From Pseudomonas aeruginosa PAO1 (GTDB taxonomy: Bacteria; Pseudomonadota; Gammaproteobacteria; Pseudomonadales; Pseudomonadaceae): DNA of 64,000 nt. Both the position numbers and the translations under genes were made by a program. Positions 1 to 64,000 of the stretch are shown here, one piece after another. Where the stretch lies: NCBI RefSeq assembly GCF_000006765.1, contig NC_002516.2; one strand, 5' to 3'. Numbering within the stretch: position 1 is the first letter of the stretch; each line of letters opens with the position of its first letter. The notes under the pieces were generated by a model. That model saw only the letters and a list, made by a program, of their open reading frames with translations. It did not search any database and was not told where the DNA came from.

Positions 1-543
1 AAGGCACTGGATGCTTTCGAAGAACGCTTCTGGTCGGGCATCGACCTGTCCAAGCTGTACCGCCAGGCCGGTAGCAATCCGGACCCGGACTCCGGCGTCG
101 AGCAGATCTTCCGTGCCGGCTTCAAGGAGTTTTCCCGTCTGCGCCAGCAGCCCGGCGTCGATCCCGATGCGGTGATGGAGGGCGTGGCGCGCGCCATGCG
201 TGTGGCCATCTCCCGTGAGGAGGAGAAACTCGAAGCCAGCCTGCCATTCCTGGCAACCGTCGGTTCCACCAGCCCGTACGTCGGCCTGTTCGGTACCGTC
301 TGGGGTATCATGAACTCCTTCCGTGGCCTGGCCACCGTGCAGCAGGCAACCCTGGCCACCGTCGCCCCGGGTATCGCCGAAGCGCTGATCGCTACCGCCA
401 TCGGCCTGTTCGCCGCGATCCCGGCGGTCATCGCCTACAACCGCTTCTCCGCACGTTCTGAGATGCTGATCGGTCGTTACTACACCTTCGCCGACGAGTT
501 CCAGGCCATCCTGCACCGCAAGGTGCACACCAGCGACGACTAA
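1..543 (+). CDS. tolQ: TolQ, 5' end outside the window
   Basis: Frame open from base 1 ([16 protein letters not shown]...); MotA/TolQ/ExbB motif [19 protein letters not shown]; directly upstream of tolR. Confidence 0.96.
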
Positions 544-565
544 GACGACTGAGAGGTAAGCCGAT

Positions 566-1006
566 ATGGCAAGGGTTCGTCACAAGCGCAAGCCGGTCGC
601 GGAAATGAACGTGGTGCCTTACATCGACGTGATGCTGGTACTGCTGGTGATTTTCATGGTGACCGCACCGATGCTTAACCAGGGGGTCAAGGTCGACCTG
701 CCGAAGGTGTCCAGCGAGGCGTTGCCTCAGGACAACAACAAGCAGGTCCTGACCCTTTCGGTGAAGGCCGACGGTTCCTATTACTGGAACGTCGGCAGCG
801 AAGTGGATACTGAAAAACAGACCGATAGTGCCGTGTCGTTGGAACAGATGACCGATGCAGTCACCAAGATCATGAGTGCCCGTCCGGACACCCAGGTATT
901 CATCCGCGGCGACAAGGCGGTGAACTATGGTGCGGTGGTTGGCGCCATGGGTGCCTTGCAGCAGGCCGGTGTGCCCAACGTCGGGTTGATTACCGAGGCC
1001 CCCTGA
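566..1006 (+). CDS. tolR: TolR (ExbD/TolR family)
   Basis: AEMNVVPYIDVMLVLLVIFMVTAP transmembrane signature; position in the tol operon. Confidence 0.97.
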   Translation: MARVRHKRKPVAEMNVVPYIDVMLVLLVIFMVTAPMLNQGVKVDLPKVSSEALPQDNNKQVLTLSVKADGSYYWNVGSEVDTEKQTDSAVSLEQMTDAVTKIMSARPDTQVFIRGDKAVNYGAVVGAMGALQQAGVPNVGLITEAP

Positions 1007-1008
1007 TC

Positions 1009-2052
1009 TTGAAGCAACAGTTCGAACGCTCGCCTTCCGAGAGTTATTTCTGGCCCGTCGTCCTGGCGGTGGTCCTGCACGTTCTGATCTTCGCCATGCT
1101 GTTCGTCAGCTGGGCGTTTGCTCCGGAGCTTCCTCCCTCCAAGCCGATCGTGCAGGCCACGCTCTACCAGCTCAAGTCGAAGAGCCAGGCGACGACACAG
1201 ACCAACCAGAAGATCGCTGGCGAGGCGAAGAAGACCGCCTCCAAGCAATACGAAGTCGAGCAGCTCGAACAGAAGAAGCTCGAGCAGCAGAAACTCGAGC
1301 AACAAAAGCTGGAACAGCAGCAGGTCGCTGCTGCGAAAGCGGCGGAACAAAAGAAGGCTGACGAGGCTCGAAAGGCCGAGGCCCAGAAAGCCGCCGAGGC
1401 GAAAAAGGCCGATGAAGCCAAGAAAGCTGCCGAGGCCAAGGCCGCCGAACAGAAGAAGCAGGCTGACATAGCCAAGAAGCGCGCCGAGGACGAGGCCAAG
1501 AAAAAGGCCGCTGAGGACGCCAAGAAAAAGGCAGCCGAGGACGCGAAGAAGAAAGCGGCCGAGGAGGCCAAGAAGAAGGCTGCTGCGGAAGCGGCGAAGA
1601 AGAAAGCCGCCGTCGAGGCCGCCAAGAAAAAGGCCGCCGCCGCTGCCGCGGCAGCCCGCAAGGCTGCCGAGGACAAGAAGGCGCGGGCATTGGCCGAGTT
1701 GCTTTCGGATACGACCGAGCGCCAGCAGGCCCTGGCCGACGAGGTGGGCAGCGAGGTCACCGGCAGTCTCGACGACCTGATCGTCAACCTGGTGAGCCAG
1801 CAGTGGCGGCGTCCTCCATCGGCGCGTAATGGAATGAGCGTAGAAGTACTGATCGAAATGCTGCCGGACGGTACCATCACCAATGCCAGCGTCAGCCGTT
1901 CGAGTGGCGACAAGCCTTTCGACAGTTCGGCGGTGGCGGCGGTGCGCAACGTCGGCCGTATTCCCGAGATGCAGCAATTGCCGCGGGCTACCTTCGACAG
2001 CCTGTATCGTCAGCGCCGCATCATCTTTAAACCGGAGGATTTGAGTCTGTGA
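1009..2052 (+). CDS. tolA: TolA
   Basis: N-terminal TM helix, Lys/Ala-rich helical repeats (AKKKAAED), TonB/TolA C-terminal domain; TTG start. Confidence 0.96.
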
Positions 2053-3347
2053 GTACCCTGATTCGCATTGCGCTGTTCGCCCTGGCCCTGATGGCAGGTG
2101 CTGCGCAGGCTGCCGACCCGCTGGTGATCTCCAGCGGTAACGACCGTGCCATTCCCATCGCCGTGGTGCCGTTCGGCTTCCAGGGGGGCAACGTGTTGCC
2201 GGAAGACATGTCCAATATCATCGGCAACGACCTGCGCAACTCCGGCTACTTCGAGCCGCTGCCCCGGCAGAACATGATCAGCCAGCCGGCGCAGGCCAGC
2301 GAAGTGATCTTCCGTGACTGGAAGGCAGTTGGCGTCAACTACGTGATGGTCGGCAACATCGTGCCTGCCGGCGGACGCCTGCAGGTGCAGTACGCATTGT
2401 TCGATGTCGGCACCGAGCAGCAGGTCCTGACCGGCAGCGTGACCGGCAGCACCGATCAGCTCCGCGACATGTCGCACTACATCGCCGACCAGTCGTTCGA
2501 GAAGCTCACCGGTATCAAGGGCGCGTTCTCCACCAAGATGCTCTATGTCACCGCCGAGCGTTTCTCGGTCGACAACACCCGCTACACCTTGCAGCGCTCC
2601 GACTACGACGGCGCCCGCCCGGTGACCCTGCTGCAGTCGCGCGAGCCCATCGTGTCGCCGCGCTTCTCGCCCGATGGCCGCCGTATCGCCTATGTCTCCT
2701 TCGAACAGAAGCGCCCGCGTATCTTCATCCAGTACGTCGATACTGGCCGTCGTGAGCAGATCACCAATTTCGAGGGCCTGAATGGCGCTCCGGCATTCTC
2801 CCCTGACGGCAACCGCCTGGCCTTCGTCCTGTCGCGCGACGGCAACCCGGAAATCTACGTCATGGACCTTGGCAGCCGCGCCCTGCGCCGCCTGACCAAC
2901 AACCTGGCGATCGATACCGAACCCTTCTGGGGCAAGGACGGCTCTACCCTGTACTTCACCTCGGACCGTGGCGGCAAGCCGCAGATCTACAAAATGAACG
3001 TGAACAGCGGTGCCGTGGACCGGGTAACCTTCATCGGCAACTACAACGCCAACCCGAAACTCTCGGCCGACGAGAAGACCCTGGTAATGGTCCACCGCCA
3101 GCAGGGCTACACCAACTTCCAGATCGCCGCCCAGGACCTCCAGCGCGGCAATCTGCGGGTGCTGTCGAACACCACTCTGGACGATTCGCCCACTGTTGCG
3201 CCCAATGGCACCATGCTAATCTACGCCACCCGCCAGCAGGACCGGGGCGTGCTGATGCTCGTATCCATCAACGGACGCGTACGGATACCTCTCCCTACCG
3301 CTCAGGGCGATGTGCGCGAGCCTTCCTGGTCCCCTTACCTGAACTGA
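2049..3347 (+). CDS. tolB: TolB periplasmic beta-propeller
   Basis: Signal peptide and repeated PD40 motifs ([16 protein letters not shown]). Confidence 0.97.
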
Positions 3348-3396
3348 CGGTCGCCAACGGTTACAAACTTATACACTGGGGTTCATTAGGAGTTAC

Positions 3397-3906
3397 ATGA
3401 TGGAAATGCTGAAATTCGGCAAATTTGCTGCGCTGGCTCTGGCCATGGCTGTGGCTGTGGGTTGCTCCTCCAAGGGCGGCGATGCTTCCGGTGAAGGTGC
3501 CAATGGCGGCGTCGACCCGAACGCAGGCTATGGCGCCAACAGCGGTGCCGTTGACGGCAGCCTGAGCGACGAAGCCGCTCTGCGTGCGATCACCACCTTC
3601 TACTTCGAGTACGACAGCTCCGACCTGAAGCCGGAAGCCATGCGCGCTCTGGACGTACACGCGAAAGACCTGAAAGGCAGCGGTCAGCGCGTAGTGCTGG
3701 AAGGCCACACCGACGAACGCGGCACCCGCGAGTACAATATGGCTCTGGGCGAGCGTCGTGCCAAGGCCGTTCAGCGCTACCTGGTGCTGCAGGGTGTTTC
3801 GCCGGCCCAGCTGGAACTGGTTTCCTATGGTAAAGAGCGTCCGGTCGCTACCGGCCACGACGAGCAGTCCTGGGCTCAGAACCGTCGCGTCGAGCTGAAG
3901 AAGTAA
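3397..3906 (+). CDS. oprL: Peptidoglycan-associated lipoprotein OprL/Pal (ATG at 3397 or 3400)
   Basis: Lipobox VAVGC; OmpA-like domain [20 protein letters not shown]. Confidence 0.97.
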
Positions 3907-3915
3907 GAAGTCGTT

Positions 3916-4740
3916 ATGCCCAAGCACCTGCGTGTCCTGACGTTCCTCGCGCTCAGCCTGCCATTAGCGGCCTGGGCGGAAGTTCCTGTGTATGACGGCG
4001 TTGCCGCCAACAATGGCGGCAACGTTCCTCCTTCCGGGTATGGCACGGCAGGTGCCGGCGGCGCCTTTGCCGGAGGTGGGGTGACAACCCCCACCTCCGT
4101 GCAGGGCGAACTGTTCATGCAGCTCCAGCAGATGCAGGACGAGTTGGCTCGCCTGCGTGGCACGCTCGAGGAGCAGCAGAACCAGATCCAGCAGCTCAAG
4201 CAGGAAAGCCTGGAACGCTACCAGGACCTCGACCGTCGGATTTCCGGTGGTGGCGCTCCCGCTGCACAGAATTCCGCACCCGCTGGCGCCATCAACGCCA
4301 ATGGGGCGCCTGCGGCTCCCGCAGGTAACAACGCACCGGCGCCGAGCAGCGAGCCGGGCGACCCGGCGAAGGAGAAGCTCTACTACGATGCGGCCTTCGA
4401 CCTGATAAAGAGCAAGGATTTCGACAAGGCGAGCCAGGCGTTCAATGCCTTCTTGCGCAAGTACCCGAACAGCCAGTACTCCGGCAACGCCCAGTACTGG
4501 CTCGGCGAGGTGAACCTGGCCAAGGGCGACCTGCAAGGTGCCGGCCAGGCCTTCGCGCGGGTCAGCCAGAGCTACCCCAGCAGCCAGAAGGTGCCCGACT
4601 CTCTGTACAAGCTGGCGGACGTCGAGCGTCGCCTGGGTAACAACGACAAGGCCAAGGGTATCCTCCAGCAGGTCATTTCCCAGTACCCAGGCACTTCGGC
4701 CGCTCAACTGGCGCAGCGCGATCTCAAGAACCTTCGCTGA
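3916..4740 (+). CDS. cpoB: Tol-Pal protein CpoB/YbgF (coiled coil plus TPR)
   Basis: Signal peptide, coiled coil, TPR segment NAQYWLGEV; follows pal. Confidence 0.93.
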   Translation: MPKHLRVLTFLALSLPLAAWAEVPVYDGVAANNGGNVPPSGYGTAGAGGAFAGGGVTTPTSVQGELFMQLQQMQDELARLRGTLEEQQNQIQQLKQESLERYQDLDRRISGGGAPAAQNSAPAGAINANGAPAAPAGNNAPAPSSEPGDPAKEKLYYDAAFDLIKSKDFDKASQAFNAFLRKYPNSQYSGNAQYWLGEVNLAKGDLQGAGQAFARVSQSYPSSQKVPDSLYKLADVERRLGNNDKAKGILQQVISQYPGTSAAQLAQRDLKNLR

Positions 4741-4757
4741 TCCCGTTCCCGATGAAC

Positions 4758-4783
4758 AAACCCGCGCCTGTCGCGGGTTTTTT
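4758..4783 (+). terminator. Rho-independent terminator of the tol-pal operon
   Basis: AAACCCGCG-cctgt-CGCGGGTTT followed by a T run. Confidence 0.85.
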
Positions 4784-4958
4784 CGTTAGAATCGGCGCCC
4801 CGTGAAGCTGCATGGTTTCAGCTCGGCTGATCTTCGTGCCTCTCCACGCGAGACCTTCCGGGATTTCGAGCGCCACGACAGGATACGTCCCGTGGCGCTC
4901 CTTCATTTACCGCAACGGAGGCGGACGACCTGTTCAGTCGTCACGCCCGTGGCTGAAT

Positions 4959-5606
4959 ATGCAACAGACCCTGCGCATCACCGAGATTTTCTACTCGTTG
5001 CAGGGGGAAACACGTACCGCCGGCTTGCCGACGGTCTTCGTGCGCCTGACCGGCTGCCCCTTGCGCTGTCACTATTGCGATACCGCCTATGCCTTCAGCG
5101 GCGGCGACGTCGTTAGCCTGGACGCCATTTTCGAGCGGGTTGCCGCCTACAAGCCCCGCTACATCTGCGTGACCGGCGGGGAGCCGCTGGCCCAGCCGAA
5201 TTGCATCTCTCTGCTGGAACGGCTCTGCGACGCCGGCTACGAAGTTTCCCTGGAAACCAGCGGGGCTCTCGACGTGTCACGGGTCGACCCGCGCGTAAGC
5301 AAGGTTCTCGACCTCAAGACGCCGGGATCTGGCGAGGTCGGACGCAACCGATACGAAAATATCCCGTTGCTGACCGACAACGATCAGGTGAAGTTCGTCG
5401 TCTGTTCGCGAGAGGACTACGACTGGGCGGTATCCAAGCTGATCGAGTACCGCCTCGACCAGCGTGCCGGTGAAGTCCTGTTCTCGCCGAGCCACCATCA
5501 GGTCAGCGCGCGAGAACTGGCCGATTGGATCGTGGCCGACAACCTGCCGGTCCGCCTGCAATTGCAACTGCACAAGATTCTCTGGAACGACGAACCGGGC
5601 CATTGA
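4959..5606 (+). CDS. queE: 7-carboxy-7-deazaguanine synthase QueE (radical SAM); probable start ATG 4959 rather than 4812
   Basis: LRITEIFYSLQGE N-terminus and CxxxCxxC motif (CPLRCHYC); adjacent to queC. Confidence 0.92.
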   Translation: MQQTLRITEIFYSLQGETRTAGLPTVFVRLTGCPLRCHYCDTAYAFSGGDVVSLDAIFERVAAYKPRYICVTGGEPLAQPNCISLLERLCDAGYEVSLETSGALDVSRVDPRVSKVLDLKTPGSGEVGRNRYENIPLLTDNDQVKFVVCSREDYDWAVSKLIEYRLDQRAGEVLFSPSHHQVSARELADWIVADNLPVRLQLQLHKILWNDEPGH

Positions 5607-5621
5607 GACGAGGAATTCATC

Positions 5622-6296
5622 ATGAACCAGAAGAAAGCGGTCATCCTGCTCTCCGGCGGCCTCGACTCCGCCACCGTTGTCGCCATGGCCAAGGCCGACG
5701 GCTACGCCTGCTACACCATGAGTTTCGACTACGGCCAGCGCCATCGCGCCGAGCTGCAGGCCGCCGAGCGCGTGGCCCGGCAGTTGGGCGTGATCGAGCA
5801 CAAGGTGATAGGGCTCGACCTCAATGGCATGGGCGGCTCGGCATTGACCGACGAGAGCATCGCGGTGCCCGAGTCGCCTAGCGAAGGTATACCGGTGACT
5901 TACGTGCCGGCGCGCAATACGGTGTTCCTCTCGCTCGCCCTGGGCTGGGCCGAGGTCCTGGATGCCCGTGACATCTTCATCGGTGTGAATGCGGTGGATT
6001 ACTCTGGTTATCCGGATTGTCGCCCTGAATTCGTCGAGGCTTTCGAGCGCATGGCGAACCTGGCAACCAAGGCGGGCGTGGAAGGCAATGGCTTCCGCAT
6101 CCAGGCGCCGCTGCAGTATCTGTCCAAGGCGCAGATCATCCAGGCGGGCGTGGCGCGCGGGGTGGATTACGGCCTGACGGTGTCCTGTTATCAAGCCGAT
6201 GAGCAGGGACGTGCGTGCGGCAAATGCGATAGCTGCCGGCTGCGTGCGGATGGCTTCGCGGCGGCTGGTATTTCCGACCCGACGCCATATTTCTGA
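5622..6296 (+). CDS. queC: 7-cyano-7-deazaguanine synthase QueC
   Basis: SGGLDS motif, YVPARN, C-terminal CGKCDSC zinc site. Confidence 0.96.
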
Positions 6297-6315
6297 AAAA
6301 AATTCACGAGGGGTG

Positions 6316-6343
6316 TTGTTTTTACGTTAGAAATCAGTATTAT
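6316..6343 (+). promoter_or_regulatory. sigma70-type promoter of tRNA-Lys
   Basis: TTGTTT-N16-TATTAT followed by a GC-rich discriminator, 12 nt before the tRNA. Confidence 0.6.
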
Positions 6344-6355
6344 ACGCCTCGCGTT

Positions 6356-6431
6356 GGGTCGTTAGCTCAGTCGGTAGAGCAGTTGGCTTTTAACCAATTG
6401 GTCGTAGGTTCGAATCCTACACGACCCACCA
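6356..6431 (+). tRNA. tRNA-Lys(TTT)
   Basis: 76-nt cloverleaf; anticodon arm GTTGG-ctTTTaa-CCAAT; T-loop GTTCGAATC; encoded CCA. Confidence 0.98.
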
Positions 6432-6509
6432 TTTTCTGAGGGGCGAGTTGCGTAGGTCTAGGAAGGGGGTGTTGCACCGTTCTAGCCTTGCAGCCGTCTG
6501 GGCCGAACA

Positions 6510-6833
6510 TTAGGCCCGCATTGACGTGATGTCAATATGGAATAGCCCGCCTTTATAGGTGGGCTTTTCTGTTTCTAAGGCCCTGAAACCATTCTGCAGG
6601 CGTAGCAATGCGCTCCCGACGTAATCAGCGATTACAGAGGGTACTTTGGTATTGGCCTTGAAATTGCCCGGCTCTGCCAGCATGCCGGCGCTGGAATCCA
6701 GGCGCTCTCGGTAATTCCAGATTTTTCCTACAGGCCTAGCGATCTGCTGGGAGGCGCGGCTACCTTTCGTCCGGTAGCCGGCCCTCAGTACCGGTATCGC
6801 TAGGCGAGATTGCTTCGGGCGGCAGATCCCCAT
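6510..6833 (-). CDS. Hypothetical ORF (PA0977-like); may not be a real gene
   Basis: 107-aa ORF with no recognisable domain; overlaps the integrase 3' end and the structured tRNA trailer. Confidence 0.35.
   Translation of the reverse strand: MGICRPKQSRLAIPVLRAGYRTKGSRASQQIARPVGKIWNYRERLDSSAGMLAEPGNFKANTKVPSVIADYVGSALLRLQNGFRALETEKPTYKGGLFHIDITSMRA
6544..6575 (+). terminator. Island-borne terminator downstream of tRNA-Lys
   Basis: AGCCCGCC-tttata-GGTGGGCT followed by TTTCTGTTT. Confidence 0.8.
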
Positions 6834-7198
6834 CCGCCTGATCCGCCTGATCCGCTTGTTGCAGCGGGAGCCGCGGATGCCGAGGCGGCACGGTTCGATA
6901 AGTGTTGAGCCATCAGAGTGAACAGCACGCTTTGCTCGAAGGTGTCAGGTGGCTGTGGTAGCGCTTCTGCTTCCCACGCGGTTGGACCTCCCTGAATGCC
7001 TTTCCCTGGTGTGTGCTCTCTTGGTTCAGCAAGCTCTGTCCAGGCCTCCGCTGGCGGTACTTCACCCACTCGAGCGAGAGGTTGCCCGCATGGCTTCGGT
7101 TTGGCAGAGGCCTGCGGGGAGCCGCTGTAATCCACCTTCCTGACGTTCTCCAGCGCGCCTTGGGCCAGGCTTCTAGCATGTAGCACGGCACGCATGTC
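6800..7198 (-). pseudogene. 3' remnant of the pKLC102/PAPI-type XerC-like tyrosine integrase
   Basis: MRAVLHARSLAQGALENVRKVDYSG...GWGSAARSNLA matches my recollection of the ICE integrase C-terminal tail; position next to att; frame is cut at the IS end at 7199. Confidence 0.7.
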
Positions 7199-7206
7199 TG
7201 TAGTGG

Positions 7207-8400
<1,194 letters not shown>

Positions 8401-8591
8401 CTAAATCGGTGTCCGGGATCAGTAGACCACTACACTGCCGAAACAGTTATTTTTGTTGCTAAGAGGCAGGAAGGCTGCGCTGAGATTCCTACTAGTGAAT
8501 TAGATAGTTGTTGTCTTCTGAAACAGAACTGAAGCGAAATTGGGGGTAGGGTTTTTCTAGGTGAAGGGTAACTATTTAGAATTACAAAGGT

Positions 8592-8885
8592 GTGACGCAA
8601 ATGTTGTATTTTTCTTGCGGTATGAAGATGGGTGGTTGGGTCGGATATAGGTACTTCTCTCTATTTTCTTTAATTGCTCTTATCTATGGGTGTGTCGGTG
8701 CTGGAGGTGGATCGGATGAGATTGGGCAGCACTGCTTTGAGAGAGAGCAAAAGCTTTCCGGAGTTAATGATAATGAAGAGGGGAGTGTGAGGTTGAATCG
8801 GCTGAACTGCGATCCAATTGAAGGTCGTGTTCTTGAATCAGAGAAGCTGATACGAAAGCCGCCCAATGAGCTGGGTATTCACTGA
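8592..8885 (+). CDS. Small exported or lipoprotein-like hypothetical protein (PA0980-like); start uncertain
   Basis: Hydrophobic stretch ending LIALIYGC; one further Cys pair; AT-rich. Confidence 0.6.
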   Translation: MTQMLYFSCGMKMGGWVGYRYFSLFSLIALIYGCVGAGGGSDEIGQHCFEREQKLSGVNDNEEGSVRLNRLNCDPIEGRVLESEKLIRKPPNELGIH

Positions 8886-8914
8886 ATGAATAATTTTAGC
8901 CTGGAGAGGTCTTT

Positions 8915-9544
8915 TTGAAAATGAAAAAATCACTTGTTATGTCGACTGTACTTTTGGTGGCTAGCAATTTCGCGTGTGCTGATGAGGGCTCAAATGATGG
9001 AAGTGAGATATGTCGGGCGCAGGGTGGAGTTGAAATAACAAGTCTGGGGGAAGTCTCAAAGGGTGTGGATGTTGAAGATGTTGTAGTTTGTTCGATTCTT
9101 CCAAGTAATATGAAGTCGAGTCAAAGAGCGCCTACACTCCCTCCTCTGCAAAGGATGATCATTTCGGCAATGCCTTCACCAGGAACGGTCACTGTTTCTG
9201 CCAGCGGAGATAGGAAGTTCACAACATCTTGCCGGGCAAATCTTTATGCTCCACGTTATGCCAATTTCTATCCAGACGGTGTTAGCAGGGGAACATCAGA
9301 TCTACGATGTGTTGGTTACAATACACCCGGGAATTCATCTCAAGGGTGTAATGTGTCATGGGTCGGCCCGACCGACATTCAATTGGGTGTTGAGCCATAT
9401 GGCGGATCTGTTGTTGTAAACTATAGTTGCACTGCATTCAAAACAACGATTCCAGTGATAATGAGCTACAGTTATCGTGATGGGCGGGCAGTGTATGGTG
9501 AGGTCCAGAATGTGTCAGGAATAATAAATGTGGTTTTAAACTAA
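8915..9544 (+). CDS. Secreted Cys-rich hypothetical protein (PA0981-like)
   Basis: Signal peptide, RBS GGAGAGG, beta-rich composition, low GC. Confidence 0.75.
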   Translation: MKMKKSLVMSTVLLVASNFACADEGSNDGSEICRAQGGVEITSLGEVSKGVDVEDVVVCSILPSNMKSSQRAPTLPPLQRMIISAMPSPGTVTVSASGDRKFTTSCRANLYAPRYANFYPDGVSRGTSDLRCVGYNTPGNSSQGCNVSWVGPTDIQLGVEPYGGSVVVNYSCTAFKTTIPVIMSYSYRDGRAVYGEVQNVSGIINVVLN

Positions 9545-9595
9545 GGATGCGCCTTAGTAGGCTTATATTTCAAGGTGTTCAGCTTGTGAATGTGC

Positions 9596-9623
9596 TGCAG
9601 GGCACTCTATAGAGTGCCCTGCA
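9596..9623. repeat. 28-bp perfect palindrome, probable bidirectional terminator
   Basis: TGCAGGGCACTCTATAGAGTGCCCTGCA between convergent ORFs. Confidence 0.8.
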
Positions 9624-9649
9624 TAGGCTGGAAGTCGTTTGGCTGAGGG

Positions 9650-9970
9650 CTAGTCTTTCGAGTTCGATATGGCACGTTGATGAAGGCTGGTAAAAAGTCC
9701 TGTCTGTGTGGGTGGCAGGCGAGTGGCGCGTTCAGACGCTAATGTGGAGTTCAAGGTAGGGTTCCGACGCCGAGGATCCTGTTTGGGTGGAGTCATTTGC
9801 TGAGCCATGCAGTTGTAAGACAGGCTACGTGCTCCATTGACTTGGACCTCGATACACGAAGATTCAGATTGTTCATCCGAGTGTGACTCTGCGGGCGGGG
9901 AGGCAACAGCCTGCTGTGCCAAACCAACTATAGGCAACAAGAATATAATTCGAAGAATTTTAATAAACAT
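9650..9970 (-). CDS. Small secreted hypothetical protein with one Cys pair
   Basis: Clear signal peptide (MFIKILRIIFLLPIVGLAQQAVA); upstream AAGGAG RBS. Confidence 0.7.
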   Translation of the reverse strand: MFIKILRIIFLLPIVGLAQQAVASPPAESHSDEQSESSCIEVQVNGARSLSYNCMAQQMTPPKQDPRRRNPTLNSTLASERATRLPPTQTGLFTSLHQRAISNSKD

Positions 9971-10327
9971 ACCAATCTCCTTAAACCTGAGGGTTGGATG
10001 AGATTCAATAGTAACCTCAAGTTATGAGGAAAGATGAACCGCCTATCGTTTTGTAGTCTTGGTTAGGTCAGGCACGCGCTAGTGAGTAGTACCAAGAGTA
10101 AGCCGATAGCCAGGGGCGTGGTGGCCCATTTGGGGAAGCGATGAAGAGGTGCGGGCTTGTACCGGTTCGAGGAAGGAATAGACAGCAGACAGGATCGCTT
10201 GCGATGGGGCAGCAGGAAACCATCAGCCCGTCCGTATCCAGAACTGCTGCTTGCAGCGTTAGGGGTGACTCCCTCATGTCCTAGAGGGAATAATCCCTGT
10301 ATGGGAGTGGCTAACTGATATTAAGGA

Positions 10328-10558
10328 GTGGTCGAAGTCATGGAACGCTTGCTCGAGAGCATTTACATCAATGCCCGGCCGGCTATGGAGTTGAGGCTTA
10401 GCCTCACCAGCTCCGGCCGCAAGAGAATTGTAAAGGTTGTGGATGGGGAGGAGGTCGAGGTTCTGTCAGGTGAAGTGCAGGGCATCCTGGAGGCCCAAAA
10501 GAGGGATGTTGGAATCCTCGCCGATTTCTTAGCCAAGAGTCTCTTGGCGCGACGCTAG
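10328..10558 (+). CDS. Small ICE-associated hypothetical protein (start 10328 GTG or 10340 ATG)
   Basis: AAGGAG upstream; natural-looking composition; stop overlaps the DsbA stop. Confidence 0.55.
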   Translation: MVEVMERLLESIYINARPAMELRLSLTSSGRKRIVKVVDGEEVEVLSGEVQGILEAQKRDVGILADFLAKSLLARR

Positions 10559-11103
10559 AGATCCTTGGCTAGCCAGTCTATCGCCGACAGCAACGTGGTC
10601 TCGTCGGCCATGCCTTCAAGCTTCACGCTTCGTCCCGTCTGGTTGTCCTGGATGACGAGGGTCGGGGTCGCTGTAATGCCGTTCGACCGTGCAGTGTCGA
10701 TGTCCGTCTTGATCAACTGGTCCACCAGGTCCATGTCTTTCGCACATTTCTCCAGTCGAGCCTGGTCCAGATCAGGAAAGTCCAATGTGCCGCCAGGCAG
10801 CCCGCCCCCGTTGCCGGCCGACTGAGCGAAGATCGCATCGATAGCGCTCCAGAATGCTTTAGCGCCGCCTTGGATCCCCGCGCACTCCACCAGGCGAGCC
10901 TGGTGGCGGGCCGCCTCGCCATGCATCTGCAGGGGAAGATGGCGCCAAACCAGGTTCACGTCCGTGTGGCTGTCTACCCAGCGCTTAAGCCGCGGGGTGT
11001 AGACCTTGCAGAAGGGGCACTCCAGGTCGGCGTATTCATTGATCGTCCAGCGCGCTTTCGCGTCGCCGTAGAGGCTGTGGACTACCCCCGGTACGATAGA
11101 CAT
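10555..11103 (-). pseudogene. ICE DsbA-family thiol:disulfide oxidoreductase, N-terminally truncated by an IS
   Basis: EYADLECPFC active site and ITATPT cis-Pro loop; no signal peptide; the first codons lie inside the IS end. Confidence 0.75.
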
Positions 11104-11390
11104 TCCCGGCCTACGCTTTGAGCATAGGAGGAAGTCCATGAGCATCCAGCGATTCACCCCGGAATTCAAGGCCGAAGCCGTTAGGCAGGTCATCGAGCGC
11201 GGATACTCAGTCGCGGAAATCGCCGCGGGCTTCGGCGTCTCTACTCACAGCCTCTACAAATGGGTAAAGGCTGTGACCCCCGACAAGTCGGAGAAACAGG
11301 CCAGCGAACTGTTGGAAGCCAAGAGCGAAATCCTGCGGCTGCGGGCCCAAATGCGTCGCCTTGAAGAAGAACGGGACATCTTAAAAAAAC
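11078..11390 (+). mobile_element. IS3-family remnant: left end plus orfA (11138-11390), orfB deleted
   Basis: IRL-like TGGACTACCCCCGGTACGATAGACA, RBS AGGAGG, OrfA QRFTPEFKAEAVRQV...ERDILKK ending at an A7 run. Confidence 0.8.
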
Positions 11391-11696
11391 CGAGCGGCTC
11401 ATCACATACTGCATGGCGTCCTTGACGCTCGGGTTCATGCTCGACGGGATGGTTACGTCGATGATCTGGGCCATCAGGTCGCGTTGACCGGCATCAGGCT
11501 GGGTGCTGACCAGGGTGTAGCGCCCGTAGCGCACTACGGGCTCTTTCTCCGGCTGCACACCGTTTGGATACAGGTCCGGAGAGAGCAGGTCTGGATTGCG
11601 GCTGCTGTCAAAGGCTGGCCTAGCCGGCTCGGCCTTGTGGGTCGTGCAGCTGGCGAGCAGTAGGCACAGCGTGAGAGTGGTCAACTGCCTGGTCAT
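11391..11696 (-). pseudogene. pilL2: 5' fragment (102 codons) of ICE type IVb pilus lipoprotein PilL2
   Basis: Lipobox LLLASC; RYGRYTLVSTQP...DLMAQIIDVTIP motif; neighbour of pyocin S5 immunity, as I recall for PAPI-1; breaks at the IS remnant. Confidence 0.8.
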
Positions 11697-11969
11697 TGAA
11701 ACCCCCTTTGATGATGGGGCACACAATGGCAGGCCAGTCGCCATGCCTCAGCAGGAAATACTCGGCAACAGGGGAGGGGATTTCTCGATGACTAGGCAGA
11801 GGGTGAGCGAGGCAGGCGTAAGGGAAACGGATTAGGAGCGATGAAGGTTTTTCATGTTACGCCTACTAAAGGGAGCTAGGTGGGAATCGTTGTTAGAAAT
11901 GGATAAGATAGAAGTTCTAATCGTTTAGAACGCTTTGTTGAACTCAGGTCAGACAGAACGGGGTGCTAA

Positions 11970-12296
11970 TTGAGCTTTAAATACTATTGGGCTAAGTTTT
12001 TCTGGGGAGCTTTCTTCTTTGTTTTAGTGGCTTGGAAAGGCTCCGTATTTCCCAGCCTGGCATCAGTTAACCCCTTGGTAGTGGCTGGGCTCAGTACTAT
12101 CCTGTTTCCTTTCTCGGTAAAGCTTGTTGAAGACTTCGCTTTAAAATATACGGAAAGAGAGTTCTGGGTCACGGGTTTTTTCTCCGAAACCCCTGCCAAA
12201 ACAGGTTTGTATGCAGTCTTTTATTTGTCTTGTTATTTGTTTTCAATTCCCTTGGGGATGGTTTTTTTATTCTATAAGTATGGAAAGGCCTCGTAG
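11970..12296 (+). CDS. imm: Pyocin S5 immunity protein (TTG start)
   Basis: 108-aa membrane protein with three hydrophobic segments, convergent with the pyocin gene, as for colicin E1/Ia-type immunity. Confidence 0.92.
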   Translation: MSFKYYWAKFFWGAFFFVLVAWKGSVFPSLASVNPLVVAGLSTILFPFSVKLVEDFALKYTEREFWVTGFFSETPAKTGLYAVFYLSCYLFSIPLGMVFLFYKYGKAS

Positions 12297-12320
12297 GGTT
12301 TAATGAGGCCTTGCTTGGTT

Positions 12321-13817
12321 TTAAATGGATATTACAAGATTGTTTGCTTTTTCTAGAAGGTCTTCGTCAATCATCGCCCCGGTAACTGCCATTACCAGTG
12401 CGAACCCCAGAATGCCTATAGGAGTGGCTGTTGCCGTGGCAAATGCAATACCCACAAGCCAACTGGCGGCCGCACCAGCAGCTAGTGTTTCAATTTTTAC
12501 AAAGAATGGTTTCCAGTCCCCGGTTTCCGTAGATATCTTGAACTCTTGGTACAGGCTGGCGGCGTCAATAGCTTTGCCTACAACTCCAAAGCCTTTGCTA
12601 AATTTCTCAAGGCTCTTCGCCATCATCTGCTTGTCTAGAGAATCAAAGGCTTTGGCAATGGCTTGCCTATCTTTAAGGCTAAGTTTTTTATTTAACGCAT
12701 CCTTGTGCTTTTCAAACGACTTGATTGCTTCCGCCGAACTCCTGATATTTTTCCCCCTGGCGCCTTCGGCCAGTTGGCGCGCCATCTCCGATGTTCGTGC
12801 GCCAAATTTCTCAGTTACTTCCTTATAAAAGTCGGCAGTAAATTTAATAGCATCTTGCAACGCTTGTTCCTCGGCCGCCTTGCGTTCTGCTTCTGTCCTG
12901 CGTCGTGTCGTTTCGGCGTTCAGCTTAACTAAGCGGGCCTGTAGACTGGCTATCTCATCCACAAGTAGCTCACCATTGTAGATGGCTTTCTGCTTTTCTA
13001 GAGGGGTTGGGGAATTCTTGATAAGAGTATTGTTTGTGGTCTGCAGCTGCTTTTTATCAGCAATTGCTTGCGTAACCAGTCTTGTGGCACGTTCAAGCCA
13101 TTGCTCTGGCGTTGGACTGACCAATGGAGGCAAAGCACTTCCCGCTTGATCAAGCTCGGATTGTACTTTCATCTCGAGATTCGCCTTTCGGGTTCTGTAG
13201 TCCCGCTCCAGTTGAGAGAGGTCCTCTTTTTCCTTTAGCGCTTTTTGCTTGTTGAGCTCCTGTCTTAGCACTTTTACCGCTTCAGAGAGTGAATCTTGTT
13301 TGTAGTAGGCAACCGCCCGCTCCAGTTCATCTCTAACAAGCTGCTGAAAAGGGTACTTCTTTCTTTCTTCCCAAGAGTTCTTCTCCCAGATCTTGACCCA
13401 GGCCTCATAGATGGAGAGGCTTGACTGCTTTTCGTAGTCAATGAATGGGCCTTTGGTAAAGGTCTTTTTGTATCCTTCAAGATCAGATTCCATCTTGTGC
13501 AGGACTGCCGACATGACATCGACTCGCTCTTGCCTTGTGGCCTCCCTTTTTCCTTGAGTGATCTGCTTTAGCAAGCCATCGACTTGATCAGATACTTTCT
13601 TGTTGATCTCCTTCTTTTCTTTTGTTCCTTGTTCAAAAATAGATCGGACTGGATAATAAATGTTTTTCTGTAGATATATTTCTCTTTGAATTAAGTCGCC
13701 AAACATATTCCCGGCAACGGCCGCGCTATCGATAGGGGGAACCTCGTATGCGTATTGATCGTCTGGACCTTGTGCGACAATAACCATGGAACCAGGTACT
13801 TCGTTGTCATTGGACAT
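12321..13817 (-). CDS. pyoS5: Pyocin S5, pore-forming bacteriocin
   Basis: 498 aa; long helical translocation/receptor region; colicin-type pore domain with hydrophobic hairpin (GDWKPFFVKIETLAAG...). Confidence 0.96.
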   Translation of the reverse strand: MSNDNEVPGSMVIVAQGPDDQYAYEVPPIDSAAVAGNMFGDLIQREIYLQKNIYYPVRSIFEQGTKEKKEINKKVSDQVDGLLKQITQGKREATRQERVDVMSAVLHKMESDLEGYKKTFTKGPFIDYEKQSSLSIYEAWVKIWEKNSWEERKKYPFQQLVRDELERAVAYYKQDSLSEAVKVLRQELNKQKALKEKEDLSQLERDYRTRKANLEMKVQSELDQAGSALPPLVSPTPEQWLERATRLVTQAIADKKQLQTTNNTLIKNSPTPLEKQKAIYNGELLVDEIASLQARLVKLNAETTRRRTEAERKAAEEQALQDAIKFTADFYKEVTEKFGARTSEMARQLAEGARGKNIRSSAEAIKSFEKHKDALNKKLSLKDRQAIAKAFDSLDKQMMAKSLEKFSKGFGVVGKAIDAASLYQEFKISTETGDWKPFFVKIETLAAGAAASWLVGIAFATATATPIGILGFALVMAVTGAMIDEDLLEKANNLVISI

Positions 13818-13886
13818 TTAGACTTCTCCATTGGTGAGTGTGGTACAGAAACAGTGCCGATTCAGTTCTAGAAATTGAACCCCATG

Positions 13887-13926
13887 GCTTCAATGTGCGG
13901 GCAATACACTAAGAAGGCACGTCAAT
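13887..13926 (-). promoter_or_regulatory. Candidate PrtN P-box upstream of pyoS5
   Basis: On the minus strand: ATTGACGT, ATTGCCCGC, ATTGAAGC, at 21- and 11-bp spacing, resembling ATTGnn(n)Gt repeats. Confidence 0.5.
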
Positions 13927-14192
13927 GCGCTGTGATATAGTGGTAATAATCACGGTTGCTTAAACTCGATATTCAGGAGTGGGATTGGCTGAGCCCACGG
14001 GATATTCCCTAAGAGTCATGTATCTCTGATAACGAGTTCATGCGCGCAAGATTCACGCTGGGTATGTGATGCTCTCTGCAAAATTCAGCTACTTGATCCG
14101 CAACACAATTCAAGGCTGAAGATATGACCTGCTCCCCGATTTCAGTACCACGCCGAACTTAGTAGAGTCCGTTTTCCGAGCAGAAGACGGCA

Positions 14193-14456
14193 GTGAAAAA
14201 GCGTTTTACCGAAGAGCAGATTCTCGACTTCCTCAAGCAGGCGGAGGCCGGTGTACCGGTGAAGGAACTGTGTCGCCGACACGGCTTCAGTGATGCCTCG
14301 TTCTACACCTGGCGGGCCAAGTTTGGCGGTATGACCGTGGCGGACGCCAAACGGTTGAAGGATCTTGAACTGGAAAATAGCCGATTGAAGAAGTTGCTCG
14401 CCGAGGCCCACCTCGACATCGAGTCGCTGAAAGTGGTCGCTCGGGGAAAAGGGTAA
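14193..14456 (+). CDS. IS407-group OrfA
   Basis: KKRFTEEQILDFLKQAEAG HTH_Tnp_1 pattern. Confidence 0.92.
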   Translation: MKKRFTEEQILDFLKQAEAGVPVKELCRRHGFSDASFYTWRAKFGGMTVADAKRLKDLELENSRLKKLLAEAHLDIESLKVVARGKG

Positions 14457-14479
14457 GCCCGACAGCACGGCGGGAGGCG

Positions 14480-15331
14480 GTGCAGGAGATGCAGGCGCGA
14501 ACCGGCATCTCCGAGCGTCGTGCCTGTCAGTTGATCGGGCTGTCCCGCTCGGTGTTGCGCTACCAGCCGCGAGCCAGTGTGCAAAACACCGAGCTGCAAG
14601 CCCAACTGGTGGAACTGGCCCAAGAGCGCCGGCGCTTTGGCTATCGCCGCCTGCACATCCTGCTGCGGCGTGCTGGCGTGCAGGTCAACCACAAGCGGAT
14701 CTATCGCCTGTACCGCGCTGCCGGCTTGATGGTGAAACGGCGGCGCCGCCGCCATGGCATCGCGGTGGAGCGCGAACGTCTGAGTTTGCCGAGCGCACCA
14801 AACCAGGTCTGGTCGATGGACTTCGTCTTCGATGCACTGAGCACCGGGCGGCGGATCAAATGCCTGACGGTGGTCGATGACTTCACCAAGGAGTCGGTCG
14901 GCATCCTGGTGGAGCACGGTATCAGCGGCTTTCGCGTCACACGGGCGCTGGACGAGATGGCGCGGTTTCGCGGCTACCCGAAAGCGATCCGCACCGACCA
15001 GGGGCCCGAGTTCACCGGCAAGGCACTCGATCAATGGGCCTATCAGCGCGACATCAAGCTGAAGCTGATTCAGCCTGGTAAGCCCACGCAGAATGCCTTC
15101 ATCGAGTCGTTCAACGGTAAGTTCCGGGACGAATGCCTCAATGAGCACTGGTTCTGTTCGCTGGCCGAAGCGAGAATCCGCACCGCGGCCTGGCGGCGGG
15201 ATTACAACGAACACCGACCGCACAGCGCGATTGGCAATCTCGCCCCGGCAGAATTTGCTGCAAGTTGGCGAACTCGCCAGCAGCAGCTGAAGCAGGAAAA
15301 ATTAATATCAACCCCAGGGCCTACTAACTAG
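14480..15331 (+). CDS. IS407-group OrfB DDE transposase
   Basis: WSMDFVFD, RTDQGPEF, NAFIESFNGKFRDECLN. Confidence 0.92.
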   Translation: MQEMQARTGISERRACQLIGLSRSVLRYQPRASVQNTELQAQLVELAQERRRFGYRRLHILLRRAGVQVNHKRIYRLYRAAGLMVKRRRRRHGIAVERERLSLPSAPNQVWSMDFVFDALSTGRRIKCLTVVDDFTKESVGILVEHGISGFRVTRALDEMARFRGYPKAIRTDQGPEFTGKALDQWAYQRDIKLKLIQPGKPTQNAFIESFNGKFRDECLNEHWFCSLAEARIRTAAWRRDYNEHRPHSAIGNLAPAEFAASWRTRQQQLKQEKLISTPGPTN

Positions 15332-15360
15332 GCAGCGGTACTAAAACTGGGGGCAGGTCA

Positions 15361-15382
15361 CGAATCCTACACGACCCACCAT
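15361..15382 (+). repeat. Distal att site (duplicate of tRNA-Lys 3' end), abutted by the IS
   Basis: Identical to 6411-6432; begins exactly at the IS right end. Confidence 0.92.
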
Positions 15383-15487
15383 ATTAGAAAGGAGTTTCTG
15401 TAGATCTCCGTAGAGCTCACAACTTTAGCTTCGGAGCTGCAGTATGTCTTGGCCAGGAAACTGGCCAGAATCGACCGAGTCGATATG

Positions 15488-15520
15488 AAAAGCCCGCCCG
15501 ACAAGGCGGGCTTTTCTGTT
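15488..15520 (+). terminator. Terminator downstream of the distal att (probable original tRNA terminator)
   Basis: AAAAGCCCGCC-cgacaa-GGCGGGCTTTT-CTGTT. Confidence 0.85.
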
Positions 15521-15756
15521 TCCGCAGTCCGGATATCTCATCCCCAGCGCACCGCAACTCTTATCCTTATCGACATCGGGAAGAAGGCCGGTTTCGCGCT
15601 TCCGCCAGTCATATCGGTACTGGCAGCCGCTTTCCCGTTCGTTCTGGCGTGTTCCTGTCAGACCCCGCGCAGCCTGGTGAACTGGTGCACGGCTATCCGA
15701 GGATTTGTCAGCGGACCGGGACTCCCATAGAGTGAGGTTCCTTTCCTGGCGACCGG

Positions 15757-16173
15757 ATGAGTGACCCGATGCCGACCCCGGTTTTCATAAAGAGAACGGT
15801 ACTGTTTGGCGACTGTGATCCCGAAGGGATCGTCTATACGCCACGTTTTTCATACTTTGTGCTGGAAGCGGTGCAGGAGGCGCTCGGGGTCTGGCTGGGC
15901 GGCCCGGGGCTCAGAACCCTCCTGGGGTTCAGGATTCTTCCCCCGGCGAGAGCGTTCTCCCTGGAATTCCTGCATCCGGTCACCTGGGACGACGAGCTCA
16001 CGATGCAGGTGGGCGTGTCGAACGTGGGGACGCATTCTTTCTCGTTTTCAGTCGAAGGACGTCTTTCGCCGGACGTGGTGGCGTTCACTGCGAGCCTGAC
16101 GCAGGTCTGTGTCTCCCCGGATACCCGCGAAGTCATGGAGGTCCCCGCGCAGCTCCGCGCGCTCCTCGCATAG
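15757..16173 (+). CDS. 4HBT/hotdog acyl-CoA thioesterase family (start 15757 or 15769)
   Basis: VLFGDCDPEGIVYTPRF motif. Confidence 0.85.
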   Translation: MSDPMPTPVFIKRTVLFGDCDPEGIVYTPRFSYFVLEAVQEALGVWLGGPGLRTLLGFRILPPARAFSLEFLHPVTWDDELTMQVGVSNVGTHSFSFSVEGRLSPDVVAFTASLTQVCVSPDTREVMEVPAQLRALLA

Positions 16174-16293
16174 AGACACATTCTGGCTATTCGTCGCGGC
16201 GCTGGCTACGGCCGGCAGGACGCTGCGAGCGGCATGCCGCTGACCTGCTCCGTGGCGCTCCGGAGGAGGGCGGCAAGCCGCCTTCCTTCATTT

Positions 16294-16893
<600 letters not shown>

Positions 16894-17238
16894 TCATCCA
16901 AGGGACGAATCATAGGTGCAGCCCAAGGTGAGGGTCGACTAGCACGGATGAGCTATGGACGAAGCGGGGGAACTCGCTCGGAGTTCGCTCTATCGGCACG
17001 TTCGGGATGGTCGATGGCTGGCGCCTCGGGTGCGCTCCGCCACGCATTCGAACGAGAACGACGGGCCGGCTTTACTGCTCGGAAGGCACGCTGCGCCGCT
17101 GTTGGCGGCATCAAGCTGCCGGCGATGGGGGAGGGCGGCAGGCGCTCGTCGACTGGCCGGTCGATTTGCCGGGTACGCCTGCTGGACGTCGTTAGGGTCA
17201 GGCCGTCTGCCGCGCGATGACTCCATGAGGTCGGGGGG

Positions 17239-17877
17239 CTAGTCGAAAAGCGCCTCTGGCGTTTCCGCGTGGATTCGCTGCCATAACGTCTGGATCTGCG
17301 AGGCCAGTACCCGGTGCTCGGAAAGCGGCGGCAAGGCGTCCACCGTGAAGTACTCGGCCGCCGACGTTTCGTCCGTTTGTTGCTGAAGACTGCCACCGGT
17401 GACGTGGCAGAAGAAGAAGGCTTTCAACGCATGCGGCAGTTGGGGAGGGTGGGGATGCTTGTGCTTGTCCAGCAATGCCAACAGGCGTATCGCTCGAACT
17501 TCCAGTCCGCTTTCTTCCTGGGTTTCGCGAACTACCGCATCTGCCGGCGACTCGTTTACGTCGCACCAGCCGCCTGGTAGGGTCCAGCGACTATCCGAGG
17601 CCTCCCGAACCAGCAGAACCCGCTGTTGCGAGTCGAGGATCAACGCACGGACGTCCAGTTTCGGGGTCGGGTAGTGGCTGTCCAGAGCGATCCAGTTCTC
17701 GACCCGTTCGTACGCTACCCCCTGGTCGCTGGCGATGAATTCGGCGACGGCATGCTGGAGCGCGCGAAAGCGTCCGATGTCGAAGCGGTCCTTGGAGAAG
17801 GCGAGACCGGCCTGGGCGGTGGACAGTATCAATTCCAGAAGACGGGCAAGCGCCCTGGGATCGCTGACCGATGGCAT
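17239..17877 (-). CDS. Nudix hydrolase
   Basis: Nudix box GGWCDVNESPADAVVRETQEESGL; GGAAGG RBS before ATG 17877. Confidence 0.9.
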   Translation of the reverse strand: MPSVSDPRALARLLELILSTAQAGLAFSKDRFDIGRFRALQHAVAEFIASDQGVAYERVENWIALDSHYPTPKLDVRALILDSQQRVLLVREASDSRWTLPGGWCDVNESPADAVVRETQEESGLEVRAIRLLALLDKHKHPHPPQLPHALKAFFFCHVTGGSLQQQTDETSAAEYFTVDALPPLSEHRVLASQIQTLWQRIHAETPEALFD

Positions 17878-18461
17878 CCTTCCTTCCGTTTTTTCGGCCT
17901 TCGCGTGGTCCGCGTCGTGCAAGCCGTCCAATGGATTTGCCATAGATAGAACCCTCGGCGCTCGATGATCTGTAGAGCTGGTTTTCAACCAGGTGTTCCC
18001 TGCGTCTTCCTCGTATGCCTGTGTGCGCCAATAGTGGCTTATGCCGCTGTTTCATCGCGACCTGCGCGTAACCCAGACTCGCCTGTCGCAGCGATGGCTC
18101 CTCCGCCAGGTTCGCTTCGAACCGTCAGGCGGTCGCAACCGATGACGCCTCTTCGCACAGACTTACCGTAGGAGTTTCCCTCCCCGAAACGAGCGGTCGG
18201 GCCGGCTGCGGTCGGCTGGCAAAGGTAGACTCCGTGCCGGCCATGAGCGTTTCCAGGGCCGATTGGGTCCGTTCGAGGAGACGCAACAAGCGATGCTCCC
18301 CTGTTTGGACGGCAGAGGCGGAGGCAATTCCCTTATGCTGCTTGCGGATAACTGGCCCGGACGGCATGTACGGCCTTGTCGTTCTACGGATGCCTGAAGT
18401 CCCGCAGGCGGGACAGCGCAACGCGCAGTGACCTTCCTTTAAGCATATCGATGGAGTCTGT

Positions 18462-18839
18462 ATGAAAGAGCTTGGTTCGGAATCGCCGATGGAAAGTCTT
18501 TTCGACATTCGTTCGCTGGAGGCCATTACCGGCGGTGAGCCGGCTGCATTGCAGCGGTTGCTGGAAACTTTATTGGCCAGCAGTCGGGATGATCGTACTC
18601 GGTTGGCGGAATTGCTTGCACTCGCAGACCTGCAAGGAGTGGCCGAACTTGCGCACAGGATAAAAGGGGCTGCGAGGGTGGTGGGCAGCAGCCTATTGGT
18701 CGAGTCTTGTTCCTGCCTTGAAAAGGCTTGCCAGAACCCATCGGAGTCTTCCGAGCGGATAGCCAATCTGGCCTCTTCATTGGAAGGCAAACTAAGTGCG
18801 TTCGAAATCAGTATCTCAACCGAATTGGCAAAGCTCTAG
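18462..18839 (+). CDS. hptA: Histidine phosphotransfer protein HptA
   Basis: Stand-alone Hpt domain with LAHRIKGAA phospho-His motif. Confidence 0.88.
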   Translation: MKELGSESPMESLFDIRSLEAITGGEPAALQRLLETLLASSRDDRTRLAELLALADLQGVAELAHRIKGAARVVGSSLLVESCSCLEKACQNPSESSERIANLASSLEGKLSAFEISISTELAKL

Positions 18840-19284
18840 AGATCGGACCAGATAGAGGTTTCAGAAGCTGCTCAGGTTTCTCCACAACCTGAATCGCATC
18901 TATTCTCCAGCATGGATTTCTCGATCCCGTAAGCTCCGCGTCTGCTACTGGGGCAATGGGATAAGTGGGTACTTGCTGGGTTTTCTTTGATTTGCCTTGG
19001 CTTTTCATCCTTTCTATATAAGAGGCGCTATCGAAGCTGATGGCGCTTCTTTCGGATCGTTCATTGTCTTTGGCTGTTAGTGGCAGCGAGCTTGTGGTGT
19101 CGGAGGGTTTTTAACTACGAGGTTTTTGTCGCTTGTAGGAAACTTCATACAAGCACTGGGGAGATTTCACACGATTGCCTGGGAAGTGCTTCGTTGTCGT
19201 TCTATTCGGCTTTTCGGAGAATGTTGCTGGCTCTTATAGAGTTCAAAGATCGCAACACTTTCACTGTCAAAAGGAAGCTCAATC

Positions 19285-19902
19285 GTGTCCATTTCCATGA
19301 AAAGCATTCTGGCTGCCGCAGTAGCCAGCCTGGTCGTCGGCAATGCCATGGCGGCAGACGGCACCATCAATTTCAAAGGTGAAATCACCGCGGCCGCTTG
19401 CAGCATCACTGGTGGTGCCGGCACCACCGTTGGCGGTGCAGCGGGCAACCAGACCATCGACGTAAGCCTCGGCAAGATCAGCATCGACTCGCTGGGCGGC
19501 ACCGCGGGCGGCAGCATCGCTGGTGGTACCAGCCTGAACCTGAACCTGGACTGTGGCAAGACCGGTACCGGTCTGACCACCGTGAAGCTGAAGTTCGACC
19601 CGGTGTCCGGTACCGGCATCGATTCGCACAACGAAAGCCTGCTGAAGCTTGGTAAAGACTCCACTGCCACTGGCGTCGGTATTGGCATCTATGGCTCCGA
19701 TGGCAAGCTGCTGAACCTGTCGGCGAACGAGACCATTAATGCTCCCTTGAATTCCAATACTGAAAAAGATGGCGAAGGCAATGACATCACCGTCTACAGC
19801 GCCAATCTGAATCTGCGGGCTGCTTACGTCAAGTCTGGCGCTGCGGCCGCTACGGCAGGTATTGCCAACGGCTCCTTGCCGTTCACCCTGGAATACAACT
19901 AA
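19285..19902 (+). CDS. cupC1: Fimbrial subunit CupC1
   Basis: Signal peptide, DGTINFKGEITAAAC, Cys pair, C-terminal FTLEY. Confidence 0.93.
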   Translation: MSISMKSILAAAVASLVVGNAMAADGTINFKGEITAAACSITGGAGTTVGGAAGNQTIDVSLGKISIDSLGGTAGGSIAGGTSLNLNLDCGKTGTGLTTVKLKFDPVSGTGIDSHNESLLKLGKDSTATGVGIGIYGSDGKLLNLSANETINAPLNSNTEKDGEGNDITVYSANLNLRAAYVKSGAAAATAGIANGSLPFTLEYN

Positions 19903-19959
19903 GTTCTGCTACATGGGCGGGGTATGTATATACCCCGTTCCATAAGGTGCGAGTTCATC

Positions 19960-20673
19960 ATGAAATATCCATTTTCTTCCAGAGTTATCTGGGGTGGCAT
20001 CCTTTTGCTTTTTTCCACCCTTGCCAATGCGGGAATCACGCTGGGAGGAACCCGGGTCGTTCTGCAGGCGCCTGCCAAGGAGGCTGCAATCCTGGTCAGG
20101 AACCAGGCTTCCAATGACGTGATGATTCAATCCTGGGTAGAGGCTGATAATGGGGCAGATAAACGTGAGGTTCCGTTTGTCATCACGCCTGCCCTCAGTC
20201 GTTTGGGAGGCAATAAGCAGCAAACCCTGCGTATCCTGTTTCAAGGGGAAGGCTTGCCGAGCGACAGGGAATCCGTATTCCGCCTGAACGTCCAGGAAAT
20301 TCCACAAAAATCTGCGTCGGCTAATACGTTGCAGATAGCTTTGCGCCAGCGTATCAAGGTCTTCTACCGCCCTGATAACTTATCGGGAACTTCCGCCGAA
20401 GCGCCTGGAAAGTTGAACTGGCGTCTTGTCCGGCAGGGTGGAAAGTCGGTTGTCGAAGTTTCCAACGATACTGCGTTTCATGTCTCTTTCGCCAACGTGA
20501 AATTAAAAGCTGGCAATGCCTCCTATGTCGTTGATGCCGACATGGTCGCGCCGAAGTCGAGTCGCCGATTCGAAGTCAAGGGAACTCCCCCCGGCGTTTC
20601 TGGAAATATCGAGTTCCAGAGCGTAAATGACTATGGCGGACTCGATAAACATTCCAGCTCCTTATCCGACTGA
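19960..20673 (+). CDS. cupC2: Fimbrial chaperone CupC2
   Basis: PapD-like: GITLGGTRVV, PSDRESVFRLNVQEIP, RIKVFYRP. Confidence 0.93.
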   Translation: MKYPFSSRVIWGGILLLFSTLANAGITLGGTRVVLQAPAKEAAILVRNQASNDVMIQSWVEADNGADKREVPFVITPALSRLGGNKQQTLRILFQGEGLPSDRESVFRLNVQEIPQKSASANTLQIALRQRIKVFYRPDNLSGTSAEAPGKLNWRLVRQGGKSVVEVSNDTAFHVSFANVKLKAGNASYVVDADMVAPKSSRRFEVKGTPPGVSGNIEFQSVNDYGGLDKHSSSLSD

Positions 20674-20677
20674 AGCT

Positions 20678-20724
20678 CAGAAGAGCAGAGCAGAGCAGAG
20701 CAGAAGAGCAGAAGAACTGCTCTT
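20678..20724 (+). repeat. GCAGA/GCAGAAGA short tandem repeat with a complementary 3' arm
   Basis: cagaaga-gcaga-gcaga-gcaga-gcagaaga-gcagaaga-a-ctgctctt. Confidence 0.85.
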
Positions 20725-20783
20725 AACTTCCCCTATGGATGGGTGTTTCCGGTTTGTCGGAAATTAGTCCAAGGAATATTCGC

Positions 20784-23303
20784 GTGGCCATATTTAGGAA
20801 AAAGTTCGACTTCGAGGTGTCCGTCTATTCCAGGTCTTCCTGTCTCGTGGCCTTGGGATTGGCTTTGCCTGCCGTAACCTTCGCGGTGGAATTCAACGCC
20901 GAGTTCCTGAACAACGAGGGCGGGGCGCCCGTTGAACTGAAGTATTTCGAGAACGGCAACTCGGTGTCGCCCGGCACTTACAGCGTCGACATTCATTTGA
21001 ACCAGATCATGATCCGGCGCGAAGATGTCGTGTTCAGTGCCGATTCCGAAACCGGAAGCGTCCGCCCGGTCATCCGGGTGGGGCTGCTCAAGGAGATTGG
21101 GGTCGATATTGCCCGGCTGACTCGGGACAAGCTCATTCCGGCCAACCTGGAAAACAATACGCCCCTGAATGTCGCCGAACTCATCCCTGGTGCATCCGTC
21201 GAGTTCGACGTCAACAGTCTTTCCCTGTTGGTCAGCATTCCACAGCTGTATGTACAGCGGCACTCGCGTGGCTATGTGGATCCCTCTCTTTGGGATGACG
21301 GTGTCACCGCGTTGTTTTCCAACTACCAGGCCAACTTCACGCGCAACACCAATTTTGGCCAGAACAGCGATTACCGCTACCTGGGCCTGCGCAATGGCTT
21401 CAACCTATTTGGCTGGCGCCTGCGCAACGACTCCTCCCTGAGCGGGGGTACCGGCATGCGCAACAAGTTCAGTAGCAACCGTACCTATGTGGAACGTGAC
21501 ATTCGTGCCCTGAAGGGGACCTTGTCCCTCGGTGAGTTGTATACCTCCGCTCAGGGGGATGCTTTCGAGAGCGTGCGTATGCGCGGCGTGCAACTGCAAT
21601 CCGATATCGGCATGCTGCCCGACAACGAGATCAGCTATACCCCGGTGGTGCGCGGTATCGCTGAAACCAATGCGACGGTCGAGGTGAGCCAGAATGGCTT
21701 CGTGATCTATTCCACCAACGTACCGCCCGGTGCGTTCGAGATCACCGACATCTATCCCAGCGGCTCCAATGGCGACCTAGAGGTCAAGATCATCGAGGCG
21801 GACGGACGCCAGCGGTCCTTCAAGCAGTCCTATTCCTACCTGCCGGTCATGACCCGCAAGGGGAACCTGCGCTATGGCCTGGCCGCCGGTGAATACCATA
21901 ATGACGGCCAGCCGTCGGTCAACCTGCTCCAGGGATCGGCTGTGTATGGCTTGTCCGACAGGGTTACCGGCTTTGGCGGCCTGCTGGCTGCCGAGAAGTA
22001 CAATGCCACCAACCTGGGCCTCGGCTTCAACACGCCCCTGGGCGGTCTTTCTGCGGACGTGACCCATAGCCAGTCCCGCACGCGACGGGGTGGGCGCAAC
22101 CAGGGGCAGAGTCTGCGGCTTCTCTATTCCAAGACCATCAACGCCACCGAAACCAGCTTTACCGTGGTGGGCTATCGCTATTCCACGGAAGGCTACCGTA
22201 CTCTCAGCCAGCATATCGACGACATGTCCGACGAGAGCTACCTCTATGGCTCAAGTTCCAGTCGGCAGAAGAGCCGCATAGACCTGACGGTGAACCAGAC
22301 GCTGTTCCGACGCAGTTCGCTCTATCTCACGGCGGGCGAAACCACATATTGGAATCGCCCCGGCAGCAGCCGTCGCGTGCAGTTCGGCTTCAGCAGCGGC
22401 ATCAAGCGCGCGAGCTACAGCCTGGCGGTTTCCCGTACCCAGGAGACGGGGTCGTTCGGGCGCTCCGATACCCAGTTCACGGCCTCCGTCAGCATCCCCT
22501 TGGGCGGTAGCGCACGCTCCAGTCAGGTATATGCCAATGCCGTGAGTTCACAGCATGGTGATTCGAGTCTGAACACCGGTATCTCCGGATACCTGGATGA
22601 AGCCAATGCGTTCAACTACAGCGCACAGGCCAACTACAGCAAGGACGGCGGCAACTCCGGCAGCGTCGGCCTGGGTTGGGACACGTCCAAGGCCAAGTTG
22701 TCCGCCAATTACAGCCAGGGGCGCGACAACAAGCAGATCAACCTGGGAGCAAGCGGTTCGGTAGTGGTGCATCCGGGGGGAGTGACCTTCGGCCAGCCGG
22801 TGGGGGAAACGTTCGGCCTGGTGGAGGTTCCGGAGGTCGGCGGCGTCGGCCTCGACGGCTACTCTTCGGTTCGCACCGACGGCCGTGGCTATGCCGTGCT
22901 CCCCTACATGCAACCCTATCGTTACAACTGGGTGAACCTGGATACCAATACCCTTGGAAGCGATACCGAGATCAGCGACAGCACGCAAATGGCCGTGCCG
23001 ACCCGGGGCGCCGTGATCGCCAAGCGTTTCTCCGCGGAGTCCGGTCGGCGGGTGCAGTTCGACCTGAGCATGGACTCTGGAGGAAAGATTCCCTTCGGTG
23101 CACAGGCATACGACAAGGAAGAGCGGGTCGTGGGAATGGTCGACAACCTGTCCCGTTTGCTGGTGTTCGGTATTGAGGACCAGGGGCGCCTGTCCATTCG
23201 CTGGAGCGATGGCTCCTGTTCCGTCGACTATCAGTTGCCGCCCAGGAACAAGGACCTGACTTACGAACGAGTTGCGCTCAGTTGCCGTCGGTCCTCGATC
23301 TGA
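20784..23303 (+). CDS. cupC3: Fimbrial usher CupC3 (GTG 20784 probable start)
   Basis: VEFNAEFL N-terminus, GYVDPSLWDDG, plug and beta-barrel motifs, C-terminal Cys pair. Confidence 0.93.
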   Translation: MAIFRKKFDFEVSVYSRSSCLVALGLALPAVTFAVEFNAEFLNNEGGAPVELKYFENGNSVSPGTYSVDIHLNQIMIRREDVVFSADSETGSVRPVIRVGLLKEIGVDIARLTRDKLIPANLENNTPLNVAELIPGASVEFDVNSLSLLVSIPQLYVQRHSRGYVDPSLWDDGVTALFSNYQANFTRNTNFGQNSDYRYLGLRNGFNLFGWRLRNDSSLSGGTGMRNKFSSNRTYVERDIRALKGTLSLGELYTSAQGDAFESVRMRGVQLQSDIGMLPDNEISYTPVVRGIAETNATVEVSQNGFVIYSTNVPPGAFEITDIYPSGSNGDLEVKIIEADGRQRSFKQSYSYLPVMTRKGNLRYGLAAGEYHNDGQPSVNLLQGSAVYGLSDRVTGFGGLLAAEKYNATNLGLGFNTPLGGLSADVTHSQSRTRRGGRNQGQSLRLLYSKTINATETSFTVVGYRYSTEGYRTLSQHIDDMSDESYLYGSSSSRQKSRIDLTVNQTLFRRSSLYLTAGETTYWNRPGSSRRVQFGFSSGIKRASYSLAVSRTQETGSFGRSDTQFTASVSIPLGGSARSSQVYANAVSSQHGDSSLNTGISGYLDEANAFNYSAQANYSKDGGNSGSVGLGWDTSKAKLSANYSQGRDNKQINLGASGSVVVHPGGVTFGQPVGETFGLVEVPEVGGVGLDGYSSVRTDGRGYAVLPYMQPYRYNWVNLDTNTLGSDTEISDSTQMAVPTRGAVIAKRFSAESGRRVQFDLSMDSGGKIPFGAQAYDKEERVVGMVDNLSRLLVFGIEDQGRLSIRWSDGSCSVDYQLPPRNKDLTYERVALSCRRSSI

Positions 23304-23382
23304 AATGTCACCGCTGCAGTCGGGTCAAGTCAAAAGGCGAGGATTTTTCCGGTGAACACCGGGCGCGAGGGCAAGCGGCAGC

Positions 23383-23904
23383 TCACTCGTCCTCGATCAT
23401 GCTCAACAGGTCTGGTGTCCTGCCTCGGGTTTCCAAACGCAGCAACCACTGCTTGGCGGCCAACCCACCGGCGAAACCGGTGAGGCCGCCAGAGGCTCCG
23501 ATCACCCTATGGCAAGGTGCAACAATGGACAGTGGGTTCCGTCCGTTGGCGGCTCCAACCGCCCGTACTGCGTTGGGGCTGCCGATCTGCACGGCTATTT
23601 CCGTATAGCTGCGGGTCTCGCCGAATGGAATGGTGAGCAGGGCGGACCAGACCTTTTTCTGAAATTCGGTACCTTGGAAGTCGAGCGGGAGTTCGAACCG
23701 GGAACGTTTGCCGGAAAAATATTCCCGCAACTGGCGTTCGGTTTCCGCCAGGAGGGAGCTGTCCTCGGAGAGCCGCATCTCGTCCAGCGGTACTCGGTTG
23801 GGACGCTCATGCTGCCAAAGAATCGCGACCAGAAAGGCATCGTCCCTGGCTACCAGGGTCAGTGTCCCGACCGGCGATTCCATTTTCCTGTAGCTATGGG
23901 GCAT
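23383..23904 (-). CDS. ogt: Methylated-DNA-protein-cysteine methyltransferase
   Basis: PCHR active site; RAVGAANGRNP HTH motif. Confidence 0.93.
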   Translation of the reverse strand: MPHSYRKMESPVGTLTLVARDDAFLVAILWQHERPNRVPLDEMRLSEDSSLLAETERQLREYFSGKRSRFELPLDFQGTEFQKKVWSALLTIPFGETRSYTEIAVQIGSPNAVRAVGAANGRNPLSIVAPCHRVIGASGGLTGFAGGLAAKQWLLRLETRGRTPDLLSMIEDE

Positions 23905-24072
23905 GTAGGTGTCCTCTTCGGCAGGCTCGCCCAGTGTACTACGCAATGGGATTTCAACAGGGAAGCCTGCAAATGGCAGGCGAGGCGGGGCGGAGCGCTA
24001 TCGGCCCGATGGATGGCCGCCTGCTTCCAGGCATGCCGTCGCCCCCTTGGAGCCCAGGCCGAGCGCCTCGAA

Positions 24073-24088
24073 CTGTGAGATTTGGGAG
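24073..24088 (+). promoter_or_regulatory. RhlR (las/rhl) box upstream of pqsA
   Basis: CTGTGAGATTTGGGAG fits CT-N12-AG; matches the established repressing site. Confidence 0.8.
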
Positions 24089-24339
24089 GCGATTTGCCGA
24101 GCAAAGTGGGTTGTCATTGGTTTGCCATCTCATGGGTTCGGACGAGGCCTCGAGCAAGGGTTGTAACGGTTTTTGTCTGGCCAATGGGCTCTTGCGTAAA
24201 AAGGCTGCCGCCCTTCTTGCTTGGTTGCCGTTCTCGGATCCCGCGCAGCCCGGTGGGTGTGCCAAATTTCTCGCGGTTTGGATCGCGCCGATTGCCGCGG
24301 CCTACGAAGCCCGTGGTTCTTCTCCCCGAAACTTTTTCG

Positions 24340-24352
24340 TTCGGACTCCGAA
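24340..24352 (+). promoter_or_regulatory. PqsR/MvfR LysR box
   Basis: TTCGGACTCCGAA, a T-N11-A dyad upstream of pqsA. Confidence 0.9.
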
Positions 24353-24461
24353 TATCGCGCTTCGCCCAGCGCCGCTAGTTTCCCGTTCCTGACAAAGCAA
24401 GCGCTCTGGCTCAGGTATCTCCTGATCCGGATGCATATCGCTGAAGAGGGAACGTTCTGTC

Positions 24462-26015
24462 ATGTCCACATTGGCCAACCTGACCGAGGTTCTGTTCCGC
24501 CTCGATTTCGATCCCGATACCGCCGTTTATCACTATCGGGGCCAGACTCTCAGCCGGCTGCAATGCCGGACCTACATTCTCTCCCAGGCCAGCCAACTGG
24601 CCCGCCTGCTCAAGCCCGGCGATCGCGTGGTGCTGGCGTTGAACGACTCGCCTTCGCTGGCCTGCCTGTTCCTGGCCTGCATCGCGGTCGGCGCCATTCC
24701 CGCCGTGATCAATCCCAAGTCCCGCGAGCAGGCCCTGGCCGATATCGCTGCCGACTGCCAGGCCAGCCTGGTGGTGCGTGAAGCCGATGCACCGTCGCTG
24801 AGCGGTCCTTTGGCGCCGTTGACCCTGCGTGCGGCCGCCGGACGCCCTTTGCTCGACGATTTCTCGCTGGACGCGCTGGTCGGCCCTGCGGACCTCGATT
24901 GGAGTGCCTTCCATCGCCAGGACCCGGCGGCAGCCTGTTTCCTGCAATACACCTCGGGTTCCACCGGGGCGCCCAAGGGGGTGATGCACAGCCTGCGCAA
25001 CACGCTCGGTTTCTGCCGGGCGTTCGCTACGGAGTTGCTGGCATTGCAGGCGGGAGACCGGCTGTATTCGATTCCCAAGATGTTCTTCGGCTATGGCATG
25101 GGCAACAGCCTGTTCTTTCCCTGGTTCAGCGGAGCCTCGGCGCTGCTCGACGATACCTGGCCGAGCCCGGAGCGGGTTCTGGAGAACCTGGTCGCCTTCC
25201 GCCCCCGGGTCCTGTTTGGGGTGCCGGCCATCTATGCCTCGCTGCGTCCGCAGGCCAGGGAGCTGTTGAGCAGCGTGCGCCTGGCGTTTTCCGCCGGCTC
25301 GCCGCTGCCGCGCGGCGAGTTCGAATTCTGGGCCGCGCACGGGCTGGAGATCTGCGACGGCATCGGGGCTACCGAGGTCGGCCATGTGTTCCTCGCCAAC
25401 CGCCCGGGCCAGGCGCGTGCCGACAGCACCGGGCTGCCGTTGCCTGGCTATGAGTGCCGGCTGGTGGACCGCGAAGGACACACTATCGAGGAAGCGGGCC
25501 GGCAAGGCGTGCTGTTGGTGCGTGGCCCAGGGCTGAGTCCGGGTTACTGGCGGGCCAGCGAAGAGCAGCAGGCGCGCTTCGCAGGTGGCTGGTACCGCAC
25601 CGGCGACCTGTTCGAGCGCGACGAGTCGGGTGCCTACCGTCACTGTGGGCGGGAAGACGATCTGTTCAAGGTGAATGGCCGCTGGGTGGTGCCGACCCAG
25701 GTCGAGCAGGCGATCTGCCGTCATCTGCCGGAAGTGAGCGAGGCGGTTCTGGTTCCTACCTGCCGGCTGCACGACGGCTTGCGTCCGACCCTGTTCGTCA
25801 CCCTGGCCACTCCGCTGGACGACAACCAGATCCTGCTGGCGCAGCGCATCGACCAGCATCTCGCCGAACAGATTCCCTCGCACATGCTGCCCAGCCAATT
25901 GCATGTGCTGCCGGCCTTGCCGCGCAACGACAACGGCAAGTTGGCGCGCGCCGAGCTGCGCCACCTGGCCGACACCCTTTATCACGACAACCTTCCGGAG
26001 GAACGGGCATGTTGA
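24462..26015 (+). CDS. pqsA: Anthranilate-CoA ligase PqsA
   Basis: AMP-binding motif YTSGSTGAPKG, YRTGD; locus context. Confidence 0.97.
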   Translation: MSTLANLTEVLFRLDFDPDTAVYHYRGQTLSRLQCRTYILSQASQLARLLKPGDRVVLALNDSPSLACLFLACIAVGAIPAVINPKSREQALADIAADCQASLVVREADAPSLSGPLAPLTLRAAAGRPLLDDFSLDALVGPADLDWSAFHRQDPAAACFLQYTSGSTGAPKGVMHSLRNTLGFCRAFATELLALQAGDRLYSIPKMFFGYGMGNSLFFPWFSGASALLDDTWPSPERVLENLVAFRPRVLFGVPAIYASLRPQARELLSSVRLAFSAGSPLPRGEFEFWAAHGLEICDGIGATEVGHVFLANRPGQARADSTGLPLPGYECRLVDREGHTIEEAGRQGVLLVRGPGLSPGYWRASEEQQARFAGGWYRTGDLFERDESGAYRHCGREDDLFKVNGRWVVPTQVEQAICRHLPEVSEAVLVPTCRLHDGLRPTLFVTLATPLDDNQILLAQRIDQHLAEQIPSHMLPSQLHVLPALPRNDNGKLARAELRHLADTLYHDNLPEERAC

Positions 26016-26860
26016 TTCAGGCTGTGGGGGTGAACCTGCCCCCATCCTATGTGTGTCTGGAGGGGCCGCTGGGAGGCGAACGCCCTCGCGCCCAGGGCGA
26101 CGAGATGCTGATGCAGCGCTTGCTGCCGGCGGTTCGCGAAGCCCTGGACGAGGCGGCGGTCAAGCCCGAGGAGATCGACCTGATCGTCGGCCTCGCCCTG
26201 TCTCCCGACCATCTGATCGAGAACCGCGACATCATGGCGCCGAAGATCGGCCATCCGTTGCAGAAGGTCCTCGGCGCGAATCGCGCGCATGTCTTCGACC
26301 TCACCGACTCGAGCCTGGCCCGCGCCCTCTACGTGGTCGATACCCTCGCCAGCGACCAGGGCTATCGCAACGTCCTGGTCGTGCGCGGCGAATCCAGCCA
26401 GGGATTGGAAGTGGACAGCGAGTCCGGCTTCGCCCTTGCCGACGGCGCCCTGGCGCTGCTCTGCCGGCCGACCGGCAAGGCCGCGTTCCGTCGCGGTGCG
26501 CTGGGCGGTGATCCGGCGCAGGAATGGCTGCCGCTGAGCATTCCGCTGAATACCGATATTCGCCAGGTAGGCGACGTCAAGGGACACCTCAACCTGCCGG
26601 CCCAACCTGGATTGCCCGAAGCGGTACGCGCCGGATTCACCCGTCTGGCCGGGGACTTCCCGCAACTGAACTGGGTGCGCGAGGAATGGTTCGGCCAGGG
26701 ACGGCCCGATGGTCGTTGCCTGGGGCCGTTCGAACTGGCGTCGCAACTGCGCGCGGCACAGCGCGACCGTCTGGATGAACTGCTGCTGATCAGCTTCGAT
26801 CCGTTCGGCATGGTGGTGGAGGGCGTGACCCTGGAACTGGCGGGAGAAGCTCATGCATAA
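26009..26860 (+). CDS. pqsB: PqsB (FabH-like, non-catalytic partner)
   Basis: MLIQAVGVNLPP start overlapping the pqsA end. Confidence 0.95.
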   Translation: MLIQAVGVNLPPSYVCLEGPLGGERPRAQGDEMLMQRLLPAVREALDEAAVKPEEIDLIVGLALSPDHLIENRDIMAPKIGHPLQKVLGANRAHVFDLTDSSLARALYVVDTLASDQGYRNVLVVRGESSQGLEVDSESGFALADGALALLCRPTGKAAFRRGALGGDPAQEWLPLSIPLNTDIRQVGDVKGHLNLPAQPGLPEAVRAGFTRLAGDFPQLNWVREEWFGQGRPDGRCLGPFELASQLRAAQRDRLDELLLISFDPFGMVVEGVTLELAGEAHA

Positions 26861-27899
26861 GGTCAAACTGGCAGCGATCACCTGTGAACTTCCGGCTCGC
26901 AGCTACGAAAACGACGATCCGGTGTTCGCTGCGGTACCGGACCTCAGCGAGTCCTGGTGGCAATTCTGGGGCGTCAATCGGCGGGGCTATTTCGACCCGC
27001 GGAACGGCGAGAACGAGTTCAGCCTGGTGGTCCGGGCCGCCGAGCGCCTGCTGCGTAGCAGCGATACCGCGCCGGATAGCGTGGACATGCTGATCTGTTC
27101 GGCTTCCTCGCCGATCATGACCGACGCCGGCGATGTCCTGCCGGACCTGCGCGGACGTCTCTACCCGCGCATGGCCAACGTGCTGTCCAAGCAGCTCGGC
27201 CTGAGTCGGGCGCTGCCATTGGATTCGCAGATGGAGTGCGCCAGCTTCCTGCTCAACCTGCGCCTGGCAGCGAGCATGATCCGCCAGGGTAAGGCCGAGA
27301 AAGTGCTGGTGGTGTGCAGCGAGTACATCTCCAACCTGCTCGACTTCACCTCGCGTACCTCGACCCTGTTCGCCGATGGCTGCGCGGTGGCCCTGCTGAC
27401 CCGCGGCGACGATGACAGCTGCGACCTGCTGGCTTCGGCCGAACACAGCGACGCTACGTTCTATGAAGTGGCCACCGGTCGCTGGCGCCTGCCGGAAAAC
27501 CCGACCGGCGAGGCCAAGCCGCGGCTTTATTTCTCGTTGTTCAGCGACGGCCAGAACAAGATGGCCAGCTTCGTTCCGACCAACGTGCCGATCGCGATGC
27601 GCCGGGCGTTGGAAAAGGCCGGCCTGGGCAGCGATGACATCGATTATTTCGTCTTCCACCAGCCAGCGCCGTTCCTGGTCAAGGCCTGGGCCGAGGGCAT
27701 CGGTGCCCGTCCTGAGCAGTACCAACTGACGATGGGCGATACCGGCGTGATGATCTCCGTTTCCATCCCGTACACCCTGATGACCGGCCTGCGCGAGGGC
27801 AAGATCCGCCCCGGCGATCGTATCGTCATGGCCGGCGCAGCCACTGGCTGGGGGTTCGCCGCCCAGGTCTGGCAATTGGGTGAGGTGCTGGTGTGCTGA
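26853..27899 (+). CDS. pqsC: PqsC (FabH-like condensing enzyme)
   Basis: MECASF catalytic Cys; VFHQP His. Confidence 0.96.
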   Translation: MHKVKLAAITCELPARSYENDDPVFAAVPDLSESWWQFWGVNRRGYFDPRNGENEFSLVVRAAERLLRSSDTAPDSVDMLICSASSPIMTDAGDVLPDLRGRLYPRMANVLSKQLGLSRALPLDSQMECASFLLNLRLAASMIRQGKAEKVLVVCSEYISNLLDFTSRTSTLFADGCAVALLTRGDDDSCDLLASAEHSDATFYEVATGRWRLPENPTGEAKPRLYFSLFSDGQNKMASFVPTNVPIAMRRALEKAGLGSDDIDYFVFHQPAPFLVKAWAEGIGARPEQYQLTMGDTGVMISVSIPYTLMTGLREGKIRPGDRIVMAGAATGWGFAAQVWQLGEVLVC

Positions 27900-27941
27900 G
27901 GCATCGCCATGTTGAACCACGGTGTCCGAGGAGGGCTGCAC

Positions 27942-29854
<1,913 letters not shown>

Positions 29855-29971
29855 GACGGGACATCCATTGCGGCGATCGCCGCCGACGGCAGCGGTCGCA
29901 ATTGGGGGAAAAGGGGGGTTACCGATGATGAACATGCCGTTGCGCGCTAGCGTCGCGCAGGCCAGTCGCCC

Positions 29972-31564
29972 ATGGGCGCGAGGAGGTGGCTCGTGAGCGG
30001 GGTTGGCTATCGACTGGAAGAAAGTCTGGAGTACCGCACGCTGGTGCCGGAGGCGCTGTCGATCTGGCGCATGGCCGGCGCCAACCGGATGCTGTTCGAC
30101 TGCTTCGACGTGGACAGCAAGGCTGCGCGGCGTAGCGTGGCGATCCTTTCCAGCTGCCTGCGCATCGAGTGCTGGGGGCGCGATGTGGTGCTGCGGGCGT
30201 TGAACTCCAACGGACGCGCCTTGCTGGCGCCGTTGAGCGAGGACTGTCCGGCCCAGGTCACCTGCTTGCGTGACGGCGACACCCTGCACTGGCGCTTCCC
30301 CCAGGAAGAGTCGCATGCGGACGAGTGGCGACGCCTGCATGGCCTGTCCAGCCTGGAGGCGCTGCGCCGCGTGCTCGGAACGCTGGGCGACGCGGAGGGG
30401 CCCGTGCTGCTGGGCGGCCTGTTCAGCTTCGACCTGGCCGAGCAGTTCGAACCCTTGCCGGCGCCGGCCGAACCTGCGCGGCATTGCCCGGACTACCTGT
30501 TCCTGGTGCCGGAGTTGCTGCTGGACATCGATCACCTGGCGCGCCGGACTTCGCTGCAGGCGTTCGTCCACGATCCGGCCGGGCACGACCGGTTGGCCGC
30601 CAGCCTGCGCCAGTGTGCCGACGAATTCCATGGCGCCGTGGAGGAGGCTTCCGAGTCGCCGGTGGCAGGCGTACGGGCCGGCAACTACCAGGTCGACCTG
30701 GACGATGCGAGCTTTGCCCGCCAGGTAGAGCGCCTGCAGGCCCACGTGAGGGCCGGCGACGTGTTCCAGATCGTACCGTCGCGCAGCTTCAGCATGCCGT
30801 GTGCGGACCCCTGGCGGGCCTATCGCCAGTTGTGCCTGCGCAACCCCAGCCCGTACCGCTTCTTCCTCGATGCGGGGGACTTCTGCCTGTTCGGCGCTTC
30901 GCCGGAGTCGGCATTGAAGTACGACGCGGAGAGTCGCGAGGTGGAACTCTATCCCATCGCCGGCACCCGCCCGCGCGGACGCGATGCCCGGGGCGCCATC
31001 GATGCGGAACTGGACAATCGCCTGGAAGCGGAGTTGCGCCTGGACGCCAAGGAGATCGCCGAGCACATGATGCTGGTCGACCTGGCGCGCAACGATCTGG
31101 CGCGGGTCTGCCGCAGCGGTACGCGGCAGGTGCGCGACATGCTCAAGGTCGATCGCTACAGCCACGTGATGCACCTGGTCTCGCGCGTGGCTGGCGAACT
31201 GCATGGCGAACTGGATGCGCTGCATGCCTACCGTGCCTGCCTGAACATGGGCACCTTGGTCGGTGCGCCGAAGGTCCGTGCCATGCAGTTGCTGCGGCAG
31301 TACGAAGATGGCTATCGCGGCAGCTACGGTGGCGCGATCGGCATTCTCGACAGCGCCGGCAACCTCGATACCAGCATCGTCATCCGCTCCGCCGAGGTCC
31401 GCGAAGGTATCGCCCGGGTCCGGGCAGGCGCCGGCGTGGTGCTGGATTCGGATCCACGGCTGGAGGCCGAGGAAACCCGCAACAAGGCGCTGGCGGTGCT
31501 GACCGCCGTGGCCGCTGCCGAACGCGAAAGGGGAGAGCGCGATGCGCATCACGCTGTTGGATAA
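29972..31564 (+). CDS. phnA: Anthranilate synthase component I PhnA (alternative start GTG 29993)
   Basis: TrpE motifs NPSPY, GASPE, PIAGTRPRG, KEIAEHMMLVDLARND. Confidence 0.96.
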   Translation: MGARRWLVSGVGYRLEESLEYRTLVPEALSIWRMAGANRMLFDCFDVDSKAARRSVAILSSCLRIECWGRDVVLRALNSNGRALLAPLSEDCPAQVTCLRDGDTLHWRFPQEESHADEWRRLHGLSSLEALRRVLGTLGDAEGPVLLGGLFSFDLAEQFEPLPAPAEPARHCPDYLFLVPELLLDIDHLARRTSLQAFVHDPAGHDRLAASLRQCADEFHGAVEEASESPVAGVRAGNYQVDLDDASFARQVERLQAHVRAGDVFQIVPSRSFSMPCADPWRAYRQLCLRNPSPYRFFLDAGDFCLFGASPESALKYDAESREVELYPIAGTRPRGRDARGAIDAELDNRLEAELRLDAKEIAEHMMLVDLARNDLARVCRSGTRQVRDMLKVDRYSHVMHLVSRVAGELHGELDALHAYRACLNMGTLVGAPKVRAMQLLRQYEDGYRGSYGGAIGILDSAGNLDTSIVIRSAEVREGIARVRAGAGVVLDSDPRLEAEETRNKALAVLTAVAAAERERGERDAHHAVG

Positions 31565-32144
31565 CTTCGATTCCTTCACCTACAACCTGGTCGAGCAGTT
31601 CTGCCTGCTCGGCGCGGAGGTCCGGGTGATGCGCAACGATACGCCGTTGCCGACGATCCAGGCGGCATTGCTGGCCGACGGTTGCGAACTGCTGGTGCTG
31701 TCGCCGGGGCCCGGTCGGCCGGAAGACGCCGGCTGCATGCTGGAATTGCTCGCCTGGGCCCGCGGGCGCTTGCCGGTGCTCGGCGTCTGCCTCGGCCACC
31801 AGGCGCTGGCGCTGGCCGCCGGTGGCGCGGTGGGCGAGGCGAGGAAGCCGCTGCACGGCAAGAGCACGTCCCTGCGTTTCGATCAGCGTCACCCGCTGTT
31901 CGACGGCATCGCTGACCTGCGCGTCGCGCGCTACCACTCGCTGGTGGTCAGTCGCCTGCCGGAAGGTTTCGACTGCCTGGCCGATGCCGATGGCGAGATC
32001 ATGGCGATGGCCGATCCGCGCAATCGACAGCTGGGCTTGCAGTTCCATCCCGAGTCGATTCTCACCACCCACGGCCAGCGTCTGCTGGAGAACGCTCTAC
32101 TCTGGTGCGGCGCGCTGGCGGTACGCGAGCGCCTTCGGGCCTGA
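31542..32144 (+). CDS. phnB: Anthranilate synthase component II PhnB
   Basis: GATase motifs LSPGPG, GVCLGHQ, QFHPES. Confidence 0.96.
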   Translation: MRITLLDNFDSFTYNLVEQFCLLGAEVRVMRNDTPLPTIQAALLADGCELLVLSPGPGRPEDAGCMLELLAWARGRLPVLGVCLGHQALALAAGGAVGEARKPLHGKSTSLRFDQRHPLFDGIADLRVARYHSLVVSRLPEGFDCLADADGEIMAMADPRNRQLGLQFHPESILTTHGQRLLENALLWCGALAVRERLRA

Positions 32145-33095
32145 GCGGCGCTGCGCCGTTTCGACGATGCTCGGTTGCCAGGCCGGCGCATCGTCGAAAC
32201 GCTGGCGGCCGAGTTCGCGCAGGCGCTGGCGGGCGCTTTCGAGAAAGCGCAGGAAGCTGCGCTCGGATTCCAGCGCGGTGTTGTAGTAGCAATACACCTT
32301 GGTGTCGATGCCGCCCGGTTCGTAGAGTTCGCTGAGGACTGCCAGGGTACCGTTGCGCAGGCGTTCCTCGACGAAATAATGCGGCGCGATGCCCCATCCG
32401 ACGCCGGCTTCCACCAGACGCAGCATGTCGTCGAAGTTTTCCACGAAGAGCACCTTGTCGCTGACCGGCCGCAGCAGGTTCGAATGCTGCCCGGAGCGGC
32501 TGCCGAGGCTGATCTGCCGGTAATTGGCCAGGCTCGCGATGCTGTGCAGGGAGGCATTGCACAACGGGTGCTGCGGATGGGCGACGACGAACGCCTTGGT
32601 GTAGCCGAGCACGCACTGGTTGAAGCGGGAGATCTTCAGTTCCTCGTCGATGGTGATGGCGATATCGATTTCCGCGTTGTCCTGCTTGATCGTCGCCAGG
32701 CTATCGGCGGGCGAGGTGCGTATCAGGCTGACCATGTTGAAATCGTCGAGCAGTACGCTGCTCACCGTATCGCAGAACGACGGCGGGATGGCGGTGTCCA
32801 GCAGCACCCGGAGATTGCGCGGACCCTTGTTGAGATTGAAGGCGATGTCGCCGATCAGCTGCTGGTAGTTCAGCAGGCTGCGCATGTAAGGGATCAGGCG
32901 AAGCGCCTGCTCGGTGGGTTCGACCTTGTAGCCGTCCCGACGGACCAGCTCCACGCACAGGTCGATTTCCAGGTTGCTGACCGCCGAGCTGACCGCGGTG
33001 TGCGACTTGCGCAGGATCCGCGCAGCGGAGGAAATCGAACCGGAGGCGATGACCTGGAGGAACATGTTCACGTGATTCAGGTTATGAATAGGCAT
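32097..33095 (-). CDS. mvfR: LysR regulator MvfR/PqsR
   Basis: LysR N-terminal HTH (ISSAARIL...VSSAVSNLE); convergent with phnB. Confidence 0.97.
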   Translation of the reverse strand: MPIHNLNHVNMFLQVIASGSISSAARILRKSHTAVSSAVSNLEIDLCVELVRRDGYKVEPTEQALRLIPYMRSLLNYQQLIGDIAFNLNKGPRNLRVLLDTAIPPSFCDTVSSVLLDDFNMVSLIRTSPADSLATIKQDNAEIDIAITIDEELKISRFNQCVLGYTKAFVVAHPQHPLCNASLHSIASLANYRQISLGSRSGQHSNLLRPVSDKVLFVENFDDMLRLVEAGVGWGIAPHYFVEERLRNGTLAVLSELYEPGGIDTKVYCYYNTALESERSFLRFLESARQRLRELGRQRFDDAPAWQPSIVETAQRRSGPKALAYRQRAAPE

Positions 33096-33613
33096 CCCTT
33101 ATTCCTTTTATTGGGTGGCGCGTGCCGCTTCCCTTGATCGGGTCAGGTTGCCGCTACTGTGGAAGAAGCGTCGAGGACTCGATAGATAGCGCCCGAGTGT
33201 TTCAACTTGTCTTCTGGATGACGTTTTCATCGGGGAAACCTCCCGTCGGTCAGTGAAGCGCAAGGGCTGGCGTGCGAGGGTGGAATCGGCCGCCGGCTCG
33301 CTTTCTGCGCGGCGGGCGCACGGCACGGGGAGTCGTCGTTTTGGAGGTGAGGGATGACGGCTCTGTTTCAGGATATTTTTATAATTATGTGAAAGAAGAG
33401 CTTATTTCAACGAAATATGTTTCATATTGCTCGTAAATTCGACGAAAAGAAAATCCGGATATTTACCGGTTATTTAACGTTAATACCAAGGGCCTAATAC
33501 CAAAGTATTAACGCTGGCATGCCGGCATGTCGTGTTCGGTCGTGGAGCGAGCCGAGCCAGGAACGGTTCTAAGAAACGAAAAAATTATGTCGCGTAGGTC
33601 TAACGACCGAAAC

Positions 33614-33629
33614 CTATGTCTTTTGTTAG
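33614..33629 (-). promoter_or_regulatory. las box upstream of mvfR
   Basis: CTAACAAAAGACATAG on the minus strand, CT-N12-AG. Confidence 0.75.
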
Positions 33630-33842
33630 CGTAGCCACCGGCCAGGCCGGTACGGATGCCGGGATGGCCCTGGCGCGACCTATGCGGTTAGAATCCGCGG
33701 CCTTGCAGGCGGATCCCCGGGGTTTGCTCAAGGGGACACGGGTGCCGTGCCCGAAACCTGCAATCGTCAGTTCCCTGCGGTCCAGCCTGCCGCCGGGTAT
33801 AAAATCGAGAGACGCGCTGTTGCGCCTTCAGGTGTAGCGACT

Positions 33843-34901
33843 ATGACGCACATTTCCGAACGACTCCTGGTACAGGCCCACCTGGCCGCCAAGCAACCCC
33901 GTGTGTTGAGCGAGCAGGAGAGCGCCGAGCATCGCGCGGCGATCGCGGCCGAACTGAAGGCGCAAAATGCTGTACTGGTGGCGCATTACTACTGCGACCC
34001 GGTGATCCAGGCGTTGGCCGAGGAGACCGGCGGTTGCGTATCCGATTCGCTGGAGATGGCCCGTTTCGGCAACCAGCATCCGGCGCAGACGGTGGTCGTG
34101 GCCGGGGTGCGCTTCATGGGCGAGACGGCGAAGATCCTCAACCCTGAGAAGCGTGTGCTGATGCCGACCCTCGAAGCGACCTGCTCGCTCGACCTGGGAT
34201 GCCCGGTGGATGAATTCTCGGCTTTCTGCGACCAGCACCCGGAACGGACCGTGGTGGTCTATGCGAACACCTCCGCGGCGGTGAAGGCACGCGCCGACTG
34301 GGTCGTGACCTCCAGTTGCGCGGTGGAGATCGTCGAACACCTGATGGACAACGGCGAGCCCATCCTCTGGGCGCCGGACCAGCACCTGGGACGCTACATC
34401 CAGCGCGAGACGGGGGCCGACATGCTGCTCTGGGATGGCGCCTGTATCGTCCACGAGGAGTTCAAGGCCAAGCAGCTGGAAGACATGAAGGCGCTCTACC
34501 CGGACGCCGCCATCCTGGTCCACCCCGAATCGCCGGAAAGCGTGGTCGCGCTGGCCGATGCCGTGGGCTCGACCAGCCAGTTGATCAAGGCCGCGCAGAC
34601 CCTGCCGAACAAGACCTTCATCGTCGCCACCGATCGCGGCATCTTCTACAAGATGCAGCAGTTGTGCCCGGACAAGGATTTCATCGAGGCCCCCACCGCC
34701 GGCAACGGCGCCGCCTGCCGCAGCTGCGCGCACTGCCCGTGGATGGCGATGAACACGCTCGAGCGGACCCTGGCCTGCCTGCGCGAGGGCAGCGGGGAAA
34801 TCTTCGTCGACCCGGCGTTGATCCCGCGGGCGGTCCGTCCGCTCAAGCGCATGCTCGACTTCACCCAGGCCGCGCGCCTGCGCCAGGCCGGGAACGCCTG
34901 A
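33843..34901 (+). CDS. nadA: Quinolinate synthase
   Basis: [29 protein letters not shown] [4Fe-4S] Cys motifs. Confidence 0.96.
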
Positions 34902-34924
34902 TCCTGGCGAGGGCGTCCCGCTGC

Positions 34925-34958
34925 GTAGGGCGAGTAAGCGCGGTGCGGTTGTTCGCCC
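34925..34958. repeat. Degenerate GTAG-type REP palindrome
   Basis: GTAGGGCGAGTAA...TTGTTCGCCC between convergent genes. Confidence 0.5.
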
Positions 34959-35009
34959 AACCCCCTGTTTCGATGAGCTTCGCCGGGTGTTTTTCCTCGG
35001 ATATGCCGC

Positions 35010-36443
35010 TCAGCGGAACATTTCCTTGACCATCTTTTCCTGCTGGCGAATTTCCTGCTGGCGAGCGTCGAGTCGCGCAGCCAGTTGGAAGTTGCCGCCA
35101 GCGCGGCGCTTGGCGAAATCGAGCTGCTCGATGGCGGCCTGGTAGTCGCCGGTCAGAGACAGGTACTCGGCCCGGGCCTGGTGCACGCCGATGGCGTTGT
35201 TGGTCAGGCTGCGCACCTCGGCCAGGCGGTTCCAGACATCCGGGTCCAGCGGCCGCGCCTTGCTCAGGTCGTCGAGGATCTTCTCCGATTCCTGCGGCTT
35301 GCCCATCTTCAGCATCAGGTCGGCGCGCACCTGTTTCAGCGGGTAGCTGCTGGGGAACTGGGCGAGCATCTTCTTCAACCGCTGGTCGGCATCCGGCAGG
35401 CGGTTGGCGGTGATGTCCAGCTCGACCTGGGCCAGGTTGTAGGCCACGTCGTTGGGTGCCTTCGCCAGCAATTGCCTGAGGTTGTCACGGGCATCGTTGA
35501 GCTGGCCGATGCGCGTCTGCGAGATGGCCAGTCCGTAGCGCGCGGCATCCAGCTTGGGATTGTCGTTGAGCATGGCGCGGAAGCGCTTGCCGGCCATCCC
35601 CGGGGTTTCCTCGAAGAGCAACTGGGTGCGCGCGCGCATCTGCTGGTAGCGCAAGCTGTCTTCCTTGCCGCCCTGGGGATACTGTTCGGCGCGGTTGCGG
35701 GTGTCGGCGATACGCGATTCGGTGACCGGGTGGGTGAGGAGGAACTCCGGCGGCTTGCCGTCGTAGCGGTACTGCCGCGCCAGGCGCTCGAACATGTTCG
35801 GCATCGAGCGCGGATCGTAACCGGCGCGAACCATGTTGGTGACGCCGACGCGGTCGGCTTCCTGCTCGTTCTGCCGGGAAAAGCGCAACTGGTTCTGGAT
35901 CGCCGCCGCCTGGGTCCCGGCGATCGCCGCGATACCCGCATCCCCTGCGCCGGCGGCCGCGGCGACGATGCCGGCGAGCATCGCTGCCATCACCGGCAGT
36001 TGCATGCGCTGCTGTGCCTCGATGCCGCGGGCGAAGTGGCGCTGGATCAGGTGGCCGAGTTCGTGGGCCAGCACCGCGGCATACTCGCCTTCGGTCTGGG
36101 CGTTGAGCAGTAGCCCGCCGTTGACCCCGATCACGCCGCCGGGCGCGGCGAAGGCGTTGATCTGTGCGTCGCGGATGAGGATGAAGGCCAGCCGGTGATC
36201 CTGCAGGTCGCTGGTTTCGGCCAGCCGGTAGACGCTGCTTTCGACGAAGTCCTTGAGCTGCGGGTCGGAGATCGCATCGACCTGGTTGCGCAGCATGCTC
36301 AGCCAGGCGCGGCCCAGCTGGAACTCCTGCTCCGGCGAAACGATCGAGGAAGATGCGTCGCCCAGGGAGGGCAGATCGTCCGACATGACCGGCGAAGCGA
36401 GCATGCAGGCGAGCGTCAACAGGGCAGGGCGCAGTACATTCAT
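35010..36443 (-). CDS. bepA: M48 metalloprotease with TPR, BepA/YfgC family
   Basis: Signal peptide, INAFAAPGG, AHELGH (HExxH), FLLTHP. Confidence 0.88.
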   Translation of the reverse strand: MNVLRPALLTLACMLASPVMSDDLPSLGDASSSIVSPEQEFQLGRAWLSMLRNQVDAISDPQLKDFVESSVYRLAETSDLQDHRLAFILIRDAQINAFAAPGGVIGVNGGLLLNAQTEGEYAAVLAHELGHLIQRHFARGIEAQQRMQLPVMAAMLAGIVAAAAGAGDAGIAAIAGTQAAAIQNQLRFSRQNEQEADRVGVTNMVRAGYDPRSMPNMFERLARQYRYDGKPPEFLLTHPVTESRIADTRNRAEQYPQGGKEDSLRYQQMRARTQLLFEETPGMAGKRFRAMLNDNPKLDAARYGLAISQTRIGQLNDARDNLRQLLAKAPNDVAYNLAQVELDITANRLPDADQRLKKMLAQFPSSYPLKQVRADLMLKMGKPQESEKILDDLSKARPLDPDVWNRLAEVRSLTNNAIGVHQARAEYLSLTGDYQAAIEQLDFAKRRAGGNFQLAARLDARQQEIRQQEKMVKEMFR

Positions 36444-36605
36444 GCAGGAGGCTCAGGTTGGCAAAGGCCTTACTTTAGCCGTTGGTTATCGGCACTGCCT
36501 AGGTATCTGCCCGAGACCCGAAGCTGTTGGACTTCGAGCGCCGTTTCAACTGGCCAGCGGCGGATAGGCTTGGGTATGCTTGTCGGCCCTTCGGGAGAGG
36601 CTGTC

Positions 36606-36857
36606 ATGACGGATAACGATTCATCCCCCCTGGTATGTGACGCGGAGCTGGATGCCAGTGGTCTCAATTGTCCGCTGCCCCTGCTAAAGGCCAAGCTGGA
36701 GCTGAACCGCCTGCCCAGCGGCGGGGTGCTCAAGGTGATCGCCACCGATGCCGGGTCGCAGCGAGACTTCCGGGCCTTCGCCCAGCTCGCCGGCCATGAA
36801 CTGCTGCGCGAAGAGGCCGCCGAAGGCGTCTATCGATACTGGCTGCGCAAGCGTTAG
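36606..36857 (+). CDS. TusA/SirA-family sulfur carrier (PA1006)
   Basis: LDASGLNCPLP (CPxP) motif. Confidence 0.9.
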   Translation: MTDNDSSPLVCDAELDASGLNCPLPLLKAKLELNRLPSGGVLKVIATDAGSQRDFRAFAQLAGHELLREEAAEGVYRYWLRKR

Positions 36858-36890
36858 CGGAGCCTTCGCCGTTCCGATTCAGGATTTCCG

Positions 36891-37964
36891 ATGATCAAGG
36901 TGTTACGCGACTGGATGCAGCGCTACTTCTCCGACGAGGAGGCAGTGGTGCTGGCGATCATGCTGGTGCTCGGCTTCAGCGTCATCCTCGCCTTCGGCGG
37001 GATGCTCGCGCCGGTACTGGCGGCGATGGTGATCGCCTTCCTGATCCAGGGCGTGGTCGGCATGCTGGAACGCTTCCGGGTGCCGCACCTGTTCGCCGTG
37101 TGGCTGGTCTACAGCCTGTTCCTCGGCTTGCTGGCGCTGTTCCTGGTGGTCCTGCTGCCGCTGCTCTGGCAGCAATTGTTCACCCTGTTCAACGAATTGC
37201 CGCGGATGCTCGGCGAATGGCAGAGCGTGCTGCTGATGCTGCCCGAGCGCTATCCCAGCCTGATCAGCGAGGAGCAGGTGCTCAAGGCCATCGAGACCGC
37301 GCGCGGCGAATTCGGCCAGATCGGCCAGTGGGCGCTGACCTCGTCGCTGGCCAGCCTGCCGGTGGTGGTGAACGTCATGATCTACCTGGTGCTGGTGCCG
37401 ATCCTGGTGTTCTTCTTCCTCAAGGACAAGAAGCGCTTCCATACCTGGTTCCACCGCTACCTGCCGCGCGAGCGCGGGCTGATGAAACAGGTCTGGGCCG
37501 AGATGAACCAGCAGATCGCCAATTACATTCGCGGCAAGGTCATCGAGATCGTCATTACCGGCGCGGTGACCTACATCGCCTTCGCCTACCTGGGGCTCAA
37601 CTACGCAGCGCTGCTGGCCCTGCTGGTCGGCCTGTCGGTGGTGGTGCCGTACATCGGCGCGGTGGTGGTGAGCGTACCGGTGGCGATGATCGCCTTCTTC
37701 CAGTGGGGCTGGAGCGACCAGTTCATCTACCTGATGGTGGCCCACGCGATCATCCAGGCGCTGGATGGCAACGTGCTGGTGCCGCTGCTGTTCTCCGAGG
37801 CGGTGAACCTGCACCCGGTGGCGATCATCTGCGCGGTGTTGCTGTTCGGCGGGCTCTGGGGCTTCTGGGGCGTGTTCTTCGCGATCCCCCTGGCGACCCT
37901 GGTGAAAGCGGTGCTGGATGCCTGGCCCAAGGACCTTCCCGAGACTCCGGCAGCCACGCGATAG
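36891..37964 (+). CDS. AI-2E/PerM-family membrane transporter
   Basis: Multi-TM protein; VVPYIG and DGNVLVPLLFSEAVNLHP motifs. Confidence 0.88.
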   Translation: MIKVLRDWMQRYFSDEEAVVLAIMLVLGFSVILAFGGMLAPVLAAMVIAFLIQGVVGMLERFRVPHLFAVWLVYSLFLGLLALFLVVLLPLLWQQLFTLFNELPRMLGEWQSVLLMLPERYPSLISEEQVLKAIETARGEFGQIGQWALTSSLASLPVVVNVMIYLVLVPILVFFFLKDKKRFHTWFHRYLPRERGLMKQVWAEMNQQIANYIRGKVIEIVITGAVTYIAFAYLGLNYAALLALLVGLSVVVPYIGAVVVSVPVAMIAFFQWGWSDQFIYLMVAHAIIQALDGNVLVPLLFSEAVNLHPVAIICAVLLFGGLWGFWGVFFAIPLATLVKAVLDAWPKDLPETPAATR

Positions 37965-37985
37965 CATCGGCCGCATGAAAAATGC

Positions 37986-38013
37986 AAAAGGCCGCGGATG
38001 CGGCCTTTTTTTT
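37986..38013. terminator. Bidirectional terminator
   Basis: AAAAGGCCGC-ggat-GCGGCCTTTTTTTT between convergent genes. Confidence 0.88.
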
Positions 38014-38024
38014 CGGGGCGGGGC

Positions 38025-38498
38025 TCAGGCGCCGTTGAGCGCCTGGGCGGCGGCGAGAACCGCGTCGACATGCCCGGGCACCTTCACGCCGCGCCACTCC
38101 TGGCGCAGTACGCCGTCCCTGTCGATCAGGAAGGTGCTGCGGTCGACGCCCATGTATTCCTTGCCGTAGAGCTTCTTCAGCTTGATCACGTCGAACAGTT
38201 GGCAGACCGCTTCATCCTTGTCGCTGATCAGCTCGAAGGGGAATTCCTGTTTGCACTTGAAGTTCTCGTGGGACTTCAGGCCGTCGCGGGAGATGCCGAA
38301 GACCTCGGTATTGGCCTTCTGGAACGCCGCGTACTGGTCGCGGAAGCCCTGGCCCTCGGTGGTGCAACCGGGGGTGCTGTCCTTCGGGTAGAAGTACAGG
38401 ACGACCTGCTTGCCCTTCAACGCGGACAGGGTCACCTCCTTGCCGCTGGTTGCGGGGGCGGTGAAGTCGGGTACGGGTTTGTCGATTGCGACCGGCAT
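38025..38498 (-). CDS. bcp: Peroxiredoxin Bcp
   Basis: YFYPKDSTPGCTTEGQGF peroxidatic motif. Confidence 0.94.
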   Translation of the reverse strand: MPVAIDKPVPDFTAPATSGKEVTLSALKGKQVVLYFYPKDSTPGCTTEGQGFRDQYAAFQKANTEVFGISRDGLKSHENFKCKQEFPFELISDKDEAVCQLFDVIKLKKLYGKEYMGVDRSTFLIDRDGVLRQEWRGVKVPGHVDAVLAAAQALNGA

Positions 38499-38509
38499 GG
38501 CTCGGTTCC

Positions 38510-39067
38510 TCAGGGGTGTTGGGGGCGCCAGGGTTCGATCAGGGCATCCAGGTTCAGGGCGTCGGCGAAGTCCAGGAACTGGTCGCGCAGCCAACTGATC
38601 TGGGTGCCGGCGGGCAGCGTCACGGTAATCGTGGCGTTGAGCATGGTGGTGTTGGTGTGCGGCGCCTGGTAGGTGTCGCAGGTCAGGTTCTCCAGCTCGA
38701 TGTTGTGGTCGATGAAGAACTGGCAGAGTTCGTTGAGGATGTCCGGGCGATACACCGCGCTGACATAGGCCACGTAAGGCAACGCCTGGGCGCGGGTCAC
38801 GTGGGCGTTGCTGCGGGTCATGCTGAGGGTGATGTCGCCGCGCTTGGTGAGGGCCGGCAGGCTGCCCTCGAGGCGGGCGAGGGCATCCCAGCTTCCGGAG
38901 ATCTGCAGCACCAGGGCGCTGAACTCTCCGTGGCGGGTCAGGCGGCTGCTGACCACGGCGCAGCGGCTCTCGACGCAGGCGCGGCAGAGCAGGGTGGTCA
39001 GCTCCATCGGATTGGGGCCGAGGGCGCTGATCAGAAGGAATTGTTCGCGGGGTTGGCTGGTGGACAT
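38510..39067 (-). CDS. GcvR-like ACT-domain protein
   Basis: Two ACT repeats; bcp-gcvR-dapA synteny as in E. coli. Confidence 0.85.
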   Translation of the reverse strand: MSTSQPREQFLLISALGPNPMELTTLLCRACVESRCAVVSSRLTRHGEFSALVLQISGSWDALARLEGSLPALTKRGDITLSMTRSNAHVTRAQALPYVAYVSAVYRPDILNELCQFFIDHNIELENLTCDTYQAPHTNTTMLNATITVTLPAGTQISWLRDQFLDFADALNLDALIEPWRPQHP

Positions 39068-39250
39068 TCAACTTTCCTGGAATACGCTGGCGGCACGGGC
39101 CGTACCTAAAGCGGGAAGGGTAGCGAAAAGCGCCGCCGAGGGAAACGTCTGCCGCCTGTCAGCGGCTTCCGACGAGGTGGCGCTCGTCTTGTGCAAGGCC
39201 TGCCGCCGACAGTACCATTACCGCTTTAATTTCGCGGCAGGAGCGGTTGC

Positions 39251-40129
39251 ATGATTGCGGGCAGTATGGTGGCACTGGTCACCCCCTTCGATGCTCAGGG
39301 TCGACTGGACTGGGACAGCCTCGCCAAGCTGGTGGACTTCCACTTGCAGGAAGGCACCAACGCCATCGTCGCCGTCGGCACCACCGGTGAATCGGCCACG
39401 CTGGACGTGGAAGAGCACATCCAGGTGATCCGTCGCGTGGTCGACCAGGTTAAGGGCCGCATCCCGGTGATCGCCGGCACCGGCGCCAACTCCACCCGCG
39501 AGGCGGTGGCGCTGACCGAGGCCGCGAAAAGCGGCGGCGCCGACGCCTGCCTGCTGGTGACGCCGTACTACAACAAGCCGACCCAGGAAGGCATGTACCA
39601 GCACTTCCGCCATATCGCCGAAGCCGTTGCGATCCCGCAGATCCTCTACAACGTACCGGGCCGCACCTCCTGCGACATGCTTCCGGAGACCGTCGAGCGC
39701 CTGTCCAAGGTGCCGAACATCATCGGCATCAAGGAGGCCACCGGCGACCTGCAACGCGCCAAGGAAGTCATCGAGCGCGTCGGCAAGGACTTCCTCGTCT
39801 ATTCCGGCGACGACGCCACGGCCGTCGAGCTGATGCTGCTGGGTGGCAAGGGCAACATCTCGGTGACCGCCAACGTCGCGCCGCGCGCCATGAGCGACCT
39901 GTGCGCCGCCGCCATGCGCGGCGACGCCGCAGCCGCGCGCGCCATCAACGATCGCCTGATGCCGCTGCACAAGGCGCTGTTCATCGAATCCAACCCCATT
40001 CCGGTGAAGTGGGCCCTGCATGAGATGGGTCTGATCCCCGAGGGCATCCGCCTGCCCCTGACCTGGCTCAGCCCGCGTTGCCACGAGCCGCTGCGTCAGG
40101 CCATGCGCCAGACCGGCGTATTGGCTTGA
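39251..40129 (+). CDS. dapA: 4-hydroxy-tetrahydrodipicolinate synthase
   Basis: GTTGES, YNVPGRT, GIKEA. Confidence 0.97.
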
Positions 40130-40146
40130 TCAAGGAGCTCCACGCA

Positions 40147-41337
40147 ATGAAGCGACTGGCTGGACTGACCGCCCTCGCCCTGGTTATCGGCAACACTTCC
40201 GGCTGCGGCTGGCTGTGGGGGCCGGAGGGCTATTTCCGCGACCGCGGTGACGACTACCTCGGCGCCCGCGAAACGCCTCCCATGCAATTGCCCGAAGGGG
40301 TGCACAGCAAGCCGCTCGATCCGCTGCTGCCGATTCCGCTGAACGTCGCCACCACCCACGAAAAAGAGGGTGAGTACGAGGTTCCGCGTCCGCAGCCGCT
40401 GGCCAACGCCGGCGACATCAGCGACTACAGCCTGCAGCGCAGCGGTGATAGCCGCTGGGTCGTGGCCCAGCGTCCGCCGGCGGAAGTCTGGCCGGTGGCC
40501 CGGCAGTTCTTCGAGGAGAACGGTTTCCGCATCGCCGACGAGCGCCCGCAGACCGGCGAGTTCAGTTCCGACTGGCAATCGCTGTCGCAGCTTTCCGCGC
40601 CGCTGGCACGCCGCCTTAGCAGCCGCGTGAGCGGTGTCGAGCCGGACGGCCAGGCACGGGTTCGGGTGCGTATCGAGCCCGGCGTGCAAAGCAATACCAG
40701 CGAGGTCTACGTGCTCAGCCAGACCCGCGCCGCCGGTGACACCAGCAGCCCGAGCTGGCCGAGCAAGTCGGTGGCGCCGAGCCTCGACGCGGCGCTGCTC
40801 GACGAGATGGTCGCGAGCATGGCGCGCAGCGCCGAGCAGGGCGGCTCGGTCTCCCTGCTGGCAGCCAACTCGATCTACGACACGCCCGGCACCTTCGAGT
40901 TGAGCAAGGACGGCAGCGGCAACCCGGTGCTGACCTTGCAGTCCGACTTCGACCGCTCCTGGGTCAGCGTCGGGCGTGCCCTGGATAACGCCGATATCCG
41001 CGTCGACGACCTCAACCGCAGCCTTGGCGTGTACTACGTGAACATCGCCGAAGGGGCGAAGAAGCCCGACGAAGACAAGCCCGGGTTCTTCAGTCGCCTG
41101 TTCGGCGGCGGCGAGAAGACCAAGGAAGAGGAAGACGCCAAGGCGCAGCGCTACCAGGTCCGCCTGACCACCGTCAGCGACGCCGTGCAGGTCACCGTCG
41201 ACAAGGACATCAACACCTCTGCGCCGGCCGATGTCGCGCAAAACGTACTGGAAAAACTCCAGGAGAGCATGCGCAATGCGGTTCGCGGTTCTGGGCAGCG
41301 GAAGCCGGGGCAATTCGGCCTTGGTGAGCAGTTCTGA
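40147..41337 (+). CDS. bamC: Outer membrane assembly lipoprotein BamC/NlpB
   Basis: Lipobox NTSGC; follows dapA. Confidence 0.85.
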
Positions 41338-42034
41338 CACCCGGATACTGATCGATTGCGGCTTCCCGCTGCGTGAAATCATCAAGCGTCTGGCGCGCCT
41401 GGGGCTGAGTCCCGCGCAGCTGGACGCGATCCTGGTCACGCACGAACACGCCGATCACATCCATGGCGTCGAACTGCTGGCGCGGCATTACCAAATCCCG
41501 GTCTATCTCAGTGCGGGTACCCTGAGCGGCATGCGCCGCCCGGTGCACCCCGTCGAGCTGTTGAGGGCCGGCCAGCGCCTGGCGATCCGCGGGCTGGAAG
41601 TGCAGGTGGTTGGCGTCTCGCACGACGCCCGCGAGCCTACCCAGTTCGTGCTGTCCGACGGACAGCGGCGCTTCGGCATGCTCACCGATCTGGGAGTGGC
41701 CACGGCCGAGGTGCTGGAGTGCTATCGTGCGGTGGATGCTCTGGTGGTCGAGGCCAACCACGACAGCACGATGCTTGCCGGTGGCCCGTATCCCTATTTT
41801 CTCAAGGCCCGCGTAGGCGGTTCGCGAGGGCACTTGAACAACCATCAGTCCGCAGAACTGGTGAAGCAGCTGGATTGGGGTCGCATGCAGCACCTGGTGC
41901 TGGCCCATCTCAGCGAAAAGAACAACTCGCCGCAGCTGGCCCGGCAAACCTTCGTCGACACCCTCGGGTGCGATCCGGGCTGGCTGCAGGTGGCCGATCA
42001 GCATTCAGGCCTGGATTGGCGCGAGATCGCCTAG
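41276..42034 (+). CDS. MBL-fold metallo-hydrolase (YycJ-like)
   Basis: [29 protein letters not shown]. Confidence 0.88.
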
Positions 42035-42062
42035 GCCCTATTACCCGTAAGCGGAGCCCATC

Positions 42063-42773
42063 ATGGAAAAACGCGAAGAACTCTACCGCGGCAAAGCCAA
42101 GTCGGTTTACCAGACCGACGATGCCGATCGTCTCATCCTGCTGTTCCGCAACGACACCTCCGCCTTCGACGGCAAGCGCATCGAACAGCTCGATCGCAAG
42201 GGCGCGGTGAACAACAAGTTCAACGCCTTCATCATGCAGAAGCTGGAAGCTGCCGGCATTCCGACCCAGTTCGACAAGCTGCTGTCGGATACCGAGTGCC
42301 TGGTGAAGAAGCTCGACATGATCCCGGTCGAGTGCGTGGTGCGCAATTTCGCCGCCGGCAGCCTGGTGCGTCGCCTCGGCGTGGAAGAGGGCATCGCCCT
42401 GACTCCTCCCACCTTCGAGTTGTTCCTGAAGAACGACGCCCTGGGCGATCCGTTCATCAACGAATCCCACGTCCAGGCCTTCGGCTGGGCCACTCCCGAG
42501 CAGCTGGCGCAGATGAAGACCTATTCCTTCAAGGTCAATGAAGTGCTGAACAAGCTGTTCGACGATGCCGGTCTGCTGCTGGTGGACTTCAAGCTGGAGT
42601 TCGGCCTGTTCCATGGCCAGATCGTCCTCGGCGACGAGTTCAGCCCGGACGGCTGCCGTCTGTGGGACAAGGAAACCCGCAAGAAGATGGACAAGGACCG
42701 CTTCCGCCAGGGCCTCGGCGATGTGATCGAAGCCTACGAAGAGGTAGCCAAGCGCCTGGGCGTGCCGCTTTAA
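42063..42773 (+). CDS. purC: SAICAR synthase
   Basis: [28 protein letters not shown]. Confidence 0.97.
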
Positions 42774-42866
42774 CCTCCTAACGCGCGCAACCATCTGAAA
42801 GAACGCGAAAAAATCTTCAAGAAAGCTTCGCGTTCTTCGTACAAGCTGGTATCATGCGCGCCGCAC

Positions 42867-42956
42867 GGAGAGATGCCGGAGTGGTCGAACGGGACGGATT
42901 CGAAATCCGTTGAGTCAGCAATGGCTCCTAGGGTTCAAATCCCTATCTCTCCGCCA
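42867..42956 (+). tRNA. tRNA-Ser(CGA)
   Basis: 90 nt with long variable arm; anticodon arm ACGGA-ttCGAaa-TCCGT; CCA end. Confidence 0.97.
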
Positions 42957-42968
42957 TTACATATGAGC

Positions 42969-43010
42969 AAAGCCCCTGGAATGCCTGGCGTTCCGGGGGC
43001 TTTGTCTTTT
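42969..43010 (+). terminator. tRNA-Ser terminator
   Basis: AAAGCCCCTGGAA...TTCCGGGGGCTTT followed by a T-rich tail. Confidence 0.8.
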
Positions 43011-43388
43011 CTGGCGAGCGTTCGGGCATCCCCTCTGCGGGGCGGGCGAAAAAGCCGTGCCATGGTTTCGGGTGCCGGCCAGGTCGTGCAGCTTTCCTAG
43101 GAATGCTGCGGGCCCTTCCTTCTTCTCTGGGTGGTCGTCCCGCTCTGCCTGGGTTTCGTGGGTGCGCTGAGCGCGCATTTCTCCACCGCTTCCGATTTTC
43201 TGTCCTTCGAGCGCCGGGTCGGGCGACCTGCCGGTTTCGATGGTCGGTGCGGTTCTTCTTAGTATAGTATCCCGGCGCTTGAAGGCGCCGCGGATGTGTG
43301 GCCGAGCTGCATGGCACGGTTTCCTTCCGACGGGCAGCCAGGTTATCGGTTTGTGCCGAGTCCCGGATCCGGGGCTGGGGAGGAAGAA

Positions 43389-44288
43389 ATGCGTCCGCTC
43401 GTTTCCGTCGTTTGCGCCTGTTTCAATATCTCGAAGTATCTGGACGAGGCGATCGCCAGCATCTACGCGCAGGGCTATCCCAATCTCGAGTTGATCGTGG
43501 TGGATGACGGATCCACGGACGACACCTATGAGCGTCTCGCCATGCTCCGCGAGCGTCACGGCTTCCAGCTCTACCGCCAGGCTAACCGAGGGGTGAGCGA
43601 CGCGCTCAATCACGGTTTGCGTCATGCGCGGGGCGAGTTCGTGATGACTCCCGACCTGGACGACATTCTCCTGCCTGGAGCGCTCGACACGCGCGTCGAC
43701 TACTTGCTTGCGCACCCCGAGGTCGGGTGCGTGGGCGGTTTCAATATCTGTATCGACAGTGCTGGTAACGAAGTGGCGCGAGACGGTTTCAGCGAGGGGT
43801 GTGTGGAGCGTTGGGGGTTCGATGCAGCATTGGCCGAGACCCTGGTGGTCATGCCGCTGACGGCGCTCTACCGCATGGAAGCGATGAAGCGGGCGGATTT
43901 CTTCGACCCGTCGATTCGCGTGCAGGATTTCCAGATCACCCTAAGGATCGCGGCGCAGGGCTATGAAATTCATCGACTGCCGGCCTACATGGGGCGTTAT
44001 CGCCGGCATGGAAGCGGTCTGTCCGGCAGGTACAAGCTCAATTACGAGGCGGATATGCAAGCCATTGAGCCTTATCGGGCTCACCCGAATTATCGCCGGG
44101 CCCGGCAACTGATCCTGAACAAGGCGCTGAAGAAGGCTGTTGTCCAGGATGGGCGATATGCCTGGCAGTTGTTCCGCTCGGTGCCGCTGAGGGCGTGGGA
44201 CCGGGTGACGCTGAAGCGATTCTGGCGCTTTCTCCGTTATCTGCCGGTCCTCGGGTTGAAAGGTGGTACCGGCGTCGAGGGTCGATGA
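43389..44288 (+). CDS. wapB: GT2 glycosyltransferase WapB (LPS outer core); ORF is open from 43296
   Basis: PLVSVVCACFN, VVDDGSTD, PDLDD (DxD); position after tRNA-Ser recalled for wapB. Confidence 0.82.
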   Translation: MRPLVSVVCACFNISKYLDEAIASIYAQGYPNLELIVVDDGSTDDTYERLAMLRERHGFQLYRQANRGVSDALNHGLRHARGEFVMTPDLDDILLPGALDTRVDYLLAHPEVGCVGGFNICIDSAGNEVARDGFSEGCVERWGFDAALAETLVVMPLTALYRMEAMKRADFFDPSIRVQDFQITLRIAAQGYEIHRLPAYMGRYRRHGSGLSGRYKLNYEADMQAIEPYRAHPNYRRARQLILNKALKKAVVQDGRYAWQLFRSVPLRAWDRVTLKRFWRFLRYLPVLGLKGGTGVEGR

Positions 44289-44327
44289 CGGCTGGCCGGC
44301 TAATCTTTCAATGGGTTGAATGCCATT

Positions 44328-45128
44328 TCAGGATTTCTCCTTCAGTGCCTCGCCCTGGGGAAATAGCGCGCGGCTCACGAAGCGCGCGGTATCCCGCAGG
44401 CTGGTGCCGATCCGTTCCAGGTCGTCGGGCTGGTGCTGGGCGCTGATGCCGATCGCGGAGATGGCGAAGCGCGGTTGTCCGTCGCGGTCGGTGATGGCGC
44501 TGGCGACCATGCTCACGCCGCGGTAGAGGTGTTCCTGGTCGATAGCCCAGCCGCGCTCGACGGCCTCGGTCGCTTCGGCCTGGTAGCGCTCGAAGCTCGG
44601 CGGATTTTCCCAGCGCACGCGGGTCAGTCGGCGGCGCAGTTCGTCCTCCGGCAGTTCGCGCAGGCCGGCAATGCAACGCCCGGCGGCGCCGACCAGTTCC
44701 GGCAGGCGCGTGCCGACGGCGACGTTGACGTGGGCGACGGGCGGTGCGGCAAGGGCGATGACGCGGATGTGCGCATCGTCGGTGACTTGCCACAGGGCGA
44801 TGAGGATGTGGTGGGCAAGGCTCAGTCGCTCCAGCTCTGGCTGGATCAGGTCGGCATAGCTGCGTCCGACGAATCCTACGGCCAGTTCCGACAGGCCAAG
44901 GCCCAGTTGGTAGGTCTTGCCCGCATCGTCGAAGGAGGTCAGCCGTTCGTTGCTCAGGGTGCGCAGGATATTGAAGGCGCTGCTCGGGCTGATGCCGGTG
45001 GCGCGAGCGATGGCGGCCACGCCTTGCGGTCCGTCGGCGTGGGCTAGGTGGCGAAGTATCTGAATGGCGTTCACTACCGCGCCGACATCTTTGCTGCTGG
45101 TGCCTTTGGTTGTGGCGTCCTTGGTCAT
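44328..45128 (-). CDS. IclR-family regulator (start 45128 or 45143)
   Basis: N-terminal HTH (GVAAIARATGISPSSAFNILRTL); C-terminal effector domain (RGWAID). Confidence 0.93.
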   Translation of the reverse strand: MTKDATTKGTSSKDVGAVVNAIQILRHLAHADGPQGVAAIARATGISPSSAFNILRTLSNERLTSFDDAGKTYQLGLGLSELAVGFVGRSYADLIQPELERLSLAHHILIALWQVTDDAHIRVIALAAPPVAHVNVAVGTRLPELVGAAGRCIAGLRELPEDELRRRLTRVRWENPPSFERYQAEATEAVERGWAIDQEHLYRGVSMVASAITDRDGQPRFAISAIGISAQHQPDDLERIGTSLRDTARFVSRALFPQGEALKEKS

Positions 45129-45155
45129 TTTTCCTCTTTTCATTCAGTATTGTGA

Positions 45156-45183
45156 TTGACATTCACGATAGTGAATATATTCT
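45156..45183 (+). promoter_or_regulatory. sigma70 promoter of the catabolic operon with an internal operator
   Basis: TTGACA-N16-TATTCT containing the palindrome ATTCAC-gata-GTGAAT. Confidence 0.7.
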
Positions 45184-45285
45184 GGCCTTCCGGAACGTAC
45201 AACCGGGGACGGAAGCAGTATCCGGTTCGGCGTCCAGCGCGATGCACTTTGCAGCAAAGGTCGACAAGAACAAAGGAGAAACCTC

Positions 45286-45672
45286 GTGGCAGATCTTCCC
45301 GATGGCAGTACTCCGGGACCTGAGGCGCAGTACCTTGCGTTTCTCGCCCAGGGCCGTTTCATGTTGCAGCGCAGCCGTTCCAGCGGTCGCCATGTGTTCT
45401 ACCCGCGCCAGTTGGTGCCGGGTAGCGGCGAGACTGATCTCGAGTGGGTTCCCGCCAGCGGCCTGGGTACGCTCTACGCGATCACTGTCAATCGCTCCCG
45501 CGGCGGCAATCACAATGTCGCGCTGGTCGACCTGGACGAGGGCGTGCGCATGATGTCGCGGATCGACGGGCACGAGAGCCTGCCGATCGGCACCCGTGTG
45601 CAGGCGCGCATCGTCGAGCAGGACGGTGCCAATGTCGTGGTGTTCGTTCCCCACCAGGAGGGACGACCATGA
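45286..45672 (+). CDS. DUF35/ChsH2-type OB-fold protein lacking zinc cysteines
   Basis: AAGGAG RBS plus GTG; EWVPASGLGTLYAITV and ALVDLDEGVRMMSRI motifs; ATGA overlap with the thiolase-like gene. Confidence 0.88.
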   Translation: MADLPDGSTPGPEAQYLAFLAQGRFMLQRSRSSGRHVFYPRQLVPGSGETDLEWVPASGLGTLYAITVNRSRGGNHNVALVDLDEGVRMMSRIDGHESLPIGTRVQARIVEQDGANVVVFVPHQEGRP

Positions 45673-46820
45673 GCGCGGCCATCCGTGGCAAGACCGCCAT
45701 CGTCGGCATCGGTAGCGCCGGCGTCGGCGAGGCGCCGGGCTACAGCGCCATCGAACTGCTCGGCCAGGCGTCGCTCAAGGCCATTGCCGATGCCGGCCTG
45801 AAGCTTTCCGACATCGACGCGATCTTCGCCGCCACCAGCTCCCATGCCTTTCCCACCTTGTCGGTCGCCGAATACCTCGGCATCCGCCCGAAATTCGTGG
45901 ATGGCACCAATATCGGCGGCTCCAGTTTCGAGCTGCACCTGCTGCAGGCCACTTTGGCACTGGAGGCCGGTCTCTGCGACGCTGCGCTGATCTGCTACGG
46001 CTCCAACCAGCGAACCGCCGGCGGCCGCCTGGTATCGATGAGCGAGCCACAATGGCACGAGACGCCCTACAAGCCGCGCCACCCGATCACCGCCTATGCC
46101 CTGGCGGCCAGCCGGCACATGCACCAGTACGGCACCACACGCGAGCAGCTCGCCGAGGTGGCGGTCTCTGCCCGGCAATGGGCCAACCTGAATCCCGAGG
46201 CGTTCGCCCGCGGGCCGTTGAGCGTCGATGACGTCCTTGCCGCGCGGATGGTCAGCGACCCGCTGAGTGCCGCCGACTGCTGCCTGGTCACCGACGGCGG
46301 TGGCGCCTGCGTGGTAGTGCGCGCCGAGCGCGCCCGCGACTTGCCCAATGCGCCGGTGTACTTCCTTGGCGCGGCCGGAGCGCAGTGGCATCGCTCGATC
46401 GTGTCGATGCCCGACCTCACCGTGACGGCGGCCTCGGAAAGCGCTCCGCGAGCCATGCAGATGGCCGGTGTGCGGCACGCCGACATCGACCTGGTGATGC
46501 TCTACGACGCCTTTACCATCAACACCCTGCTGTTCCTCGAGGACCTGGGTTTCTGCGCCAAGGGCGAGGGCGGCCCATTCGTCCAGGGCGGACGCATCGC
46601 GCCCGGCGGCGAGCTGGCGGTGAACACCAACGGTGGCGGGCTGTCCTGCGTGCATCCGGGGATGTACGGGATGTTCCTGATCATCGAGGCGGTGACCCAG
46701 CTCCGCCGCCAGGCCGGCGAGCGGCAGTTGGCCAAGGCCGACGTGGCGTTGCTGCACGGCAACGGCGGCACGCTGTCCAGCCAGGTAACCGCGTTGCTCG
46801 GCACCGGCGACACGCTCTAG
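45669..46820 (+). CDS. Thiolase-like protein (SCP-x/Ltp2 type) without catalytic Cys
   Basis: DCCLVTDGGGA, LYDAFT, NTNGGGLS, HGNGG. Confidence 0.88.
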   Translation: MSAAIRGKTAIVGIGSAGVGEAPGYSAIELLGQASLKAIADAGLKLSDIDAIFAATSSHAFPTLSVAEYLGIRPKFVDGTNIGGSSFELHLLQATLALEAGLCDAALICYGSNQRTAGGRLVSMSEPQWHETPYKPRHPITAYALAASRHMHQYGTTREQLAEVAVSARQWANLNPEAFARGPLSVDDVLAARMVSDPLSAADCCLVTDGGGACVVVRAERARDLPNAPVYFLGAAGAQWHRSIVSMPDLTVTAASESAPRAMQMAGVRHADIDLVMLYDAFTINTLLFLEDLGFCAKGEGGPFVQGGRIAPGGELAVNTNGGGLSCVHPGMYGMFLIIEAVTQLRRQAGERQLAKADVALLHGNGGTLSSQVTALLGTGDTL

Positions 46821-46929
46821 ACCCCTGGCCGACAGGCCTTCCGGGCGCTGCCGTGGCGGCGTCCCGCGGGCGCGCTCGCCCGCGAGAAGGTTGTCGTGCC
46901 GGCCACAGACAAACGGATCAGGTGAACCC

Positions 46930-49077
46930 ATGTCAGCGAACCACTCGCAACAGCTCATCGACGCTCCCCGTTTCGCCAGTCTTACTCCATTGATCGAACC
47001 ACGCTCGGTCGCGGTGATCGGCGCTTCCAGCGACCCGACCCGCATCGGTGGCCGTCCCATCGCCTACATGCTGCGCCATGGCTATGCCGGGCAAATCCTC
47101 CCGGTCAATCCGAATCGTGCTGAAATCCAGGGGCTGCCGGCCTTCGCCAGCGTTGCGGAGCTGCCGCAGGCACCGGACGTGGCCATTGTCGCGGTGCCTG
47201 CGCCTCAGGTGCTGGAGACCGTCCGGGCGCTGGGCCGCCAGGGGGCGCGCAGTGCCATCGTGTTCTCTTCCGGATTCAGCGAGGTCGGCGAGGCCGGCGC
47301 GGCGATGCAGGATGCGGTGGTAGCCGCTGCCCGCGAGCACGGTATGCGCCTGCTCGGTCCGAATGCGCTCGGCGCGTTCAACAGTAACCTGGGTTATTAC
47401 GCGTTCTTCTCCACCAGCCTGGAACGTGGCGTACCGCTGCCCGGCCGGGTAGGCATCGCCACCCAGTCCGGCGCATACGGCGCGCACCTGCTCGGCATGG
47501 CGCGCCAGCGCCGCCTGGGAACCCCTATCTGCGTGGCCACCGGTAACGAGGCCGACGTCACCCTGGGCGACAGCATCGGCTGGCTGGTGGAGTCGCCGGA
47601 GATCGACGTGGTGATGGCCTACGCCGAATCCATCCGCAACGTCGACAGCTTCCTCGCCGCCCTGGAGGCCGCGCATCGCGCCGGCAAGCCGGTGATCCTG
47701 CACAAGGTCGGGCGCAGCGCCCTGGGTAGCCGCGCGGCGCTGTCCCACACCGCTTCGCTGGCCGGCGACGACAAGGTGCTGGACGCCGTGCTGGGCGACT
47801 ATGCGGTGATCCGCGCCAGGACCACCGAGGAACTGATGGACATCGCCTACCTCGCCACCCGGCGTATCTATCCGGTGGGCAACAGCCTCGGCATGATCAC
47901 CGTCAGCGGCGGCGCCGGGATCATCGTCAGCGATGTCGCCGAGGAAGTCGGCCTGCCGATGCCGCCGATGCCGGACATGGCCCAGGAGCGGCTGAAGGCA
48001 CGGCTGTCCTTCGCTTCGCCGATCAACCCGGTGGACTGCACCGCGCAGGCCCTGAACGACCTGACGCTGGTGCGCGACTTTACCGAGTCGATGGTGGTCG
48101 ACGGTGGCTACCGTTCGCTGCTCGCCTTCTTCACCCAGGCCGGCACCGCCGCCTCCATCGGCGCGCGTCTGGCCGAGCAGTTCCGGCGGATCAAGGAGGC
48201 TCATCCCGAGCGTCTGTTCGTGGTCTCGGTGATGGGCGAGGGGGAGGAGCTGGCACCCTACGAGGAGGCCGGCTTCGCACTGTTCGAAGACCCCACCCGG
48301 GCGGTAGTGGCGATCCAGGCCATGGGGCGGCTCGGCGAAGCCTTCGCCCGGCCGTTGCGCCTGCGCCGGCCTGCCGGCGGGCTACAGTTGCCCGCCTCCA
48401 CGCCCGGCGAAGCCGAGGCCAAGCGCCTGCTGGCGCGCGCCGGTATCGAGTCCGCCGCCGAGGCGGTGCTGGGCAGTGCCGAAGAGGCGGTTGCCTTCGC
48501 CGAGGGCATCGGATACCCGGTGGTGCTGAAGCTCGCCTCGGCGGACATCCAGCACAAGTCGGAAATCGGCGGCGTGCTGCTTGGCGTAAGCGATGCGGAC
48601 GCGGTACGCGCCGGTTTCCAACTGCTCCTGCGCCGGGCCGCCGAGAAGGCGCCGCAGGCGCGTCTCGATGGCGTCCTGGTGGCGCGCCAACTGCAGGGCG
48701 GGGTGGAGTGCTTCATGGGGATCCAGCGCGATCCGCTGTTCGGCCCGGTGGCGTTGTTCGGCCTGGGCGGGATCTTCGTCGAAGTGCTGCAGGACGTGGT
48801 GTTCCGCCGCTGCCCGTTCGAGGTCGACGAAGCCGAGGCGATGATCCGTAGCATCAGAGGCGCGCCGCTCCTGTTCGGCGCGCGTGGCCGGCCGCGGGCC
48901 GATGTCGCGGCGCTGGCACGGCTGCTGTCGAATCTCTCGCGGTTCGCCTGGGAGGCGGGAGAGCGCTTGCGCTCGGTGGACCTCAACCCGGTCATCGCCT
49001 TGCCGGAGGGCCAGGGCGCCTGGGCGGTGGATGCGGTGTTGGAAGTCGAGGAGGTGGCCGATGGCGCTCGATCCTGA
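46930..49077 (+). CDS. pauA: Acyl-CoA synthetase, NDP-forming type (PauA-like)
   Basis: CoA-binding PRSVAVIGAS, GPNALG, ATGNEAD; ATP-grasp YPVVLK..HKSEIGGV. Confidence 0.8.
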   Translation: MSANHSQQLIDAPRFASLTPLIEPRSVAVIGASSDPTRIGGRPIAYMLRHGYAGQILPVNPNRAEIQGLPAFASVAELPQAPDVAIVAVPAPQVLETVRALGRQGARSAIVFSSGFSEVGEAGAAMQDAVVAAAREHGMRLLGPNALGAFNSNLGYYAFFSTSLERGVPLPGRVGIATQSGAYGAHLLGMARQRRLGTPICVATGNEADVTLGDSIGWLVESPEIDVVMAYAESIRNVDSFLAALEAAHRAGKPVILHKVGRSALGSRAALSHTASLAGDDKVLDAVLGDYAVIRARTTEELMDIAYLATRRIYPVGNSLGMITVSGGAGIIVSDVAEEVGLPMPPMPDMAQERLKARLSFASPINPVDCTAQALNDLTLVRDFTESMVVDGGYRSLLAFFTQAGTAASIGARLAEQFRRIKEAHPERLFVVSVMGEGEELAPYEEAGFALFEDPTRAVVAIQAMGRLGEAFARPLRLRRPAGGLQLPASTPGEAEAKRLLARAGIESAAEAVLGSAEEAVAFAEGIGYPVVLKLASADIQHKSEIGGVLLGVSDADAVRAGFQLLLRRAAEKAPQARLDGVLVARQLQGGVECFMGIQRDPLFGPVALFGLGGIFVEVLQDVVFRRCPFEVDEAEAMIRSIRGAPLLFGARGRPRADVAALARLLSNLSRFAWEAGERLRSVDLNPVIALPEGQGAWAVDAVLEVEEVADGARS

Positions 49078-49927
49078 GGTGCTCCTGAACTACCCGATCC
49101 CCGAAGTACGCCAGCGCTACAGCCGGCGCGACAGCGCCTTCTACGCATTGAGCCTCGGTCTGGGCGGCGACCCGCTGGACGAGCGCCAACTGGCCTACGT
49201 CGATCCGTGCCGCGATCTCCAGGCATTGCCGTGCATGGCCCTGGTGCTCGGTCATCCGGGCTTCTGGCTGGGCAATCCGGCGACTGGCGTGGACGCGCTG
49301 CGCCTGGTTCACGGCGAGCAGCGCCTGGAGTGGCGGCGGCCGTTGCCGGCGGAAGGCGAGGTGATCGGCCGGACCCGGGTCACCGGTCTGGTAGACAAGG
49401 GCGCCGACAAGGGCGCGCTGCTCTACAGCGAGAAGGTGCTCAGCGACGCGCTCAGCGGCGAGGTGCTGGCTGTCGCCCGCAGCACCACCTTCCTTCGCGG
49501 CGACGGCGGCTTCGGTGGTTCCCGGCAGGTGCCGGAAACGCCGCATCGCTTGCCTGAACGGACACCCGACCTGCGACTCGACCTGCCGACCCGTCCGGAG
49601 CAGGCCCTGTACTACCGCCTCAACGGCGACGACAACCCGCTCCACGCGGAGCCCGCGGCAGCGCTGCGGGCCGGCTTCCCGCGGCCGATCCTGCATGGCC
49701 TGTGCACCCTCGGCGTGGCATTCCACGCGGTGTTGCGCGGGCTCGCCGACTACCGCGCGGGGCAACTGGGACATCTGCAGGTGCGTTTCTCGGCTCCGGT
49801 GTTTCCCGGCGAGACCTTGCGTACCGAGATGTGGAGCGACGGCTCGTTCCGCACTCGCGTCGTCGAGCGCGATGTGGTGGTGCTGGACAACGGCCGGGTA
49901 GGTCCGCCGCCAGAGCGGCCGGACTGA
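49061..49927 (+). CDS. Double-hotdog MaoC, (R)-specific enoyl-CoA hydratase type
   Basis: LVHGEQ, YRLNGDDNPLH, ILHGLCTLG; GAGGAGG RBS. Confidence 0.9.
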   Translation: MALDPEVLLNYPIPEVRQRYSRRDSAFYALSLGLGGDPLDERQLAYVDPCRDLQALPCMALVLGHPGFWLGNPATGVDALRLVHGEQRLEWRRPLPAEGEVIGRTRVTGLVDKGADKGALLYSEKVLSDALSGEVLAVARSTTFLRGDGGFGGSRQVPETPHRLPERTPDLRLDLPTRPEQALYYRLNGDDNPLHAEPAAALRAGFPRPILHGLCTLGVAFHAVLRGLADYRAGQLGHLQVRFSAPVFPGETLRTEMWSDGSFRTRVVERDVVVLDNGRVGPPPERPD

Positions 49928-50008
49928 AGCGAAGGGCGGCGGCGCGAGGGAACGACCGTCGGGCTGCCGTGAAGATCAACCGAAATCCTGCTTGCGAGAA
50001 CAAGAATA

Positions 50009-51364
50009 ATGAATGCAACCGCGCTTTCCCCGAACCCGGCGCCGGCCATTTCCCGGCGCACCATGCTGATCGCCTTCGTCTTCTGCTTCCTCGGCCTGCT
50101 CGCCGACGGCGTCGACCTGATGTTCCTGGCCTACAGCCTCAACAGCCTGAAGGCCGAATTCGGCCTGAGCAACTTCGAAGCCGGCTCCCTCGGCAGCCTG
50201 ACTCTCGCCGGCATGGCCGTCGGCGGCATCTATGGCGGCTGGTGCTGCGACCGCTTCGGCCGGGTGCGGGTGGTGACCTGGACCATCGTGCTGTTCTCCA
50301 TCGGTACCGCGTTGCTGGGGCTGACCCAGAACTACTGGCAGTTCGCGCTGATCCGCTTCGTCGCCTCGCTCGGCCTCGGCTCGCTGTTCGTCGCCTGCAA
50401 CATCCTGATGTCCGAGTGCGTCGGAACCAGGTACCGCACCACCATCCTCGCCGCCATGCAGGCCGGCTGGACCGTGGGCTACCTGGTGGCGACCCTGCTG
50501 GCGGGGCAGATCATCCCCGAGTTCGGCTGGCGCACCTTGTTCTTCACCGCCGTGGCGCCGGCGCTGGTCTGCCTGGCCCTGCGGCCCTGGGTGCCGGAGT
50601 CGCCGTCCTGGCTCGCGGCCCAGGCCGGGCGCCAGCGTCCCGGCGCGGCTCCGCAGAGCCACGCCGAGGCTGGCGGTGCCGGCCCGCTGGGACGGATGTT
50701 GGGCGATCCGGAAACGCGCGGCATGTTCCTGCTCTGGAGCCTCACCTCCTGCTTCCTGCTGTTCGGCTACTACGGCACCAACAACTGGATGCCGTCCTAC
50801 CTGGAGAGCGAGTTGGGGATGAACTTCAAGTCGATGACCGGCTACATGGTCGGCACCTACAGTGCGATGATCCTCGGCAAGGTCGCCGCCGGTGTCTGCG
50901 CCGATCTCTTCGGTCGGCGCCTGACCTTCGCCGCCGGGGCCATCGGCAGCGCCGCCTTCATGCCGTTGATCGTGTTCTACCACTCGCCCTCCAACATCCT
51001 CTGGATCCTCATCACCTTCGGCTTCATCTACGGCGTTCCGGTCGGGGTGCTGGCCACCTACATGACCGAGAGCTTCTCCACCCGCGTCCGCGGCTCGGCG
51101 GTGGGCACCGCCTACAACCTGGGGCGTATCGGCGCGGCGGTGGCGCCCGCCGGCATCGGCCTGCTGGCCACCCACGTGTCGATCGGCGCGGGTTTCCTGG
51201 TGATGGGCATCACCTACGTGCTCACCGGGCTGATCCCGGCGCTGTTCATTGCGGACCGGCTCTACGACCCGAACCGCGAGTCCCGCGATGCCGAGAGCGC
51301 TTCCCGACGGCAAGCGCCGGGCAGTGCCGTGGATACCGCCGAGCGGCGCGCGGCCAAGGCCTGA
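50009..51364 (+). CDS. mucK: MFS acid transporter, MucK/AAHS family
   Basis: 12-TM MFS pattern; DRFGRVR and DLFGRR motif A; TESFSTRVRG. Confidence 0.8.
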   Translation: MNATALSPNPAPAISRRTMLIAFVFCFLGLLADGVDLMFLAYSLNSLKAEFGLSNFEAGSLGSLTLAGMAVGGIYGGWCCDRFGRVRVVTWTIVLFSIGTALLGLTQNYWQFALIRFVASLGLGSLFVACNILMSECVGTRYRTTILAAMQAGWTVGYLVATLLAGQIIPEFGWRTLFFTAVAPALVCLALRPWVPESPSWLAAQAGRQRPGAAPQSHAEAGGAGPLGRMLGDPETRGMFLLWSLTSCFLLFGYYGTNNWMPSYLESELGMNFKSMTGYMVGTYSAMILGKVAAGVCADLFGRRLTFAAGAIGSAAFMPLIVFYHSPSNILWILITFGFIYGVPVGVLATYMTESFSTRVRGSAVGTAYNLGRIGAAVAPAGIGLLATHVSIGAGFLVMGITYVLTGLIPALFIADRLYDPNRESRDAESASRRQAPGSAVDTAERRAAKA

Positions 51365-51387
51365 TCCTGCGGAAGGAGTGCACATCC

Positions 51388-51795
51388 ATGAGTTCTTTTC
51401 CACGACAGCCAGCGGCGGAGCAGCGGCCCGCCAGCTTCCAGGAGTTCATCGGCCTCGAGCGCTGGACCGATGCCGACGGGGTGGCGCGGGTGCGCCTGGG
51501 GCATCGCCCGGAACTGATGAACTACCTGCAACAGTTCCACGGCGGGGTGTTGATGTCGGTACTGGACGCCGCCATGGCCCAGGCGATCCGTGCCTGCCTG
51601 CCGGACTGCTCGATGGTGACCATCGACATGGCTACCCACTTCATGGGGAGCGCCCGCGGCGAGCTTCGTGCGGTTGACAGGGTGGTGCGGCGGACCCGCA
51701 CGATCTGCTTCTGCACGGCGGAAATCTGCAACGAGAACGGCGAGGTCATCGCCATGGCCTCGGGCAGCTTCAGGTACCGCGCGGCTAAGCCGTAG
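51388..51795 (+). CDS. PaaI-family thioesterase
   Basis: GAAGGAG RBS; QFHGGVLMSVLD. Confidence 0.85.
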   Translation: MSSFPRQPAAEQRPASFQEFIGLERWTDADGVARVRLGHRPELMNYLQQFHGGVLMSVLDAAMAQAIRACLPDCSMVTIDMATHFMGSARGELRAVDRVVRRTRTICFCTAEICNENGEVIAMASGSFRYRAAKP

Positions 51796-51935
51796 CGGAG
51801 TTCCGGCGGCGCGGCAGCGGAGCCATCCGTCGCGCGTCCGGACCACGGCCTGCGCGGTCGCTCCGCGCGGACAAGCCGGCGCCGCCCGTGCAGATGACGG
51901 ACGGGCGGTCGGCGTATCGACAGGAGGGCGAACAG

Positions 51936-53000
51936 ATGAGTGAGCAAGACGAGTGGGCCGGCGAGCGCGAGCAGCGTCTGCGGATGATCCGCGACAGCGC
52001 GGCTTCGCTGGTGCCGCGCGACGGCGACCTGAGCCGCGTGCGCCGCGGTCGTTTCACCGGTAGCGGAGTGGACCGCCAGGCCTGGCGCGAGGTCTGCGCC
52101 ATGGGCTGGCCGGCGCTGCGCCTGGATGAAGCGTTGGGCGGCAGCGGCCTGGGCATGAGCGAATACGCGGCGTTGCTGGAGGCGCTGGGGCGCGGCCTGC
52201 TGCCCGAGCCGCTGATCGAGGCCGGGCTGGTGGCGCCGCTGCTGCCGGAAGACGAGCGCGTTGCGTTGCTGGCCGCCGAGCGGCTGGTCCTGCCGGTGGG
52301 CATCGCCTACCGCGATGGGCGGCGACGCCCTCGTATGCAGGAAGGGCGGTTGCACGGCGAAGTCGCTCACGTACATCTGGCTGGTGCCGCCGATGCCTGG
52401 CTGGTGGCCTGCGAGCAGGGCCTGGCGCTGGTCGAGCGCGATGCCGATGGCGTGGAACTGCTCTGCGAGGCGACCCAGGATGGCGCTCACCTGGCGCGCC
52501 TGCTTTTCCGCGATGCGCCGGCACGGTGGTTGTCCGGCGAGGTAACGGAACAGGTTCTGGACGAGGCAGGGCTGGCCTGCGCGGCCTATCTGGTCGGACT
52601 GATGGATGGCGCCTTCGAGCGAACCCTGGAGTACCTCAAGGTACGTCGCCAGTTCGGCCGCGAGATCGGCAGTTTCCAGGCGCTGCAGCACCGCATGGTC
52701 GACCTGAGGATCCAGATCGAACTGTCGCGCGCCATGGTCGAGCAGGCCGCCGCCGCGATCGATGCCGGGGCGTCGGAAAGCGAGCGCCAGCGGCAGGTCT
52801 CCAGCGCACGGGTACGGGCCTCGGAAGCGGCTCTGCTGGTGACCCGTCAGGCCATCCAGTTGCACGGCGGCATCGGCTACACCGACGAGGCGGACATCGG
52901 CCTGTTCCTGCGCCGCGCCATGGTACTGCTCAATGCCCACGGCTCGCTGGCGTTCCACAAGGCGCGCTACGCCGCGCTGCTACAGCGGGAGGTGGCCTGA
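51936..53000 (+). CDS. Acyl-CoA dehydrogenase, probable non-catalytic subunit
   Basis: MGWPAL...LGGSGLG, RRQFGREIGSFQALQH, IQLHGGIGYT; CAGGAGG RBS before ATG 51936. Confidence 0.88.
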   Translation: MSEQDEWAGEREQRLRMIRDSAASLVPRDGDLSRVRRGRFTGSGVDRQAWREVCAMGWPALRLDEALGGSGLGMSEYAALLEALGRGLLPEPLIEAGLVAPLLPEDERVALLAAERLVLPVGIAYRDGRRRPRMQEGRLHGEVAHVHLAGAADAWLVACEQGLALVERDADGVELLCEATQDGAHLARLLFRDAPARWLSGEVTEQVLDEAGLACAAYLVGLMDGAFERTLEYLKVRRQFGREIGSFQALQHRMVDLRIQIELSRAMVEQAAAAIDAGASESERQRQVSSARVRASEAALLVTRQAIQLHGGIGYTDEADIGLFLRRAMVLLNAHGSLAFHKARYAALLQREVA

Positions 53001-53761
53001 TGAGCGGTTTGTTGCAGGAAACGCGCGGCACGGTGCGCCTGCTGCGCTTCGACAACCCGGCCCGGCGCAACGCACTGTCGCCGGCGCTGCGCATGGAATT
53101 GCTGCGGGCCCTGGAGGCGGCCGAATGCGACCCATCGATTCGCAGCGTGCTGCTGACCGGTGGCGAAGAGGTGTTCTGCGCCGGCGGCGACCTGGGCGAC
53201 ATGCGGGTGACCGAGTTGGCCGCCGGCAGGGCGCGAATGCAGGACAACGCGCGGCTGGTGCGGCAGATGGTGCGCATGGGCAAGCCGCTGATCGCCGCGG
53301 TCGAGGGCTGGGCGGTGGGGGCCGGGCTGTCCGTGGCGCTGGCCTGCGACAGCATCGTTTGCGGCGCCGGCGCCCGCTTCGCCGCCGGCTTCGGCAAGGT
53401 CGGGCTGCTCGCCGACCTTGGCCAGTTGCATACCTTGCCGGCGCGCATCGGTTGGGGGCGGGCACGGCAGATCCTGATGTTCGGCCAGGTGGTAGAGGCC
53501 GAGGAGGCACTGCGCATCGGCCTGGCCGACCGCCTCTGCGCCGCTGGCGGCGCCTTGGCGATGGCGCTGGAACTGGCCGGGCGGGTGGAGCAGCAGGCGC
53601 CGTTGCCCCTGGCGATGACCAAGGCGTTGCTCGCCGAGGGCCTTGACCTATTGCTGGAGCGGGAGGGCGAGTTGCAGAGCCAGTTGTTTCTCAGCGCCGA
53701 CCACGCCGAGGGCAAGGCGGCCTTTCTCGCCAAGCGTCCCCCCGTATTCAGAGGAAACTGA
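53000..53761 (+). CDS. Enoyl-CoA hydratase/isomerase (crotonase fold)
   Basis: FCAGGDL, KPLIAAVEGWAVGAG; TGATG coupling. Confidence 0.9.
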   Translation: MSGLLQETRGTVRLLRFDNPARRNALSPALRMELLRALEAAECDPSIRSVLLTGGEEVFCAGGDLGDMRVTELAAGRARMQDNARLVRQMVRMGKPLIAAVEGWAVGAGLSVALACDSIVCGAGARFAAGFGKVGLLADLGQLHTLPARIGWGRARQILMFGQVVEAEEALRIGLADRLCAAGGALAMALELAGRVEQQAPLPLAMTKALLAEGLDLLLEREGELQSQLFLSADHAEGKAAFLAKRPPVFRGN

Positions 53762-53762
53762 G

Positions 53763-54908
53763 ATGACCGACTACGACAGTCTCGACGACAACGCCTTTCG
53801 CCTGATGGTCCGTGAGTGGATCGCCGCCAACTATCCGCAGCGCATCCGCAATCCGCCCCGTCGCCTGGGGCGCGAGGAAACCCGCGAGTGGTACCTGCTG
53901 TTGTCGCGCCAGGGCTGGCTGTGTCCCGGCTGGCCCAGGGAGTACGGCGGCATGGGGCTGAGCGCCGGCAAGCAACTGATCATGATGGAGGAAATGGAGG
54001 AGTACGGCTGCGCGCGCCTGCCCGACAGCGGCGTGACCATGCTCGGCCCATTGTTGATCCGCTATGGCGACGAGGCGCAACGGGCGCGCTTCCTGCCGCG
54101 CATTCTCAGCGGCGAAGACATCTGGTGCCAGGGCTACAGCGAGCCCAACGCCGGCTCCGACCTGGCCAGCCTGCGCACCGAGGCGCGCCTGGAAAACGGC
54201 GAGTGGGTGATCAACGGACAGAAGACCTGGACCACCATGGGCTCGGAGGCCAACTGGATCTTCCTGCTGGTCCGCACCGAGCGCAGCGCCAAGGCGCAGC
54301 ACGGCATCAGCTTCCTGCTGGTGCCGATGGACAGCCTGGGCATCGAGGTGCGGCCGATCCTCAACCTGGAGCTGCACGGCGAGTTCTGCGAAGTGTTTTT
54401 CAACGACGTGCGGGTGCCCTACGACAGCCTGGTCGGCGAAATCAACCAGGGCTGGAGCATGGCCAAGGCGCTGCTCGGTTTCGAGCGGATCTTCCTCGGT
54501 TCGCCCAAGCAGTCCACCTTCGCCCTCCAGCGCCTGGAGCGCCTGGCCCGGCACCTGGGACTGTGGCACGACCCTCTGTTCGCGCGCCGCTTCGCCGCGT
54601 TGAGCATGGACCTGGACAGCCACAAGGCGCTCTACGAGCGTTTCGCCGAACGCCTGCGGCGTGGGGAGAGCCTCGGCCCGGAGGTATCCATGCTGAAGAT
54701 ATTCCAGTCCGAACTGTTCCAGCGCATCAGCGAGCTGGGCCTGGAGATCGCCGGGGAGGACTCGGCCCTGCTACAGCCCTTCGCCGAAGACCCCGAGCTG
54801 CATCCGGCGGGGATCTTCATCCAGTCGCGGCCGACCACCATCTACGGCGGCAGCAACGAAATCCAGCGCAACATCCTGGCCAAGAGCGTCCTCGGCCTGC
54901 CGGGCTGA
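53763..54908 (+). CDS. Acyl-CoA dehydrogenase, probable catalytic subunit
   Basis: CQGYSEPNAGSDLASL, INGQKTWT, LLGFER, IYGGSNEIQRNI. Confidence 0.92.
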   Translation: MTDYDSLDDNAFRLMVREWIAANYPQRIRNPPRRLGREETREWYLLLSRQGWLCPGWPREYGGMGLSAGKQLIMMEEMEEYGCARLPDSGVTMLGPLLIRYGDEAQRARFLPRILSGEDIWCQGYSEPNAGSDLASLRTEARLENGEWVINGQKTWTTMGSEANWIFLLVRTERSAKAQHGISFLLVPMDSLGIEVRPILNLELHGEFCEVFFNDVRVPYDSLVGEINQGWSMAKALLGFERIFLGSPKQSTFALQRLERLARHLGLWHDPLFARRFAALSMDLDSHKALYERFAERLRRGESLGPEVSMLKIFQSELFQRISELGLEIAGEDSALLQPFAEDPELHPAGIFIQSRPTTIYGGSNEIQRNILAKSVLGLPG

Positions 54909-54948
54909 GCGCAACCGAACGACATCCACGGGACGAAGAGGATTACCC

Positions 54949-55866
54949 ATGAGCAGCAGACTCAATGAAGGCAAGGTCGCGATCGTTACCGGCGCGGGCG
55001 GCGGCATCGGCCGCGAGATCGCCCTGGCCCTGGCCGATTCCGGGGCACGGGTGGTGATCAACGATATCGGCGTATCGCTACAGGGCGAGGGCGGGTCGGC
55101 CTCGCCGGCCGAAGAGACCCTTGGCCTGATCCGCCAGCGAGGCGGCGAAGGTCTGATCAACACCGACAGCGTCGCCGACTGGGACAGCGCGCGGCGTATC
55201 GTCGAATGCGCCATGGACGGTTTCGGGCGTCTGGATATCGTGGTGAACAACGCTGGCATCCTGCGCGATGCGATCTTCCACAAGATGAGCGCCGACGACT
55301 GGCTGTCGGTGATCAATGTCCATCTCAACGGCAGCTTCTTCGTCAGCCGGGCCGCCGCCGAACGCTTCCGTACCCAGCAGGCCGGCGCCTTCGTACACAT
55401 GACCAGCACTTCCGGGCTGATCGGCAACTTCGGCCAGGCCAATTATTCCGCGGCCAAGCTGGGCATCGTCGCCTTGAGCAAATCCATCGCCCTCGACATG
55501 CAGCGCTACAACGTGCGTTCGAATTGCATCGCGCCGTTCGCCTGGAGCCGGATGACCGACTCGATTCCGGCCGAAACCCCGGAGCAGAAGGCCCGCGTCG
55601 ACAAGCTGCAGCGCATGACCCCCGAGAAGAACGCGCCGCTGGCCGTCTACCTGGCGTCCGACGCCGCCCGCGAGGTCACCGGCCAGGTGTTCGCCGCGCG
55701 TCACCACGAACTCTTCCTGATGAGCCAGAGCCGGCCGCTGCGCAGTGTGCATAGCGAGCACGGCTGGACCCCGGAGAGCATCGCCGAGCACGGCATGCCG
55801 GCGTTGCGCGGCAGCTTCATGGACCTGGCGCGCAGCCCGGACGTGTTCTCCTGGGACCCGATCTGA
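54949..55866 (+). CDS. SDR, MFE-2-like hydroxyacyl-CoA dehydrogenase type
   Basis: TGAGGGIG, NNAGILRD, GNFGQANYSAAK. Confidence 0.9.
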   Translation: MSSRLNEGKVAIVTGAGGGIGREIALALADSGARVVINDIGVSLQGEGGSASPAEETLGLIRQRGGEGLINTDSVADWDSARRIVECAMDGFGRLDIVVNNAGILRDAIFHKMSADDWLSVINVHLNGSFFVSRAAAERFRTQQAGAFVHMTSTSGLIGNFGQANYSAAKLGIVALSKSIALDMQRYNVRSNCIAPFAWSRMTDSIPAETPEQKARVDKLQRMTPEKNAPLAVYLASDAAREVTGQVFAARHHELFLMSQSRPLRSVHSEHGWTPESIAEHGMPALRGSFMDLARSPDVFSWDPI

Positions 55867-56868
<1,002 letters not shown>

Positions 56869-56946
56869 TCCGCTCCGCCACGGCGGTCGCGGCAGGGAGT
56901 GGCCGCGGCGCCGTGTCTATCCACTGACGACGAAGAGACAACAACA

Positions 56947-58197
56947 ATGAAAATTCTTCCCGTTCCGATGCTGGCCGCGGGGCTGGCGTTGCTGCCGTCG
57001 TTCGCCCAGGCGGAGTTTTTTGCCGACGGCAAGGCCGGCCTCGAACTGCGCAATTTCTATTTCAATCGCGACTATCGCCAGCCCGGCGCCAGCCAGTCCT
57101 ATTCGGAGGAGTGGGCGCAGGGTTTCCTGTTGCGCTACGAGTCCGGCTACACCGAGGGGCTCTTCGGCCTGGGTGTCGATGCGCTGGGCCTGCTGGGTGT
57201 CAGGCTGGACTCCTCGCCAGAGCGATCCGGTAGCGGTCTGTTGCCGTATTCGACGAGCGACCGGCGCGCCGCCCACGACTATTCCAGCCTGGGCCTGACC
57301 GCCAAGCTACGGGTCTCGCACAGTACGCTGAAGATCGGCACCCTGATGCCCAGGCTGCCGGTGGTGCAGTTCAACGACACGCGCCTGCACCCGCAAACCT
57401 TCCAGGGCGGACTGCTGGAAGTGAACGAGATCGACGGGCTGGCGCTGCAGTTCGGCCAGCTGCGCCAGGTCAAGCAGCGCGACTCGACCAACGCCGAAGA
57501 CCTCGGCATCACCCGCGGCAACAAGCGCAACGTACTGGCGGGCCGGCACCCCGGCAGCGACCGCTTCGACTTCGCCGGCGGTACCTACCGCTGGAGCGAG
57601 CGCCTGAGCAGCAGCTACCACTACGCCAACCTGGAGGATTTCTACCGTCAGCATCATCTCGGCGTGCAGCACCTCTTGCCGCTCGCCGATGACCAGTCGC
57701 TGAAGTCCGACATCCGCTGGGCGCGTTCCACCGACGAGGGCGGCAGCCGCGTCAACAATCGCGCGCTGAATGCGCTGTTCACCTATCGCCTGGGCGGCCA
57801 CGCCTTCGGCCTCGGCTACCAGCGCATGTCCGGCGACAGCGGCTTCGCCTACCTGGCCGGGACCGATCCGTATCTGGTCAACTTCGTGCAGATCGGCGAT
57901 TTCGCCAACAAGGACGAGCGCTCCTGGCAGTTGCGCTACGACTACGACTTCGCCGCCATCGGCCTGCCCGGCCTGACATTCATGAGCCGCTACCTGCGTG
58001 GCGAACACATCGACCTTCTGGACGGCGGTGGGCGCGGCAAGGAATGGGAGCGGGACACCGATATCGCCTACCTGGTGCAATCGGGGCCGTTGAAGAACCT
58101 GGGGATCAAGTTGCGCAACGGCACCTTCCGCAGTGATTTCGGCAACGACATCGACGAGACCCGGCTGATCGTCAGCTACGCGTTGCCGCTGTGGTGA
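56947..58197 (+). CDS. opdD: OprD/Occ-family porin (OpdD)
   Basis: Signal peptide, LELRNFYFNRDY, EWAQGF, C-terminal ETRLIVSYALPLW. Confidence 0.88.
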   Translation: MKILPVPMLAAGLALLPSFAQAEFFADGKAGLELRNFYFNRDYRQPGASQSYSEEWAQGFLLRYESGYTEGLFGLGVDALGLLGVRLDSSPERSGSGLLPYSTSDRRAAHDYSSLGLTAKLRVSHSTLKIGTLMPRLPVVQFNDTRLHPQTFQGGLLEVNEIDGLALQFGQLRQVKQRDSTNAEDLGITRGNKRNVLAGRHPGSDRFDFAGGTYRWSERLSSSYHYANLEDFYRQHHLGVQHLLPLADDQSLKSDIRWARSTDEGGSRVNNRALNALFTYRLGGHAFGLGYQRMSGDSGFAYLAGTDPYLVNFVQIGDFANKDERSWQLRYDYDFAAIGLPGLTFMSRYLRGEHIDLLDGGGRGKEWERDTDIAYLVQSGPLKNLGIKLRNGTFRSDFGNDIDETRLIVSYALPLW

Positions 58198-58230
58198 AGC
58201 GGACTTGAGTTTCCCGATGTTTCCGCGCCA

Positions 58231-58261
58231 TTGACCCTGTAGTGGCTACAGCCTTTTCACT
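58231..58261 (+). promoter_or_regulatory. MerR-type (CadR/PbrR-like) promoter-operator
   Basis: TTGACC, then a 19-bp spacer containing the dyad CTGTAG-tgg-CTACAG, then TTCACT. Confidence 0.75.
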
Positions 58262-58295
58262 GGAAGCCGTCAGATCCAGACGAGAGGGTTGTGCC

Positions 58296-58571
58296 ATGGG
58301 GTTCTTCGAACGGTTGTTGATGGGTGGGCGTCATCATGGACAGGGCGGTGGTCATCACGGCGGCGGTCATCACCGCGGTCAGGGCGGCTATCCGCCGGCG
58401 CCAGTCGCGGTGGGAATGGCCTGTCGCGCCTGCCGCACCGCGAATGCGGCGACGGCACGATTCTGCCAGGGCTGCGGCGGCGCCCTGGCGCCGCTGCGCT
58501 GTATCGCCTGCAGCGCCGATCTCGCGGCGGGCGCGAAGTTCTGCGGCGCCTGCGGTGCGCCGCAGCAGTAG
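58296..58571 (+). CDS. 91-aa His/Gly-rich double zinc-ribbon protein
   Basis: GAGAGG RBS; three HH pairs and four CxxC motifs. Confidence 0.85.
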   Translation: MGFFERLLMGGRHHGQGGGHHGGGHHRGQGGYPPAPVAVGMACRACRTANAATARFCQGCGGALAPLRCIACSADLAAGAKFCGACGAPQQ

Positions 58572-58573
58572 CC

Positions 58574-59050
58574 TCAGTCGACGGCGAGGATTTCCACCGC
58601 AAGGGGGGAGTCCTTCGCCCCGGTCTCGTCGCCCGGGTGCCTGCCGATCAGGCTCTGGCCCAGTGGCGAGCGAGGCGTGATGACCAACACCTCGCGACCT
58701 TCGCAATCGATCTTCAGCCCGGCCGCCTCGGGGCCGAGGAACACTGTTCGCCGGCTGCCGTCGGCGTTCAGCAGGGTGACCAGCGCGGTGAGCTGGATGC
58801 CCTGTTCCTCGTCGAAATCGCGCAGCACCAGGTTGCGGTACAGGCCCAGCGCCTGGCGGATCTCCTCGACCCGGCGCGACTGCCCGGCGGCCAGGTAGGC
58901 CGCTTCCAGGCCGAGGGTGTCGTACTTGTTCTCGGCGACGTTCTCTTCGTGGGTTGCCGTCTCATGGGCGGTCTGCGCGGCGCGGACGGCGACTTCCAGG
59001 TCCGCGGCGAGCTTTTCCGTGATCAGGCGCAACAGCTTTTTCTTGTCCAT
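58574..59050 (-). CDS. GreA/GreB-family protein
   Basis: Coiled coil ending AENKYDTLGLEA; C-terminal VITPRSPLGQSLIG. Confidence 0.85.
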   Translation of the reverse strand: MDKKKLLRLITEKLAADLEVAVRAAQTAHETATHEENVAENKYDTLGLEAAYLAAGQSRRVEEIRQALGLYRNLVLRDFDEEQGIQLTALVTLLNADGSRRTVFLGPEAAGLKIDCEGREVLVITPRSPLGQSLIGRHPGDETGAKDSPLAVEILAVD

Positions 59051-59224
59051 GTCGGGTAGGCGGGGGCTGGCCGGCGAAGGCGTGCATGGTACGGGAAAGA
59101 CGGCGGATCGCGACAGCTCGGAGCCAGTATGAAAACTCGGAATGACGTGGCGAATAAAGGTCGTTTGTCGCTACCGGGCAAACCGACTAAAACGAGCGGA
59201 AACGAACAGCCAGGAGAACCTCAC

Positions 59225-60718
59225 ATGATCGACGGATTGCTGCGCAGTCTCGGCCTCGACCCCAATGCCTTTCGCGATGGCGAGCTTGCCGTGCATACCC
59301 CCATCGACGGCAGTCGCCTGGCTGCGGTGCGACTGGAGGGGCGCGCCGCCGTTGCCGCCAAGGTCGAGCGCGCCGAACAGGCGTTCCGCGCCTGGCGCCA
59401 GGTGCCGGCGCCGCGCCGTGGTGAACTGGTGCGGCTGTTCGGCGAGGAATTGCGTCGGCACAAGGCCGAACTCGGCGAACTGGTGTCCTGGGAGGCGGGC
59501 AAGATCACCCAGGAAGGCCTCGGCGAAGTCCAGGAAATGATCGATATCTGCGACTTCGCGGTGGGCCTCTCGCGCCAGTTGTACGGTCTTACCATCGCAT
59601 CCGAGCGTCCCGGCCACCACATGCGCGAGACCTGGCACCCGCTGGGCGTGGTAGGCGTGATCAGCGCGTTCAACTTCCCAGTCGCGGTGTGGTCGTGGAA
59701 TACCGCGCTGGCGCTGGTCTGCGGTAATTCCGTGGTCTGGAAGCCTTCGGAGAAGACCCCCCTCACCGCACTGGCCTGCCAGGCACTGTTCGAGCGTGCC
59801 GCGCGGGCCTTCGGCGGCGATGCGCCGGCGCACCTGAGCCAATTGCTGATCGGCGACCGCGAGGCCGGCGAAGCGCTGGTGGACGCCCGTCGCGTCGCCC
59901 TGGTCAGCGCCACCGGCAGCACTCGCATGGGGCGCGAAGTGGCGCCGCGGGTGGCGGCGCGTTTCGCTCGCTGCATCCTCGAACTGGGCGGCAACAACGC
60001 GATGATCCTGGCGCCAAGCGCCGACCTCGACCTGGCGGTGCGCGGCATCCTGTTCGGCGCGGTGGGCACCGCCGGGCAGCGCTGCACCACCTTGCGCCGG
60101 TTGATTGCCCATGAGTCGGTGAAGGACGAGATAGTCGAGCGCCTCAAGGCAGCCTATTCCAGGGTCCGTATCGGTCATCCGCTGGAGGGCAACCTGGTCG
60201 GGCCGCTGATCGACGAACGCAGCTACCTGGCCATGCAGGACGCCCTGGCGCGAGCCCGCGAGCAGGGGGGGCGGGTGTTCGGCGGCGAGCGGCAATTGCA
60301 GGAGCGCTATCCGGATGCCTACTACGTGTCGCCGGCCATCGTCGAGATGCCGGGACAGACCGAAGTGGTGCGCACGGAGACCTTCGCACCGATCCTGTAC
60401 GTGGTCGGCTACCGCGATTTCGACGAGGCCCTGCGCCTGAACAACGAGGTTCCCCAGGGACTGTCGTCGTGCATCTTCACCACCGACCTGCGCGAGGCGG
60501 AACTGTTCCAGGGCGCGGCGGGCAGTGACTGCGGGATCGCCAACGTCAACATCGGCACCAGCGGGGCGGAAATCGGCGGGGCGTTCGGCGGCGAGAAAGA
60601 GACCGGCGGCGGTCGCGAGTCCGGCTCGGACGCCTGGAAGGCCTACATGCGACGGCAGACCAACACCGTCAACTATTCCCGCGAGCTGCCGCTGGCACAG
60701 GGCATCACCTTCGATTGA
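59225..60718 (+). CDS. amaB: Delta1-piperideine-6-carboxylate / aminoadipate semialdehyde dehydrogenase
   Basis: ALDH7 motifs SAFNFP, LELGGN, GQRCTT; AGGAGA RBS favours ATG 59225 over 59129. Confidence 0.88.
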   Translation: MIDGLLRSLGLDPNAFRDGELAVHTPIDGSRLAAVRLEGRAAVAAKVERAEQAFRAWRQVPAPRRGELVRLFGEELRRHKAELGELVSWEAGKITQEGLGEVQEMIDICDFAVGLSRQLYGLTIASERPGHHMRETWHPLGVVGVISAFNFPVAVWSWNTALALVCGNSVVWKPSEKTPLTALACQALFERAARAFGGDAPAHLSQLLIGDREAGEALVDARRVALVSATGSTRMGREVAPRVAARFARCILELGGNNAMILAPSADLDLAVRGILFGAVGTAGQRCTTLRRLIAHESVKDEIVERLKAAYSRVRIGHPLEGNLVGPLIDERSYLAMQDALARAREQGGRVFGGERQLQERYPDAYYVSPAIVEMPGQTEVVRTETFAPILYVVGYRDFDEALRLNNEVPQGLSSCIFTTDLREAELFQGAAGSDCGIANVNIGTSGAEIGGAFGGEKETGGGRESGSDAWKAYMRRQTNTVNYSRELPLAQGITFD

Positions 60719-60773
60719 ACGGGGCGCGGCGGGCTCCCGCCGCATGGCAATTAGGCTGGCAGCGGAGTCGCGC

Positions 60774-62060
60774 ATGGGCGGTTTGCAGCAACGGTGTCTG
60801 TGGGAAGTGGTTACGCCTCGCCTGTCCGGAGCGGCGAGCCTGAACGGCGAGCAGCGCGCCGACGTATGTGTGATCGGCGCCGGTTTCACCGGGCTTTCGG
60901 CGGCGCTCCACCTGCTGGAGGCCGGCCGTTCGGTGTGCGTGCTGGAAGCGTACGAGGTCGGCCACGGCGGGTCGGGACGTAATGTCGGATTGATCAACGC
61001 CGGCACCTGGATTCCCCCGGACGAGGTGGTCGCCACCCTCGGCGCCGAGCAGGGAGAAAAGCTCAACGCCGTGCTGGGGCGGGCGCCGGCGCTGGTGATG
61101 GAGACCATCGAACGCCTCGGCATCGATTGCCAGTTGCGCCGCGAGGGTACCCTGCACATGTCGCACAACGCCAGCGGCGTGGCCGATCTGCAACGCCGTC
61201 ACGCGCAGTGGACGCGCCGCGGCGCTCCGCTGGAGTTGCTGACCGGCGCGGCTTGCCACGAGGCCTGCGGCACCCGGCGAATCAGCGCGGCGTTGCTCGA
61301 CCGACGCGCCGGCACTCTCAATCCCATGGCCTATTCGCGCGGACTGGCCACCGCCGTCGTACAGCGGGGCGGCCAACTGTACCAGCGCTCGCCGGTGCTC
61401 GCCCTGGAGCGGCAGGGCGCGCTGTGGGCGGTGCGCAGTAGCGCGGGGGCGGTACTGGCGGAACAGGTGGTGATCGCCTCCAACGCCTATACCGAGGGCG
61501 AGTGGACCAACCTGAGGCGGCACTTCTTTCCCGGCTACTACTACCAGGTGGCTTCGGCGCCGCTGCACGGCGCCGCGGCCGAGCGCATCCTGCCTCACGG
61601 CCAGGGTTCCTGGGATACCAGGACGGTGCTCAGCAGCATTCGTCGCGATGCCCAGGGTCGCCTGTTGCTGGGAAGCCTCGGCAATGGCGCGAACAAGCCC
61701 GCCTGGTTCCTGCGGCAATGGGCCGATCGAATCCAGAGCCATTACTTTCCCGACCTGGGCCAGGTCAACTGGGAGTACAGCTGGACGGGTTGCATCGCCT
61801 TCACCCCCGATCATCTGATGCGCCTGTTCGAGCCTGCGGAAGGCTTGCTGGCGGTGACCGGCTACAACGGACGCGGCGTGACCACCGGTACGGTAGTGGG
61901 CAAGGCGTTCGCCGACTACTTGCTGAGCGGCGAGCGAGCGACATTGCCGTTGCCGTTCAGTGACATGAAGCCCGTCCCCGCGGCCAGGCTGCGCAGTTGC
62001 GCCTACGAGATGGGTTTTTCTCTCTATCACGCCGGTCAATGCTTGCGCGTGGTTCTCTAG
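60774..62060 (+). CDS. amaA: L-pipecolate oxidase (FAD-dependent)
   Basis: VIGAGFTG, GSGRNVG, GYNGRG; paired with amaB. Confidence 0.82.
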   Translation: MGGLQQRCLWEVVTPRLSGAASLNGEQRADVCVIGAGFTGLSAALHLLEAGRSVCVLEAYEVGHGGSGRNVGLINAGTWIPPDEVVATLGAEQGEKLNAVLGRAPALVMETIERLGIDCQLRREGTLHMSHNASGVADLQRRHAQWTRRGAPLELLTGAACHEACGTRRISAALLDRRAGTLNPMAYSRGLATAVVQRGGQLYQRSPVLALERQGALWAVRSSAGAVLAEQVVIASNAYTEGEWTNLRRHFFPGYYYQVASAPLHGAAAERILPHGQGSWDTRTVLSSIRRDAQGRLLLGSLGNGANKPAWFLRQWADRIQSHYFPDLGQVNWEYSWTGCIAFTPDHLMRLFEPAEGLLAVTGYNGRGVTTGTVVGKAFADYLLSGERATLPLPFSDMKPVPAARLRSCAYEMGFSLYHAGQCLRVVL

Positions 62061-62076
62061 GCTCGACCGAATCAAG

Positions 62077-62118
62077 GTGTGTTTTCAGCAAAATAATGAT
62101 AGTTTGTTGTAAACACAC
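62077..62118. promoter_or_regulatory. Inverted repeat upstream of the antitoxin, candidate auto-operator
   Basis: 16-bp arms matching at 14/16, around ATAATGATAG. Confidence 0.6.
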
Positions 62119-62132
62119 ATGAGGAGGTCGTC

Positions 62133-62500
62133 ATGAGCGCTCTCATCAAGGAACGTCCCAGCGCCGATGCCGTCCTGGCCAAGGCCGTCCTGGCCGCGCG
62201 CGAGCAATTGGGGTGACGCAGCTCGAACTGGCCGGCATCGTCGGCGTCGATCGCAGCGCCATCAGCCGCTGGAAGACCCAGGGCTTGCGGGTGGACAGCA
62301 AGACCGGCGAGCTGGCTCTGCTGCTGGTGCGAGTCTATCGCGCACTGTATGCCCTGTTCGGCGGGCAGCAGGAGGACATGCGCCACTTCCTGCGCACTCC
62401 CAACCATCACCTGGCGGGCGAGCCGCTGGCACTGATGGGACAGGTGCAGGGCCTGGTTCATGTGCTGGAATACCTCGATGCGATCCGCGGCAAGGTCTGA
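62133..62500 (+). pseudogene. natR: Xre/MbcA-type antitoxin (NatR, PA1029), split by a 1-bp deletion near 62213
   Basis: GAGGAGG plus ATG 62133; TGA after 27 codons; HTH and MbcA/ParS-like C-terminus continue in the shifted frame. Confidence 0.85.
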
Positions 62501-62634
62501 TACCCGGCGCGCCTGTACGGGGGCCTACGCCTGTCACGGAAAAGGCTGGCAGCCAGAGGCGACAAGCCTGGCTGAATGGAGACTGCGGTGCCGCTACGCT
62601 GGCATCCGACACCACAGGAAGCGAGGGGCGGAAG

Positions 62635-63390
62635 GTGAGCGAGATCTGGCGACAGTGCAAGGGTGAGCGGCATATCCGACCGCTCCAGGGGCGCCTGGTG
62701 CGGTTGGTGGAGAGCCAGGAGCAGGTGGCGACCCTGCAATTGGTCGACACCCTGGAAGAACAGGCGTTGCTCGAGGAACTGCTCGAGTCGAGCAAGCCGC
62801 CGGTGCCGGCGGATGCCGAGCCATTGCATTACCTGTTGAAGACCCCGTTCCGTTATCCGCCCTTGCGCTGGGGGTCGCGGTTTGGCCGTCGCCACGAGCC
62901 AAGCCTGTTCTACGCCGCGCTGAAGCTGGAAACGGCCATGGCCGAAAGCGCGTATTACCGTTGCGTCCTGTGGAGTGGCATGGTGGTGCCGCCACCGAGC
63001 GGGAGGATTCTGTCCGAGCACGCTTCGTTCGAGGCGGGCTGGAAGGTGGAGCGGGGAATCCGTCTGCAGGCGCCGCCTTTCTCCGATCACGAGGCTGCGC
63101 TGACCGACATCGCCGACTACCGCGCTCCCCAGGAACTGGGAAGTGCCATGCGCAGCGCCGGGGTGCAGGCATTCGAATACCGTTCGGCGCGTTGCCCGGA
63201 GCGCGGCTGCAATGTCGCCCTGTTCACGCCCGCGGCCTTCACCGAAAAGCGTCCTCGCAACCTGACGCCCTGGCTGTGCGAAACCACGGCCGGTTACGTG
63301 GCCTTCAAGCCGGCGCATGTGCCGGGGTCGCCGAAAATCTTCTCCTGGGAGCTGTTCCTGGTGGACGGAAAGTTGCCGCATCCGGCGTGA
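62635..63390 (+). CDS. natT: RES-domain toxin (NatT, PA1030; NAD-degrading family)
   Basis: GTG start; GSRFG..EPSLFYAA..ETAMAESAY and EYRSAR..GCNVALF RES motifs. Confidence 0.88.
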   Translation: MSEIWRQCKGERHIRPLQGRLVRLVESQEQVATLQLVDTLEEQALLEELLESSKPPVPADAEPLHYLLKTPFRYPPLRWGSRFGRRHEPSLFYAALKLETAMAESAYYRCVLWSGMVVPPPSGRILSEHASFEAGWKVERGIRLQAPPFSDHEAALTDIADYRAPQELGSAMRSAGVQAFEYRSARCPERGCNVALFTPAAFTEKRPRNLTPWLCETTAGYVAFKPAHVPGSPKIFSWELFLVDGKLPHPA

Positions 63391-63597
63391 GTGGAGGGGG
63401 CTCGGTTGCCAGCGATCCGGGGGCACCGTCTGAAGGCCGCCACCTGCCTGTTGGGCAGGGCTGGCCTGCATGCCCCGAGGGAAAGAGCGGCTGAGGATTT
63501 CGAACGGCATTGCCCTGCAATGGGGCGGCAAGAGGCTTCGGCGAAAATTTGTGCACAAATGGAAAGCAGCTTGTCAAGGGTTGAGAGCGTTAGGCTC

Positions 63598-63610
63598 TAA
63601 ACGCTTGATT
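63598..63610 (-). promoter_or_regulatory. IHF consensus site
   Basis: AATCAAGCGTTTA equals WATCAANNNNTTR; a second one-mismatch site lies at 63627-63639. Confidence 0.6.
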
Positions 63611-63724
63611 TTTCATGTTTGAAACGTAACTTATTGAAAAATAACGATAAAAATAGTTGGTGAAAAAATCGTCAATCTGTCCCATAGCCCCACTCCATCG
63701 GGGGTTCGGCAGTTTTTTAGGGGC

Positions 63725-63759
63725 TTTTCCACTGGGTTATCCACAGGATCTGTGGATTT
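63725..63759. promoter_or_regulatory. Cluster of three DnaA-box-like 9-mers
   Basis: TTTTCCACT, perfect TTATCCACA (63737-63745), and inverted TGTGGATTT. Confidence 0.6.
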
Positions 63760-64000
63760 CCCAAGCGCTTGCTCGACAGCACATCGCACGCTCCAAGGCA
63801 AGCCCTGTAGCCGCGACAAAAATGCCGTGGAAGCAGAAATGTCCTGGCGGCGAAGGGCGCAGGGCGATGGCTTCCGTTACGGAAGTATCTGAGATGTCCT
63901 GCGCATGGGGTACGCACAGCTCGGAAGCGGAGTGCTCGTTCGGCGCGGCGCTATTCGCTCGACGGTCTTTTCCCAAGAACCTAGAATCCGCTGCACGCGC

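Follow-up and report, generated by a model that had tools for sequence, protein, structure and literature searches.

The locus lies in the PA1023–PA1027 region of Pseudomonas aeruginosa, here analyzed as a window of 64 kb (the whole stretch of DNA examined; positions are window positions unless stated otherwise). Genes for an NMO-type reductase and an SDR lie upstream, followed by the porin gene opdD, and an aldehyde dehydrogenase gene lies beyond PA1026. Between opdD and the convergent PA1026 is a 91-codon gene, zrd, preceded on the + strand by a compact set of promoter elements:

56947–58197, + strand: opdD (PA1025), the upstream neighbor, encoding an OprD-family porin (Pfam OprD, E = 1.7e-159) and lying outside the zrd unit
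58231–58236, + strand: −35 hexamer TTGACC, by direct reading; invariant in P. paraeruginosa
58233–58255, strandless: CadR operator, the 23-mer GACCCTGTAGTGGCTACAGCCTT, identified by its identity with the published site gDNA2 of Barrows et al. 2025
58237–58255, + strand: 19-bp spacer CTGTAGTGGCTACAGCCTT, counted from direct reading
58237–58251: core dyad CTGTAG-N3-CTACAG, perfect, starting directly after TTGACC
58256–58261, + strand: −10 hexamer TTCACT, weak, of the class TnnA[AC]T, by direct reading
58265–58269, + strand: predicted transcription start, placed by the usual 6–8 nt after the −10 hexamer
58282–58288, + strand: Shine-Dalgarno sequence GAGAGGG, 7 nt 5' of the ATG, by direct reading; GAGAGG is kept in P. 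paraeruginosa
58296–58571, + strand: zrd coding sequence, 91 amino acids plus stop (ORF list, Pfam DZR, PGAP annotation in another strain, family alignment)
58296–58421, + strand: N-terminal part of Zrd, codons 1–42, with the motif MGFFERLLMGG followed by a His/Gly-rich linker
58422–58556, + strand: double zinc ribbon, codons 43–87 (Pfam DZR residues 43–87), with the spacing CxxC-10-CxxC-8-CxxC-10-CxxC
58574–59050, − strand: PA1026, convergent, GreA/GreB-like (ORF list; weak Pfam match to the GreA_GreB C-terminal model)

Read directly from 58230, the order is A-TTGACC-CTGTAGTGGCTACAGCCTT-TTCACT-GGAAGCCGTCAGATCCAGAC-GAGAGGG-TTGTGCC-ATG, with 34 nt between the −10 hexamer and ATG 58296. The −35, 19-bp spacer, perfect dyad, and weak −10 of the original prediction are therefore present upstream of this ATG as described. 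The −10 hexamer matches TATAAT at three of six positions and has no A at position 2. A sigma-70 scan with 16–18 bp spacing found no promoter at the zrd site, which is consistent with the over-long 19-bp spacer. Promoters of the MerR type (CadR/PbrR/ZntR group) have a 19–20 bp spacer and an in-spacer dyad abutting the −35; both are found here, together with a match to the cognate regulator's experimentally derived motif, since the 23-mer is letter for letter gDNA2. The left arm of the operator is full length, the outer 3–4 bp of its right arm are degenerate, and this outer right arm deviates from the 11-1-11 CadR consensus. With at most one mismatch allowed, the dyad CTGTAG-N3-CTACAG was the sole match in the 64-kb window (0.05 expected from shuffles), and any match at this tolerance appeared in 4 of 100 shuffles of the window. 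For the pattern TTGAC-N20-TnnAnT, two occurrences in the window compare with an expectation of 0.61, which makes this pattern weak evidence on its own.

Comparison with P. paraeruginosa revealed a 34-bp block, from TTGACC to TTCACTG, that is invariant between the two species while the surrounding noncoding sequence differs. In P. paraeruginosa opdD is absent and zrd directly follows the reductase gene. The alignment of the two species resumes a few bases past the opdD stop (window about 58198–58205; loci L007 and L019), indicating that opdD entered or left this place as one unit, immediately beside the zrd promoter. The core chromosomal genes PA1023–PA1028, including zrd, were also encountered in NZ_CP131792.1 (L109), an 846,886-bp P. 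aeruginosa record labeled as a plasmid; the record may represent misassigned chromosomal sequence or, alternatively, a chimeric replicon of very large size.

The same site was reached independently by Barrows et al. (Front Microbiol 2025;16:1608957; PMC12301328), who used REPSA to define the CadR motif and then searched PAO1 for it. Two PAO1 sites stood out, one at cadA (GACTCTGTAGTTGCTACAGGGTG) and the other termed gDNA2 (GACCCTGTAGTGGCTACAGCCTT), the latter at PAO1 1,112,233–1,112,255 in a 376-bp gap between the converging opdD (PA1025) and PA1026 (PMC12301328). These coordinates correspond to window positions 58233–58255, with an offset of exactly 1,054,000. In that work gDNA2 had a FIMO p of 7.4e-10, with only cadA ranking higher genome-wide; CadR bound it in EMSA with high affinity, comparable to the consensus and about equal to the cadA site; and ChIP-qPCR with His-tagged CadR showed its enrichment in vivo (PMC12301328). 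The open reading frame at gDNA2 was identified by blastx and named zrd, and RT-qPCR showed its induction by 100 μM Cd or Zn, which deletion of cadR abolished and plasmid-borne cadR restored (PMC12301328). Promoter-prediction software recognized the zrd promoter only once 1–3 nt had been deleted from the spacer in silico (PMC12301328). No experimental zrd transcription start was found in the literature, where the same paper gives a software estimate only (PMC12301328).

Collectively, these data confirm the observation and support its interpretation as a CadR target. The central proposal of a MerR-type, CadR-dependent promoter constituting a second CadR target is borne out by the published EMSA, ChIP-qPCR, and cadR deletion and complementation, as is metal induction, for which the reported inducers are Cd and Zn only (PMC12301328). 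Two statements about novelty have been overtaken: the target had been called apparently unrecognized and was in fact published in July 2025 (PMC12301328), and the gap had been called supposedly empty, but PGAP now annotates this 91-codon ORF in a different P. aeruginosa record. Because the site had already been found and tested by Barrows et al. 2025, nothing new is learned here about P. aeruginosa CadR. The case does illustrate that a true member of a regulon, missing from the reference PAO1 annotation, can be found by reading raw sequence.

Zrd scored 42.3 bits (E = 8.6e-11) against Pfam DZR (PF12773), for which the gathering cutoff is 27.3 bits, with the match covering residues 43–87 and four CxxC motifs. 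A Pfam scan at E ≤ 0.1 returned only zinc-ribbon families and one glycine-rich family, with no metallothionein model; searches of NCBIfam and of the sequences of solved structures gave generic zinc-ribbon matches only, and no curated NCBIfam model for the family was found. The PGAP entry in the other P. aeruginosa record, WP_010792073.1, is the same ORF with the same start and neighbors. No entry identical to the window's Zrd was present in the protein sequence collection searched. In an AF2 model, pLDDT was 66 overall and 72–80 in the ribbons, and the N-terminal half was disordered; nothing was gained over the published AlphaFold 3 model (PMC12301328). The first zinc knuckle in the window, at codon 45 (58428–58430), reads CRAC, while the other retrieved P. 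aeruginosa sequences and most of the family have CPxC. Frameshifted zrd alleles occur in some assemblies, including one P. paraeruginosa strain with an 8-bp deletion (L007, about 3080–3090), and several P. aeruginosa singleton proteins (P0002–P0011) shift frame on passing from the N-terminal part into the ribbons; such alleles may be genuine pseudogenes or reflect misassembly of a GC-rich repeat.

An initial word-index search gave almost only P. aeruginosa, as expected of a species-restricted gene, but a pattern-based scan and an HMM search overturned this impression. The pattern-based scan, with one genome per species, retrieved 214 Zrd relatives. The best 80 of these were mostly from Burkholderiales (Paraburkholderia, Herminiimonas, Collimonas, Variovorax, Comamonas, Acidovorax, and Rhodoferax) and also included Thiobacillus, Legionella, and Marinobacter, with Pseudomonas represented among them by P. 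paraeruginosa only. The exhaustive HMM search yielded 255 representative clusters (50% identity) at E ≤ 1e-10, and about 100 of the top 150 clusters were proteins of 80–120 amino acids matching end to end. In 75 of 81 homologous loci the encoded protein had 87–121 amino acids and comprised the N-terminal motif, a His/Gly-rich linker, and the double zinc ribbon. An alignment of 67 homologues revealed invariant M1, eight Cys, F56, G61, F82, and G87, and the CxxC-10-CxxC-8-CxxC-10-CxxC spacing was identical in 64 of them. Their N-termini conform to M[GS][FLI][FLW][ED][RK][LM][LF]G, and the linker before the first Cys contains a median of 5 His (range 3–9) and 31% Gly. These sequences define a coherent family, spread over Beta- and Gammaproteobacteria, of which Zrd is a member. 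Some larger proteins of 328–376 amino acids combine a C-terminal double or triple zinc ribbon with an unrelated globular domain (Kiritimatiellae MAGs, L025 and L062; Skermania, L053), and two of these begin MGLFDK or MGLFNK, resembling the Zrd N-terminal motif.

The family alignment bears on a caveat raised by Barrows et al., namely that a downstream zrd start, translating the zinc ribbons only, remains possible (PMC12301328). The N-terminus is conserved among homologues at only 40–55% identity, and length differences between them are in frame; at the sequence level, this conservation favors ATG 58296 over a downstream start and supports translation of the His-rich N-terminus. Codon bias gives no support in this part of the gene: GC3 is 0.64 in codons 1–42, compared with 0.86 in the ribbon part and 0.85–0.88 in neighboring genes, the low value being due to the Gly/His composition.

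The genomic context of the family was examined in the 81 loci by calling ORFs, clustering the neighbors, and naming the clusters by Pfam. At least one of P1B-ATPase, CzcA, CDF, MerR, or ArsR was encoded near zrd in 54 loci. A heavy-metal P1B-ATPase gene (E1-E2_ATPase + HMA) lay at most three genes from zrd in 34 loci, directly preceding it in 16 and directly following it in 11; other neighbors were CzcA-type RND pumps (26 loci), MgtC (11), CDF (9), MerR (7), and ArsR (4). Typical arrangements were merR< ATPase> zrd>, czcA> mgtC> zrd> czcD>, and, in Legionella, czcA> arsR> zrd>. Four of five divergent MerR genes at zrd loci scored above the curated cutoff of the CadR-PbrR model TIGR02047. In Legionella spp. 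(L036, L040, and L051), the zrd homologue lies downstream of czcA and begins 1 nt after an ArsR/SmtB-family gene, suggesting that the same small protein has been wired to another class of metal sensor. Homologues are also carried on Legionella, Klebsiella, and Enterobacter plasmids. On the Klebsiella quasipneumoniae IncFII plasmid NZ_AP026395.1 (L110, 5869–7718), the gene for a 98-aa zinc-ribbon homologue, together with those for a recombinase and a CDF transporter, is flanked by two copies of IS5075, which indicates that the family is also mobile on enterobacterial plasmids. An aldehyde dehydrogenase gene downstream in both Paraburkholderia and P. aeruginosa was considered as common synteny and dismissed as coincidence, as the two proteins are only 26% identical.

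Promoters of the same design accompany many of these genes. Scanning 458 kb of homologous loci for ACCCTGTAGNNNCTACAGGGT, with a threshold of at least 13 matches in 18 positions, gave 39 matches, nearly all directly preceded by TTG; the zrd site matches at 16 of 18 positions (scored on the identical site of locus L019). In 16 of the 81 loci, a promoter with a CadR/PbrR-like dyad was located 57–208 nt upstream of the zrd start, and in another 15 such a promoter preceded a P1B-ATPase gene with zrd next on the same strand. The 20 distinct promoters before zrd or ATPase-zrd all have the form TTGAC[CT]-19 bp-TnnA[AC]T, in which T1, A4, and T6 of the −10 are invariant; the Variovorax zrd promoters, for instance, have TCCACT. 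The TTCACT of P. aeruginosa, weak as it appears, thus falls within the normal range of −10 hexamers in this class. A further example is found on pMOL30 of Cupriavidus metallidurans CH34, the classic model plasmid for metal resistance, where a gene with a late-added locus tag, RMET_RS33240, encodes a 100-aa homologue (region NC_007971.2, 92152–92573; L108, 8753–9174). It is convergent to a P-type ATPase gene, presumed to be czcP, in the czc region, and is preceded by TTGACC-CTGTAGTCACTACAGACTA-TTTACT, whose core dyad is the same as that of P. aeruginosa zrd. A literature search for RMET_RS33240 found no functional study, only the label "zrb" in a figure legend of a C. metallidurans genome paper; a wider search, for the function of the Zrd family and for PA1026 or opdD in Zn transcriptomes, returned only Barrows 2025 and this "zrb" label.

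These data also bear on other ways of reading the locus. The functional output could be RNA, a metal-induced antisense transcript running into the convergent PA1026, with the Zrd protein not the functional product. The arrangement lends itself to this: the zrd stop codon (TAG, 58569–58571) and that of PA1026 (58574–58576, − strand) are 2 nt apart, and a terminator scan of the + strand across 58000–59300 found no terminator-like site downstream of zrd, so that metal-induced transcripts should run antisense through PA1026. Such read-through is likely, and CadR-dependent interference with PA1026 (GreA/GreB- or Rnk-like) is possible; the read-through could be a side effect, with the zrd ORF as the main product. 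That RNA is the sole functional output is nevertheless very unlikely, because distant taxa retain the encoded protein, including all eight Cys and the N-terminal motif, because its length changes preserve the reading frame, and because the ORF has a Shine-Dalgarno sequence. Homologues moreover occur in quite different contexts that lack a PA1026-like neighbor, and an Rfam search of 57800–59300 at E ≤ 1 gave no match, which led to rejection of a known RNA family.

The dyad, followed by CCTTTT, could alternatively be the intrinsic terminator of opdD and no operator at all, and a simple terminator scan does list CTGTAGTGGCTACAG plus CCTTTTCACT 40 nt past the opdD stop. The stem would have 6 pairs only, with a 3-nt loop and a T-run of 4; the RNA fold of 58195–58270 was no more stable than that of shuffles (z = +0.39), and the minimum free energy structure did not include the dyad hairpin. 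P. paraeruginosa keeps the promoter block unchanged with no opdD to terminate, the same dyad precedes zrd homologues in unrelated contexts, and CadR binding to the site is published (PMC12301328). On the strength of the unremarkable fold and of conservation without opdD, a terminator was rejected as very improbable indeed. A chance palindrome, or a site used by another of the several MerR-family proteins of P. aeruginosa, to which the departure of the outer right arm from the CadR consensus might point, is exceedingly unlikely given the expectation of 0.05 such dyads per window, the FIMO p of 7.4e-10, second only to cadA genome-wide (PMC12301328), and the EMSA, ChIP-qPCR, and cadR deletion and complementation results that all indicate CadR (PMC12301328).

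The site is best regarded as the CadR-controlled promoter and operator of zrd, which adds this gene to the CadR regulon of P. aeruginosa as its second member, and we assign this reading, together with the mechanism proposed here, a probability of roughly 0.93. In this mechanism, a CadR dimer would occupy the dyad inside the over-long 19-bp spacer. In the absence of metal, the spacer would keep the −35 and −10 out of phase and the promoter would be silent; Cd(II)- or Zn(II)-CadR would then underwind and kink the spacer, realigning the hexamers for sigma-70 RNA polymerase and permitting open-complex formation. The DNA-distortion step at zrd is inferred by analogy with MerR, PbrR, and cadA, and for CadR it was shown in vitro on cadA (PMC12301328), as it was for PpbrA through a shortened spacer (PMC3431237). 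Transcription would begin near 58265–58269 and produce a leader of about 30 nt with the Shine-Dalgarno sequence, and translation would proceed from ATG 58296. The predicted product is a 91-residue cytoplasmic protein with the N-terminal motif, a flexible His/Gly-rich linker, and two Cys4 zinc ribbons, which would presumably bind the inducing metals and may buffer them or pass them to efflux pumps.

Barrows et al. proposed a metallothionein-like sequestration role for Zrd (PMC12301328). The determinants that host the family, namely cadA/zntA-type P1B-ATPase operons, czcCBA-mgtC-czcD clusters, pMOL30, Legionella czcA-arsR clusters, and enterobacterial plasmids, raise a further possibility, which we advance tentatively and would put well short of even odds: Zrd may be the founding characterized member of a widespread unnamed family of Zn/Cd/Pb efflux accessory proteins, usually under CadR/PbrR control, that act as cytosolic metal-delivery or pump-docking factors for P1B-2 ATPases, as the equivalent of CopZ for Zn/Cd and not as a passive, metallothionein-like sink. 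An accessory or chaperone role is given this much weight because of the repeated adjacency to P1B-ATPase and czc genes, and a factor acting on the pump itself is suggested by the same adjacency, by the conserved, amphipathic-looking N-terminal motif, and by the His-rich linker. Both sequestration and a pump-accessory or chaperone role fit the data, the latter drawing on genomic association only. That zrd travels with Zn/Cd/Pb pumps and CadR/PbrR-type promoters makes the accessory role directly testable, and this family-wide association with efflux genes, like the pMOL30 promoter, offers a modest new lead to what Zrd does.

The closest known system is cadA (PA3690) with its regulator CadR (PA3689). 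Like zrd, the cadA promoter has a TTGAC −35, a 19-bp spacer, a CTGTAGT-N-GCTACAG core, and GAC[CT] as the left outer arm, and it shares with zrd the regulator, a comparable reported affinity, and the response to Cd and Zn. The core dyads agree at 14 of 15 positions, the −35 hexamers at 5 of 6, and the −10 hexamers, TTCACT in zrd and TGCAAT in cadA, at 4 of 6. The two promoters differ in the outer right arm, which is CCTT in zrd and GGGTG in cadA, giving palindromes of 11-1-8 and 11-1-11, respectively. Unlike that of cadA, the zrd promoter does not stand back to back with cadR, which is about 3 Mb distant, and drives a small soluble protein rather than a transporter. The exact PAO1 cadA 23-mer was found on 20 metagenome contigs, most of which read GC-TTGACT-[spacer]-TGCAAT between the start of a divergent gene, upstream, and the His/Cys-rich N-terminus of an ATPase, downstream. 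The cadA promoter quoted in the original prediction, TTGACT-CTGTAGTTGCTACAGGGTG-TGCAAT, thus agrees in its flanks with most of these contigs, but three have another −10.

More broadly, PpbrA/PbrR of pMOL30, PmerT/MerR, and PzntA/ZntR resemble zrd as activation promoters in which a dyad in an over-long spacer abuts the −35, and differ from it in responding to other metals through other regulators; the ZntR spacer is 20 bp. The 19-bp spacer is a hallmark of MerR-type promoters such as PpbrA, which consists of TTGACT, 19 bp, and TTAAAT and becomes constitutive when the spacer is cut to 18 bp (PMC3431237). Spacer shortening is experimental for PpbrA and PmerT and in silico for zrd (PMC12301328). 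At the protein level, Zrd is like the bacterial metallothioneins (SmtA/BmtA, and PmtA of Pseudomonas) in being small, Cys-rich, metal-induced, and cytoplasmic. It is unlike them in its DZR match, its two mononuclear Cys4 knuckle sites in place of a polynuclear cluster, and its His/Gly-rich linker, and both the Pfam scan and the Cys pattern place it outside the SmtA/BmtA type. By analogy, Zrd may be likened to CopZ, a small cytosolic metal-binding protein encoded beside P1B-ATPases and co-regulated with them under MerR-type CueR control, although CopZ adopts the ferredoxin-like HMA fold and carries one CxxC site, whereas Zrd has zinc ribbons.

Follow-up and report, generated by a model that had tools for sequence, protein, structure and literature searches.

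Zrd, a CadR-regulated double zinc ribbon protein of Pseudomonas aeruginosa, represents a family linked to metal efflux genes and MerR-type promoters

A small gene of Pseudomonas aeruginosa PAO1, controlled by CadR and encoding a 91-aa protein with a double zinc ribbon, belongs to a protein family whose genes in most loci adjoin metal exporters or follow a MerR-type promoter. The gene occupies positions 58296 to 58571 (plus strand) of the window, by which we mean the whole 64,000-nucleotide stretch of contig NC_002516.2 that was analyzed, and it is left out of the PAO1 annotation. We consider it probable that the product is a cytosolic accessory that handles metal in the Zn/Cd(/Pb) efflux response. 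Judged by its sequence, the gene is the one named zrd and described as a CadR target of P. aeruginosa by Barrows et al. (2025, Front Microbiol 16:1608957; PMC12301328), with the same operator, the same location between opdD (PA1025) and PA1026, the same two CxxC-N10-CxxC ribbons, and the same disordered N terminus. An initial annotation of the window had called the locus an undescribed heavy-metal response unit, but the gene, its regulation, and the idea of metallothionein-like sequestration were published in July 2025 (PMC12301328). Nothing is therefore categorically new about the gene, its promoter, or its CadR control in P. aeruginosa. What our analysis adds to that study is the breadth of the family, the start codon, purifying selection, the identity of the domain, and the linkage to efflux genes and MerR-type promoters. 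The linkage of zrd to exporters or CadR/ZntR-type promoters in dozens of genera turns a one-species curiosity into a family whose role in metal efflux can be tested and is probably general.

The open reading frame translates into 91 residues followed by the stop codon TAG (58569-58571), exactly as the initial annotation had read it. The composition it described was also seen, with six histidines in three HH pairs (residues 13-14, 20-21, and 25-26) and four CxxC motifs (residues 43-46, 57-60, 69-72, and 83-86). The good ribosome-binding site it had noted corresponds to the Shine-Dalgarno sequence GAGAGGG on the plus strand at 58282 to 58288, 7 nt before the ATG, and its statement that no PA number falls between PA1025 and PA1026 agrees with PMC12301328. 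An OprD-family gene lies upstream of the operator. On the other side, a convergent PA1026-like gene on the minus strand (58574 to 59050; 158 aa, GreA/GreB C-terminal-like) has its stop codon at 58574-58576, 2 nt from that of zrd, as had been claimed; we treat this gene as context outside the zrd unit.

The promoter of zrd is of the MerR type, again in line with the initial annotation. On the plus strand, a -35 hexamer TTGACC (58231 to 58236) and a -10 hexamer TTCACT (58256 to 58261), both read from the sequence, are 19 bp apart, an overlong spacing typical of this class (range, 19 to 20 bp). The spacer holds a palindromic operator with a confirmed inverted repeat, CTGTAG-N3-CTACAG (58237-58251; half-sites at 58237-58242 and 58246-58251, plus strand). 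A standard sigma-70 scan with 16- to 18-nt spacing returned no promoter, in keeping with the MerR type. The CadR operator GACCCTGTAGTGGCTACAGCCTT (58233 to 58255, plus strand) is identical over all 23 nt to gDNA2 in Table 1 of PMC12301328. The CadR consensus matched the 64-kb window only once, at zrd (0 matches expected from 100 shuffles), and 10 further P. aeruginosa genomes and 2 of P. paraeruginosa carry the operator unchanged (100% conservation). In the published experiments, CadR bound gDNA2 by EMSA and ChIP, and zrd transcription was induced by Cd and Zn in RT-qPCR, lost in a cadR deletion, and rescued by complementation (PMC12301328). Together with the operator identity, which is our own contribution from sequence, these data support the placement of zrd in the CadR regulon, as the initial annotation had proposed.

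At its N terminus the protein carries the octapeptide MGFFERLL (58296 to 58319, plus strand), a conserved head defined by position counts over 70 family members, in which it reads M-[GS]-[FLI]-[FLW]-[ED]-[RK]-[LM]-[LF]-G; AF2 predicts a short helix at residues 5 to 8. A likeness of this head to the N termini of SPFH/zinc-ribbon proteins was judged uninformative. The Gly/His-rich tail that follows (residues 9 to 31; 58320 to 58388, plus strand) is predicted to be disordered (pLDDT of about 50 to 60). It contains the three HH pairs and a 15-nt tandem repeat, GGCGGCGGTCATCAC, at 58344-58378 on the plus strand (TRF: period 15, 2.3 copies). A Pro-rich linker (residues 32 to 42; 58389 to 58421, plus strand) includes the internal ATG of M41 (58416-58418), which is the start of a 51-aa form in NCBI annotation. 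Across the family, glycine makes up 31% and histidine 10% of the region N-terminal to the first CxxC (motif, tail, and linker together), and the number of tail histidines is modest (six in the window protein; family median, five).

The C-terminal part consists of two zinc ribbons, C43-x2-C46-x10-C57-x2-C60 (58422 to 58475, plus strand; pLDDT of about 76 to 78) and C69-x2-C72-x10-C83-x2-C86 (58500 to 58553, plus strand). Residues 43 to 87 matched the full Pfam DZR profile (PF12773; positions 1 to 45 of 45) at 42.3 bits, above the gathering score of 27.3 (E = 8.6e-11), and the second ribbon also matched Zn_Ribbon_1. All 71 family sequences contain DZR, the eight cysteines (43, 46, 57, 60, 69, 72, 83, and 86) are invariant in them, and their spacing is identical in 66 members. 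We therefore classify Zrd by sequence as a DZR-domain protein with two predicted Cys4 sites. Cysteine spacing and the AF2 model both predict two separate mononuclear ribbons, as does the published AF3 model (PMC12301328). The AF2 model was of moderate quality overall (pLDDT 67, pTM 0.33), with a pLDDT of 75 to 82 in the ribbon region. A Foldseek search of this model against the PDB gave no match at E <= 0.001; the nonsignificant matches comprised ribosomal zinc ribbons and single zinc-finger modules that bind ubiquitin or Ran, and this result says nothing about function. A family-profile search of PDB sequences found only generic zinc-ribbon chains (for example, DZANK1 and ribosomal eL40 and bL32), with a weak match to a Cu-ATPase fragment (E-value 0.28) that we dismissed, and NCBIfam yielded only subthreshold matches and no named family.

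The domain searches also ruled out membership in known families of small metal-binding or pump-associated proteins. The metallothionein-like label of the initial annotation does not hold at the family level, as the ribbons are predicted mononuclear Cys4 sites of the DZR type and Metallothio_Pro did not match. Metallothionein families were absent both from the Pfam matches of Zrd (E <= 1) and from the 13 families matched by the 71 members. The HMA domain of CopZ-type proteins (GMxCxxC) matched neither Zrd nor the family, whereas neighboring ATPases matched it in the same searches. DUF1490, the PacL domain, had no match in Zrd or the 71 members, and no hydrophobic segment that could form a transmembrane segment is visible in the Zrd sequence.

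Zrd-like proteins are 87 to 121 aa long and combine the MGFFERLLGG motif, the Gly/His-rich tail, the Pro-rich linker, and the C-terminal double zinc ribbon. An alignment of the window protein with 70 members spans its full length, at 38 to 74% identity, and places it in the family as defined. We found full-length homologues in the hundreds, and 251 representatives at 50% identity matched Zrd at E <= 1e-10. We then examined the genomic context of 70 nonredundant zrd loci, in which neighboring families were identified by Pfam. Exporter genes (P1B-ATPase, HME-RND, or CDF) lay within 5.5 kb in 53 loci, and 11 further loci had no exporter neighbor and a MerR-type promoter directly upstream of zrd. 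In total, 64 of the 70 loci had one or the other, and the window zrd has the promoter and no exporter neighbor; the initial annotation had asked whether homologues carry the operator or adjoin cadA/CDF genes, and the answer is strongly positive. A P1B-ATPase gene was found within 5.5 kb in 38 loci, 23 of them with the gene adjacent (within 200 nt) on the same strand. Other neighbors were RND (29 loci), CDF (10), and MerR (18) genes, and mgtC was adjacent to zrd in 11 loci. A metagenomic homologue sits between czcCBA and a group of mgtC, PhoD, P-type ATPase, and CDF genes.

The same promoter layout recurs in the family. Promoters at homologous loci were scored with an explicit motif, and a MerR-type promoter was found 60 to 116 nt upstream of zrd in 14 of the 70 loci. 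As a test of prediction, we chose Pseudomonas chlororaphis, Dickeya dadantii, and Cupriavidus pinatubonensis after the hypothesis had been formed, and all three had the promoter upstream of zrd. In these 17 homologous loci, the hexamer TTGAC[CT] precedes the palindrome and the spacer is always 19 bp. The motif matched 30 times in 723 kb, always upstream of zrd or close to a neighboring P1B-ATPase gene; for 11 of the 16 matches not before zrd, the ATPase start could be placed within 200 nt. Legionella has a different sensor family, with the gene order arsR-zrd-P1B-ATPase.

These observations suggest how Zrd may act. The Cd/Zn sensor CadR switches on the MerR-type promoter, and translation beginning at the upstream ATG would yield the 91-aa cytoplasmic protein. 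Once Zn2+ or Cd2+ increases in the cytosol, newly synthesized apo-Zrd could bind the ions, firmly through its two Cys4 sites and weakly through the His tail, and thereby buffer the cytosol. It would probably pass metal to, or act alongside, CadA-type P1B-ATPases, CzcCBA, and CDF exporters. Metal binding, its stoichiometry, and the hand-off to pumps are what we infer, and buffering or chaperoning is a plausible reading of the sequence. Several points count against a metal-handling role: P. aeruginosa zrd adjoins no exporter, the His content of the tail is modest, and the structure matches, none significant, are to binding or ribosomal zinc modules. Most zinc ribbons with Cys4 sites are structural, and they frequently serve as modules that bind proteins or nucleic acids. 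With two Cys4 sites per 91 aa, the protein is also a poor bulk sink compared with SmtA-type clusters.

Synteny fits buffering, chaperoning, and a purely structural or regulatory partner role equally well. A bolder version of the metal-handling role, which we hold only tentatively, is that the family supplies P1B-2 ATPases and HME-RND modules with their missing cytosolic metallochaperone or adaptor for Zn/Cd(/Pb). The His/Gly tail would collect labile metal, the MGFFERLL head and the ribbons would dock on the pump, and the metal would then pass across, so that Zrd would be for Zn/Cd what CopZ is for Cu-ATPases; such a protein would be widespread in Beta- and Gammaproteobacteria and annotated so far only as "zinc ribbon domain-containing protein." It is rather doubtful, although with several points in its favor, that Zrd is instead a structural or regulatory partner whose ribbons bind structural zinc and dock, so that it stabilizes, localizes, or tunes a P1B-ATPase or RND pump or binds some other target, nucleic acid for instance. 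Analogies are AcrZ on AcrB and the PacL scaffolds of mycobacterial Ctp ATPases, and in PacL the scaffold role is essential and the His-rich metal motif merely accessory (PMC13460109). A partner role also agrees with the same-strand P1B-ATPase adjacency and the mgtC neighbors described above, the resemblance of the invariant head to a docking peptide, and the zinc fingers among the structural matches, which bind ubiquitin or Ran in the matched entries. Several genomes moreover hold two to three zrd copies, each in a different efflux cluster (for example, at three loci of one MAG). However, Zrd has no transmembrane segment, EA repeats, or DUF1490, and the family-wide Gly/His composition of the tail fits a metal ligand better than a scaffold. 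The gene also stands alone, away from pumps, in P. aeruginosa, Variovorax, Acidovorax, Dickeya, and P. chlororaphis.

The remaining alternatives concern the gene itself. That the frame is open means little, because four other frames are open over the same GC-rich stretch, and P. aeruginosa has at least 14 rare deletion or frameshift alleles. One P. paraeruginosa genome carries a net -2 frameshift; it was set aside as evidence against N-terminal translation, since the species representative ATCC 9027 is in frame, and it is strain specific or a sequencing error. The idea of a chance frame or decaying pseudogene is nevertheless effectively refuted. The DZR match, the hundreds of full-length homologues, and a dN/dS of 0.27 against P. 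paraeruginosa ATCC 9027 (a conservation check that the initial annotation had called for) lift zrd above chance, and its induced transcription has been published (PMC12301328). Nor is the frame disrupted in most strains: intact alleles lie on at least 1,700 contigs, and every broken form is represented by one to three member sequences. We see very little chance that the gene acts chiefly through its RNA, with the transcript induced by CadR serving as an antisense regulator of the GreA-like factor PA1026. Such regulation would suit the 2-nt distance between the stop codons, and we found neither a terminator between the two genes nor an intrinsic terminator-like site 3' of zrd on the plus strand up to 59300; the tail-to-tail order is kept in P. 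paraeruginosa despite the absence of opdD. However, the protein is conserved in dozens of genera where PA1026 is not a neighbor, its coding sequence is under purifying selection, and an Rfam search of 57900-59300 returned zero matches and no known sRNA. Antisense action would at most be a side effect in P. aeruginosa, compatible with a function of the protein. Equally improbable is that only the 51-aa ribbon product is made from M41 and the His/Gly region is an untranslated leader. NCBI annotates that form on at least 1,000 contigs, a downstream start could not be excluded in PMC12301328, the N terminus is predicted to be disordered, and GC3 is just 0.62 over the first 40 codons versus 0.86 in the ribbons. 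Against this, the N-terminal motif and tail are conserved as protein in about 70 species, which share 38 to 60% identity, and dN/dS is 0.27 for the N terminus plus linker versus 0.25 for the ribbons. In P. aeruginosa, allele length (86, 91, or 96 aa) changes by complete GGGHH units, in frame and 15 nt at a time. The upstream ATG has a proper Shine-Dalgarno sequence, and homologues place AAGGAG-like sites equally far from their MG/MS start codons, whereas the GGTGGGA directly 5' of M41 is improperly spaced. The in-frame N terminus is also intact in 9 of 10 genomes whose annotation gives the 51-aa form. The conserved tail, purifying selection, and purely in-frame length variation thus identify the upstream ATG as the real start, so that, on sequence grounds, the 51-aa form most common in NCBI annotation is truncated and the 91-aa protein is the true product. 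A widely propagated annotation is thereby corrected from 51 to about 91 aa.

Several known systems bear comparison with Zrd. It shares with Pfam DZR the pattern CxxC-x10-CxxC-x8-CxxC-x10-CxxC, with the knuckles [AS]RFCQQCG and AKFCGQCG. DZR is a generic domain of many architectures (SPFH proteins, kinases, phosphatases, and DZANK1), and the Zrd family adds the MGFFERLLGG head, the Gly/His tail, and the metal-efflux context, which no Pfam or NCBIfam model captures. The bacterial metallothioneins SmtA/BmtA and Pseudomonas PmtA resemble Zrd in being small, Cys rich, metal induced, and proposed cytosolic Zn/Cd sinks, but they do not match it in sequence. They form polynuclear Zn3-4 clusters (Cys9His2), whereas Zrd is predicted to have two mononuclear sites and a lower metal-to-residue ratio. 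SmtA is under an ArsR/SmtB repressor and Zrd under a MerR activator, although an arsR-family regulator gene immediately precedes Legionella zrd. In the Cupriavidus metallidurans pbr operon, PbrD is a cytosolic, Cys-rich, Pb-specific metal-binding protein of about 240 aa, unrelated to Zrd in sequence; its gene accompanies that of a P1B-ATPase behind a CadR/PbrR-type MerR promoter, and the protein probably sequesters metal for the pump. CopZ/Atx1 proteins are likewise small, soluble, and coregulated or coencoded with a P1B-ATPase, and they serve as a hand-off model, but they bind Cu(I) through a ferredoxin-like HMA fold with GMxCxxC. For the ZntA/CadA-type pumps of Gram-negative bacteria, we know of no established cytosolic chaperone or buffer dedicated to Zn/Cd. 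The small accessory proteins PacL1-3 of Mycobacterium tuberculosis resemble Zrd in that their genes share an operon with those of Zn/Cd P1B-ATPases; they contain a disordered region and, optionally, a His-rich metal motif, and they act as local metal buffer and scaffold (PMC13460109). Unlike Zrd, which is soluble and has no sequence relationship to them, they are anchored in the membrane, carry DUF1490 and EA repeats, and lack zinc ribbons.

A tblastn search of PLSDB plasmids with the low-complexity filter on returned one match, an 847-kb P. aeruginosa record labeled as a plasmid, and thus gives no evidence of plasmid-borne spread of zrd. Database names of family members are generic or wrong, such as "adenylate cyclase" and "ribosomal protein L40E." The window allele itself has arginine at position 44 (CRAC), and 10 other P. 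aeruginosa genomes have proline there.

The zrd open reading frame (ORF) occupies positions 58296 to 58571 on the plus strand and encodes exactly 91 residues. Its six histidines form three HH pairs (residues 13-14, 20-21, and 25-26), its four CxxC motifs lie at residues 43-46, 57-60, 69-72, and 83-86, and a GAGAGGG Shine-Dalgarno sequence stands 7 nt 5' of the ATG. An OprD-family porin gene lies upstream. On the other side, zrd meets a convergent PA1026-like gene (58574-59050, minus strand; 158 aa, weak GreA/GreB C-terminal match) tail to tail, with 2 nt between the TAG stop of zrd and the opposing stop (58569-58576). The initial annotation had described the residue count, motifs, ribosome-binding site, and stop gap correctly. 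The bare ORF is weak evidence for a gene, because four other frames are likewise open over this GC-rich stretch. The coding status of zrd rests on a Pfam DZR (double zinc ribbon) match at residues 43-87 (42.3 bits against a curated threshold of 27.3; E = 8.6e-11), on its homologues, and on purifying selection. Codon 44 (58425-58427) is Arg in the window allele, making the first knuckle CRAC; this position is Pro (CPxC) in 10 other P. aeruginosa genomes and in most family members. The exact 91-aa sequence was absent from a collection of 15 billion proteins.

The promoter upstream of zrd is of the MerR type, as had been proposed. Its -35 (TTGACC, 58231-58236, plus strand) and -10 (TTCACT, 58256-58261, plus strand) elements are separated by a 19-nt spacer that contains the perfect inverted repeat CTGTAG-N3-CTACAG, and a scan upstream of zrd found no ordinary promoter with 16- to 18-nt spacing. 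The CadR-like palindrome occurs only once in the 64-kb window (0 expected from 100 shuffles). Positions 58233-58255 are identical to gDNA2 (GACCCTGTAGTGGCTACAGCCTT), described by Barrows et al. (Front Microbiol 2025; PMC12301328) as the second high-affinity CadR site in PAO1 and located in the 376 bp that separate opdD (PA1025) from the convergent PA1026. CadR binds this site in vitro (EMSA) and in vivo (ChIP) (PMC12301328). The same authors found the ORF, missing in the PAO1 annotation, by blastx and named it after zinc ribbon domain protein. They reported that Cd2+ and Zn2+ induce zrd and that this induction is abolished by cadR deletion and restored by complementation. Their AF3 model has a pair of Cys4 sites, and its N-terminus is disordered; they proposed metallothionein-like sequestration, left a downstream start codon possible, and left the function of the protein open (PMC12301328). 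We found no later zrd papers in the literature searched. The initial annotation was therefore right to place zrd in the CadR regulon and wrong to call the unit undescribed: it had rediscovered a real regulon member and arrived at the published hypothesis. The gene, its regulation, and the metallothionein-like idea, and with them the finding as first given, are already known. Three modest additions were not found in the searchable literature: the linkage to efflux across the family, the correction of the start, and the polymorphism of the repeat.

Using Zrd aligned with a metagenomic homologue as the query, we scanned one genome per species and obtained 80 loci. After start-codon refinement, 77 of them encoded small proteins of common architecture, 76 of 87 to 121 aa and one of 62 aa, the latter from Variovorax sp. 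E3 (L063) with an apparent N-terminal frameshift. The other three matches (L025 5176-6303, L062 879-2009, and L053 5239-6186) were excluded as proteins of 315 to 376 aa with a different architecture; their C-termini carry two or three zinc ribbons (L053 has two), and the two Kiritimatiellae proteins among them start with MGLF[DN]K, similar to the Zrd head. The family head follows the consensus M-[GS]-[FLI]-[FLW]-[ED]-[RK]-[LM]-[LF]-G. Gly makes up 31% and His 10% of everything N-terminal to the first CxxC (head, tail, and linker), where the family median is five His, and a Pro-rich linker joins the Gly/His tail to the ribbons. Among 71 sequences, all matched DZR, the eight ribbon Cys were invariant, and the spacing CxxC-x10-CxxC-x8-CxxC-x10-CxxC was identical in 66; no Pfam domain covered the N-terminus in any of them. 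An exhaustive profile search yielded 251 representatives at 50% identity (E <= 1e-10), and most of the best 150 matches were full-length (86 to 122 aa). Members come chiefly from Betaproteobacteria (Paraburkholderia, Variovorax, Herminiimonas, Comamonas, Acidovorax, Collimonas, Thiobacillus, Cupriavidus, and Bordetella petrii), and further ones from Legionella, Marinobacter, Dickeya, Stutzerimonas, P. chlororaphis, and P. paraeruginosa. Their generic source name is "zinc ribbon domain-containing protein," and wrong names include "adenylate cyclase," "ribosomal protein L40E," "amidophosphoribosyltransferase," and "RPABC4/Spt4." In a genome paper on Cupriavidus metallidurans BS1, a "zrb" zinc-ribbon gene is drawn, uncommented, flanking a czc cluster (PMC7019866).

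To describe the surroundings of the family, we clustered all neighboring ORFs within 5.5 kb and used Pfam to identify the real clusters that recurred. Of 70 nonredundant loci, 53 had one or more exporter genes. P1B-type ATPases (E1-E2 plus HMA) were found at 38, CzcA-like RND proteins at 29, CzcB-like membrane fusion proteins at 23, MerR-family regulators at 18, outer-membrane factors and MgtC at 15 each, CDF proteins at 10, and EptA at 9. A random gene should lie within 5.5 kb of a P1B-ATPase roughly 1% of the time, as estimated from typical copy numbers rather than computed. The ATPase gene adjoined zrd on the same strand within 200 nt at 23 loci, a low estimate, since ORFs that overlap zrd were left out. 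The usual orders were merR-[operator]-ATPase-zrd and czcCBA-(mgtC)-zrd-ATPase/CDF. P0016, the metagenomic homologue, is flanked by czcCBA on one side and by genes for MgtC, PhoD, a P-type ATPase, and CDF on the other, and in Legionella the order is a regulator gene of the arsR family (a different metal-sensor family), zrd, and the P1B-ATPase gene. An MgtC-family gene stands directly beside zrd (22 to 150 nt, same strand) at 11 of the 70 loci (L010, L015, L023, L030, L041, L047, L056, L080, and others), and EptA-like phosphoethanolamine transferases and a flgB-like gene recur in these efflux clusters.

The promoter motif TTGAC[CT]-[CT]T[AG]NAG-N3-CT[AT]NA[GA] was searched on both strands of 723 kb. 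All 30 occurrences lay upstream of zrd or near a neighboring P1B-ATPase gene: 14 loci, mostly without a nearby exporter, carried it 60 to 116 nt upstream of zrd, and 11 of the 16 motifs not before zrd had an ATPase start assigned within 200 nt. Just 6 of the 70 loci lacked both an exporter neighbor and the promoter, 3 of them on contigs of at most 7.4 kb. Stand-alone zrd genes in P. chlororaphis, Dickeya dadantii, and Cupriavidus pinatubonensis, picked after the hypothesis was formed, all had a 19-bp-spacer promoter upstream (3/3). Across bacteria, shared operons, MerR-type promoters, or an ArsR-type regulator tie zrd to modules for Zn/Cd/Pb efflux. In Dickeya dadantii (L100 ~4300-4400), the -35 and left operator half-site cttgaccctatagtaac is tandemly repeated about four to five times before the complete MerR-type promoter.

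The commonest NCBI form of zrd is a 51-aa protein starting at the internal M41 (58416-58418; P0167), found on at least 1,000 contigs; another 713 carry an 86-aa form. Of 10 genomes annotated with the 51-aa form, 9 had an intact in-frame MGFFERLL N-terminus, giving 91 or 96 aa, and all 10 had an identical CadR operator. The short form is probably a systematic start-codon misannotation. A 15-nt tandem repeat (GGCGGCGGTCATCAC, 2.3 copies, 58344-58378) encodes the GGGHH units of the tail, and the 86-, 91-, and 96-aa alleles of P. aeruginosa are whole units apart, so that length changes preserve the frame and the number of His pairs varies among strains (one to three units). In a comparison with the in-frame 93-aa homologue of P. 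paraeruginosa ATCC 9027, the N-terminus plus linker had a dN/dS of 0.27 and the ribbons one of 0.25, both from small counts. Distant species also conserve the head and tail. From the intact N-termini, in-frame repeat units, dN/dS, and distant conservation, we infer from sequence rather than protein data that the upstream ATG (58296) is the real start, which answers the start-codon question left by Barrows et al. (PMC12301328).

Intact alleles prevail, with at least 1,700 contigs carrying one, and the disruption in the majority of strains that the initial annotation named as a refutation is not seen. Disrupted alleles are rare: at least 14 carried differing deletions of 5 to 87 nt, all within nt 111-200 of the gene (58406-58495), which covers the linker end and first zinc ribbon. 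Most are frameshifted and annotated from alternative-frame starts. These deletions could reflect a deletion hotspot or, as several share a submission batch (locus tags APB38-61), an assembly artifact. In P. paraeruginosa GCA_003032395.1 (L007 ~4045-4080), +3 and -5 nt in the linker give a net -2 frameshift, so that the His/Gly N-terminus no longer shares a frame with the ribbons; in ATCC 9027 the frame is kept.

An AF2 model built with the 71-sequence alignment gave pLDDT values of 75 to 82 for residues 41-90 and ~50 to 60 for the N-terminus, where residues 5-8 are modeled as a short helix. Foldseek found no significant match to the model in the PDB; its hits were single zinc-knuckle or ribbon modules of ~26 residues. 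A PDB sequence search returned generic ribbons only. The predicted fold is a flexible arm bearing two mononuclear Cys4 ribbons, with nothing further readable from the model. By membership, the protein is Zrd itself and a DZR-domain protein. The domains defining metallothioneins, HMA chaperones, and PacL proteins were tested and are absent. Of the metallothionein-like protein or chaperone that the initial annotation envisaged, the function as a metal sequestration protein or chaperone is plausible; the metallothionein and HMA domains are missing. Zrd may be likened to PbrD, CopZ, and PacL1 (PMC13460109) as a small accessory protein encoded with a P1B-ATPase, with metal binding presumed.

Newly made apo-Zrd would bind Zn2+ or Cd2+ at its Cys4 sites and His tail, buffering the cytosol in the early response, and would probably cooperate with efflux pumps. 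Buffering, chaperoning, and PacL-like scaffolding are inseparable by sequence. The tight adjacency to P1B-ATPases and the multiple copies per genome, each in a different efflux cluster, lead us to lean toward a pump partner; the existence of stand-alone copies favors a general buffer. Alternatively, the transcript rather than the protein might act, antisense to PA1026. No terminator-like site was found between the two stops or just beyond, so CadR-induced transcription should run antisense into the GreA-like gene, and the tail-to-tail arrangement is kept in P. paraeruginosa. However, the Zrd protein is conserved in places without PA1026, and antisense action can therefore only be a local side effect. 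In P. paraeruginosa (L007 3807-3962; L019 ~5850-6001), opdD is absent between the PA1024 homologue (NMO) and zrd, and this species keeps zrd, its promoter, and the PA1026 homologue; opdD is therefore an insertion/deletion difference beside a conserved zrd-PA1026 pair.
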